Shown here one piece after another: positions 1-32,000 of a stretch of 32,000 bases of DNA. Position numbers and translations under genes: made by a program. The first letter of the stretch is position 1. Each line of letters begins with the position of its first letter. The notes under the pieces were generated by a model. The model saw nothing but the letters and a program-made list of their open reading frames with translations, had not been told where the DNA came from and did no database searches. Origin of the DNA: Candidatus Baldrarchaeota archaeon (lineage in GTDB: Archaea > Asgardarchaeota > Baldrarchaeia > Baldrarchaeales > DXJG01); assembly GCA_019056805.1 (NCBI GenBank), contig DXJG01000009.1, positions 239,473 through 271,472 on the forward strand, read 5' to 3'.

Positions 1-618
1 ACACCAGAACACCTAGGAGAAGCAGGAATAGTTGAAGAAGTAAAAATCGGAGAAGACAAAATTGTTTATGTAAAAGAATGCAAGCATCCAAAAGCCGTAA
101 GCGTTGTAATTAGAGGTGGTAGCGAACACGTTGTTGACGAAGCGGAAAGAGCATTACACGACGCACTCTGCGTAGTTCGAGACGTTCTAGAAGATGGAAA
201 ATACGTTGCTGGTGGTGGAGCACCAGAAATTGAGGTTGCAAGAAAACTAAGAGAATATGCCCAACAAGTCGGTGGAAGAGAACAACTTGCTATTGAAGCT
301 TTCGCAGATGCCATAGAAGTTATTCCAAAAACATTGGCAGAGAACGCAGGTCATGACCCATTAGACATCATAGTCCAGCTCAGAGAGAAACACGCCAAAC
401 CTGACGGCGTATGGTATGGTATTGATGTATTCGAAGGAAAAGTCAGTAATATGCTTGAACTCGGCATTCTAGAACCACTCAGAGTGAAAAAGCAAGCTAT
501 CAGATCAGCAAGTGAAGCAGCTCAAATGATTCTAAGAATCGACGACATCATAGCAGCAAAACCAACGGAACCAAAGGGCAAAGGTCCGGGAGTCGGCGAA
601 GGTATGCCAGAATACTAA
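1..618 (+). CDS. ths: Thermosome / group II chaperonin subunit, 3' part (5' truncated by window)
   Basis: Frame +1 is open from base 1: ...[27 protein letters not shown]...[10 protein letters not shown]...[12 protein letters not shown]...[28 protein letters not shown], which are hallmark group II chaperonin motifs. The ORF track shows only 334-618. Confidence 0.97.
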
Positions 619-679
619 GCTACCCCCTCCAACACTTTTTCTCTAAATTCTACATCTTTATGATACTGGAGGTTAATCT

Positions 680-1195
680 ATGCGAAGGGGACTTTTTATT
701 GGGCGATTCCAACCTTTTCATAAAGGACATTTATATGTCATTAAACTTGCCTTAAACGAAGTTGATGAAATAATTGTTGGTGTAGGAAGCACACAACTTA
801 ATTATGAGGTAGATAACCCATTTACGTGCAGCGAACGGCTTCAAATGATTAGAGAAGCATTAAAAGAAGAAAATATTTCCCCGGACAGATACTGGCTTAT
901 CCCTATTCCCGATATATACAATAATTATGTTTGGGTTTCTCATGTAGAATCTTTATGTCCACCATTTCACCTAGTTTACGGTGGAAATCTACATACATTA
1001 AAACTCTTTGAAGACGCTGGTTACCAGGTTAAAAAAGTTGAAATATACGGTTCAGGCGAATTTTCAGGAACAGAAATAAGGAAAAAAATGTTAAATGGAG
1101 AACCTTGGGAAGAATATGTTCCACCCGCGGTGGCAAATTTTATTAAGAAAATTAAAGGAGTAGAACGACTATTAACCATAGCAAAATCAAAATAA
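680..1195 (+). CDS. nadM: Nicotinamide-nucleotide adenylyltransferase (archaeal NMNAT)
   Basis: GLFIGRFQPFHKGH (HxGH), NPFT.SERL, SGTEIR motifs; GGAGG SD upstream of ATG. Confidence 0.93.
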   Translation: MRRGLFIGRFQPFHKGHLYVIKLALNEVDEIIVGVGSTQLNYEVDNPFTCSERLQMIREALKEENISPDRYWLIPIPDIYNNYVWVSHVESLCPPFHLVYGGNLHTLKLFEDAGYQVKKVEIYGSGEFSGTEIRKKMLNGEPWEEYVPPAVANFIKKIKGVERLLTIAKSK

Positions 1196-1738
1196 AGAAT
1201 ATTCCTGAATATCCACATATTTCCTATCAACTCTAGAACGACCTAAATTCGCTTTCAACTTAAAAGACCTAACATGAAGTTTACCAAAATAATAATCTTT
1301 ATACTTTTCAATAATTGTCTTTAATCCTTCAAAGCTAAAAATTCTCCTTATACGTGCAACGGTAATATGAGGTATATTTTCTTCGCAGTGACCTAAAATA
1401 ATTTTATTTATTTCCTCCATTAAACTATAGAGCTTTGAACTTTCAACGTTTACCCAAAGAATTCTGATAGGTAGTTTCTCTGAAGGAAAATACTCAACAC
1501 CTTGGAGGGTAACATAAAAAGACTTCATACGAATTCTTTCTAAATCAGCTTTTATCCTATTTACATCTTTCCATTTCAGTTTACCTAAAAAGCTAAGTGT
1601 GATATGATAATCGTCAATTAACTGGATTTCGGCAACTCTTTCTTTTAACAACTCTTTCTGAAACCCAGTTATTTGATTAATAACCTCCTTATCAGATATA
1701 TCTATTGCAACGAAGAAAGATCGGGCCGACCTAATCAT
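1187..1738 (-). CDS. thpR: RNA 2',3'-cyclic phosphodiesterase / 2'-5' RNA ligase (2H family)
   Basis: RSFFVAIDI N-terminus and two HxT motifs (YHITLSFLG, IPHITVARI). Confidence 0.9.
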   Translation of the reverse strand: MIRSARSFFVAIDISDKEVINQITGFQKELLKERVAEIQLIDDYHITLSFLGKLKWKDVNRIKADLERIRMKSFYVTLQGVEYFPSEKLPIRILWVNVESSKLYSLMEEINKIILGHCEENIPHITVARIRRIFSFEGLKTIIEKYKDYYFGKLHVRSFKLKANLGRSRVDRKYVDIQEYSLF

Positions 1739-1831
1739 TTTAATACCCTTCCATGGATGTTTTACAATTTTACTAATTTAAAAATTAGAGTTGACATATA
1801 TAACTCTAATATAGAGCGACCTAGACATACG

Positions 1832-1844
1832 GGCAATTTTTGCC
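1832..1844. promoter_or_regulatory. Inverted repeat GGCAA-TTT-TTGCC, candidate operator between divergent thpR and tfb
   Basis: Perfect 5-3-5 dyad in the intergenic region; near copy at 19997-20012. Confidence 0.3.
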
Positions 1845-1935
1845 AAGACCATATATTATGAGGGACTAGTCAAAATATATTAAAAAGGTTTATATAGGAT
1901 GAAAAGAGAATTCATACGAAAGATTTAAAAGTGTA

Positions 1936-2038
1936 TCGCGCATGATCACTGCCTCGCACTGTACCTTTGGAGTGAATGGGGGGTGACTAAGTTTTAAAAT
2001 GACCATAAGAGATAGTTAGCGTCACCCCCGATGCGCGA
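1936..2038. ncRNA. Candidate structured RNA / cis-element upstream of tfb
   Basis: TCGCGCAT (1936-43) pairs with ATGCGCGA (2031-38); GGGGGTGAC (1979-87) pairs with GTCACCCCC (2021-29); inner TCACT..CC/GG.AGTGA arm. GC-rich island in AT-rich intergenic DNA. Family not recognised. Confidence 0.45.
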
Positions 2039-2173
2039 AGCCGAAAAATAAAGACAAAACTCTCGATCATTAAAACAGAACTCACGAATAAAAACACCAT
2101 TGGGAAATTCACCTCCTTAGAGAGGTGAACCCAACACAATAATTGAATATAATATATTATGGGGGATAAAACC

Positions 2174-3097
2174 ATGACAGAAAATCTTGCTAATAAGAAA
2201 GAAGGAACCACTGTATGTCCCGAATGTGGTAGCACAACCATATTATTTGATCCTACTAGGGGAGAGCATGTTTGCGCATCTTGTGGATTAGTTCTATCTG
2301 AACATGCTGTAGATACTGGCCCTGAATGGAGAGCCTTTACTCATGAAGAATTAGAGAAAAGGAGCCGAACCGGGGCTCCTACAAGTTATAGATTTGCTGA
2401 TAAAGGTTTAAGTACAACTATTAGTTGGTCTGATCGTGACGCTCACGGTAGAAAACTTTCTCCATCTCGTAGAGCCCAAATATATAGACTTAGAAGATGG
2501 AATATTAGAACAACTGTTAGGAGAAGTCTTGCAGACGGCCTTATTGAACTAAGTCGAATAGCAAGCCAAATGGGAATACCTAACGATGTAAGTGAAACAG
2601 CAGCCCTCCTATATAGGAGAGCAGTAGAAAAACGACTAACCAGAGGACACCCTGTAAGCGCAATGGCAGCTGCTGCAGTTTACCTAGCATGTAGAATACA
2701 TAGAATACCTAGACCATTAGATGAAGTAGTTGCCCAAGCAAAATCAGACAGAAAAGATGTTTCAAAATGTGTTCGTGTTCTAATAAGAAGATTAAGTCAA
2801 GATTTCCCAAGACCGACAGCAATAAACTTCATACCAAGATTCGCAGCTGAACTAGGCTTATCAACAAAAACTCAGCGAAGAGCAATAGAAATCATGAAAA
2901 AAGCTCAAGAAACAGGAATAACCGCTGGAAAAGATCCTTCAGGACTTGCTGCGGCAACGATATACATCGCCAGTATCCTTGAAGGAGAAAGAAGAACACA
3001 AAGACAAATAGCTGAAGTAGCACACGTAACTGAAGTAACAGTTCGAAACCGATACAAAGAACTCTGTAAGAAACTAGGAATAAAAATAAAGGTCTAA
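2174..3097 (+). CDS. tfb: Transcription initiation factor IIB (TFB)
   Basis: Zn ribbon CPECG...CASCG, B-reader DTGPEWRAF, two cyclin repeats, C-terminal TQRQIAEVAHVTEVTVRNRYKEL. Start placed at ATG 2174 (GGGGGA SD); alternative ATG 2159. Confidence 0.97.
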   Translation: MTENLANKKEGTTVCPECGSTTILFDPTRGEHVCASCGLVLSEHAVDTGPEWRAFTHEELEKRSRTGAPTSYRFADKGLSTTISWSDRDAHGRKLSPSRRAQIYRLRRWNIRTTVRRSLADGLIELSRIASQMGIPNDVSETAALLYRRAVEKRLTRGHPVSAMAAAAVYLACRIHRIPRPLDEVVAQAKSDRKDVSKCVRVLIRRLSQDFPRPTAINFIPRFAAELGLSTKTQRRAIEIMKKAQETGITAGKDPSGLAAATIYIASILEGERRTQRQIAEVAHVTEVTVRNRYKELCKKLGIKIKV

Positions 3098-3191
3098 AGC
3101 TCTCCCCTCTATTTTTTACTTAAAACATTAACTAAAATATTTATTTTCTTTTCCGCTAGTTTTAAATGCATCAAACATTGCTAGATTTCTT

Positions 3192-4439
3192 TTATTCTAT
3201 GTTCGCATGTCCAAGTTTCATGTCTTCCTCTTTTATACCGATGTATGAAGCAAGACCCGCAAATACGCCGTCGAGAAAGGCAGCTACTGACACTTCAAAT
3301 TCGGTGCCTTCTGGAGCAAAGGGACTTCTCCATCCTTTCCACTGACGGATATCCCAGTCATATATTTTATCTGTATCTTTTCTTCCAGGAACTATTATTT
3401 TAACGTCAGAAATCTCCCAAAGAGCATTCTCGAAAGAAGTGATACCAACGATCATACTTCCCATGTCCTTGGCTATTTTTGCAATTCCATAAGCGGCACC
3501 ACTACCACTCACAGTAAATGTAATCTGACCTTTCCGCACAGGCCTATTCAAAGGTTCAAAATCTATAATACTTGTAACAAAAGCATGTGGAATTTGGTCT
3601 AATCGCATTTTGAATGGACCTACAGCCATATTAAATGTCTTTCCTCGAGCACAAAAATGAACAGTTTGTTGACTATAATACTTTAAAAGGAAGTTGGCGA
3701 GTAAAGCAACTATCTCCTCTTCCCTACTATAAGCGACACTCAAATTTTTTCTTGCCCTATTTAAAAGCTCATAAGCCGTTTCTTTAGCCTTCCTAAAAGC
3801 GTTATCAATACTTTCATTATTTACAACAACTTCCATTAATCCTCTACTCATAGACTCGGAAAAAATTAACTGCGTATATTCTGAAGTTGTTCCAAGTGGA
3901 GTAAAAGGCATTGCATCCCTATCAAATTTCGACAATAACTTTTCACGATTACAATCATGCTTTAAAAATATTACAGGAAAACTAGCTAACTTAGCTAAAG
4001 GAGAATTCAACGAACCCGTTATAACAATAATTTCGCATCCAATTTCTCTTCCAAATTTAGCTTTCTTTACAACCTTGGTAGTACGTCCCGAAGTGCTAAA
4101 ACAAATTATAATATCTCCTTTTTCCAAAATGGCACTAGGATCGTAAACAACATATTGTTCCAAAGTAGGATAAGCAGTATCAAAATTCAATTGTGTAAGC
4201 CTATCAGCAAAAGTCCTAGCACCTAAAAGAAGACTCCTACCTCTAGCTGCAAAATGAACCCTTTTATCCTTAATATTGGAAAGAAACTCCAAAAACCTAA
4301 CTAAAACATCCTCTTCTTCCGTAAAAAGAAAATTAATATTCTCTTCAGCTTGATCAATAAGATAGAAAGAAGTACTTTTACAAATATGCAAAGATCTCTC
4401 AATATCATTCTCCCTAATTGGAACATGAACCCTTAACAT
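3192..4439 (-). CDS. Tandem double-SIS protein, 6-phospho-3-hexuloisomerase (PHI/HxlB)-like
   Basis: Two SIS repeats: HFAARGRS...FSTSGRT...ITGSLNSPLAKLA...FTPLGTTSE and HFCARGKT...VSGSG...GITSFENALWEISD...FAPEGTEFE, echoing the PHI-family FAPLGTLFE motif. Confidence 0.75.
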   Translation of the reverse strand: MLRVHVPIRENDIERSLHICKSTSFYLIDQAEENINFLFTEEEDVLVRFLEFLSNIKDKRVHFAARGRSLLLGARTFADRLTQLNFDTAYPTLEQYVVYDPSAILEKGDIIICFSTSGRTTKVVKKAKFGREIGCEIIVITGSLNSPLAKLASFPVIFLKHDCNREKLLSKFDRDAMPFTPLGTTSEYTQLIFSESMSRGLMEVVVNNESIDNAFRKAKETAYELLNRARKNLSVAYSREEEIVALLANFLLKYYSQQTVHFCARGKTFNMAVGPFKMRLDQIPHAFVTSIIDFEPLNRPVRKGQITFTVSGSGAAYGIAKIAKDMGSMIVGITSFENALWEISDVKIIVPGRKDTDKIYDWDIRQWKGWRSPFAPEGTEFEVSVAAFLDGVFAGLASYIGIKEEDMKLGHANIE

Positions 4440-4454
4440 ACCGTTCCCTCATGT

Positions 4455-4489
4455 TAGACATTATCCATAGGTACTTATTATAATGTCTA
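4455..4489. promoter_or_regulatory. 10-15-10 inverted repeat (TAGACATTAT...ATAATGTCTA) in the SIS-gene promoter
   Basis: Perfect 10-bp arms at 4455-64 and 4480-89, overlapping a TTATTATAAT TATA-like box 16-50 nt upstream of the start codon. Confidence 0.5.
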
Positions 4490-4775
4490 TTTTAGGCTTC
4501 CCCTTCAATATCCCCTAATCCATAAAACTATAAACAACTTACAAAAACTATCAAAAAAGCAAAAACAACAACCTCCTATAATAATGCTGCACATAAAAAT
4601 TTTAACCATCTTTTAACAAAAATAAAACACATTCCTATCTTCAAATAAGTCATTAAACTTAACACCTATTCCCGCATTGAAAAATATACTAAAATCTCAT
4701 ACCAAACTTTAAAAGATCTACTAACAACTGAACTGAGAGGCTACTCTCCTCTAAGAACTCAATTTACAAATAAAA

Positions 4776-5570
4776 TTAAGGCATCTCTAATTCTTTCTTT
4801 TCTTTAGCCTTAAGTACTCGCTCCGTAACTTGTCTAGGTAAACGAACATCTTCAACCCTGTACTCCGTAGGACTTTTCAAAACCATACCCACACCATCAA
4901 TAATTTCAATCTCCCACATCCTTAAATCATGAGCAGTCAACCTACACTTCTCAACTAACAAAAATCTTCTAAGAACTCCACCTCTAACATATTTTCTAAA
5001 ACGAAAAATAGCATCACCAATATGCTCTAAACCAAACCCAAAAGCTTCCCCAGTAGTAATAGCATACTCACTAACAGCATAAGTAGTAAAATTCCAGGGA
5101 TGCAATACCTTCTTAATAATATAACTTTCCCTACGAGCCATGGCAGGAGCATGAAGCCAAAAAGCACTCAAAGAATCAATAACAAGCCTTCCATGTCCAT
5201 ACCCAAGTTCTTTCTTTGCATCAATTACCTTTTGAAGCAGCTCCTGAGTATCAAGTGACATTAACACCCAAGGATCTTCCTTCCTTTTCAACAAAGCATC
5301 AATAATAATAAGTTGATTTTCATCAATAGCTTTCTCAAAATTAAAACCAAACAAAGAAGCAGCAGCAATAATACTCTCCCTACTCTCCTCAGTAGTACAA
5401 TAAACACACTTATCTCCTTCCTTAATACCCTCAGCAATAAAATGAATCGAAGCAATAGTCTTACCAGTACCAGGCTCACCAACCAAAGCAACAAGAAAAC
5501 CCCGAGGAACACCACCCTGCAAAATATTATCCAACGAAGGAATCCCAGTAGAAATCCTCTCAATCTTCAA
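4776..5570 (-). CDS. KaiC/RecA-superfamily ATPase (single domain)
   Basis: RISTGIPSLDNILQGG, Walker A GEPGTGKT, Walker B LVIDSLS, RRFLLVEKCR.TAHD; TTG start with GGAGGT SD. Confidence 0.9.
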   Translation of the reverse strand: MKIERISTGIPSLDNILQGGVPRGFLVALVGEPGTGKTIASIHFIAEGIKEGDKCVYCTTEESRESIIAAASLFGFNFEKAIDENQLIIIDALLKRKEDPWVLMSLDTQELLQKVIDAKKELGYGHGRLVIDSLSAFWLHAPAMARRESYIIKKVLHPWNFTTYAVSEYAITTGEAFGFGLEHIGDAIFRFRKYVRGGVLRRFLLVEKCRLTAHDLRMWEIEIIDGVGMVLKSPTEYRVEDVRLPRQVTERVLKAKEKKELEMP

Positions 5571-5765
5571 AACCTAAACCTCCATAACATCAGAAATACA
5601 AACACCAAAAACATATTTATAATTGACTTCTTCCTCTTTCAATTTCTCGTAAATATTAGACTGTAAGTCTACCATTGCTTAATTTTTATTTTAACCACGA
5701 AAAGTCCTGAAAAGAAGTAACTGCAATATCTAAAGTTTTATGTTATTAAAAACGAATTGTTTTCG

Positions 5766-6224
5766 TTAATAAATTGCAATGTAATATACTAATGGTATAG
5801 ATAGCAAAGCTACGTTTCTCCCTTTTTTGGTAAGCGTGTAAAATGTTCTGAAAGGAGGTCCTGGATCCACCTCACGTTTTATATAACCCTGTTTTACAAG
5901 TTCTTTCAACTTGAGAGAAAGACTTCGAGAATTCACATCAAGAACTCTCTTAAGTTCGTTAAAACTCATAGATTCCCTGAGTAACAGTGAATACAATGTT
6001 TCCAAAATCCACTTCTGCGAAAGAAGTTTAAAACTTAAATCTAACCCCCTTAATATATCCCTTAGAACATCAAACGTTATTTTCTCTTTTTCAAGAACAT
6101 TTCTAAGCGTCTCTTCTATACCTTGGAGAGTATGTTTAATCTTAATCTCTATAACCGAACTAATCTCCTCACTAAGCTTCACAGATTTCAAACTTTTCAC
6201 CAAGTATAATATTAGATACTTCAT
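5766..6224 (-). CDS. HxlR-family winged-helix transcriptional regulator
   Basis: QKWILETL...SFNELKRVL.VNSRSLSLKLKEL...GYIKREV.PGPP.RTFY.LTKKG pattern. Exact start uncertain. Confidence 0.85.
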   Translation of the reverse strand: MKYLILYLVKSLKSVKLSEEISSVIEIKIKHTLQGIEETLRNVLEKEKITFDVLRDILRGLDLSFKLLSQKWILETLYSLLLRESMSFNELKRVLDVNSRSLSLKLKELVKQGYIKREVDPGPPFRTFYTLTKKGRNVALLSIPLVYYIAIY

Positions 6225-6280
6225 GATTTATAAAGTTTAAAAACTACTCTAAGTAAAAAAAGTAAACTGAGGTAAAACTC

Positions 6281-7636
6281 ATGCCCCAAAACTATGATAT
6301 CATAATTGTTGGAGCTGGCACCTCCGGTTCTTTTGCTGCATATCACCTCTCAAAAATGGGTTTTAGGACAGCTATTATTGAACGTAAACCAGAAGAAGAA
6401 ATTGGTAACAAAGTTTGCGGTGACGGCATAGGTAGCCATCACTTTGATCAAATTAAGTTAGAAAAACCAAAGTTGGGATATGATGCAGAAACCGTTTTCA
6501 AAGGCATTAAAGTGTACGGTCCCAACGAAAAGAGCTACATCATTGCTAGTGGAGAAGGTTACGCCTTAAATAGATATAATTTCGGTCAAAGACTCTTAAA
6601 AATGGCTTTAGACTCTGGAGCTGAATTATACGATATGCATCAAGTTTTACAACCCATAATAGAAGGATCTTGGGTTAAAGGCGTAATAGCAACAAATCTA
6701 AAGACTAGAGAGAAAACAGAGTTTCAAGCAAAAGTCGTGGTTGACGCTTCAGGAGCCATACCTGCAGTAAGATCAAAACTTCCAGAAGAGTGGTGGGTAT
6801 CTGAGAAGATTTCGCGAGAAGACTACGATATATGTTACCGAGAAATTATAGAACTCGACAAGGAAGTAGAAACAGAATATGCAGCAGTATACCTTAATAC
6901 AGAGATAGCTCCTGGTGGATACTGGTGGTGGTTTCCCAAAAACAAAAACATTGTGAATGTAGGGCTTGGAGTACAGTGGACTAAGGAAGCACCAAATCCT
7001 AAAGACCAATTTGAAAAATACATCCGGCCTAGAATCAAAAATCACATTGTTAAAATTATAAATCGTGGTGGGGGCATAGTACCAGCCCGTAGGACGATAT
7101 CCTGCATGGTATGGAACGGCTTTATCACAGTAGGAGATGCTGCATGTACAGCAAATCCTATTCACGGAGGCGGTATAGGGCCTTCACTATTAAGCGCACT
7201 TAAAGCAGCAGAAACCATAGAAGAAGCTTTAGAAACAAATAAACCTTCAATAGAAAACTTATGGAGCTATCATCACAAATATCTAGAAATATACGGTGCT
7301 AAACAAGCATCACTAAACATTTTAAGAATCTACCTACAAAATCTCTCAAACAATGACTTCAACCTCATATTGGAAAGAAACATAGTAAGCAATCAAGATT
7401 TTCTCAACGTAGTTTACAATGGAGAAATAAGAATGAACATACTTACAAAATTCGGAATAGCAATAAAACTTCTTACGAACCCTTCACTTCTCCTAAAAAT
7501 AAAAACCGTAAAAAACTACATGGAAGAAGCACGAAAACTCTACTTAAACTATCCTAAAAAAGTAACAGAATTTGAATCTTGGCAAAAAAGAGCTAAAAAC
7601 CTATTCAACGAGTTTACAGAAAAACTGAGACACTAA
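6281..7636 (+). CDS. Geranylgeranyl reductase family (digeranylgeranylglycerophospholipid reductase-like) flavoprotein
   Basis: GAGTSG FAD loop, VCGDG, VVDASG, PGGYWWWFPK, VGDAA..ANPIHGGGIGP. Confidence 0.9.
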   Translation: MPQNYDIIIVGAGTSGSFAAYHLSKMGFRTAIIERKPEEEIGNKVCGDGIGSHHFDQIKLEKPKLGYDAETVFKGIKVYGPNEKSYIIASGEGYALNRYNFGQRLLKMALDSGAELYDMHQVLQPIIEGSWVKGVIATNLKTREKTEFQAKVVVDASGAIPAVRSKLPEEWWVSEKISREDYDICYREIIELDKEVETEYAAVYLNTEIAPGGYWWWFPKNKNIVNVGLGVQWTKEAPNPKDQFEKYIRPRIKNHIVKIINRGGGIVPARRTISCMVWNGFITVGDAACTANPIHGGGIGPSLLSALKAAETIEEALETNKPSIENLWSYHHKYLEIYGAKQASLNILRIYLQNLSNNDFNLILERNIVSNQDFLNVVYNGEIRMNILTKFGIAIKLLTNPSLLLKIKTVKNYMEEARKLYLNYPKKVTEFESWQKRAKNLFNEFTEKLRH

Positions 7637-7708
7637 CCTTTCAACATTGAAACCAATATACAGATAACTATAAACATTTTTCAAGAAATCAGAAAAATAG
7701 CATAAAAG

Positions 7709-7797
7709 TGGAGCCGGGGCGGGGATTTGAACCCCGGTAAAGTGGCTCTGCAGGCCACCGCCTAGCCATTGCCGCAATTTGTCTCGGCCACCCCGGC
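7709..7797 (-). tRNA. tRNA-Cys(GCA), encoded CCA, 14-nt non-canonical intron at position 15/16 (7769-7782)
   Basis: Minus strand: GCCGGGG acceptor stem; anticodon arm GTGGC-CTGCAGA-GCCAC; T-arm CGGGG-TTCAAAT-CCCCG; U73 then CCA. Removing ACAAATTGCGGCAA restores a normal D-arm (75 nt). Confidence 0.95.
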
Positions 7798-7828
7798 TTA
7801 TACATTTTATTTTATTACATGTCCTTAT

Positions 7829-7866
7829 TTGACACTCTCCCCGCTAAAGCAGGGAGATTCTCGCTT
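7829..7866 (-). mobile_element. Orphan IS200/IS605-type right-end hairpin (MITE/PATE remnant)
   Basis: Minus strand GAATCTCCCTGCTTTAGCGGGGAGAGTGTCAA matches the typical IS605-group end (hairpin followed by terminal TCAA). No transposase nearby. Confidence 0.7.
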
Positions 7867-8064
7867 GTAGCTTATCAAAATTAAATAAGAAATTCAAAAT
7901 ATTTAAGTTTAGCGGCAATCTTCGCCGCAATTATGTAATTTAATGATTAGTTTTTATATGATTTATTATGGTGATTAAATGAATCCATGCTTGTATAAAA
8001 GTTATAAAATTGTAGCTTTTATTTTTCGTTTTTCAAGGTGGAGTACAGAAAAGTGTAAGAATGT

Positions 8065-9282
8065 TTAAGGCCCTATATGACCCATTGTTGTTTGTACGAT
8101 GACTGTTTTTAGTCCTGCAATTTCAAGGGTCTTTTTCACCTGTAACATTTCTTGTGTGGTGGGTTGTTTAATGTCTCTTCGTCTAAATTCAGGTCTATAG
8201 TCTAATACACAAACTTGGATCTCTGGATCTATTTCAGCTATTTTCAAACCCATTTTATATATTTCATCCATCGTAGGGTGGAAAAACTTGTTATATGGGA
8301 TACCGATCCCCATGAAAATCTTCTCTGGATAATAGTTGTCCGCTATATATTTTACAGCTTCCCAAGACGTTTTCAAATATTTCATTGCAAGTTCTTTATC
8401 ATCAATGCCAGTAATTAGCTGAAAAGTTTCTAGGTTAAGCGCCTTAAGATCCGGGCCGATATCTGTAATTCCTATTTCAATAAGCTCATCAATATAGTCT
8501 TTTGTTAAGATAGTAGTGTTCGTGTCAAGGTGAAATCTGGCTTTTTCATCTTTATTCATTTTTCTAAGTTCTTTAAAAAACTCCAGCAGCCATCTACGGT
8601 TGATTGTAGGTTCACCGCCACTAATAGCCATCCTGTTAACTCTATATTTTCTTCTTAAAGAAGTGAGTTTTAAAGCAGCCTCTCGCGGTGTAAGAGGAAC
8701 ACTAACACTATCATAAGTTACAAAATAGTTTTGACAAGTTTTACAACGCAAGTTACAACCTGCAGCAAAACAAGCAACCTCAATATAATGTCCAATACCT
8801 TTCAGATAATATGGAGTTCCAACACCTCCAACAGTATGAGGAGTAAATCCCTCTATAATTCTACGCGGAGTTACATTCGTTACATCAGTCTTTATGATCA
8901 TTCCATCTTCAATTCTTGTATGACAAGAAGGTCTAAGTTCACCATTAATTAAAACAGCACAACTATAACATCCGCCAGTTCCACAAGGAACAAACAGAGC
9001 ATCTTTTTCTGGAAAACGAGTAAATCTATAACCTACAATTTCTAAAACTGTTTTAACAGTTAAATATTCCGGAACTTCATACTGTTCACCGTCAATCGTA
9101 ACTTTGATGGTTTTCCGAGCCTCAAAATCCTCCGTAGGAACAACCGCTTCATATGGACAACCCAAATAACATGCTTCACAACCAATACAACGTTCCGGGC
9201 TAGGGCATCTTATAACATTCGAACAAAAACCACAGTCTACACACTTCGATTTATCTTTCATGTACCTCTGATACATCACCAT
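8065..9282 (-). CDS. Radical SAM protein (PFL-activase-like) with N-terminal 4Fe-4S dicluster and 2Fe-2S domains
   Basis: CVDCGFC...CIGCEACYLGCP; CGTGGCYSC...C; CNLRCKTC (CxxxCxxC); ISGGEP; LDTN. Confidence 0.88.
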   Translation of the reverse strand: MVMYQRYMKDKSKCVDCGFCSNVIRCPSPERCIGCEACYLGCPYEAVVPTEDFEARKTIKVTIDGEQYEVPEYLTVKTVLEIVGYRFTRFPEKDALFVPCGTGGCYSCAVLINGELRPSCHTRIEDGMIIKTDVTNVTPRRIIEGFTPHTVGGVGTPYYLKGIGHYIEVACFAAGCNLRCKTCQNYFVTYDSVSVPLTPREAALKLTSLRRKYRVNRMAISGGEPTINRRWLLEFFKELRKMNKDEKARFHLDTNTTILTKDYIDELIEIGITDIGPDLKALNLETFQLITGIDDKELAMKYLKTSWEAVKYIADNYYPEKIFMGIGIPYNKFFHPTMDEIYKMGLKIAEIDPEIQVCVLDYRPEFRRRDIKQPTTQEMLQVKKTLEIAGLKTVIVQTTMGHIGP

Positions 9283-9370
9283 TCACAACGCAAATTATGA
9301 TCTCTACCTATTAATGATGAAACAACTAGGTAGATTTATTTGTGTTGTTTTTGAGTATATTTCTATTTAA

Positions 9371-9406
9371 TTTACTTTCTCCCGCTAAGTGGAGAGATTC
9401 TTGCTT
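9371..9406 (-). mobile_element. Degenerate second copy of the IS605-type right-end hairpin
   Basis: TTTACTTTCTCCCGCTAAGTGGAGAGATTCTTGCTT aligns with TTTGACACTCTCCCCGCTAAAGCAGGGAGATTCTCGCTT at 7828-7866, same orientation. Confidence 0.5.
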
Positions 9407-10589
9407 AAGGTTCATGTCTTTGCTGCTTCAAAGTTTCTTTTAATTTTAGTAGTGAGATTATTCCTCCAATGATGTTTAGGAGAGATGCTATGTAGAGGTT
9501 TTTGATTAATCCTATTATTTCGCCAGTTACTCCGCCGAGAATCGCACCAAAACTTCTTCCTAAATTCATAGAACTGTTTATTATCGACATTCCTCTCCCC
9601 CTTTCTTTCTCCGAAGTTAAATCCGAAGTAATGACTACAGATCCAACGTATACACCTGCGTACAAGGGAATTGTCCATATAGCTGCTACAACGTACGGGT
9701 TTTGTATTTGTGAAAGAATTAGAAAGAGTACACTATATCCGAAAGCACTGTACAAAATAACCCATTTTCTACCTAATCTATCAGCAATCTTGCCAAGTAA
9801 AAGCGAAGCCGCTATACCAGTTAGTGTTGCTACAGCATTTGAAACACCTAGGAGAATATAAGTTCCCTTTACATCCTCGATAAAATATATGGAAAAATAC
9901 GTGGAAAAAACACTAGTTCCGAAAGAGATAAAAAACACGATTAAAACCAAAACAAGAATTTGAGTTCTAACAAGAATCTGCCAAAAAGTAACTCTTTCTA
10001 CTTTCTCTGTTTCATAACTACGTTCAATCCTAGTCTCCTTTAAACCTACCAAAATAATGAAAGTCCCCATCAAGGATAGTAGGAAACCGATGAAAAAAAC
10101 AAACCCAAGTCCAATAGTTTCGGCGCCAAATCCTCCAACTAAACTACCAGCAAACCATCCAATAGACATATAAGCTTCATATTTCCCAACACCTTCTCCC
10201 TTCATTTCCACTCTCTCACTAAGAAATGCGTAGCCAGTCGGGATTGAAGCCGTGTTAAAAATCATTATAAGCACGGTTGCTATTAGAAAGTGAAGAGGAT
10301 TTTGTAGTATAGCGTAAAGTAGAGATAGAAGACCTGAAGTGAATAAACCTAAAATTATAAATGGTTTCCGTTTACCAATTTTATCTGATAAATGCCCCCA
10401 AAAGGGAGAAGTGATCATAGAGACCAGCGAAGGAATAGAACAAACAACGCCAATTAAAATGAGAGATGCACCCTTTGTGAAAACATGAATTGGCATGAAA
10501 GCCCAAATTAAACTCCAAGTAAATGCATCAAAAGTGAAACCAGCATATAAAGGCATCATCTTTTCTGTTTCATTTTTCAATATTCTCAC
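9405..10589 (-). CDS. MFS transporter
   Basis: About 12 hydrophobic segments; MFS motif A in both halves (GHLSDKIGKRK, GKIADRLGRK). Confidence 0.92.
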   Translation of the reverse strand: MRILKNETEKMMPLYAGFTFDAFTWSLIWAFMPIHVFTKGASLILIGVVCSIPSLVSMITSPFWGHLSDKIGKRKPFIILGLFTSGLLSLLYAILQNPLHFLIATVLIMIFNTASIPTGYAFLSERVEMKGEGVGKYEAYMSIGWFAGSLVGGFGAETIGLGFVFFIGFLLSLMGTFIILVGLKETRIERSYETEKVERVTFWQILVRTQILVLVLIVFFISFGTSVFSTYFSIYFIEDVKGTYILLGVSNAVATLTGIAASLLLGKIADRLGRKWVILYSAFGYSVLFLILSQIQNPYVVAAIWTIPLYAGVYVGSVVITSDLTSEKERGRGMSIINSSMNLGRSFGAILGGVTGEIIGLIKNLYIASLLNIIGGIISLLKLKETLKQQRHEP

Positions 10590-10592
10590 CTT

Positions 10593-11342
10593 TCAAAGAT
10601 CCTTTAAACAACTCTCAATGTCTATTTTCTGCTTCTTTGTAATCTCTTGCAAAATTGTGTTGAAAATATGTGGTTTCTCCTTTGTATTCTTGTATTCTTT
10701 TAACAAGTTGAAGAGTAGAGATAAATCGTCTTCAGATAGATTGAAAGTTTCTAACACTTTTCTCCTAACAACCGATTTAGGGTTTAAAAAGAAAAATTGA
10801 ATAAGTTGAGTGAGATTTTTTCCCTTCTTCGAAAAAACACCTTTATCAAAATCCAAAAAACGCGGTCCACTACTTGTAACAATAATGTGACGTTTAGGTA
10901 AATGTAACTGGCCATGAGCTACACCAATTTCATCCATTTTAAAGGCTTTCACAAGACTCTTCAAAACTACATCCATAATTTTTCTAGAATCTTCTTCTTT
11001 CAACAGGTAATCTATGATGAACTCCCCCTCTAAAAACTCCTCTATCAAAAATCTCTTCTGTTCATCATAAAAAATAAGTTTGGGACCTAGCCCATACTTA
11101 TTTAAATAACTTAGGAAATAAGCTTCCTTTCTAGCAGCATTTTTAGCACATGGATCATCTTTCTCTATCTTCACCACCATTTTACTACCATTTTGCTCTA
11201 AAAGCAGTGTAACAAAATTTGTACCTTTCCCTAAATAGGAAAGTTTCCCTCTTCTAGCTACTTCCGATAAAATCTCCCTTGCCCTAGTTTCCTCCACCTT
11301 ACTGACAACTAATATATCAAGTAATTCTTCCAACACCTTCAC
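10593..11342 (-). CDS. Archaeal Ser/Thr protein kinase-like protein (RIO/Bud32-like fold)
   Basis: LGKGT Gly loop, VVKIEK, KEA..L, GPKL, EEFLEG, HGQL, FLDFD. Confidence 0.8.
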   Translation of the reverse strand: MKVLEELLDILVVSKVEETRAREILSEVARRGKLSYLGKGTNFVTLLLEQNGSKMVVKIEKDDPCAKNAARKEAYFLSYLNKYGLGPKLIFYDEQKRFLIEEFLEGEFIIDYLLKEEDSRKIMDVVLKSLVKAFKMDEIGVAHGQLHLPKRHIIVTSSGPRFLDFDKGVFSKKGKNLTQLIQFFFLNPKSVVRRKVLETFNLSEDDLSLLFNLLKEYKNTKEKPHIFNTILQEITKKQKIDIESCLKDL

Positions 11343-11356
11343 CCATGTTTCTTAGC

Positions 11357-11638
11357 TTACGGGTTTAATTTCATCTCTCTTATTAGAAAACTTCTAATAA
11401 TTTCATACAGAAATCCCGCTTCACTAGGAAGACCAACAAAGACTTTTCTCCCTTCTATCAACAACACAGGAAAATAATCATAAGATGAAACTGTTTCAAC
11501 ATTTTTCTCCCATTTTATTTCTACCCTGATATTAAAATCTTCTTCAATTAAATCCTTTATTTCTAAAAGCCATAAATAACATGTATAACTCGTATAGTCT
11601 TCTTCAGGACCCACAACCTCAATTTTAATCTTTTTCAT
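11357..11638 (-). CDS. Small hypothetical protein, thioredoxin-like fold
   Basis: IKIEVVG...FPVLLIEGRKVFVGLP pattern; only one Cys. Operonic with kinase and MFS genes. Confidence 0.6.
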   Translation of the reverse strand: MKKIKIEVVGPEEDYTSYTCYLWLLEIKDLIEEDFNIRVEIKWEKNVETVSSYDYFPVLLIEGRKVFVGLPSEAGFLYEIIRSFLIREMKLNP

Positions 11639-11698
11639 ACAATCTCCCTTTCGAAATATTTTTCAACTTCCTTCTCAATTTTTAACGTTGTGATAAAT

Positions 11699-12265
11699 AT
11701 GGAGGTCAAAACTATATATTTTGAACGTCCAGGTCCTGAAAACACCGATAAAACAATTGGAATAGCAAAGAAAAGAGCTCAGGATCTGGGCATTAAATAC
11801 GTTGTAGTTGCAACAACCTCTGGGGAGACTGGAGCAAAAGTAGCAGAAGCATTTCAAGGAACAAATATAGAAGTAATTGTTGTAGCACATCAATATGGTT
11901 TCCGTGAACCTGGAAAAATAGCGTTGAAAAAGGAATTTGAAGAGAAAATTAAAAACTTAGGAGCAAAACTCTTAGTAGGAACAGATGTCTTAACCATGGT
12001 ACCTAGAGCCTTTAGAGATAGATTAGGAGGAAATCCTCTAGACATCGTAAGCGCAACGTTAAGAATGTTTTGTCAAGGCATAAAAGTCTGCGTTGAAATT
12101 GCAGTTATGGCAGCAGATGCAGGACTTGTCCCAATAGATCAAGACATAATAGCAATAGCTGGCACTGGTTCAGGAGCAGACACAGCAATAGTATTAAAAC
12201 CAGCAGATATTTCAAGAATGTTCACCGATCTTAAAATCAGAGAAATCATAGCAAAACCAAGATAA
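11699..12265 (+). CDS. Pyruvate kinase C-terminal (alpha/beta) domain protein, conserved archaeal
   Basis: YFERPGPENT..T...A..RA, VVATTSGETG, LRMFCQGIKVCVEIAVMAADAGL, GTGSGADTA. Confidence 0.85.
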   Translation: MEVKTIYFERPGPENTDKTIGIAKKRAQDLGIKYVVVATTSGETGAKVAEAFQGTNIEVIVVAHQYGFREPGKIALKKEFEEKIKNLGAKLLVGTDVLTMVPRAFRDRLGGNPLDIVSATLRMFCQGIKVCVEIAVMAADAGLVPIDQDIIAIAGTGSGADTAIVLKPADISRMFTDLKIREIIAKPR

Positions 12266-12304
12266 CCTAACCTCTCCAATATTTTCATCCTTTTATTTCA
12301 AATA

Positions 12305-14587
12305 CTAAGTCGACTCTAAATAAATTACCGTTACATCATCCGAATTAAGCTTTAAAACAAGCTTCCTCTCAGTTACTTCCCTTGGCACTTCAATTTGACC
12401 AAGTGAAGCCAAACAGCTAACCCTATACTTCTCTTCCCGAAATACGTCAGGATCAAATCCAATTTCTACATGTTTTTCTCTTCCTCTATTAAAAATGAAA
12501 AGTAAATAACTGTCCTTAGTTTTTCTCACAACAATTTCACCGTTACCTTCTACCATTCTAACTACTCGTCTGACTCCAATCAACGTGTTCAATGCAATTC
12601 TAATGGACTTTAATTCCTTTGGTGTGAGCTCATAGTAATAAGGGGTGTCATAGTGAGCTAAAAGATTCGTACCTATTACAACGCTAGTTCCTTTACCATG
12701 TTCTACAACGTATCCAAAAGGTACATCATCTCTAAACATTAAGGGTCTAATGTTATCTCTAGGTTTAGGTTGAAGATTAACATGTTTGCAATATCCTTTA
12801 ACAAAAACACCGCTAATCATATAGTCTTTAGCTGTTTTCATAAGAAGTGACATAGAATTATTAATGATATAGTTACTCCAAAGTGTTTGTTCACTCCATT
12901 TATGCAAATATTTCCTCTTCTCCTTCTTCCATTTGAGTTTCCAAGCTAAAAACCTTAACAACACCTTTTTATCCGAAGGCTTATCAATTTTCTTAATTTT
13001 AAACGGATAAATAGGAGACTCAACATTTTCTAACCGTTCATTCATATATACTGGAAATGGGAAAGTTATTAGCTTTCCTCCCTCCTCAACAAATTTCTCT
13101 AACTTTTCAAGGATTTTCATATATAAAAATCCCAATGTATGAAAAACCAATACGTTGTACTTCTGAAGGTCTTCTAAACTGGCATCTTCTAGATCCACGA
13201 AACCATAATTCCACTGATTATCAGCAACAGCTCCCATAAATGATTTAGCACTTTTAGATTCCAAAATTACATCAATAGGAGAAAATAAATGCTTAATATT
13301 ATAGTTTTCATAGTGCGCATAAGCAACTTTATCGTAAATTTCTTCCGAGTTTAAAATTAAATCTTTATACTCCTCTACAAAACTACCTATTTTCTCATGT
13401 ATTTTAAATCTCTCAGTTGGATCACCATGTTCGTCAAAAGCACTTCTATATGCATAAGGTGTACCATCAGCTTCAATACAATCATGAATAACATACCAAA
13501 CCAAACCTTTCAAACCATGAGAAATAAGAGACATAGCAAGCTGCCATGTCTCATTAATAGAAACATGAGTATAAGGATCAAGATACCCGCTTTGAACTTC
13601 AGCAGCCCAACTTCTCTTACCATGTTTTTCAGCATAGTAATTCACATATTTTGCATCAAAAACAGGAGTAAAAGGAAAATCAAAACAGTACTGCCAATTC
13701 GGAAAAACCTTAACATAAATATCTAACCCAAGATTACCAACCTTAAACTTCTCCTTACTTCTAACCGGATGCAACATAAGAATAGAATCATTCAAAACAA
13801 CAGGAACCTTAAACCCTACCCGCTCCACCATGTCCTTCAAATCCCTTAAATACTCCACAATATAAAACTGGTAAAATTTAAGCCAATCCAACCATTGAAC
13901 CCCATGTTCACGTACAATTCTTCCTCTCGGCGGGTTAACACGGTCAAAATCACTAAAACTAGATCTACACGTCTTATTTAATTCATTTATATCTCCATAT
14001 TTCTCTTTCAGCCACGATCTAAACCTAGACACGATGTAAGGATTATAATCCACCTTGTTTAAAACTTCCCCAGCCAAAAATAAACCAGTTTCGTTATCAA
14101 GTTGAATGGCAATTATAGTGCCGTCATCCACAAATTCTTTAACAACCTTGTAAAGAGCTGAATACCATTTCTCTACAAGCTTCATAAGCTTTGGGTGACC
14201 ATAAGAAACATGAGACCCTCTCCTACCTTTCTCATCAACAATTAAACATTCAGGATATTTCTCTCGAACCCATAAAGGAACACCATAACCATTATACTCC
14301 GCGTAAATATAAGGTCCAGGTCGAATAATAAACCTTAAACCGCTTTCACGAACCAAAGAAAGAAAACGAATTAAATCTCTCATAGGATGAGTTTCACCAA
14401 CAAAATCAAAACGTCCTTCTTCTAACTCGTGCCATATCCACGGAACATAAGAAGAAACCACATTGATTTTCATTTCCTTAAGCTTTGGCAGATTTTTTCC
14501 CCAAAGCACAGGTTCGATCCTAAAATATTGAAACTCACCACCATGCAAAAACTCATTCTTCTGTATAAAATCCCTCTCCTCAACCAT
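12305..14587 (-). CDS. GH35/GH42 beta-galactosidase or exo-beta-D-glucosaminidase-like glycosidase
   Basis: YVPWIWHE..EGRFDF, IIRPGPYIYAE, QLDNE (acid/base), AEVQSG (putative nucleophile), trimerisation-type C-terminal domains. Confidence 0.85.
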   Translation of the reverse strand: MVEERDFIQKNEFLHGGEFQYFRIEPVLWGKNLPKLKEMKINVVSSYVPWIWHELEEGRFDFVGETHPMRDLIRFLSLVRESGLRFIIRPGPYIYAEYNGYGVPLWVREKYPECLIVDEKGRRGSHVSYGHPKLMKLVEKWYSALYKVVKEFVDDGTIIAIQLDNETGLFLAGEVLNKVDYNPYIVSRFRSWLKEKYGDINELNKTCRSSFSDFDRVNPPRGRIVREHGVQWLDWLKFYQFYIVEYLRDLKDMVERVGFKVPVVLNDSILMLHPVRSKEKFKVGNLGLDIYVKVFPNWQYCFDFPFTPVFDAKYVNYYAEKHGKRSWAAEVQSGYLDPYTHVSINETWQLAMSLISHGLKGLVWYVIHDCIEADGTPYAYRSAFDEHGDPTERFKIHEKIGSFVEEYKDLILNSEEIYDKVAYAHYENYNIKHLFSPIDVILESKSAKSFMGAVADNQWNYGFVDLEDASLEDLQKYNVLVFHTLGFLYMKILEKLEKFVEEGGKLITFPFPVYMNERLENVESPIYPFKIKKIDKPSDKKVLLRFLAWKLKWKKEKRKYLHKWSEQTLWSNYIINNSMSLLMKTAKDYMISGVFVKGYCKHVNLQPKPRDNIRPLMFRDDVPFGYVVEHGKGTSVVIGTNLLAHYDTPYYYELTPKELKSIRIALNTLIGVRRVVRMVEGNGEIVVRKTKDSYLLFIFNRGREKHVEIGFDPDVFREEKYRVSCLASLGQIEVPREVTERKLVLKLNSDDVTVIYLEST

Positions 14588-14806
14588 TTATTTCACCAAC
14601 ATCATAAAATGAATCCACCACTATACTATTAAATCTAATTCACTTACCAAAACAAGCAATCAGAAATTTGACCTACTATTTACCAATTAAAACGACTAAA
14701 CATTCAAACTAATGTAATTTTATGGTCCTATTTGTCAAATTATTTTTGAGATACTTCCCACTAACTATTTATTTCTGGTAGCGTAAGTGAATCTGGTGTA
14801 CCTGAG

Positions 14807-15772
14807 TTGTCAATAACCGAAGTTACTTTAAACGTAGTTAGGGTACGAGGAGATTACAAACCCTCGATAGGATACCCCTCATGTTACATTTTCTTCGGAG
14901 ACAACGAAATTGCAATAATCGATACAGGAACAATAGATTTTCCTCGCAGAGAAGTATTAAGAGCAATCGAAAAACGTGGCCATGACATTCAAAAACACGT
15001 TAAAATGATTATAGTCACTCATCCTCATCCTGATCACATAGGAACATTAAAATGGCTGAGAAACAAGACAAAAGCCGAAGTTGCTGCCTTTGAAGGCCTC
15101 GAAGAACTTCTCAAAAAACCATCAAAAATTTTCGAAAATAACTTCAAAGTCGGTAAACTCAGCAAACTGAAATTGAAAACTATGAATCCCACTTTTGACT
15201 ATGAAGAATTAAAAGGCGTAGACGTGGACCATCCGCTTGAACAAGGAGAAACAATAACCCTAGGAAATTATAAACTAAAAGTTTACCACACCGGAGGACA
15301 TTGCTTCGGACACATAGTTTTATATGAACTTTCAAATGAAATGCTCTTTGCTGGAGATGAGGTTTTATGTCACCCACAAAGCCCACTTAAATTCTTCATA
15401 GATCTAACCGGAAGCGCCGAAAAACGGGAACATGCACTTATGGTTCTTAACAAACTAAGCCCCAAATATCTGCTACCTACCCATGACGAGCCAAGAATAG
15501 ATGAAAAAGCCAAAATTGCGCTAGAAACAGCATTAGACGCCCATAACATATGGAAAGAAACAGTTTTAGACGCTGTAAAAGTCTCAAAAAGGGGAACGCT
15601 ACCAGCAATCGGAGAATATGTTAGAAAACTCTTAAACATAAAATGGGTAGGAGGAATGGACATACTTGTAAACAATTTAACAACCTTAGCTTTCCTAAAA
15701 CAATTTGAAAAACAAGGCAAAATAGAAAGAATAGAAAATAAAAAAGAAACAATTTGGAAAATAAATGAATAG
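14807..15772 (+). CDS. Metallo-beta-lactamase fold hydrolase
   Basis: IIDTG, THPHPDHIG (HxHxDH), HTGGHCFGH, FAGD, LLPTH. Confidence 0.9.
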   Translation: MSITEVTLNVVRVRGDYKPSIGYPSCYIFFGDNEIAIIDTGTIDFPRREVLRAIEKRGHDIQKHVKMIIVTHPHPDHIGTLKWLRNKTKAEVAAFEGLEELLKKPSKIFENNFKVGKLSKLKLKTMNPTFDYEELKGVDVDHPLEQGETITLGNYKLKVYHTGGHCFGHIVLYELSNEMLFAGDEVLCHPQSPLKFFIDLTGSAEKREHALMVLNKLSPKYLLPTHDEPRIDEKAKIALETALDAHNIWKETVLDAVKVSKRGTLPAIGEYVRKLLNIKWVGGMDILVNNLTTLAFLKQFEKQGKIERIENKKETIWKINE

Positions 15773-15785
15773 AAAAGCATAAAAT

Positions 15786-16616
15786 TTACGTTTTAATTTT
15801 AGACTTGTATTCAGCCAACAAACTCCTTATTTTCTTCGCTCGAGTTTTACCAAATTCCGGAAGCAAATTCTTTATTCGTTCCATAACATCCTCGATCAAT
15901 TCTGTGTCATTAGCTTCCAGATATTTATCTATTGCCTTAAAATAGTAATCAACTGCCTTAGCGTATTTTCCATGTTCTTCCCATGCCTCAGCCATGGTTA
16001 CCAAAGTATCAGCGACACTTAAATCATCTTCTTTCTCCTGTATGATACTTAAAGCCTTTTGAAAATATCTTTCAGCCCTTTGAATATCATTCATAGCTAA
16101 ATAGCTACTACCTAAATCTAAATAAGCACTTATAGTTCCATCCGTAACTTTCAACTTTTGATAAAGTTTGATTGCTTTTTGCAGAAAATTAATAGCATTT
16201 TCAAATTGTCCTAAGTTCAAATATGCTACCGCTAGTCCATAGTAAGCATCAGCTAATCCTTCTTCCTCTTTGAGTTTCTCATAAATCTGTAAAGCCCTAT
16301 TACAATAAGGAATAGCATCTTCGGATCTTTCCATACTACTAAAGGCCACACAGAGATTATAAGAAGTATCTGCTATACCTTTTTCATCACCAAGTTTCTC
16401 ATAGTTCTTTAAAGCACGTAAACAATAATCTACAGCTTTCTCACAGTCGCCCTGCTCAAGTAAAATTAACGCCGCTTGGTTAAATACTTGAGCAGCGTCT
16501 TGAAGCTTACCATCTTTTTCAAATTTTTCTCCCTTCAAAACAAGTTCATTGACAGTTTCAAATTTTTCTCCCACATTTTCGCTAAATTCTCCACCGTCTT
16601 TGCACACTTTTTTCAC
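15786..16616 (-). CDS. TPR-repeat protein (about 40-aa repeats, SNAP/TPR_12-like)
   Basis: Repeats of A..Y..LA.AY...G..E.A..Y...AL..Y.KL...EG with ~40-aa periodicity. Confidence 0.85.
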   Translation of the reverse strand: MKKVCKDGGEFSENVGEKFETVNELVLKGEKFEKDGKLQDAAQVFNQAALILLEQGDCEKAVDYCLRALKNYEKLGDEKGIADTSYNLCVAFSSMERSEDAIPYCNRALQIYEKLKEEEGLADAYYGLAVAYLNLGQFENAINFLQKAIKLYQKLKVTDGTISAYLDLGSSYLAMNDIQRAERYFQKALSIIQEKEDDLSVADTLVTMAEAWEEHGKYAKAVDYYFKAIDKYLEANDTELIEDVMERIKNLLPEFGKTRAKKIRSLLAEYKSKIKT

Positions 16617-16712
16617 CTTTACTATCTAATTCATTGTTTCATTTCTAATTTTGCCTAGTGCAAAATAAATTAATTAAATTTTAAAAGTTTTGATTACAAC
16701 GAACTATCAAAT

Positions 16713-17954
16713 TCAACCAAAAACACTGGAAATCGCTGAACTCACCTTTGGAATATTAAGTTTATTTAGGTTACTCAAAACAATTTTTACTCTGGCTTTT
16801 CCCTCAACTAAATCTAGTATAGACTTTAAAAATTCATCAATAACAATATCATATATCTTCCTAAACCCGATTTTCTCAATAGTCCATCCATAATATTTTT
16901 TCCACGAAGGTCGTGGTAACAGTTTCTCAACGGTGTAATATGGATTCAAAGAAATAGAGAGTGTCGTGAGAAAATCTAAAAACTTGCTTTCACTTTCAAC
17001 GGGCAAGAGTTTAAATCTCTGCTTAAAAATCTTCAAACTTTCATATTGTGCCTGCGCCGTTTCAATTGATTCCACTATACTCTCCCTAAAAGCTCTCCTA
17101 GGTTTAGTACCTTTGAGATTGGGCGTATACGCCATAGCACCCCTTTCACCAATAATTATAATATCCTCTTCTGCCTTACCAAGCGAAAAACCAACCTCCT
17201 CCTTTGCAACATTCAGGTCTACCGAGGCCCAGTCAGGAGACAAAGTTACCAAACCATAAATTTCTCTAATATTCTCATGCATGCTTAGAGGGTCAGAACT
17301 TATAATATGCGTAAAGTGTCTAGTGTCGCTTAGAGCAATTTTAGCATCTTCCTGAGCATCAAAAGTATATAAACTATAAATAACGGCATCTCTAAGTTTT
17401 TCAAAAAACTCTTCAAAATCTAATTTACCAAAGAAAGGAGAATCAATAACAATATCTTCACCATTAGCAAACCTAATTAAAGTATCCACTGTAAATTTGC
17501 CTTGGAGAGCAGATTTTAAATGGAGAATACACGAACCAAACGGAAAAATCTTTACTTCAACATTTCCTCTAATCGGAAAATCTAATACACCCTCAATCGA
17601 AATATTCTTCTGAGACTTAGCTACCAAAGGTACTACATGCCTTACTGGAAACTTAATAGCCTTCGATATTTTTAGAAGCTCATGATGCGTGGGACGCCAA
17701 GAACCGTGAACATCAATTCTTAAAAGACCTATGTTCTCTATATAGTCAATTGTTCTTTTCTCAGCATTCTTTTCTGCTGCTTTGCACTTCCTTAAAAGAT
17801 GTTCAGAATTTCCAAGAAATCTAAATCTTTCCTTCAATTTGTTTGGCTTCTCTATAACGTAGATTAGCGGGAAAACCCTATAGATATCTATGGAAACAAC
17901 ATTAAGATTTGCTAATTTCAATTTCCTTCCCTCTCTACCGTGATGATGCCGCAA
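16713..17954 (-). CDS. Hypothetical protein
   Basis: 413-codon ORF with genome-typical composition, co-directional with nfeD and the TPR gene; no family recognised. True start is probably a few codons downstream. Confidence 0.75.
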   Translation of the reverse strand: MRHHHGREGRKLKLANLNVVSIDIYRVFPLIYVIEKPNKLKERFRFLGNSEHLLRKCKAAEKNAEKRTIDYIENIGLLRIDVHGSWRPTHHELLKISKAIKFPVRHVVPLVAKSQKNISIEGVLDFPIRGNVEVKIFPFGSCILHLKSALQGKFTVDTLIRFANGEDIVIDSPFFGKLDFEEFFEKLRDAVIYSLYTFDAQEDAKIALSDTRHFTHIISSDPLSMHENIREIYGLVTLSPDWASVDLNVAKEEVGFSLGKAEEDIIIIGERGAMAYTPNLKGTKPRRAFRESIVESIETAQAQYESLKIFKQRFKLLPVESESKFLDFLTTLSISLNPYYTVEKLLPRPSWKKYYGWTIEKIGFRKIYDIVIDEFLKSILDLVEGKARVKIVLSNLNKLNIPKVSSAISSVFG

Positions 17955-17994
17955 GTAAACGTATATTAGTTTCGTTAGTTAATAATTCCTAGTA

Positions 17995-19458
17995 TTACTC
18001 CTTGCTTCTTTGTCCAACACTTTTAACGATAAGAGTTAATCCCTCCACACCAATCACTTTAATTTTGTCACCAGTTGCTATAAATTCTTCGTCCGTTTTT
18101 GCAGACCACTCTTCACCTTCCACGTAAACAATACCCTTTAAGTCAGATGTTATATCAGTTTTTGCATATCCAACTTTCCCTATTAACAAATCTATGTCAA
18201 ACTCTTTCCTTAAACGCTTCGCTTCCAGCCCCTTATAAATTATAAAACCAAAGAGTGCCGAGGTAAGCCCAGTTATACCAAGTGCCAAAATTCTGAAAGT
18301 CGTATAAAATGCAGCAGGCACATACCATCCTCTATATTCAAATGGAGCGAAAGGAGGAATTATTAGCAATATTCCAATAAGAATACATATACTTCCACCC
18401 ACAGCAAAAGCGCCAACGTTCGTCTTTAACTCTGCTATAAAGAGTGATACACCAATGAGAAGAAACATAATTGAAGCAACGCTAACACCAATAACCCCTA
18501 AACCCACTAAGCTAAGAAGTAAACATATGCTTCCAACAAGTTCAGCACCTACACCAGGAGTTACAAGACCAAAGATAAGTGAATAAATCCCTATTGTCAA
18601 AAGTATAGATACTATCAACGGATCACTAAGCATTTGCAACAATGCATAGCGGGTCCCCTTCATATATATTACAACATCTTTATTGCTTATCCCTGCGAAA
18701 GAATACTTCTTAATTATTTTTTCTTCTTCTAAAACAGCATTTTTATCAACAATTTTCCAAACAGGCGTAACATTTCCAAGAACTTCTTCTTCAACTTCTA
18801 TCAGAACTTTGTCTTCAAGCTTCAAAAACAGTTCATTTAACGCTGTAGTAATATCTGCAGTAGAGTATACCACAAATTCTATTACGCCATATTCTAAGGC
18901 TTCTTCAGCAATTAAATTAAGATTGCTTAGAATAAACTCAACAGCAGCTGTTTCATTCCTTGAATGATGAATCGCAAGACTCCTCATTTTTGCAACGAGG
19001 AAATTTATAACTTTATCATCAGTTACTGGGTATCCATATTGGTCAACAGGTCGACAAGAACCTATAGTTGAGCCAGCAGACATAACAGCTATATGGCTAG
19101 CCATCAATATGTATGTTCCACCACTTACAGCTGTAGCTCCTTTCGGATAAACAAAAACTGCAACTGGAACTTTCGAGTTTGAAAACAAAGTCATAATATC
19201 ATCTATTGCTCCAAGCTCCCCACCTAAAGTATTAATCATAAAAACCGTCAAATTTGCATTCGTTTCCTCAGCTGTCTCTATAACATCTTTAAACATTTCA
19301 TAAGTTGCTGAAGTGATTTGCCCATCAAAATTAACTACAAGAACGCTACCAGACGCTTCCGTTATTCCTTCATCTACCAAACCTACTATGGAAACCAACC
19401 ACAATAATACAAAAATTACACCCACAAGTATTCTTCTCTTCTTCATGGATTTCCCCAT
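17995..19458 (-). CDS. nfeD: NfeD-family membrane-bound ClpP-class serine protease
   Basis: Signal/TM N-terminus, INTLGG, AVSGGTYI (Ser), GSTIGS, four TM helices, C-terminal OB fold (GIVYVEGEEWSA...GDKIKVIGVEGLTLIV). Confidence 0.9.
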   Translation of the reverse strand: MGKSMKKRRILVGVIFVLLWLVSIVGLVDEGITEASGSVLVVNFDGQITSATYEMFKDVIETAEETNANLTVFMINTLGGELGAIDDIMTLFSNSKVPVAVFVYPKGATAVSGGTYILMASHIAVMSAGSTIGSCRPVDQYGYPVTDDKVINFLVAKMRSLAIHHSRNETAAVEFILSNLNLIAEEALEYGVIEFVVYSTADITTALNELFLKLEDKVLIEVEEEVLGNVTPVWKIVDKNAVLEEEKIIKKYSFAGISNKDVVIYMKGTRYALLQMLSDPLIVSILLTIGIYSLIFGLVTPGVGAELVGSICLLLSLVGLGVIGVSVASIMFLLIGVSLFIAELKTNVGAFAVGGSICILIGILLIIPPFAPFEYRGWYVPAAFYTTFRILALGITGLTSALFGFIIYKGLEAKRLRKEFDIDLLIGKVGYAKTDITSDLKGIVYVEGEEWSAKTDEEFIATGDKIKVIGVEGLTLIVKSVGQRSKE

Positions 19459-19550
19459 GTAAAATAAAGATTCCTAGGGATTTTAAACTTATTGTCAGCT
19501 TCTACTAAATAATACCTTAATAATTTAAAAATTAGTGTGAACAAAGAGGC

Positions 19551-19850
19551 TCAAGTTTGTGATACGGAGTATATAACAACTTTTCCACGTTCAAGTTTAA
19601 AATCGATGGTATATCTTTTTCCCTCTAAGGTTCCCTCCAAAGTATACCCAATTCTATATTTTGGAACAGGGGAACCTGGATAATTCACTACATATCTATA
19701 CGTGGAAAGTTTGACCTTTTTTCCTTTAAGTTTCAAAAAGATCTCTTTAATTTCTTCTTTTGACAATTTTACATCTTCGGCTTTGCTTTTAGCTAAATTT
19801 ATTTTTCCTTCTCTCACCATTTTAAGTATCTCTGTTTTCAGCGACATCAT
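19551..19850 (-). CDS. Small basic hypothetical protein
   Basis: Lys-rich ORF. Start placed at ATG 19850/19847 with GGGTG SD; the ORF-track TTG at 19928 falls in a BRE/TATA-like sequence. Confidence 0.65.
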   Translation of the reverse strand: MMSLKTEILKMVREGKINLAKSKAEDVKLSKEEIKEIFLKLKGKKVKLSTYRYVVNYPGSPVPKYRIGYTLEGTLEGKRYTIDFKLERGKVVIYSVSQT

Positions 19851-20059
19851 AACCACCCTTACATCGTTTATCAAAATTACATTTTTATTCATTTCATGAG
19901 TAACTACTAAACTTATAAGTATTTTCAACTTAAACGATTTAAATAACGTCCTAAGGTTTCACACTGCAAACTAATCTAAACACATTTACTCATATCGGAA
20001 CTTTTTGCCAAGAGGAGGCTGTAAACTGTTAATTTAGGCTTACGAGACAGATTACTTAC

Positions 20060-21448
20060 CTAACTTATCATTTTGATTTTTTCTAATCTTATATGTGGTG
20101 AGATAAGTGATCCAGAAGCGCTATCAGGAACCACCATGTCAACATCTATTCCAACCTCATCTATCTTTTTTAATATTTCAAATGCATTTCCTTGAATGGA
20201 GGCTTTCCTTATTGCACCACTAATTTCTCCTTTCTCAACTATATAACCGTGCATAACTGGTAAACTAAAGTCCCCTGACGGGCTCATAGTAAATCCCGAG
20301 AAAACGTTAAGCAAATAAACTCCCTTATTAACCTCGCTGATAAGATCATCTAATTTTTTAGAACCTGGCTCAATGACCAAGTTTGATATCCAAACACGTG
20401 GACGACAACTGAAGGATCTAGCGAAAAACATATCCCATGTAGGAGGTTCCCATCTTACACAGTTCCCAGTACTCTCAACATTATCGATGTTTGCCGTAAT
20501 ACTATCATAAAGAAAGCCCTTCAACACTCCCCTTTCTATGAGTAGTGTCCTTTGCGTAGGAACGCCTTCATCGTCAAATTTCGTGGTATAAAGTCCTCCT
20601 TCGTAGGTACCATCATCATATAGTGTTAATTTTTCTGAAGCAACAGTTTCTCCAATTTTTCCTTCAAACATGGATAGTTTTGCCTGAACTTGATCAGCAC
20701 AAAGAGACGTTGCAAAAGAATAGCTCAAAAGTTCAACCAGTACTTTTGGCGATAAAACTGCTTCGTAATCCCCTGTTTCGATATCCTTTTTCTCTGTTAA
20801 TCTTAAAACCTCATTTGCGGCAGTTTCTCCCAGTTTTTCCAAATTAAGATTACTAATGCTTCTCCTTGATACATTGAGTGAATATGTAACTTTCTCTTCG
20901 TTCTTTACGGACAAAGTTGTACTTATCCCTGCATATGTACCTTTGTCTTCGACCTCAACTCCGGATGTGTTCGCTATTGCAGTATTTATGGTACAGTGAT
21001 GTAAAGAGGACTCCAAAATAAGTATATCTTCATTTACACTTTTTATGAAGTTTTCAAGCGAGTCGATTAACTTCATTGCTTCTTCAACGCTTAAATCAGC
21101 AGTTTTATTATCATACGTTCCCTTCACATCACTAATAGTTTTTGGCGATGTAAATCCTTCAAACCCTCGTGTTTCCTCGGCCACGCTAAGAGCACTCCTA
21201 ACAGTAGATTTTAAAGCTTCTTTGCTAAAATCTGAACTATAGGCGAAACCTAACCTATTATCTTTAACTACTCGAATAGCCATTCCCTTTATAGTAGAGG
21301 AAATTCCACTAAAAGTCTTTTTATCAGCTTCAATGCCGAATATATAATCAGTTTTACTCTTGTTCATCACATAAACTTCACAATGATCTACTTTCTCTTC
21401 TTCAGCAATTTTAAGAACAATCTTAGCGATGGAAAGAAGTTCAGACAT
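20060..21448 (-). CDS. pmbA: PmbA/TldE family protein
   Basis: GMAIRVVKDNRLGFAYS, LTLYDDG, FDDEGVP.QRT.LIERGVLKGFLYD, SGDFS, GEI.GAI...SIQGN. Confidence 0.9.
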   Translation of the reverse strand: MSELLSIAKIVLKIAEEEKVDHCEVYVMNKSKTDYIFGIEADKKTFSGISSTIKGMAIRVVKDNRLGFAYSSDFSKEALKSTVRSALSVAEETRGFEGFTSPKTISDVKGTYDNKTADLSVEEAMKLIDSLENFIKSVNEDILILESSLHHCTINTAIANTSGVEVEDKGTYAGISTTLSVKNEEKVTYSLNVSRRSISNLNLEKLGETAANEVLRLTEKKDIETGDYEAVLSPKVLVELLSYSFATSLCADQVQAKLSMFEGKIGETVASEKLTLYDDGTYEGGLYTTKFDDEGVPTQRTLLIERGVLKGFLYDSITANIDNVESTGNCVRWEPPTWDMFFARSFSCRPRVWISNLVIEPGSKKLDDLISEVNKGVYLLNVFSGFTMSPSGDFSLPVMHGYIVEKGEISGAIRKASIQGNAFEILKKIDEVGIDVDMVVPDSASGSLISPHIRLEKIKMIS

Positions 21449-21451
21449 CTT

Positions 21452-22831
21452 TTACCCTCCAATCTTTAGTTCTTTAAATCTTATATGAGGACCGCCTCCA
21501 GAAACCGGGTAAAATCTATCACCTTCAATTAAACGTAATGGTAGTATGTCAAAGTCGTTTGCAACCGCGTCAATATTAAATAAGTCTTTGCTTGCATCCA
21601 CAACAAAAGTGGCTCCTCTAAGCGGCTCACCAAGTTCTCCATCAACTATACGATAACCCATCATGGTTTTACATTGAATAATTCTCCCAATCGTAGCACC
21701 AACAACGCCGCGAAGATAAACACCTTCCCTAATATTTTCAATTAACTCTTCAAATGATAAGTCACTAGATTTGATAATTGCATTTGAAACTATGGGTTTC
21801 GGCTGAAACAAAGCATTCGGAGCTCTAGAATGTCCCAATGGTTCTGTTTCAAATCTGTATGCAGTTTCCCTAGAGTGGATATAGGTCCTTAACACACCGT
21901 TTTCAATTACATTTACAGGCCTAGCTGGAACACCTTCTTCATCATAATGAAAGACGACAGGTAATCCCGAAGAAGTAGGGTCATCAGTCAATGTTATAAC
22001 CTCAGAACAAACTTTTTGACCGAGTTTCCCAGCAAAAGCTCCAAGTTCACTTTCAGGCATTGAGGCAAACTGAGCAGAGGTCATTAAACCAGTAGATAAA
22101 GCAATTAAACCAGTTATACCATTATCAACCACAACAGGATATTTACCAGGAGAAGGACTTTTAGCTGAGAGTAGCTTAACAGTATCTCGAGCAAGTCTTT
22201 CAGAAACTTCAAGCGGATCAGCATATGCCATTAGTTCTTGACCTGCACTAGCAGCGATCCTACCAATGGTTTGTTGAATCACCTCTCCTTCTCTTGCCAC
22301 CACAACTATACGAAGCTCGGTAAAAGGTATAATTTCTTCAATATATGACCCTTCACTATTACAAAAATACTTCTCTGTAACGTTATCGCTATAACTATAA
22401 TCTGTTCTTATAATTCTAGTATCAACCGATCTAGCTGCATTGTCACATTCAAGTATAATCTCCATTTTTTCCTCTATTGGAACCTCCCTAGGATCTTGAA
22501 TTTCACCTAGCTTAACCTTATCCTCAACAGGTTTTACTTCTTTTATCTTAATTGTCTCGGGAATTCTTTCCGCCCCAGTTTTAGCCATTTTAAAGGCTTT
22601 ATTAACAGCTCCAAGTAAATCGTCTTCCGATATTGAAGTCAAAGATGAAATACCCCAAACACCCTTCAGAACCCTGATACTTGCAGTTAACTCGACACTA
22701 GGAATAGTTCTCTCAATCCTGCCATTAACTATTCTAATGGTATTACTGTAAATTCTTTGTATCCTTACATCAGCATACTCCGCTCCTAATCCAACCGCAT
22801 TTTCAATTATTTTTTCTAAAAGATCTTTCAA
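21452..22831 (-). CDS. tldD: TldD family protein lacking the HExxxH motif
   Basis: GAEYADVRIQR, ITLTDDPT, YDEEGVP..PV.VIENGVL..Y.HSRETA, GEPLRGAT, VSGGGPHIRF. The expected HE..GH position reads IALSTGL. Confidence 0.85.
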   Translation of the reverse strand: MKDLLEKIIENAVGLGAEYADVRIQRIYSNTIRIVNGRIERTIPSVELTASIRVLKGVWGISSLTSISEDDLLGAVNKAFKMAKTGAERIPETIKIKEVKPVEDKVKLGEIQDPREVPIEEKMEIILECDNAARSVDTRIIRTDYSYSDNVTEKYFCNSEGSYIEEIIPFTELRIVVVAREGEVIQQTIGRIAASAGQELMAYADPLEVSERLARDTVKLLSAKSPSPGKYPVVVDNGITGLIALSTGLMTSAQFASMPESELGAFAGKLGQKVCSEVITLTDDPTSSGLPVVFHYDEEGVPARPVNVIENGVLRTYIHSRETAYRFETEPLGHSRAPNALFQPKPIVSNAIIKSSDLSFEELIENIREGVYLRGVVGATIGRIIQCKTMMGYRIVDGELGEPLRGATFVVDASKDLFNIDAVANDFDILPLRLIEGDRFYPVSGGGPHIRFKELKIGG

Positions 22832-23223
22832 ATGGAGGTTCCCCCAAACATTTTTACAAGATTTTCAGCAACTCTTCTTACCCTTATAAGTAAAAGAGCC
22901 AAGTTTGCTCTCATATCTGCAAAAGCAAAGACAATAATATTTTCCAAGTGTTCTATGACAGTCATGTTTTCACGTCCCCGAAAAATTATGTTGCGCACTT
23001 GATCACCGCCAGCTAACCTAACGAATTCCACAGCACGATCCAACATATCTTTGATGGTTCTCTCACTTAATCGAAATCTCCTCCGGTCAGCGTCTGTTCT
23101 ATGCCAACTATATACTCCTTTCCCTTCACTATTTAATATTACGATACTATTTACGCCGTAAAGAGAGGACAAATCTTTAACAACTCTAGCAATCTCTTCA
23201 CTCACTCCTAACACCTCTACCAA
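22828..23223 (-). CDS. Roadblock/LC7-domain protein
   Basis: ~130 aa, GVNSIVILNSEGKGV, then helix and beta hairpin, C-terminal ANLALLLIRVRRVAENL. Stop overlaps the tldD TTG start (TTGA). Confidence 0.75.
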   Translation of the reverse strand: MVEVLGVSEEIARVVKDLSSLYGVNSIVILNSEGKGVYSWHRTDADRRRFRLSERTIKDMLDRAVEFVRLAGGDQVRNIIFRGRENMTVIEHLENIIVFAFADMRANLALLLIRVRRVAENLVKMFGGTSI

Positions 23224-23388
23224 AATAATAAATGCTTACCATAACTTTTACCTACAAGTTAAATAAGAAAAATTATATTACTTACTGTTGCATATTAAAT
23301 AATTACAACGTTAATTTCCACGATGTAAAATGTCTGCTTTCAACAATATTTAAACAATGACAAATACAACAATTGGAGGTGTCTCTAG

Positions 23389-23679
23389 TTGGCACAAACA
23401 AAAAGAGAAGAGAACGTGATATTAGTAGGTAAAAAACCCCCAATGAACTATGTTCTAGCAGTTGTAATGCAATTCAATAGCGGGGCAAACGAAGTAGTAA
23501 TAAAGGCGAGAGGAAGAGCCATAAGTAAAGCCGTTGATGTAGCGGAAATCGTTAGACAAAGATTCCTACCTGAAATGGTAGAAGTAAAAGACGTAAAAAT
23601 CGGGAGTGAAGAAGTAGGAGAAGAACAAAATAAAAGAACAGTATCGACAATAGATATAACCTTAAGAAGAGTAAGTTAA
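23389..23679 (+). CDS. albA: Chromatin protein Alba
   Basis: [39 protein letters not shown]; TTG start with GGAGGTG SD. Confidence 0.97.
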
Positions 23680-23971
23680 AACTACTTTTACCTAGTATCT
23701 TTTTAATATCTCCATATACTTTCATCCTTTTATTTTATAATGCTAATATTCAATTAGAACAATCTTCAGCATTGAATCAAAAGAAAATACAATTTAGATT
23801 TAACAAGCATCAAATTAAAATATTAAATTAATCTTTTAAATGAAACAACAACACTTCTTTCCCTTTTAAACTGTTATTTTTTACCGTGCAAGAACAAATT
23901 TACTGCATAATAACAAAATATTTTTACACTTTAAAACAAATATATTTACAGGCTAATTTGCGGAGGGATTA

Positions 23972-24133
23972 ATAGCGAAGAAAGACCTTATTTTAATTGA
24001 ACGAAAAGAGTCAGATGGCACTTCCTGCGGAAATTGCGGTTACCCCTTAACTGTAGAGGTATACTGGAAAGCTGGAAAAATAATTAAACGAATATTTTGT
24101 GAAAACTGTGGAATGGAAGCATGGAGAACGTAA
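23972..24133 (+). CDS. Unannotated small zinc-ribbon protein (53 aa; probable ATA start)
   Basis: (M)AKKDLILIERKESDGTSCGNCGYPLTVEVYWKAGKIIKRIFCENCGMEAWRT*, with two CxxCG knuckles. In-frame TAA at 23954; GGAGGG SD at 23962-67; no ATG/GTG/TTG before the first knuckle. Confidence 0.7.
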   Translation: MAKKDLILIERKESDGTSCGNCGYPLTVEVYWKAGKIIKRIFCENCGMEAWRT

Positions 24134-24312
24134 AAGTTTTTCTCAGGCATTTCTTCGCAACTTTTTCCAGATTTTACAAAAAACTAGAACCAGACGCATA
24201 TATTTTTAAAATCGATAGCAACGGAATATTAAAAGAAGAATTTAAAGACTGTAGCCTCCAGAGAATAGGGGTTTTTAAGCGATATCTTAAAAAGGTTTTC
24301 CTTTTAAAGTAA
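24121..24312 (+). CDS. Possible small hypothetical protein
   Basis: 63-codon ORF overlapping the Zn-ribbon ORF end; no recognisable motif. Confidence 0.25.
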   Translation: MENVKVFLRHFFATFSRFYKKLEPDAYIFKIDSNGILKEEFKDCSLQRIGVFKRYLKKVFLLK

Positions 24313-24368
24313 GGTGATTTTACAAATGTTACTTAATGTCAAAATTTGATAGAATGGAGGAATCATAG

Positions 24369-24923
24369 ATGAGTGACGAGAAAATATATTACCGTGTGGA
24401 GAATATAGTGGCTAGCGTGGTTCTGGAGGACAGAATAGATCTGGAAAAAGTAGCTAACGCCTATCATAATGTCGAATACGATCCAGAACAATTCCCAGGA
24501 CTAGTATTCAGACTTCAAAACCCTAAAGCCGCGGTTCTCGTATTTAACACAGGAAAAATGGTTGTGACAGGATTAAAAAGAGAAGAAGAAGCAGAAGTAG
24601 TAGTCAACAAAGTAATAGAGAAAATAAGAAAAGCAGGAGTACCGATTAAAAGCAAACCACAAATACAAATACAAAACATAGTTTCTTCAGGAAGCATAGG
24701 CGCCGAAATTGATCTTGAATTAGCTTCAATAACCCTCGACGACTCCCTTTACGAACCAGAACAATTCCCAGGGTTAATATATAGAATGAAAGATCCAAAT
24801 GTAGTTTTCCTACTTTTCAGCAGCGGCAAAATAGTATGTACAGGCGCCAAAAAGGAGACAGATGTTGCAAGAGCAGTAAAGAAGCTTGCAAAAGAACTAA
24901 GAGAACTGGGTCTAGTCACCTAA
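24369..24923 (+). CDS. tbp: TATA-box binding protein
   Basis: Two direct repeats: ENIVAS...YDPEQFPGLVFRLQNPKAAVLVFNTGKMVVTG and QNIVSS...YEPEQFPGLIYRMKDPNVVFLLFSSGKIVCTGAK. Confidence 0.98.
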   Translation: MSDEKIYYRVENIVASVVLEDRIDLEKVANAYHNVEYDPEQFPGLVFRLQNPKAAVLVFNTGKMVVTGLKREEEAEVVVNKVIEKIRKAGVPIKSKPQIQIQNIVSSGSIGAEIDLELASITLDDSLYEPEQFPGLIYRMKDPNVVFLLFSSGKIVCTGAKKETDVARAVKKLAKELRELGLVT

Positions 24924-25026
24924 CGCGACATAAGTCAACTTTACCTTTTTATATTCAATTAAACTTAATTTAACATTAGACTAAGACTTGAATTTTAGTC
25001 AAACTTATTAGTTGGGGGAAAGATAA

Positions 25027-25611
25027 CTGAAATTTAAATGCTTAATGTGTGGTGAATGTTGCCGAGATAAAAAAATGATCGTAACAATCACCCATATCGA
25101 CATAAGTAGAATAGCTTCCCATCTAAATCTGGATGCTCAAGGCATCTTAAAACACGTAGCATTTTACCAAGTAGTAGGAAGAGGTTATGAAAAACTCGTA
25201 ACACCCCCTGTTACAACAACAAGAGGCATAGCTTATCTAGGCCTTTTAAAACTACAAGATGGTTCTTGCATTTTTCTCTCAAAAGATAATAAATGTTCTA
25301 TATATCCTGCTAGACCTTCTTCATGCCGCAACTTTCCTTTTACTTTTCAGTTGAAAAACAGATGGCTATATCAAGGTATATCGGTAAGAGCAAAGGAATA
25401 TTGTAAAGGTCTCGGAAAGGGTAGAAAAATAAGTGAAAAGGAATTAGAGAAGCAAGGCATTAAAACAATTAAAGAACTTAAGGAATATGAAAATCTAGTC
25501 TCAAAATGGAACGACCTAGCATTAAAAGGACAAATAAACCCTACCCCACAACTATTTATCGAATATTTACTTTCAAGAGGATTTCTAAACCTAAGCTTTT
25601 CTTTTCTTTAA
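25027..25611 (+). CDS. YkgJ-family cysteine-cluster protein (probable CTG start)
   Basis: (M)KFKCLMCGECC...CIFL...KCSIYPARPSSCRNFPF...C.GLG. The first Cys of CxxCGxCC lies upstream of the ORF-track ATG 25045; CTG 25027 follows an in-frame TAA and a GGGGG SD. Confidence 0.85.
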   Translation: MKFKCLMCGECCRDKKMIVTITHIDISRIASHLNLDAQGILKHVAFYQVVGRGYEKLVTPPVTTTRGIAYLGLLKLQDGSCIFLSKDNKCSIYPARPSSCRNFPFTFQLKNRWLYQGISVRAKEYCKGLGKGRKISEKELEKQGIKTIKELKEYENLVSKWNDLALKGQINPTPQLFIEYLLSRGFLNLSFSFL

Positions 25612-25778
25612 TAATTATTTTGAACTCCTAAGTATTGTTTCAAAACAACTTAAAGGATACTTTGAAAATCCTATTTTTTTAAAATCAAATTGTAGAAATT
25701 ATAAGAAGATAATAAACATGGAAAAACGTAATTTTATATGTAATGTACACATCTGCTTTGAATTTTCAAACGGTTGTG

Positions 25779-25790
25779 TTGGCGCCCCGC
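25779..25790 (+). promoter_or_regulatory. Candidate E2F-type site TTGGCGCCCCGC upstream of the E2F-like gene
   Basis: GC-rich GGCGCC core in an AT-rich intergenic region, about 40 nt downstream of a TTTTATAT TATA-like box (25732-39). Confidence 0.3.
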
Positions 25791-25909
25791 ACATACCGAA
25801 ATTTGAAGTGAAACATTACAATTAGTTGAATAATCACATTAAACCAAAAAATATATGTGTATCGGAGAGGTATACAAAAGTAATATCTCATTATTGTGGG
25901 GGGTACCAC

Positions 25910-26434
25910 GTGCGTCTTATGGAGATGACGAAGCGTGCTGTCGAGATTCTCCAGAAAGCCGGTGAACAAGGCTGTCTGAACATAGAATTAGCGTGGAAAC
26001 TCGGCGTGTCAAGAAGAAGAATATATGATATTATCGCTGTACTGAGGGCAGTGGATTTAATAAAAACAGTCAAAGAAAGAAGAGGAACAAGAATAATATG
26101 GAAAACGCCACTGCATTTCCAAGAGGAAAAGGAAAGACTTCTCCAAGAATATAGAAAATTAAAGAAAGAAAAATATTCTCTTGAAAAACAAATTACAATA
26201 TTAGAAGAACAGCTTGAAGCCTTAAAAGAAAAGAAAGTTGTACAAATATCTGAAACTGTAAAATTTAACGTAAGAAAAATAAGAATAAAGAGCGAATCTG
26301 GTTTTTTGAGAATTTCAGGTAGAGGTATGGAAGCCATAGTAGAATCTTCAAGCCCTGGCATAATCGTTCAACCCTTACCCATCTACATTCCAGTTAACTC
26401 AACAAAACCGATGGAAAAAACTAAGGAAAGATAA
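25910..26434 (+). CDS. E2F/DP-family winged-helix transcription factor-like protein with coiled coil
   Basis: L...TKR..E.L........L....A..L.V..RRIYDI..VL....LI.......I.W matches the E2F DNA-binding domain pattern, followed by a heptad coiled coil and a beta-rich tail. Likely GTG start at 25910 (GGGGGG SD); the ORF track starts at TTG 25826. Confidence 0.85.
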   Translation: MRLMEMTKRAVEILQKAGEQGCLNIELAWKLGVSRRRIYDIIAVLRAVDLIKTVKERRGTRIIWKTPLHFQEEKERLLQEYRKLKKEKYSLEKQITILEEQLEALKEKKVVQISETVKFNVRKIRIKSESGFLRISGRGMEAIVESSSPGIIVQPLPIYIPVNSTKPMEKTKER

Positions 26435-26561
26435 CCAAAAATCGCGATAATAATCCACTAACACCAAAATTAGCTTTTCTAAAAGTAGTATTAAAACATA
26501 TCATATTCTTGACGCAAAGAGAAAGTATTTTTTTGGATGTAACCAGTTTGAAAGACAACCG

Positions 26562-26969
26562 TTATTCTTCTAATTTTAAAACTTTCACAATTTCCCCTCT
26601 TTTAATTTCTCTAAGTACATCTAAGTTATCGATAACTTTACCCACTACATTCACTTCTGAATACGGCTCAATTTTCTCATAAAAAATACATAATGCATCT
26701 CCCATCGGCCAATACGCTATATCCCCAGGTTCAATATTCTTTGTTGCTTTTTCTTTACCCATATTTATTCCAACATTAAAATATATTTCTCCAGGATTAT
26801 CTGGAGGCCATATCAGAACTCTAGCAGTTAATGGAAGTTTCATTAAAAGTTTCTCCACAGTCCTAGGTGCCTTTATCCTTACAAGTTCACCTAAAACTTC
26901 TTTCCCACTTTCAAAAACAAACTTAACCTTAAACCTACTAAGTTCACTCATTTCTTTCACCAAATCCAT
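26562..26969 (-). CDS. Cyclophilin-like fold protein (DUF369-type)
   Basis: APRTVEKL..KLPL....IW..EIYF, PGDIAYWP.GDALCIFY, VNVVGKV. Confidence 0.8.
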   Translation of the reverse strand: MDLVKEMSELSRFKVKFVFESGKEVLGELVRIKAPRTVEKLLMKLPLTARVLIWPPDNPGEIYFNVGINMGKEKATKNIEPGDIAYWPMGDALCIFYEKIEPYSEVNVVGKVIDNLDVLREIKRGEIVKVLKLEE

Positions 26970-26979
26970 ATTTCCCTTC

Positions 26980-27543
26980 TCAAATATTCACACCCTCACC
27001 GCCAAGGAAGCCCCATGGTTTTAAATCATACTTTCTTCCATGTTTATAGTTGATATAGACTGGGACTTTCTCTACGTTAGCTATAGTTATAGGTACTAAA
27101 TAATACTCTTTTAAATTTAGTTTTACAAAGAATATCAAAACTTCTTCTATGTTGAAATACTTTAGAAAACTCAATATGATAGTTAAATAAGGTTTTATTA
27201 ATACTTGTAGTTACATCAATAGCAAATACTTTGTCATCTTTACGAGCAAGAGCATCAAAGTAGAAATTCTTTGAAGGTCTAAAGATATCAGTAAATCCCA
27301 TTTTTGGTAATACATTACTTATAACCAATCTCTCAGCCATAGTTGAGCAATTCTCTACTCCTTCCTCCTTCCATTGCTTCATCTTTTCTAAATATTTTTG
27401 TTTTCTATACGTTCTTACCTTCTCTAGATGCTTACTTCCCTATTTTCTTTTGTATTCCTTAACTTTATCTGGATTTTTCTTCTGCCACTCTCTAGACTCT
27501 CTTATTCTCCTATCTCTATGCTTTCTGTAGTACTTTTGGTCAT
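26980..27543 (-). pseudogene. Decayed PD-(D/E)XK-type endonuclease with basic helical N-terminus
   Basis: Segments join into MTK/KYYRKHRDRRIRESREWQKKNPDKVKEYKRK*GSKH...AERLVISNVLPKMGF...FDALARKDDKVFAIDVTTS.../FLKYFNIEEVLIFFVK...; this needs a frameshift near 27535, an in-frame TAG (about 27440) and a frameshift near 27175. Confidence 0.65.
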
Positions 27544-27589
27544 AGCTTAACTCCCTACCATATTTGTTACTATGTTCTTATTCTTCATA

Positions 27590-28950
27590 AGTTTTTTTGG
27601 GAAGAGTTGGCGGAAAGTTATTTATAGTTTCGGCTACAACACTATATCGGGTGCTGAGAGTGGATAGAGTCGTTGTTAAGGCTCTGAAGCTCAATCTACT
27701 CCCTCTGTCAAAGATGAAAGAACACTTGTTAGCTGAATTATTCAACTCCGTCCTTCGCTGCTGTAACGATGTTTTAGCAATTGCCAAATCTAAATCTCCT
27801 AAAAACTTCGCCATTCTACATAACACTTCCTATCCTATTATTAAGCAAAAATATGACTTACATTCTCAAATCCTCGTTGACTGCATCCACCAAGCTTGGG
27901 AAAATCGAAAGACAAATCCGGATAAGTTCAAGCAAATTCCTGTCAGATTCAACGTCCCTCGTAGTGGAAAATTTGGTGAAACTAAGCGTGGTAATCCTGT
28001 TGTGATTATTGCATCGTTTAACGGAAATGGAAGAATTGCCCTTCCAATCAAGCAAGATGGAGCCTATAAGAGATTTGTTAAACACATTAAAAATGGCTGG
28101 AAATGCACCCAATTTAGACTGCACAAGCAGAATGACAATTATGTCGTTATCGCTAATCTGAGAAAGAAGTTTAGGGTTAAACAAAAGTATAAGACTGTTG
28201 TAGGGGTTGATGTTAACAGCGGTAGTTTCGCTGTCACAGTTTTGAGAGGTGACAGGAGAGTTTTGAAGCAACTTTATCTGGGACAAGACATCTGGCACAA
28301 ACAATGGAAGTTCATGAAGAGAAGAAGCAAACTTCAAAGTTACGCAGACAAGGGGAGTAAGAGGGCACGGCGTGCCCTCAAAAGAATGAAGCACGATGAG
28401 AGAAACTTCGTCAATACGAGAATATGGCAAGTAAGCCATGAAATTGTTGAAATAGCTTTGAGATACGATGCTGTAATTGCTATTGAGAGGCTTAAGAACC
28501 TCAGAAAGAGGAATGGAAAGGGCAGAAAACCTAAGACTGCAAACAGAAAGATTCATCGCATTCCATTCGCCAAGTTCAGAATGACAATACGATCTGTTGC
28601 GTGGCAGAATGGAATTGAAGTTATTGAAGTTCGAGCTACAAAGACTTCGCAGAGATGTCCAAAGTGTGGTTATACGAGTAAGAAAAACTGGGTCTTCTTC
28701 AATGGAAAGCGCAAGTTGTTCAAATGCAGGAAATGCGGTTATGAGGCAAATGTGGATAGGACTGCCTCCCGAAACATTGCAACTCTGGCTCTGGAGCGGG
28801 GTTTGACTTCTTTTGAAACCACTCTCAGCACCCAGCCCCAGAGTTCCAGAGCCGGCGGGGATGTCAGCCCCCGTGTCCGGCTCGATGACGGAAGATGGTA
28901 TCCTCAACCCTCCGAGAGCAAACTCCCGTCTTAAGACGGGAGAGGCTGAC
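27590..28950 (+). mobile_element. tnpB-only IS200/IS605-family element (IS1341-like); left end approximate
   Basis: tnpB plus right-end palindrome CTCCCGTCTTAAGACGGGAG (28923-42) ending GGCTGAC; own BRE/TATA (GGAAAGTTATTTATA, ~27612-26); no tnpA. Confidence 0.8.
27660..28934 (+). CDS. tnpB: TnpB RNA-guided endonuclease
   Basis: VKALKLNL N-terminus, RuvC-I VVGVDVN, RuvC-II IAIERL, Zn finger CPKCG...CRKCG, RuvC-III NVDRTASRNI. Start placed at GTG 27660. Confidence 0.95.
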   Translation: MDRVVVKALKLNLLPLSKMKEHLLAELFNSVLRCCNDVLAIAKSKSPKNFAILHNTSYPIIKQKYDLHSQILVDCIHQAWENRKTNPDKFKQIPVRFNVPRSGKFGETKRGNPVVIIASFNGNGRIALPIKQDGAYKRFVKHIKNGWKCTQFRLHKQNDNYVVIANLRKKFRVKQKYKTVVGVDVNSGSFAVTVLRGDRRVLKQLYLGQDIWHKQWKFMKRRSKLQSYADKGSKRARRALKRMKHDERNFVNTRIWQVSHEIVEIALRYDAVIAIERLKNLRKRNGKGRKPKTANRKIHRIPFAKFRMTIRSVAWQNGIEVIEVRATKTSQRCPKCGYTSKKNWVFFNGKRKLFKCRKCGYEANVDRTASRNIATLALERGLTSFETTLSTQPQSSRAGGDVSPRVRLDDGRWYPQPSESKLPS

Positions 28951-28970
28951 ACCTAGTTCCATAGCTTTAT
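28820..28970 (+). ncRNA. omega-RNA (reRNA) scaffold overlapping the tnpB 3' end plus flanking guide (5' boundary approximate)
   Basis: Stem GAGCCGG-CGGGG/CCCCG-CCGGCTC (28849-83) whose loop TGTCAGC is complementary to GCTGACA (28945-51), a pseudoknot; terminal hairpin 28923-42; predicted guide ACCTAGTTCCATAGCTTTAT. Confidence 0.75.
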
Positions 28971-28984
28971 TAACATTTCTGTTT

Positions 28985-29866
28985 TTATAATATTAGATGT
29001 GAACCGTCACAGCTGGGAGCGGTTTGAAGTTTAGGAAATCCTTCTCTACATGTAGCAAAACTCAACCTATATTTCATAGCTATCCTTCTAACTTTTTCCA
29101 TCAACTCTCTTCTAACTGATAAAGGAAGATAGCGAGATGACCCTACTTTCCCGCCCAACTTAAAATAGTAGTTGTATAGTTTATCTGCAATTTTTGGAAA
29201 CGCTTTTTTAAAACGCTTCCAGCTATCAAATTTAGGTTTAAAAGTGGAAGTAACAATATGAAGTGCGCCAGCATCCGCTACAGCAGAAATAACATCCTCA
29301 ATACTTTTCTCACTATCATTTAAATATGGTATAATGGGATCTAATCTTACGGAAACCCTTATTCCCCTGCTCGCAAGTTTTTCAATAGCATTAACCCTTT
29401 TCCATGGACTTGGAGCAAAAGGCTCCAACTTAGATGCAATATCCTCATCCATAGTAGTTATTGTAAAACTAACGGAGCTACGCATAGATGAAAGAATATC
29501 CACATCCCTAACCACAAGGTCGGATTTAGTTATAATTAAAACTCTTAAACCATAATCCCTAAAAGTCCTCAAAACCTTTCTTGTTAACCCTAAATCCCTT
29601 TCGATAGAAGGATAAGGATCCGAACTATTAGACATAGAAATAACAACGTTCCTATCTATTTTCCTTATATCCTTCCTAATTTTCGCCAAAAGATTCTCCT
29701 TCGGTCTACAATTGAAAGCATTAGGAATATAAGACGTAATATAACAGTAGATACAACAATGAGAACATCCAGTATAAGGATTAAGAGTATATTTTCGAGG
29801 ACATGTACAAAGAGGGCCTTTCCAAGGATCAAAAGGACGAATTACCTGCATAACACTTCCCAGCAT
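28985..29866 (-). CDS. Radical SAM protein (SPL/DNA-repair photolyase-like family)
   Basis: LNPYTGCSHCCIYCY, SNSSDPYP, IITKSDLVVRD, SFTITT, LEP.AP, RLDPIIP. Confidence 0.88.
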   Translation of the reverse strand: MLGSVMQVIRPFDPWKGPLCTCPRKYTLNPYTGCSHCCIYCYITSYIPNAFNCRPKENLLAKIRKDIRKIDRNVVISMSNSSDPYPSIERDLGLTRKVLRTFRDYGLRVLIITKSDLVVRDVDILSSMRSSVSFTITTMDEDIASKLEPFAPSPWKRVNAIEKLASRGIRVSVRLDPIIPYLNDSEKSIEDVISAVADAGALHIVTSTFKPKFDSWKRFKKAFPKIADKLYNYYFKLGGKVGSSRYLPLSVRRELMEKVRRIAMKYRLSFATCREGFPKLQTAPSCDGSHLIL

Positions 29867-30031
29867 AGTATTAACCTACAAATTCTAAAATATAGCGATA
29901 AACCATCTGTTTCAACAACATAATTTCTAATCGGACAAAGGTTATAGAGTATAGAATCTTAATACTTATGATTTGAATATCGCAAAAGTTAATTTAGTAT
30001 TTAGGGTGATTGAATTTAGGTTGGTGATTAG

Positions 30032-30676
30032 ATGAAACCATGGTTACTAAATATTTTAGCATGTCCAATATGTAAACATCATCCTCTTGACGCCTACTTC
30101 TATAGCTGGGAGAGTTCCAGTGAGGAGATAAAGGAGGCTTGTGAAAAAGCAGGTGAACCAGTAGAGGAGCGTATGGAAGATTATAAAATGATGATGAAAG
30201 ATTTTGTTGATGGCATAATTAGTCCACCAGCTATCGAAAAGATAAAAGATGAAACAGAAAACGAATTGACAATAAAAACCTTAGAAAAAGTAAAACAAAC
30301 AATTTCAGAGCTCTTAGAAAAAGAAGACATAAAAGAAACAATGGAAAAATTCAAAAAACTCGAAGAGGAAGTGGAAAGTAAAGGAAGAGAAACTATAGAG
30401 AAAGAAAAAGAGAAAATTGTTGAAGATATAGCTAAAAAATATGTAAAAGAGCTAAGTATCCTTTACAATTATATGATGCTTTTAGAAGTAAAAGAAGCCC
30501 TACTATATTGTCCAAATTGTAACAGGTGGTATCCAGTAGGAAATCAAGTAGAAGGAATCCCTGAAATGTTACCTGACGAACTTAGAGAAAAACACGTAGA
30601 CCTAAAATTCTTCGAAAAATGGAAAGAAAAAATACCCCAAAATATACTTAAAGAAGGAAAACCCTTCACGCTATAA
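30032..30676 (+). CDS. Trm112-like protein with long helical insertion
   Basis: MKPWLLNILACPICKHHPL and LYCPNCNRWYPV...GIPEMLPDELR halves separated by about 135 charged residues. Confidence 0.8.
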   Translation: MKPWLLNILACPICKHHPLDAYFYSWESSSEEIKEACEKAGEPVEERMEDYKMMMKDFVDGIISPPAIEKIKDETENELTIKTLEKVKQTISELLEKEDIKETMEKFKKLEEEVESKGRETIEKEKEKIVEDIAKKYVKELSILYNYMMLLEVKEALLYCPNCNRWYPVGNQVEGIPEMLPDELREKHVDLKFFEKWKEKIPQNILKEGKPFTL

Positions 30677-32000
30677 ACCTACGCACTCCTTTTACTTCCT
30701 CTAAAAACAACAATCGTTCATCCTTAACAATAAATAACAAAGCAACCTCAAATTGTTCAACATTTTCCCCCACAAATTTTTCTATCTTAACTAATATTTC
30801 TAGCTGAAAATGACCAAAAGAAACAGATATATAATTTTCATCTTTCTCCGATTCATTTACTACTTCAATATTAATGTTTTTTGTTGATGATTGAAGTAAG
30901 ACCGTACTTTCACTTATAGTAATATTAAAGGTAACTGTAGTTCGTATCCATATGTGAAAAGTGAAATTTAAGCATAGAGAGTTGTAAAATTCCTTAGAAA
31001 TATTAAAATAAACAACATATATACCTGCTTGAAAATCTTGCGGAATACACCACACATAAACAACATTTCCCGAATCATTAGTCAACTCTTCAAAAATAAC
31101 AATTGTATTGTTCAATGTAGCTATAATCGCAACATTAGAAATCGGATTACCATTAAAAAGATCCAAAGTAAGTATATCGAAGCTACAATTTTCACCTCTA
31201 CAAACTTCTAACGAAGAAATATCTATGGAAACATCAAATAAAGACTTCACAACTATTGTCACATTATAAAAACTACCATCATAATTATCACGACTGAATA
31301 TTGCACTTAAAATGTGGAGACCAACGTCTTCATCAATTGAAATATTCAAAAGGAAGATGAAAGAACCGTTAAGCAAGGAACCATTAAACAACCCTTTATT
31401 ATCCCAATAAACTTCAACAGTACCATTTAATGGAATTCCATCATCGGAACAAACACAAACCTCAACCACAACACTATTTCCTCTCATAACTTCAAAACTA
31501 TCAACAACTACCGTAGTTAAAGAAACTTCTCTAAACCACTGACCCCAAATAACCGAAGAATTCTCATAAACCACCAAATCTCTAGCATCTACACACCAAC
31601 CTACTACATATCGATATCCCGGTAAAGTATCTCCATAGATAGCAGGAATCTCCACCTGAAATTCACTATACCCACTATCATTTGTAATTTTGAAGCCCTT
31701 AAACGGCAACTGCATAGGCCATTCACCATAAAGAGAAACATTAACACCTGAAACACCTAAACCAGTAAAATTATCAACCACCCTAAACAAAACTGAATAA
31801 TTCTCACCCACGTAAACAACACTAGGAAATCCTCTAATAACCTCGATTCTAACAGGTCTAGGCAAAAACTCCGGTAATGTAAGCGTATTATTAGAAGAAT
31901 TAAAGGTTTCATTACCTAAAAACTCAGCATACACAAAGAAATCTCCAGCATAAGGTGGAGAAAAGACAAACTCAAAAATCCCACTGCCATTAGTTACACC
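30666..32000 (-). CDS. Large secreted/surface glycoprotein with beta-sandwich repeats, 3' part (5' truncated by window)
   Basis: Frame stays open to base 32000 (GVTNGSGIFEF...); about 20 N-X-S/T sequons; repeated TNDSG/TNGSG motifs. Confidence 0.75.
   Translation of the reverse strand, partial: GVTNGSGIFEFVFSPPYAGDFFVYAEFLGNETFNSSNNTLTLPEFLPRPVRIEVIRGFPSVVYVGENYSVLFRVVDNFTGLGVSGVNVSLYGEWPMQLPFKGFKITNDSGYSEFQVEIPAIYGDTLPGYRYVVGWCVDARDLVVYENSSVIWGQWFREVSLTTVVVDSFEVMRGNSVVVEVCVCSDDGIPLNGTVEVYWDNKGLFNGSLLNGSFIFLLNISIDEDVGLHILSAIFSRDNYDGSFYNVTIVVKSLFDVSIDISSLEVCRGENCSFDILTLDLFNGNPISNVAIIATLNNTIVIFEELTNDSGNVVYVWCIPQDFQAGIYVVYFNISKEFYNSLCLNFTFHIWIRTTVTFNITISESTVLLQSSTKNINIEVVNESEKDENYISVSFGHFQLEILVKIEKFVGENVEQFEVALLFIVKDERLLFLEEVKGVRRFIA

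Follow-up and report, generated by a model that had tools for sequence, protein, structure and literature searches.

An E2F-like gene in a probable old Asgard neighbourhood of Alba, zinc-ribbon, YkgJ-family and cyclophilin-like genes

The window analysed here is a stretch of 32,000 nt from the genome of a member of the Baldrarchaeia (Asgard). Five of its genes fairly probably sit in an old Asgard neighbourhood, whose core runs from Alba through a small zinc ribbon (ZnR) and a CxxCxxCC (YkgJ-family) protein to an optional E2F/DP-like gene, and faces a dedicated paralog of a cyclophilin-like protein (Cyc). Asgard E2F is already published, and what is added here is the pairing with Cyc and the Alba-ZnR-YkgJ order around the E2F-like gene. 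The gene for the TATA-binding protein (TBP), which also lies in the cluster, is a Baldrarchaeia-specific insertion, a lineage-specific placement of a housekeeping gene. The features of the locus are as follows.

23389..23679, + strand: Alba; PF01918 3e-26, NCBIfam AlbA 2e-39; TTG start after SD GGAGGTG
23972..24133, + strand: 53-aa zinc-ribbon protein (ZnR) of an uncharacterised family, CGNCG-x20-CENCG; ATA start
24369..24923, + strand: TBP; PF00352 1.6e-60, two repeats
25027..25611, + strand: CxxCxxCC (YkgJ-family) cysteine-cluster protein; PF03692 52.2 bits; probable CTG start
25779..25790, no strand assigned: E2F-type palindromic core TTGGCGCC(CCGC), about 130 nt upstream of the E2F-like start
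25844..25909, + strand: promoter and leader of the E2F-like gene; TATA-like box 25846-25857, inverted repeat 25865-25889, SD 25898-25903
25910..26434, + strand: E2F/DP-type winged-helix protein of 174 aa; PF02319 36.5 bits, cut-off 25.7; GTG start
26562..26969, - strand: cyclophilin-like protein (Cyc); PF04126 9e-25; convergent with the E2F-like gene

Genes, starts and promoters of the cluster

The five plus-strand genes that an earlier note on this DNA had described, namely Alba, zinc ribbon, TBP, CxxCxxCC/YkgJ and E2F/DP-type, were confirmed by profile and sequence checks at approximately the positions given there. The extent claimed for the cluster, 23389-26434, holds for these five genes and falls short at the 3' boundary, where the convergent Cyc gene belongs to it too. 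The genome encodes two further Alba paralogs, three in all. The ZnR reading frame follows an in-frame TAA at 23954 and has no ATG, GTG or TTG start; an ATA stands after the SD GGAGGG, and the same position is GTG in two congeners (G003 and G001). The identical ATA was found in contigs from the runs of two other studies or samples, which thereby bear out the DNA sequence. Against the two congeners, the dN/dS of ZnR was about 0.03, which indicates that ZnR is a real gene. Pfam and NCBIfam gave no match above cut-off, all Pfam matches lying below it; the best E value against PDB sequences was 0.14, the protein atlas returned generic zinc ribbons only, and the named homologues were Asgard hypothetical proteins only. 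Another open reading frame between ZnR and TBP (24121-24312) was rejected as a gene because it had no family match and was not conserved in a congener.

The YkgJ-family motif KCLMCGECC is complete only when translation starts at CTG 25027, which supplies the first cysteine of the family. In each of three genomes from the genus this CTG comes immediately after a stop in the same frame; the orthologues in family f2 and in Hodarchaeia have ATG at the corresponding codon. As in the CxxCxxCC/YkgJ family (PF03692), the protein carries the N-terminal C-x2-C-x2-CC motif followed by four more cysteines, and the match covers profile positions 1-78. The CX2CX2CC motif of PF03692 has been compared with the CX4CX3CC motif of FliB, a SAM-dependent protein lysine methyltransferase acting on flagellin, in which the motif binds a [4Fe-4S] cluster (PMC8598068). 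The cysteine motif of the YkgJ protein is similar to that of FliB but differs in spacing, and a comparison with the FliB models in NCBIfam gave no detectable sequence match.

The E2F-like gene starts at GTG 25910, 6 nt past the SD GGGGGG, and the database gene call of 174 aa shares this start. An N-terminal extension from TTG 25826, at the opening of the reading frame, was ruled out by the congeners, whose sequence shows a stop at this place and lacks a start in frame. Moreover, the promoter and leader region showed about 89% nucleotide identity to the congeners, compared with about 55% protein identity for the gene, and the congeners have no in-frame start in it.

The gaps between successive genes from Alba to the E2F-like gene measured 292, 235, 103 and 298 nt, in agreement with the 100-300 nt reported before. 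TATA-like blocks conserved within the genus were found upstream of each of the five genes, that of TBP being 20-60 nt from it. The genes are co-oriented, but every gap contains such a block, and separate promoters, as the earlier note proposed, are most likely here rather than one operon. A search for RNA runs containing this DNA gave none. The E2F-like gene and Cyc are convergent and cannot be co-transcribed.

Conservation of the neighbourhood across Asgard lineages

The earlier list of cluster members lacked the gene that accompanies the E2F-like gene most constantly. This gene, Cyc, adjoins the E2F-like gene in 75 of the 80 named Asgard loci, which belong to lineages labelled Thor, Hermod, Sif, Borr, Asgardarchaeia, Hel, Baldr, Jord and Hod. 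Of 86 loci, 78 have the two genes no more than 4 kb apart, and in 76 they converge; the median gap is 66 nt. These counts include related genomes, which are not independent of one another, and consist largely of Thor loci. In the Thor loci the pair is flanked by unrelated genes for a CobW-like GTPase and a vWA protein. Odin and family f12 have both genes, but not linked to each other. Cyc matches the cyclophilin-like proteins of the TM1367/AF2241 type (PF04126; 1ZX8, 2KA0, 2NNZ), with E values of 9e-25 for Pfam and 1e-16 for TM1367, and its PDB relatives are TM1367 and 2NNZ. Most unlinked Asgard copies of PF04126, including the second copies of two-copy genomes, form a clade of their own (SH-aLRT 98), and the cluster-linked copies fall outside it. 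In two-copy genomes the linked Cyc matched PF04126 at about 1e-15, compared with about 1e-46 for the unlinked one. Relatives of the Cyc-like protein also occur in Bathyarchaeota (P0049, P0117 and P0123).

The proposal that the gene order might be conserved among related genomes proved right in one part. The order Alba-ZnR-YkgJ-E2F is conserved far beyond this genome, but TBP adjacency is restricted to Baldrarchaeia families f1 and f2. The full order, with Cyc facing the E2F-like gene, was found in Jordarchaeia (L032, L033, L099, L102 and L112) and Hodarchaeia (L095 and L107), and in Baldrarchaeia with TBP inserted; in these three the E2F-like gene is placed between YkgJ and Cyc, and in Thorarchaeia and others it stands with Cyc alone. 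In family f8, where five genomes gave no match to PF02319, Alba, ZnR and YkgJ face Cyc directly and are packed with gaps of about 20-80 nt (L161, L163 and L181). Partial versions were seen elsewhere. YkgJ faces Cyc in f4 and has a convergent Cyc 825 nt away in f10; ZnR faces Cyc in Odin; Alba-ZnR faces Cyc in f5 and has Cyc 3.4 kb away in f13. The Hel loci are rearranged but still linked, with Cyc, E2F and YkgJ co-oriented or with YkgJ and E2F divergent. Taken pairwise, Alba adjoins ZnR in f1, f5, f8, f13, f18 and Hodarchaeia, and YkgJ adjoins Cyc or E2F in f1, f2, f4, f8, f18, Hodarchaeia and Hel; sub-pairs of the cluster occur in f3, f4, f5, f10, f13, Hel, Thor, Sif/Borr, Hermod and Asgardarchaeia. 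The neighbourhood Alba-ZnR-YkgJ-(E2F)-Cyc is therefore kept in several distant lineages with differing flanks, and Cyc is its anchor.

Such an arrangement could also arise from unrelated housekeeping genes that stay together through inherited synteny alone, each with its own promoter and no functional link. The separate conserved TATA-like boxes and wide gaps of the present locus fit this explanation, as do the heterogeneous annotations and the lack of a shared motif. TldD/PmbA also persists near the cluster in three families (f1, f8 and f18), so part of the conservation could be plain inherited synteny. Furthermore, we know of no common pathway for the products of the cluster genes, which was counted against a module. 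On the other hand, the adjacency is retained between classes in which protein identity is down to 30-55% and the flanking genes have been exchanged, and the linkage survives inversions and reshuffling in Hel as well as loss or gain of the E2F-like gene. The tight packing in f8 and the position of linked Cyc outside the clade of most unlinked copies also speak against inherited synteny as the whole explanation, which we regard as unlikely.

The constancy of the E2F/Cyc pair raises a different explanation: the cluster would be a control module for E2F, with Cyc (possibly joined by YkgJ or ZnR) serving the E2F-like factor as its own protein partner or regulator, much as pocket proteins serve eukaryotic E2F. 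Long-form E2F-like genes, which encode the helix and beta tail described below, nearly always face the Cyc paralog, and the short forms without the helix in family f14 (L034 and L035) occur in genomes that gave no match to PF04126; of 11 genomes, 9 have E2F and none has Cyc. However, the Cyc paralog is linked to YkgJ, ZnR or Alba in the E2F-less lineages f8, f4, f10 and f5, and its function therefore cannot depend on E2F. The unlinked genes of Odin and f12 also argue against this role for Cyc, and we consider it quite improbable.

In the earlier note the locus was further taken for a possibly conserved module in which the basal machinery (TBP, and TFB encoded nearby) is linked to an E2F-type regulator. 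Eukaryotic E2F1 is reported to contact TBP via its activation domain, and the proposed module was seen as an echo of this contact. In its favor, the TBP gene is the sole one of the genome and sits between ZnR and YkgJ, with 987 nt separating it from the start of the E2F-like gene downstream, and the arrangement TBP-YkgJ-E2F-Cyc is retained in f1 and f2, two GTDB families of Baldrarchaeia. However, among 40 relatives these were the only families in which TBP adjoins YkgJ or E2F, and none of 30 TBP loci from 17 other families had YkgJ, ZnR, Alba or E2F within 1.5 kb. TBP and the E2F-like gene are 34-167 kb apart in the complete genomes from other classes, for example about 166 kb in the Jord-type genome G039 and 34 kb in Odinarchaeum LCB_4, and the cluster occurs without TBP in Jordarchaeia, Hodarchaeia and f8. 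When TBP is included, adjacency in several distant lineages is no longer found. The tfb gene does lie inside the window, as had been noted (2159-3097), but 21 kb from the cluster. In addition, the TBP promoter has no E2F-type site, and the E2F-like protein of 174 aa ends after its beta-rich tail, which leaves no room for a C-terminal activation domain. Since TBP joined the neighbourhood only in this organism's own lineage, the cluster does not represent an E2F-TBP module; this explanation is already weakened by synteny, we rate it as very improbable, and the tempting story of an ancestral E2F-TBP module is unsupported.

The E2F-like protein and its candidate site

The E2F-like protein consists of a winged helix with the motif RRRIYD, a long helix and a tail of four beta strands. 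Its match to PF02319 exceeded the cut-off (36.5 against 25.7 bits), the RRxYD motif is present, and R36, R37, Y39 and D40 were invariant in 17 homologues. When the family profile was compared with the PDB, the only significant matches were E2F8 (1.9e-12), E2F4 (1.1e-6) and DP2 (0.012). The AF2 model had a pLDDT of 84, and its helix (67-105) and four strands (within 123-156) were predicted with high confidence. In a wide VIA-align comparison, where winged helices aligned on residues 1-66, the model matched 1CF7_A with a Z of 9.5 and an rmsd of 1.5 over 62 residues at 36% identity, one among many equal matches. Foldseek with the whole model returned generic winged helix-turn-helix regulators only, with E values above 1e-3. 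With regard to the coiled-coil plus marked-box dimerisation module that follows the DNA-binding domain in E2F/DP, the C-terminal half folded alone matched only coiled coils, with Z values up to 5.6; an intertwined dimer fold is beyond what a model of the monomer can reveal. A transactivation or pocket-protein-binding region was not found in the protein, which ends about 18 residues past the last strand in a tail of low pLDDT.

The gene is a member of the Asgard E2F/DP homologues (Eme et al., 2023, Nature 618:992, PMC10307638; arCOG02749), which are patchy across classes and were present in 123 of 301 genomes sampled. Supplementary Information 4.1.5 of that paper limits the homology to the DNA-binding domain. 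Regulator-binding domains are absent from these homologues in the account given by Eme et al. (2023), whose section 4.1.5 describes the protein and does not mention its genomic context; the Cyc pairing and the Alba-ZnR-YkgJ order are added here. With eukaryotic E2F/DP (PF02319; 1CF7, 4YO2) the protein shares the DNA-binding domain by profile and the long helix after it, and a site with a GGCGCC core is placed upstream of its gene. Unlike eukaryotic E2F/DP, it is only 174 aa long, lacks an activation or pocket-protein-binding region and a second subunit gene, and is encoded in a prokaryotic gene neighbourhood.

Among the cluster promoters, TTGGCGCC is the sole site with a GCGC core or of E2F type, and it lies upstream of the E2F-like gene itself. 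The block TGTGTTGGCGCCnnnCACA is kept in all three genomes of the genus amid otherwise diverged intergenic DNA, and TGTGTTGGCGCC (25773-25790), conserved in three congeners, is a lead toward autoregulation. Furthermore, the Hodarchaeia loci have ATGGCGCCAG (GGCGCC) upstream of their E2F-like genes. No GCGC- or CGCG-core site was found in the promoters of the other genes (TBP, Alba, ZnR, YkgJ and Cyc), and there is accordingly no sign of control over the neighbouring genes by the E2F-like factor. In a survey of 72-78 loci, TTTSSCGC, SGCGCS, GCGCG and CGCG were not enriched upstream of the E2F-like and Cyc genes or between them, and GGCGCC was enriched about 4-fold, but in 6 loci only. In the intergenic DNA of the genome GGCGCC was not enriched (15 of 86 sites), and several of these sites were at tRNA 3' ends, as judged by CCA-type sequence. 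A cluster-wide E2F regulon was rejected, since the E2F-type motifs were not enriched across loci and GGCGCC was not enriched in intergenic DNA of the genome.

A possible common function

As a guess, we favour a module associated with Alba in which the E2F-like protein is the resident regulator. In the present genome the genes would be transcribed from separate promoters, and in other lineages Alba, ZnR and YkgJ may form a packed, operon-like unit. The E2F-like protein is probably a homodimeric local regulator, which would control at least its own gene via the conserved candidate TTGGCGCC site. A nucleic-acid or chromatin-related task is probably shared by Alba, ZnR, Cyc and YkgJ, the last a probable Fe-S protein. 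By analogy, and as a speculation, YkgJ might resemble FliB in being an Fe-S enzyme, with Alba or some other partner as its substrate. More specifically, Alba, the Asgard-specific ZnR, the Fe-S-type YkgJ and the dedicated Cyc could form a physical or enzymatic unit, such as a modifier of chromatin proteins, to which the E2F-like protein was recruited as regulator or partner; we put this forward tentatively and with considerable doubt.

The Asgard E2F/DP homologues have been cited as a hint that cell-cycle transcription control is older than eukaryotes. The neighbourhood is kept with the E2F-like gene in most E2F-bearing Asgard classes, which makes the Cyc paralog, the cysteine-cluster protein, the small zinc ribbon and one Alba paralog joint candidates for study with it. 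If a unit of Alba, ZnR, YkgJ and Cyc with a recruited E2F proves true, the neighbourhood would supply the first candidate partners for an E2F in prokaryotes and a path toward what this factor originally did.

Genes of the cluster, their starts and their products

The window lies in an Asgard MAG of 1.92 Mb, at 239473-271472 of contig C17, and the named proteins most closely related to its own carry the label Baldrarchaeota. The five co-oriented genes described in the earlier note at 23389-26434 were present, with Pfam matches for Alba, TBP, the YkgJ protein and the E2F-like protein. The cluster did not end at 26434, since a gene for a cyclophilin-like protein (Cyc), convergent with the E2F-like gene and 127 nt away from it, had been omitted. 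The tfb gene was likewise found inside the window (2159-3097), though 21 kb from the cluster. This genome has a single TBP gene, three Alba paralogs and four PF03692 genes, YkgJ among them.

Genes of the cluster
23389-23679, plus strand: Alba; TTG start; PF01918, 3e-26
23972-24133, plus strand: zinc ribbon (ZnR), 53 aa; CGNCG-x20-CENCG; ATA start
24369-24923, plus strand: TBP; PF00352, 1.6e-60
25027-25611, plus strand: CxxCxxCC/YkgJ protein; PF03692, 52 bits; CTG start
25910 (GTG)-26434, plus strand: E2F_TDP (E2F-like) protein, 174 aa; PF02319, 36.5 bits (cut-off 25.7)
26562-26969, minus strand: Cyc; PF04126, 9e-25

The ZnR gene had no canonical start. Its ATA at 23972 is preceded by the SD sequence GGAGGG, with an in-frame stop 18 nt upstream, and in two congeners GTG stands at the exact codon (23972-23974) that reads ATA in the window. 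The same ATA was found in contigs of independent runs, from other samples and studies, which indicated that it is not an assembly error. The dN/dS of the coding sequence was about 0.03, a sign of strong purifying selection. Either ATA initiates translation or, in the population sampled here, translation of the gene is inefficient. For YkgJ, CTG 25027 was taken as the start because it is needed to include the first cysteine of the family. In each of the genus's three genomes this codon comes straight after an in-frame stop (stop and CTG together span 25024-25029 here); ATG takes its place in orthologues from the Baldrarchaeia family f2 and from Hodarchaeota. The GTG of the E2F-like gene lies 6 nt downstream of GGGGGG and is also where the 174-aa gene call in the database begins. 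The TTG at 25826, where the ORF opens, was rejected: in congeners this stretch has a stop and no in-frame start.

The ZnR protein matched no family: Pfam hits stayed under the cut-off, NCBIfam gave none, the best PDB sequence hit had an E of 0.14, and the protein atlas yielded generic zinc ribbons only. Its named homologues were solely hypothetical proteins from Asgard MAGs. The E2F-like family profile matched only E2F8, E2F4 and DP2 among PDB sequences. In its AF2 model, residues 1-64 form a winged helix, 67-105 a long helix and 123-156 four strands. Fold searches with the whole protein and with its C-terminal half, which may resemble the E2F/DP coiled-coil and marked-box module, gave only generic winged helices and coiled coils (Z of 5.6 at most for the half). 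The cysteines of PF03692 proteins bind metal. Their motif has been likened to the cysteine motif of FliB, a lysine methyltransferase that depends on SAM and a [4Fe-4S] cluster (PMC8598068). From this likeness, a putative protein-modifying Fe-S enzyme is a reasonable guess for YkgJ. Asgard E2F/DP homologues are known from earlier work (Eme et al., 2023, Suppl. 4.1.5) and have been reviewed (PMC7617429); Suppl. 4.1.5 makes no mention of their genomic context.

Promoters and the E2F-like leader

A search of RNA runs found none that contained the window's DNA. Aligned with congeners, each intergenic region of the cluster showed conserved TATA-like blocks, which supports the earlier proposal of separate promoters in this genome. 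In other lineages, the tight gene spacing looks operon-like.

Conserved upstream sequences
Alba: promoter-like block and long conserved leader
ZnR: AAAATATTTTT and ACAAAnATATT
TBP: 40-nt block, 20-60 nt before the gene
YkgJ: CTTTTTATATT
E2F-like gene: AAAAAATATATG
E2F-like leader, 25844-25909: TATA-like box, inverted repeat GAGAGGTAT-N9-ATA(T/C)CTC, SD GGGGGG

The 84-nt promoter and leader block of the E2F-like gene was about 89% identical to those of congeners, compared to only about 55% for the protein. A single C->T change leaves a G.U pair in place, a hint of an RNA hairpin in the leader or of an operator where transcription starts. Further upstream, TGTGTTGGCGCCnnnCACA is conserved within the genus about 130-150 nt before the E2F-like start, and ATGGCGCCAG was found upstream of the E2F-like gene in Hodarchaeota loci. 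GGCGCC, which resembles the palindromic core found in classical E2F sites, was not enriched in the intergenic DNA of the window's genome. The promoters of Alba, ZnR, TBP, YkgJ and Cyc had no site with a GCGC or CGCG core, and in 72-78 loci E2F-type motifs showed no enrichment upstream of Cyc or of the E2F-like gene. Autoregulation of the E2F-like gene is therefore plausible from its conserved upstream sites, and regulation of the neighbours is unsupported.

TBP and gene order in other Asgard lineages

The earlier note had proposed a module joining the basal machinery to an E2F-type regulator. Among 30 TBP loci from 18 families, YkgJ, E2F or ZnR stood beside TBP only in the Baldrarchaeia families f1 and f2. 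In G039, a complete genome with a Jordarchaeia-type cluster, the E2F-like gene is found at 1.127 Mb, far from the TBP genes at 0.96 and 3.27 Mb; 34 kb separate the two genes in Odinarchaeum LCB_4. In the congener G001, an IS element (TnpB, L022 10511-11884) lies directly upstream of TBP, and Alba-ZnR is on a different contig. TBP is outside the conserved gene set, and the proposed E2F-TBP module was not supported.

The order Alba-ZnR-YkgJ-E2F was itself kept, ending on a convergent Cyc, in Jordarchaeia (loci L032, L033, L099, L102 and L112), in Hodarchaeota (L095 and L107) and, with TBP between ZnR and YkgJ, in Baldrarchaeia. In Helarchaeota the genes were rearranged yet adjacent: Cyc-E2F-YkgJ were co-oriented in one arrangement, and in others YkgJ was divergent from or downstream of E2F, or ZnR was directly upstream of it. 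Clusters lacking E2F were located by searching 40 relatives with the ZnR profile. Family f8 (L161, L163 and L181) has Alba-ZnR-YkgJ and a convergent Cyc across a gap of about 20-80 nt, and PF02319 had no match in its five genomes. Cyc is convergent with YkgJ in families f4 and f10 (825 nt between them in f10), with Alba-ZnR in f5, and with ZnR in Odinarchaeia, where the E2F-like gene is located elsewhere; in f13, Cyc is 3.4 kb from Alba-ZnR.

In three lineages, TldD/PmbA genes precede Alba by a few kb (window 20060-23223 in Baldrarchaeia; L032 573-3338, Jordarchaeia-type; L181 29-754, f8), so the syntenic block may exceed five genes. An IS200/IS605-type TnpB gene (27597-28934) and a 101-aa ORF (together 27077-28934) separate Cyc from the radical-SAM gene in the window. 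This insertion is recent, as only about 100 nt lie between Cyc and the radical-SAM gene in either congener.

The Cyc paralog and the E2F-like gene

The E2F-like loci of 40 relatives were gathered, along with 80 named loci from genomes taken at one per GTDB species. In 78 of 86 loci, Cyc and the E2F-like gene were no more than 4 kb apart; in 76 of those 78 the two were convergent, and the median gap was 66 nt. It was found at 75 of the 80 named loci, labelled Thor-, Hermod-, Sif-, Borr-, Asgard-, Hel-, Baldr-, Jord- and Hodarchaeia/-ota. In Thorarchaeia the pair is flanked by unrelated genes (CobW-like GTPase, vWA protein and others).

Several further loci were recorded. In G001 the E2F-like gene has an additional paralog (about 51% identity), away from Cyc, YkgJ and TBP (contig C299, L023 7900-8448). 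The E2F-like forms at L034, L035 and L094 are short (about 120-130 aa), lacking the long helix and retaining the beta tail; L034 and L035 come from family f14, where none of 11 genomes had a PF04126 match. A Helarchaeota-type Cyc-E2F-YkgJ cluster (L048, DATKTP010000167.1) lies on a contig that was assigned, probably by mis-binning, to the bacterium 'Candidatus Deferrimicrobium'. MAG AUK032 (L036, JAGGSW010000099.1), labelled Odinarchaeota, shares its GTDB genus with the Baldrarchaeia genome of the window.

In a tree of 51 cyclophilin-like proteins, most unlinked Cyc copies fell into a single clade (SH-aLRT 98), among them those of Lokiarchaeia type and, for two-copy genomes, the second copy. 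Outside it were all cluster-linked copies and five scored as unlinked. In two-copy genomes, the PF04126 score of the linked copy was about 1e-15, compared to about 1e-46 for the unlinked one. The relatives of Cyc, TM1367 and 2NNZ, are structural-genomics proteins without assigned function. The conserved element is an Asgard neighbourhood of putative function, anchored by a Cyc paralog; the E2F-like gene frequently belongs to this neighbourhood.

Follow-up and report, generated by a model that had tools for sequence, protein, structure and literature searches.

Does the interval between alba and tbp in this Baldrarchaeia genome hold a gene, and if so, at which codon does its translation begin? 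In the window, the 32,000-nucleotide stretch of DNA analysed here, alba lies upstream at 23389..23679 (+; Pfam Alba PF01918, E 3e-26), and tbp, a downstream neighbour in Baldrarchaeia only, follows at 24369..24923 (+; PF00352, E 1.6e-60, and synteny). Between them, the window sequence and its translation contain a stop-free frame of 58 codons from stop to stop (23957..24133, +) that is closed upstream by an in-frame TAA (23954..23956, +). The frame encodes the motif CGNCG-x20-CENCG, in which 20 residues separate two zinc knuckles, and ATG, GTG and TTG are absent between the TAA and the first cysteine. The ORF is unlisted when an ATG, GTG or TTG start is demanded and is listed only without a start-codon requirement. 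A Shine-Dalgarno-like GGAGGG (23962..23967, +) stands near the beginning of the frame, with 5 nt between the 3′ end of its GGAGG and an ATA triplet (23972..23974, +) that alignment with Baldrarchaeia relatives marks as the putative near-cognate initiation codon. Counted from this ATA, the CDS (23972..24133, +, including the stop TAA at 24131-24133) would encode a 53-aa zinc-ribbon protein. Its first knuckle, C19-G-N-C22, is at 24026..24037 (+) and its second, C43-E-N-C46, is at 24098..24109 (+); the cysteines of both are invariant in 20 family members.

A sequence-only reading of the window had predicted a hidden small gene at this site from the cysteine motif, the GGAGGG, the upstream TAA and the lack of a canonical start before the cysteines. 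All four features are present, and the prediction is borne out by orthologues and purifying selection. A six-frame search of 40 related genomes, supplemented with five contigs from metagenomes, recovered the same small frame in two genomes of the same genus (82-85% identity) and more distant versions (35-48% identity) in many families of the phylum. Orthologues in sister genomes and metagenome contigs are 82-90% identical and occupy the same slot between alba and tbp; Odinarchaeia and Atabeyarchaeia are among the sources of the distant homologues. The homologue search that the earlier reading had called for thus finds the gene in sister genomes and across Asgard archaea, with the four cysteines invariant across 20 members from ~9 Asgard families. 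The zinc ribbon of Csl4 in G013 was a false match to the family and was discarded. Comparison of the window with the other sequences gives 21-24 synonymous and 10-14 non-synonymous differences (omega 0.03-0.06, with dS saturated), and conservation sets in at the SD/start region and ends exactly at the ribbon stop codon. These results identify 23972-24133 as a real protein-coding gene under strong purifying selection. In one sister genome (G001), a TnpB/IS200-605-type ORF (L003:2118-2918) follows the ribbon gene in the place of tbp, and synteny is broken there by the mobile element.

The flanks of the gene contain candidate transcription signals. An A/T-rich, promoter-like block, ..AACAAAATATTTTTA.. 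(23910..23926, +), lies ~46 nt 5′ of the start codon and is a BRE/TATA candidate. It is the only conserved block upstream of the SD in the eight Baldrarchaeia sequences compared, and the stretch between the two is variable and contains indels; we infer that the block is a promoter. A T5 run (24137..24141, +) lies 3 nt past the ribbon stop and is a candidate archaeal oligo-T terminator; L009 and L010 also have a T-run ≤30 nt past the stop, and a terminator function is likewise a reasonable reading. In the best overall explanation, which we consider probable as a whole, the gene is monocistronic and functional. A 63-aa ATG ORF (orf63, 24121-24312, +) overlaps the end of the ribbon gene and is probably spurious, having no homologue even in sister genomes and lying in unconserved DNA.

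The position of the start was examined by alignment of the 10 Baldrarchaeia sequences. At the position of ATA 23972, seven of them have GTG (L002, L003, L011-L015), and ATA recurs in L009 and L010, which are two independent metagenome contigs. The GG(A/G)GGG is invariant in all 10 and its flanks vary; in 10/10 the string GG(A/G)GGG-AT(T/C)A precedes the ATA or GTG codon. In L003 and L015, a 2-nt deletion upstream places a TGA in frame five codons before the GTG, which is the only possible canonical start in these two sequences, and in L010 an extra, frame-breaking G is present upstream of the ribbon start. An upstream ATG was considered as the start and discarded, since only L009 and L013 keep it in frame: L010, L003 and L015 have it in another frame, in L002, L011 and L012 it is mutated, and in the window the TAA cuts it off. 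The start is therefore fixed at the ATA/GTG codon, because the frame-breaking indels bar upstream ATGs as a shared start. The 53-aa form with the GTG start is annotated by NCBI and JGI as 'hypothetical protein' in Baldrarchaeia MAGs. In a related protein, P0003, the start seems to be four codons further upstream, and Thr occupies the position of the ATA.

The sequence-only reading had named ATA 23972 as the most plausible start, and the alignment agrees, with a GTG at this position in one clade and ATA in two independent contigs. The codon is thus polymorphic between ATA and GTG within the genus. The same reading had expected canonical starts in homologues to signal a sequencing error or a recent mutation. 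A canonical GTG is indeed found in one clade, yet ATA recurs in L009 and L010 at dS ~1.5 and dN/dS ~0.06, which favours a true ATA start. Between the window and L009 there are 21 synonymous and 10 non-synonymous changes (dS ~1.5, omega 0.06), and across its comparisons with L009 and L010 the window shows dS 1.5-1.8 and omega 0.05-0.06; the three ATA carriers are thus not closely related. On the unrooted tree of the three clades, one switch between ATA and GTG is enough, and ATA was therefore kept along the whole path from the window to L009 and L010 with the protein under selection. Retention of ATA over so long a path in effect excludes a sequencing error, and a pseudogene that has only recently lost its start becomes very unlikely. 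The designation of ATA 23972 as the initiation codon is strongly supported by these comparisons, and the codon appears to be a long-maintained start as opposed to an error or a recent loss.

Three other accounts of the ATA were weighed against this one. The genome is a MAG (18 contigs, 91% complete), and an error in sequencing or assembly might mask a canonical start; two base changes would be needed to turn GTG into ATA, however, and the same ATA is found in contigs from two other metagenomes, so that this account is extremely unlikely. The GTG at the same codon in sister genomes, together with the poor performance of ATA as a start in model bacteria, could instead mean that a GTG start was lost and translation ceased. 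Such a pseudogene is very improbable, since the ATA is common to three independent assemblies dS ~1.5 apart with omega ~0.06, the ATA carriers have neither frameshifts nor stops, and L009 and L010 are separated by five synonymous changes and none that alters the protein (p ~4e-4 under neutrality); essential genes of the same genome also start at ATA.

The third account accepts a real gene and moves its start to TTA 23969, to ATT 23990 or 23996, or to reinitiation after a mini-ORF of four codons (TTG 23958..TAA 23972) whose stop overlaps the ATA by one base. The short SD spacing to the ATA speaks for it, as does the canonical start of the Odinarchaeia and family f8 homologues, which aligns with the Leu of 'LILIE' and yields a shorter protein that still comprises the whole fold; the TAATA or TAGTG overlap of the reinitiation version is visible in the sequences. 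The individual codons do not hold up across relatives. TTA 23969, which the earlier reading had offered as an alternative, is not conserved and is TCA in L009, the position of ATT 23990 is GTT in L002, and no SD precedes the TTA or ATT alternatives. The mini-ORF has no counterpart in L002, where that frame contains a TGA, or in L009, and the uORF/reinitiation version was rejected because the mini-ORF is not conserved. Only the ATA/GTG codon is start-like in 10/10 sequences, and a start elsewhere in the frame is quite unlikely.

Initiation at ATA 23972 has consequences for expression that depend on the ribosome-binding site. The 16S rRNA was not found in the assembly, and the SD was judged by the genome's own GGAGG spacing statistics. 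Among 319 canonical starts led by GGAGG in this genome, spacing peaks at 7-8 nt (107 and 83 starts), and 14 have the 5-nt spacing of the ribbon gene. The strong SD of the sequence-only reading is therefore real and conserved, and its strength is tempered by a spacing of 5 nt that is not ideal against the genome mode of 7-8 nt. By this measure the ribosome-binding site is conserved but sub-optimal, and so is that of the GTG alleles. In the proposed mechanism, the conserved GGAGGG, 5 nt away, would direct translation to start at the near-cognate ATA, where the initiator tRNA presumably brings in Met. A codon this weak, together with so short an SD spacing, would be expected to hold ribbon output down, and low or regulated expression of the gene is what this arrangement may imply. 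In its entirety the best explanation, a functional gene with an ATA start that encodes a zinc-ribbon adaptor, is one we regard as likely.

Near-cognate starts are also found in other genes of this genome. The aIF1/SUI1 gene (G000:C9:206258; L090:1429-1737, +) has no ATG, GTG or TTG in its whole 122-codon frame, and AGGAGG-9 nt-ATA stands just before its N-terminal CxxC; the same arrangement is found in G001, G003 and G004, which extends it to another family of the order, and the Odinarchaeia gene (G005) has an ATG start. A truA-like pseudouridine synthase gene (G000:C9:46546; L057:147-980, +) opens with ATA immediately behind a TAA, and GGAGG lies 8 nt before the ATA. A stretch of 128 codons lacks any canonical start, yet it already includes the RTD..VHA catalytic motif; sister genomes keep the ATA and have in addition an in-frame GTG three codons upstream. 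An RPA-like OB-fold gene (G000:C17:59302; L058:153-761, +) has GGAGGT-7 nt-ATT just past an in-frame stop, the stop-AAY-ATT behind GGAGGT is kept in G001 and G003, and the first canonical start lies inside the OB fold. Within the window, the ykgJ-type Cys-rich gene, a conserved downstream neighbour of the ribbon gene (25027..25611, +), has a putative CTG start that abuts an in-frame TAA, and GGGGG lies 8 nt before the CTG. Stop-CTG-(K/R)FKC is found in 5/5 Baldrarchaeia sequences, distant (f8) homologues have their TTG start at the position of the CTG, and a protein begun at ATG 25045 would lose its first conserved Cys.

Further candidates for near-cognate starts are a PfkB kinase (ATT, G000:C9:418089), a Hel308-like helicase (ATT, G000:C9:62103), an MBL hydrolase (ATA, G000:C18:75727; the matches in relatives are paralogues only), a 376-aa ORF (CTG, G000:C15:69059) and a thioredoxin-fold protein (CTG, G000:C9:464737). 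For PfkB and MBL, the boundaries of the Pfam domain speak for the near-cognate start. A genome-wide count was restricted to ORFs of ≥150 codons with the first canonical start ≥5 codons away, a filter set after the data had been seen. Under this filter, ATA, ATT, ATC or CTG accounts for 10/27 first codons preceded by an SD versus 341/3343 without one (OR 5.2, p 2e-4), a result that is indicative only, given the post hoc choice of ORF filter. Looser genome-wide tests gave no ATA enrichment behind SD motifs. ARAGORN found 11-18 tRNAs in the genome, an incomplete set. On the strength of the individual genes, near-cognate initiation appears to be a working feature of this lineage, and the ribbon ATA fits it. 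These genes could form a Baldrarchaeia 'low-fidelity regulon', in which aIF1 is itself translated from ATA, the ribbon, ykgJ, truA, RPA-like and other genes use ATA, ATT or CTG, and their output would rise when aIF1 is scarce. The ribbon protein would then partner either Alba or the E2F-like/TBP module, in a dosage-sensitive way, within a conserved Asgard chromatin-transcription cluster. This scheme is speculative, and we consider it rather doubtful.

The ribbon and aIF1 genes of this genome share the codon ATA, its placement by an SD and its conservation in relatives. They differ in that aIF1 has a 9-nt spacing and an ATA fixed across the order, whereas the ribbon gene has a 5-nt spacing and alternates between ATA and GTG within the genus. 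Bacterial parallels exist. The AUU start of E. coli infC is a conserved near-cognate start used to throttle or autoregulate translation. In S. aureus, infC, ccpN and citZ have AUA starts with strong SDs that attenuate translation (bioRxiv 10.1101/2025.06.19.660503). The AUA of the ribbon gene resembles those of infC, ccpN and citZ in that it is placed by an SD, conserved in relatives and alternates with canonical codons in sister lineages. It differs in belonging to an archaeal (Asgard) small zinc-ribbon gene known from sequence alone, for which the fidelity factor would be aIF1 and not IF3. One source (PMC6237735) cites Sulfolobus aIF1 as a factor that discriminates against non-canonical starts, and ribosome profiling of Haloferax classed ~30% of putative alternative initiation sites as near-cognate and set them aside (PMC7261190).

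Gene callers that accept only ATG, GTG and TTG miss the ribbon gene; several further genes of this Asgard lineage are overlooked by them or given a wrong start, and Baldrarchaeia proteomes and gene-content comparisons are therefore incomplete. We know of little documentation of natural, conserved AUA, AUU or CUG initiation in archaea. A ribbon gene that looks non-essential and switches between GTG and ATA within one genus under strong selection is a natural experiment on start-codon strength, and the switch occurs in a lineage whose aIF1 gene also begins at ATA.

The fold of the ribbon protein was predicted with AF2 from a 20-sequence alignment (pLDDT 94). The model is a four-stranded antiparallel sheet (strands 7-18, 25-33, 36-43 and 49-52) with the CxxC knuckles at hairpin turns. 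Strands 25-33 and 36-43 cover LTVEVYW and IIKRIF, the two segments that the earlier reading had taken for β-strands. The protein is thus predicted to be a compact four-stranded β-meander that would hold one Zn through its two CxxC knuckles. The combination of four invariant cysteines (C19, C22, C43 and C46) in 20 sequences with an antiparallel β fold is that of a generic zinc ribbon. Its net charge is only ~+2, and the protein's sequence does not point to nucleic-acid binding.

No Pfam or NCBIfam model reaches threshold for any of the 20 ribbon members. A profile search of 1.84 billion representative proteins matched only ~45 small proteins, and the named members are without exception Asgard 'hypothetical protein' entries (Baldr-, Odin-, Borr-, Njord- and Jordarchaea and Asgardarchaeum); a few members have automatic IMG labels such as RpoP (two members). 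The surmise that the family is undescribed is in line with these searches. The gene is single-copy in 59/201 Asgard genomes and is distributed over 11/27 families with presence and absence clean by family; it was not found in three large Asgard families (0/43, 0/41 and 0/19). Within the scope of these searches, the ribbon appears to be an unnamed, Asgard-only, single-copy zinc-ribbon family. What seems new here is this family, its evolutionarily maintained ATA start, its conserved Asgard neighbourhood and the ATA start of truA. Longer versions of the protein in f8 and f18 (L024, L025, L026 and L027) contain a linker of low complexity, and their conserved C-terminal tail ends in RLV(R/K)(S/Q)W; the short forms end in E.W, a pattern suggestive of a conserved contact motif that includes Trp. 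The search for fusions gave nothing informative, and none to neighbourhood partners: P0063 was rejected as a response-regulator fusion with a marginal E, and P0072 as an unrelated purH that is seemingly mis-clustered.

The relationship of the family to known zinc ribbons was examined by sequence and structure comparison. Elf1 (PF05129) has the same C-x2-C-x20-C-x2-C spacing. The ribbon scores 13.6 bits against Pfam Elf1, where the cut-off is 29.8 and the genome's true Elf1 scores 82.4 bits, and sub-threshold Pfam Elf1 matches were obtained for 5/20 ribbon members. Alignment of the family with 15 Asgard Elf1 sequences by hhalign gave a probability of 79% (E 1.5e-5 over 38 columns), Elf1 being the only zinc-ribbon family so compared. 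In Foldseek searches of the PDB no match had E ≤ 0.001; Elf1 chains gave the best TM and rmsd (TM 0.62, 2.0 Å over 45 residues) at E 2-3, which is not significant. The ribbon resembles Elf1 in its four-Cys ribbon, the identical spacing and the β-strand before the first knuckle. It differs in falling below the Pfam cut-off and in lacking both the basic N-terminal tail (GRRKRRK..) and the C-terminal EPVDxYxxFxD helix, which are absent in 20/20 ribbon members and present in the 15 Asgard Elf1 sequences. This genome also has a true Elf1 gene at another locus, as do most Asgard genomes with the ribbon. Judged from these comparisons, the Elf1 ribbon core appears to be the closest known relative, and the ribbon is not an Elf1 orthologue.

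A paralogue of Elf1 is a separate matter. Such a protein would be a minimal cofactor of elongation or initiation, docked on RNA polymerase, and not a partner of Alba. The Cys spacing, the hhalign probability, the Foldseek TM and the sub-threshold Pfam matches all lean towards it, and TBP or TFB is adjacent to the ribbon gene in two lineages. The Foldseek E values are not significant, however, the hhalign figure comes from a comparison with Elf1 only, the N-tail and the EPVDxY..F.D helix are missing, and a true Elf1 co-occurs in the same genomes; an Elf1 paralogue is accordingly unlikely.

Other relatives were also considered. Foldseek E values against TFIIS are 0.24-0.6, and the TFIIS/TFS C-terminal ribbon was rejected: the β2-β3 turn of the family is WKAGK, without the DE motif of the acidic hairpin (..SADE..). 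RpoP/Rpo12 was rejected as well, the family profile matching PDB RpoP chains at E 0.67-1.5 through one knuckle only and no member matching an RpoP model in Pfam or NCBIfam. The fold comparison with transcription-protein ribbons that the sequence-only reading had recommended therefore yields a weak ribbon similarity to Elf1 and TFIIS, and the features specific to Elf1, TFIIS and RpoP are absent. The best PDB sequence match to the family profile is 6zxw_H (E 0.014), a chain that we take to be a Trm112-like zinc knuckle. HVO_2753 and HVO_0758 of Haloferax gave marginal matches (E 0.002-0.003) to 1-2 of the 20 members. Like the ribbon, these two proteins have ~55-60 aa and two CxxC knuckles and are often missed or unnamed; unlike it, they have another taxonomic range and no shared gene context. 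The VIA wide comparison gave Z 5-6.5 to β-propeller blades, below the meaningful range, and the ESM Atlas returned only generic small zinc ribbons.

The gene neighbourhood provides the main clue to a role. The alba gene is directly upstream of the ribbon gene on the same strand in six Asgard families, with gaps of 14-26 nt in family f8 and ~72 nt in f20 that suggest co-transcription of the pair in these two families. The ykgJ gene follows on the same strand in five families and lies 1 kb downstream in the window, and an E2F-like gene comes after the ribbon in three. A cyclophilin-like (PF04126) gene is the most widely conserved neighbour, found near the ribbon in seven families and mostly convergent or divergent; the copy in the window (26580..26930, −) is the only such gene of the genome and lies 2.4 kb downstream of the ribbon. 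In Odinarchaeia the upstream neighbour is TFB, and in Baldrarchaeia TBP is inserted after the ribbon. The link to alba is missing in four families (Odinarchaeia, f6, f15 and f27) and in most f5 genomes, and several neighbours are convergent or divergent and not operonic.

The association of the ribbon with chromatin and transcription genes thus appears recurrent across deep Asgard lineages, as an association only. From this conserved neighbourhood, the ribbon protein may be a small adaptor that acts with Alba, chromatin or the transcription machinery. A chromatin or transcription role, drawn from gene context only, is a tentative proposal that we hold at somewhat less than even. The idea of a transcription-associated factor put forward in the sequence-only reading remains a reasonable conjecture from gene context and the weak Elf1/TFIIS ribbon similarity. 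For the archaea most closely related to eukaryotes, the recurrent neighbourhood supplies a concrete set of candidate partners of Alba and of the E2F-like factor.

Across Asgard archaea the recurrent order is alba > Zn ribbon > ykgJ > E2F-like < cyclophilin-like (window 23389-26930; L024-L027, L043-L046, L052 and L053). It is most complete in f18 and f20, and TBP (Baldrarchaeia) or TFB (Odinarchaeia) is added in single lineages. A 115-aa ORF with no Pfam match lies between the ribbon and the cyclophilin-like gene in Odinarchaeia (L008:1710-2054); its counterpart in the f20 cluster (L045:585-917) is 46% identical.

Follow-up and report, generated by a model that had tools for sequence, protein, structure and literature searches.

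Does a short archaeal gene encode a genuine member of the E2F/DP family, and if it does, how would its product dimerise and which DNA would it read? E2F/DP controls S-phase entry in eukaryotes, and its origin bears on how the eukaryotic cell cycle arose. The gene lies at 25910-26434 on the + strand of the window, that is, of the whole 32,000-nt stretch of Candidatus Baldrarchaeota archaeon DNA that was analysed; the ORF list and the translation gave a product of 174 aa with a GTG start and a stop codon at 26432-26434. A preliminary description of the window had proposed an E2F/DP-like transcription factor here, and both the reading frame and the peptide strings quoted in it were found just as it had given them. 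The GTG at 25910 was also found to be the homologous start, as translation of the relatives begins at this aligned position too, with TTG, GTG or ATG; the family shares the N-terminus M-[KR]-L-x-[ED]-[LM]-[AT]. The open frame spans 25826-26434 (+) and so reaches 5′ of this start, and its translation there looks conserved; the upstream extension was read as conserved DNA and not as protein, because no upstream start codon was common to the relatives and substitutions 5′ of 25910 were not concentrated at third codon positions. An ORF on the opposite strand (25891-26361) is probably spurious, because all homology was found on the + strand.

The N-terminal part of the protein was assigned to a winged helix-turn-helix DNA-binding domain (25916-26101, + strand; residues 3-64) from PF02319, the AF2 model and the profile, with H1, H2 and H3 followed by a two-strand wing ending at W64. 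In the AF2 model of the whole protein (mean pLDDT 85.8), this domain comprised helices at residues 3-17, 24-31 and 35-47 and strands at 51-56 and 59-64, with block-mean pLDDT of about 86-94. The HMM comparison with Pfam E2F_TDP (PF02319), which had been suggested as a check, gave 35.8-36.9 bits against a curated cut-off of 25.7, and the resemblance is therefore beyond chance. PF02319 was the sole Pfam family above its own cut-off in the window protein and exceeded the curated cut-off in 26 of 26 Asgard homologues too, and an NCBIfam search returned sub-threshold noise only. The RRIYD recognition motif (R36 R37 I38 Y39 D40; 26015-26029, + strand) was read from the sequence and aligned with the RRIYD of E2F4 and E2F8 and the RRVYD of DP2; R36, R37, Y39 and D40, together with W64, were invariant in the alignment of 26 Asgard homologues (A2). 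When the A2 profile was run against all PDB sequences, E2F8 (E 3e-12), E2F4 (4e-8) and DP2 (2e-3) were retrieved, and the next match stood at E ~0.5. The window protein is a genuine E2F/DP-family member whose winged helix carries an intact RRxYD, as had been claimed for it.

The same fold could also be that of an archaeal winged-helix regulator of a generic kind (TrmB, MarR or ArsR), with the RRxYD resemblance arising by chance. Archaeal TrmB/TrmBL2 and MarR-type proteins share the general fold with the window protein and often continue into a coiled-coil helix, and when the whole model was compared with the PDB by Foldseek, MarR, TrmBL2 and ArsR-type chains came first (E ~3e-3), with no E2F chain among the top 50. 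A weak Pfam TrmB match was likewise obtained in 26 of 26 homologues; its best E value was 5e-6, however, against 6.9e-11 for PF02319 across the same proteins, and the Pfam scores of these generic families stayed below their cut-offs. RRxYD was not seen in the generic matches, whereas it is invariant with W64 in the Asgard family, and the Asgard sequence profile did not recover the generic families but matched E2F/DP alone in the PDB. Against AlphaFold/Swiss-Prot, by contrast with the PDB ranking, Foldseek ranks 1-26 were all E2F1-6, efl-2, plant E2FA-C or DP, in alignments that covered query residues 2-174 (for example, E2F1 residues 131-320) at 20-25% identity. Among 1.8 billion representative proteins, the profile retrieved ~40 Asgard-type clusters and, directly after them, eukaryotic E2Fs, namely proteins with Pfam E2F_TDP plus E2F_CC-MB. 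On the point that best matches to generic families would speak against an E2F, the sequence profile and AlphaFold/Swiss-Prot thus favoured E2F/DP, and only the PDB Foldseek ranking went the other way; a generic regulator is strongly disfavoured and, in our estimate, very improbable.

Downstream of the winged helix, a coiled coil was located at residues 67-107 (26108-26230, + strand), which the AF2 models render as one long helix (block-mean pLDDT ~86-96). F70, L77, L84, L91, L98 and L105 share one heptad position, giving leucine at every seventh residue five times, and 9 of the 12 a/d positions in this register were hydrophobic. The heptads noted in the preliminary description hence correspond to a true leucine zipper, by the leucine register and the single predicted helix. 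The zipper was followed by a four-strand beta domain (residues 118-156; 26261-26377, + strand) with AF2 strands at 123-128, 133-138, 141-146 and 151-156 and the family motif F-N..L.IR....V..G.E..vE[ST]..PG.iV.P. Most Asgard homologues had both parts, the HMM covering their full length, and a few homologues were without the zipper yet had the beta domain. The zipper was also the fastest-evolving part of the E2F-like protein (26% identity with L004/L005). The protein ends 18 residues past the beta domain, and no C-terminal transactivation or pocket-protein-binding tail was found in these residues, in agreement with the earlier statement that no Rb-binding tail is visible.

The beta-rich tail of the preliminary description was thus borne out as four predicted strands; its identification with the marked box was not robust, with PF16421 unmatched and profile and fold evidence that was collinear and weak. 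Pfam E2F_CC-MB (PF16421) gave no match at E <= 10 in the 26 homologues among the families listed, and none in the genome. When the Asgard CC+beta alignment (A3), which leaves out the winged helix, was compared by hhalign with nine eukaryotic CC-MB segments (A4), 87 columns aligned collinearly at 84% probability (E 7e-6), against 0.5% in the reversed control; the coiled-coil and beta parts scored separately and in register (15.5 and 16.7), and the four beta strands aligned one-to-one with the last four marked-box strands. With an 84-sequence eukaryotic alignment the probability was 29%, for the coiled coil only, and beta-only against marked-box-only comparisons gave 7% (9 eukaryotic sequences) and 0.4% (84). 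A model of CC+beta only (pLDDT 88) found 2aze_B, the E2F1 CC-MB chain, as its best Foldseek match among 350,542 PDB chains, at E 0.5, and 5tuv, 5tuu and 2aze_A were also in the top 44 with E values of just 0.5-6; VIA-align superposed it on 2aze_B with Z 4.4 at an rmsd of 14.8 A. The wide VIA-align search with this model was discarded as uninformative, its list being full of single long helices. Against AlphaFold/Swiss-Prot, no significant E2F match of CC+beta was obtained by Foldseek (E2FB rank 12, E = 4), and the beta-domain HMM gave ~0 bits on eukaryotic E2Fs, with several of the best local matches on the 'TLIAIKAP' strand. In several true E2Fs, the HMMER alignments of the Asgard profile continued across the CC-MB region.

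These results have to be weighed between two views of the C-terminal half. In one, an E2F-like DNA-binding domain has been joined to an Asgard-specific oligomerisation or sensing half unrelated to the eukaryotic CC-MB, and the common order of parts would be convergent or trivial, since an added helix and small domain are found in many winged-helix regulators. Eme et al. (2023) published this view, and it agrees with the unmatched PF16421 and PF08781 in the 26 homologues and the genome, the low beta-only probabilities, the empty beta-domain HMM, the non-significant AlphaFold/Swiss-Prot search and the large rmsd to 2aze_B. It accounts less well for the 84% CC+beta alignment with its low reversed control, the 2aze_B chain at the head of the PDB list with further CC-MB chains below it, the HMMER alignments that continue through CC-MB, and the one-to-one pairing of the strands. 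We hold an Asgard-specific C-terminal half to have slightly less than an even chance, and homology of the beta domain to the E2F/DP marked box is plausible but unproven.

The host of the gene is an Asgard archaeon, probably one of the Baldrarchaeia, and homologues of the window protein were found in other Asgard archaea. Close and more distant ones numbered 19, and the nearest named among them carried Baldrarchaeia/Baldrarchaeota labels at 51-86% identity, with one Helarchaeota protein at 36%. Of 400 Asgard genomes, 136 had a PF02319 match above cut-off, and 40 of 85 genera had a match when counted at E <= 0.001; the Asgard E2F-like gene was usually single-copy, with ORFs of 120-260 aa, and some large families were without any. 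The window genome (1.92 Mb, 91% complete) held one PF02319 locus, which upholds the earlier remark that no second paralogue is visible. A search of this genome for partners, which had been recommended, gave no credible DP, the only PF08781 match being a 22-aa chance match at E 0.24, and no match to RB_A (PF01858).

The earlier statement that E2F-like domains had been reported in Asgard genomes proved correct. E2F/DP homologues were described across most Asgard groups and correspond to arCOG02749; their base-contacting residues were conserved, eukaryote-like motifs were predicted for them, and they were said to be without a dimerisation domain (Eme et al., 2023: Nature 618:992, Suppl. 4.1.5 and ESP tables). 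A 2024 review, 'The Archaeal Cell Cycle' (PMC7617429), also states that Asgard genomes have E2F homologues. The Asgard E2F/DP family is thus already published, and what is new here is the conservation of the zipper and beta domain and the invariant upstream site described below. The window protein resembles the catalogued homologues, which are small proteins of genes that are usually single-copy, in its PF02319 winged helix and in the conservation of its base-contacting residues. It differs from the description of Eme et al. (2023) in the zipper and conserved beta domain that follow the winged helix in most homologues and, further, in the invariant E2F-type site upstream of the gene here; contrary to the wording of that paper, a zipper of the dimerisation type is predicted to be present by the structural models.

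Compared with eukaryotic E2F1-6 (PF02319 plus PF16421; 1CF7, 2AZE, 5TUU, 5TUV), the window protein has the RRxYD winged helix, the coiled coil and the small beta domain in the same order. It is just 174 aa long, however, with no N-terminal arm and no transactivation or Rb-binding tail, PF16421 is unmatched in it, neither a DP partner nor Rb was found in its genome, and it is presumably a homodimer and not a heterodimer. The atypical E2F7/E2F8 type (4YO2) supplied the best PDB sequence match of the Asgard profile (E 3e-12). E2F7 and E2F8 work without DP, and the archaeal protein is likened to them in that respect; those proteins, by contrast, have two tandem winged helices per chain, in place of the single one followed by a zipper in the archaeal protein.

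The DNA upstream of the gene was aligned for eight loci from three sub-lineages (A7), which were grouped as the window and L089; L004, L005 and L084; and L009, L090 and L091. Among the 229 aligned upstream columns, TTGGCGCC (25779-25786) was the only invariant run of more than 5 nt, and we consider it a candidate E2F-type operator. The distance from the beginning of its GGCGCC core to the start codon is 129 nt, and an imperfect TGTG...CACA dyad flanks the element; the flanks were 40-44% identical between groups, and the naive chance of such a run was ~3e-6. In the lineage of L009, L090 and L091, the element reads TTGGCGCCAA, a perfect palindrome. The E2F consensus is TTTSGCGCSAAA, and both TTGGCGCC(AA) and TTGGCGCCAA fit it. 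Beyond these relatives, GGCGCC was found 22 nt upstream of the homologue in another family (L038), and GGCGCG 23 nt upstream in a further genus. In most other Asgard lineages, the 350 nt before the E2F-like gene contained no SGCGCS, and autoregulation through TTGGCGCC may therefore be lineage-specific.

Between TTGGCGCC and the start codon, a conserved block (25836-25909, + strand) can be read as a core promoter plus leader. It contains a putative BRE/TATA-like element AAACCAAAAAATATATG (25841-25857, + strand), a possible leader hairpin (25865-25889, + strand) and a putative G-rich ribosome-binding-like GGGGGGT (25898-25904, + strand), and TTGGCGCC lies ~65 nt upstream of the TATA-like box. 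The block was near-identical in the window, L004, L005, L034, L084 and L089, whose E2F-like proteins are only ~50% identical, and the ~150 nt before the start were far better conserved than the protein, and better than its coding sequence. With L004/L005, the protein shared 49-50% identity overall (winged helix 69%, beta domain 54%), while the syntenic neighbour proteins were 74-97% identical with those of the same loci. The closest relatives conserve the entire 150-nt upstream block; the footprint therefore partly reflects shared ancestry, and the L009 group alone offers an independent comparison. The upstream block was also considered as a structured RNA, which was not supported: Rfam gave no RNA in it, and RNAalifold found 1 compensatory pair with a covariation term of -0.56 kcal/mol.

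TTGGCGCC might also be bound by another factor, or be part of a promoter or leader element or of a small RNA with a GC palindrome. Such a role would agree with the strong conservation of the surrounding 150 nt in close relatives, the distance of the site from the TATA-like box, the missing further conserved copies in the genome and the absence of the motif upstream of the homologue in most Asgard lineages. On the other hand, TTGGCGCCAA is all that the diverged L009/L090/L091 group has conserved of this region, the motif matches SGCGCS, the E2F/DP core, and lies next to the gene for the genome's sole RRxYD protein, and the empty Rfam search with its single covarying pair argues against an RNA. 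We regard binding by another factor, or a structural role of this kind, as possible though doubtful, and a site for the E2F-like protein itself is preferred.

A wider regulon was not found in the window genome. GGCGCC occurred there in 86 copies, 15 of them intergenic and about half of these at tRNA 3′ ends, with no enrichment at promoters or in intergenic DNA; the genes beside the non-tRNA sites were mixed (CBS, MazG, Orc1/Cdc6, RHH, PAC2 and radical SAM). The copy 575 nt upstream of orc1/cdc6 was set aside as a chance occurrence, because G006, a genome of the same genus with a 93% identical Cdc6, lacks it. The MazG-CBS intergenic element TTTTGGCGCC was dropped as well, as it was not conserved in G006 or G007. 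In genome G000, the 670-nt intergenic region before orc1/cdc6 (contig C6:60746-61415; L040, L045), which carries one GGCGCC that is not conserved in G006 of the same genus, is probably a replication origin. Copies of TTGGCGCCAA in G100 did not qualify as a regulon either; two of the three lay inside ORFs, none had the extended palindrome, and they were not promoter-like.

A separate observation concerns orc1/cdc6 in family f12, where the upstream regions of 14 genomes (L069-L082, A6) share an invariant [CG]GCGCCAA[TA]TGTGAAC. In several of these genomes the element reads TTTCGCGCCAAA or TTTTGGCGCCAA, the textbook E2F site. It is located about 125-165 nt upstream of orc1/cdc6, between a classical origin-recognition box (TTCCAGTGGAAA..AAAGGGG) and a BRE/TATA-like box, within a palindrome of ~28 bp. 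The f12 element may just as well be bound by Orc1 or by a different factor.

The gene neighbourhood offered one candidate for a partner. A gene for a CxxCxxCC or YkgJ-type cysteine-cluster protein (Pfam PF03692) is located at 25045-25611 on the + strand, and at least four Asgard families have a gene of this type beside the E2F-like one. Three arrangements occur: the two genes share a strand, with the YkgJ-type gene lying either upstream or downstream, or they are divergent. The linkage was seen in the window, L004, L005, L007, L013, L018, L019, L023, L031, L034, L035 and L089. This recurrent adjacency suggests a functional link, in which the YkgJ-type protein may be a partner or a co-regulated target. 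The order common to the Baldr-type relatives was Alba, a small ORF, TBP, YkgJ/CxxCxxCC, the E2F-like gene, a cyclophilin-like gene, radical SAM and Trm112. The TBP gene (24369-24923, + strand) stands two genes upstream of the E2F-like gene, and its product was 96-97% identical between Baldr-type genomes. In the window, a TnpB-like gene (27597-28934, + strand; Cas12f1-like TNB domain, RuvC-like) and an ORF of 101 aa with no match in Pfam (27077-27382, - strand) sit between the cyclophilin-like and radical-SAM genes. The pair looks like a mobile-element insertion specific to the window genome, because the cyclophilin-like and radical-SAM genes are direct neighbours in the Baldr-type relatives L004, L005 and L089.

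Taken with the candidate operator, the architecture of the protein leads to a main reading, to which we give a probability of about 0.6: the window protein would be an Asgard E2F/DP-family homodimer that forms through its zipper, reads an SGCGCS palindrome and autoregulates through TTGGCGCC. The zipper, possibly helped by the beta domain, would most likely hold two chains in a parallel homodimer, because the search of the genome yielded one E2F/DP gene only; a probable homodimer had also been proposed in the preliminary description. In the structure of E2F4-DP2 on DNA (1CF7), E2F and DP each read one half-site of CGCGCG. In the archaeal homodimer, the two RRxYD helices would correspondingly take the two halves of GGCGCC, the palindromic SGCGCS core. 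Since TTGGCGCC is the single invariant footprint upstream of its own gene, the homodimer would probably regulate its own transcription from this site, and the position of the site ~65 nt upstream of the TATA-like box fits an upstream activator better than a repressor. A cell-cycle role of the window protein would be speculation.

A broader and distinctly unlikely proposal is that the Asgard proteins are complete proto-E2Fs. In that case, CC-MB would descend from the zipper plus beta domain, against the published statement that such a module is lacking, the homodimer would read a TTTSGCGCSAAA-type palindrome and autoregulate, and the protein would act in at least one family at the orc1/cdc6 origin-promoter, at its invariant palindrome of E2F consensus. 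The E2F ancestor named in the preliminary description is an evolutionary inference of this kind. If the proposal were true, the link of E2F to replication licensing would predate eukaryotes. For the family as a whole, it would matter if it were shown that an archaeal protein already had a dimerisation module and read the same GC-core palindrome; the value of the present finding is moderate and lies in the handle that it may give on the DNA specificity and the oligomeric state of a pre-eukaryotic E2F.
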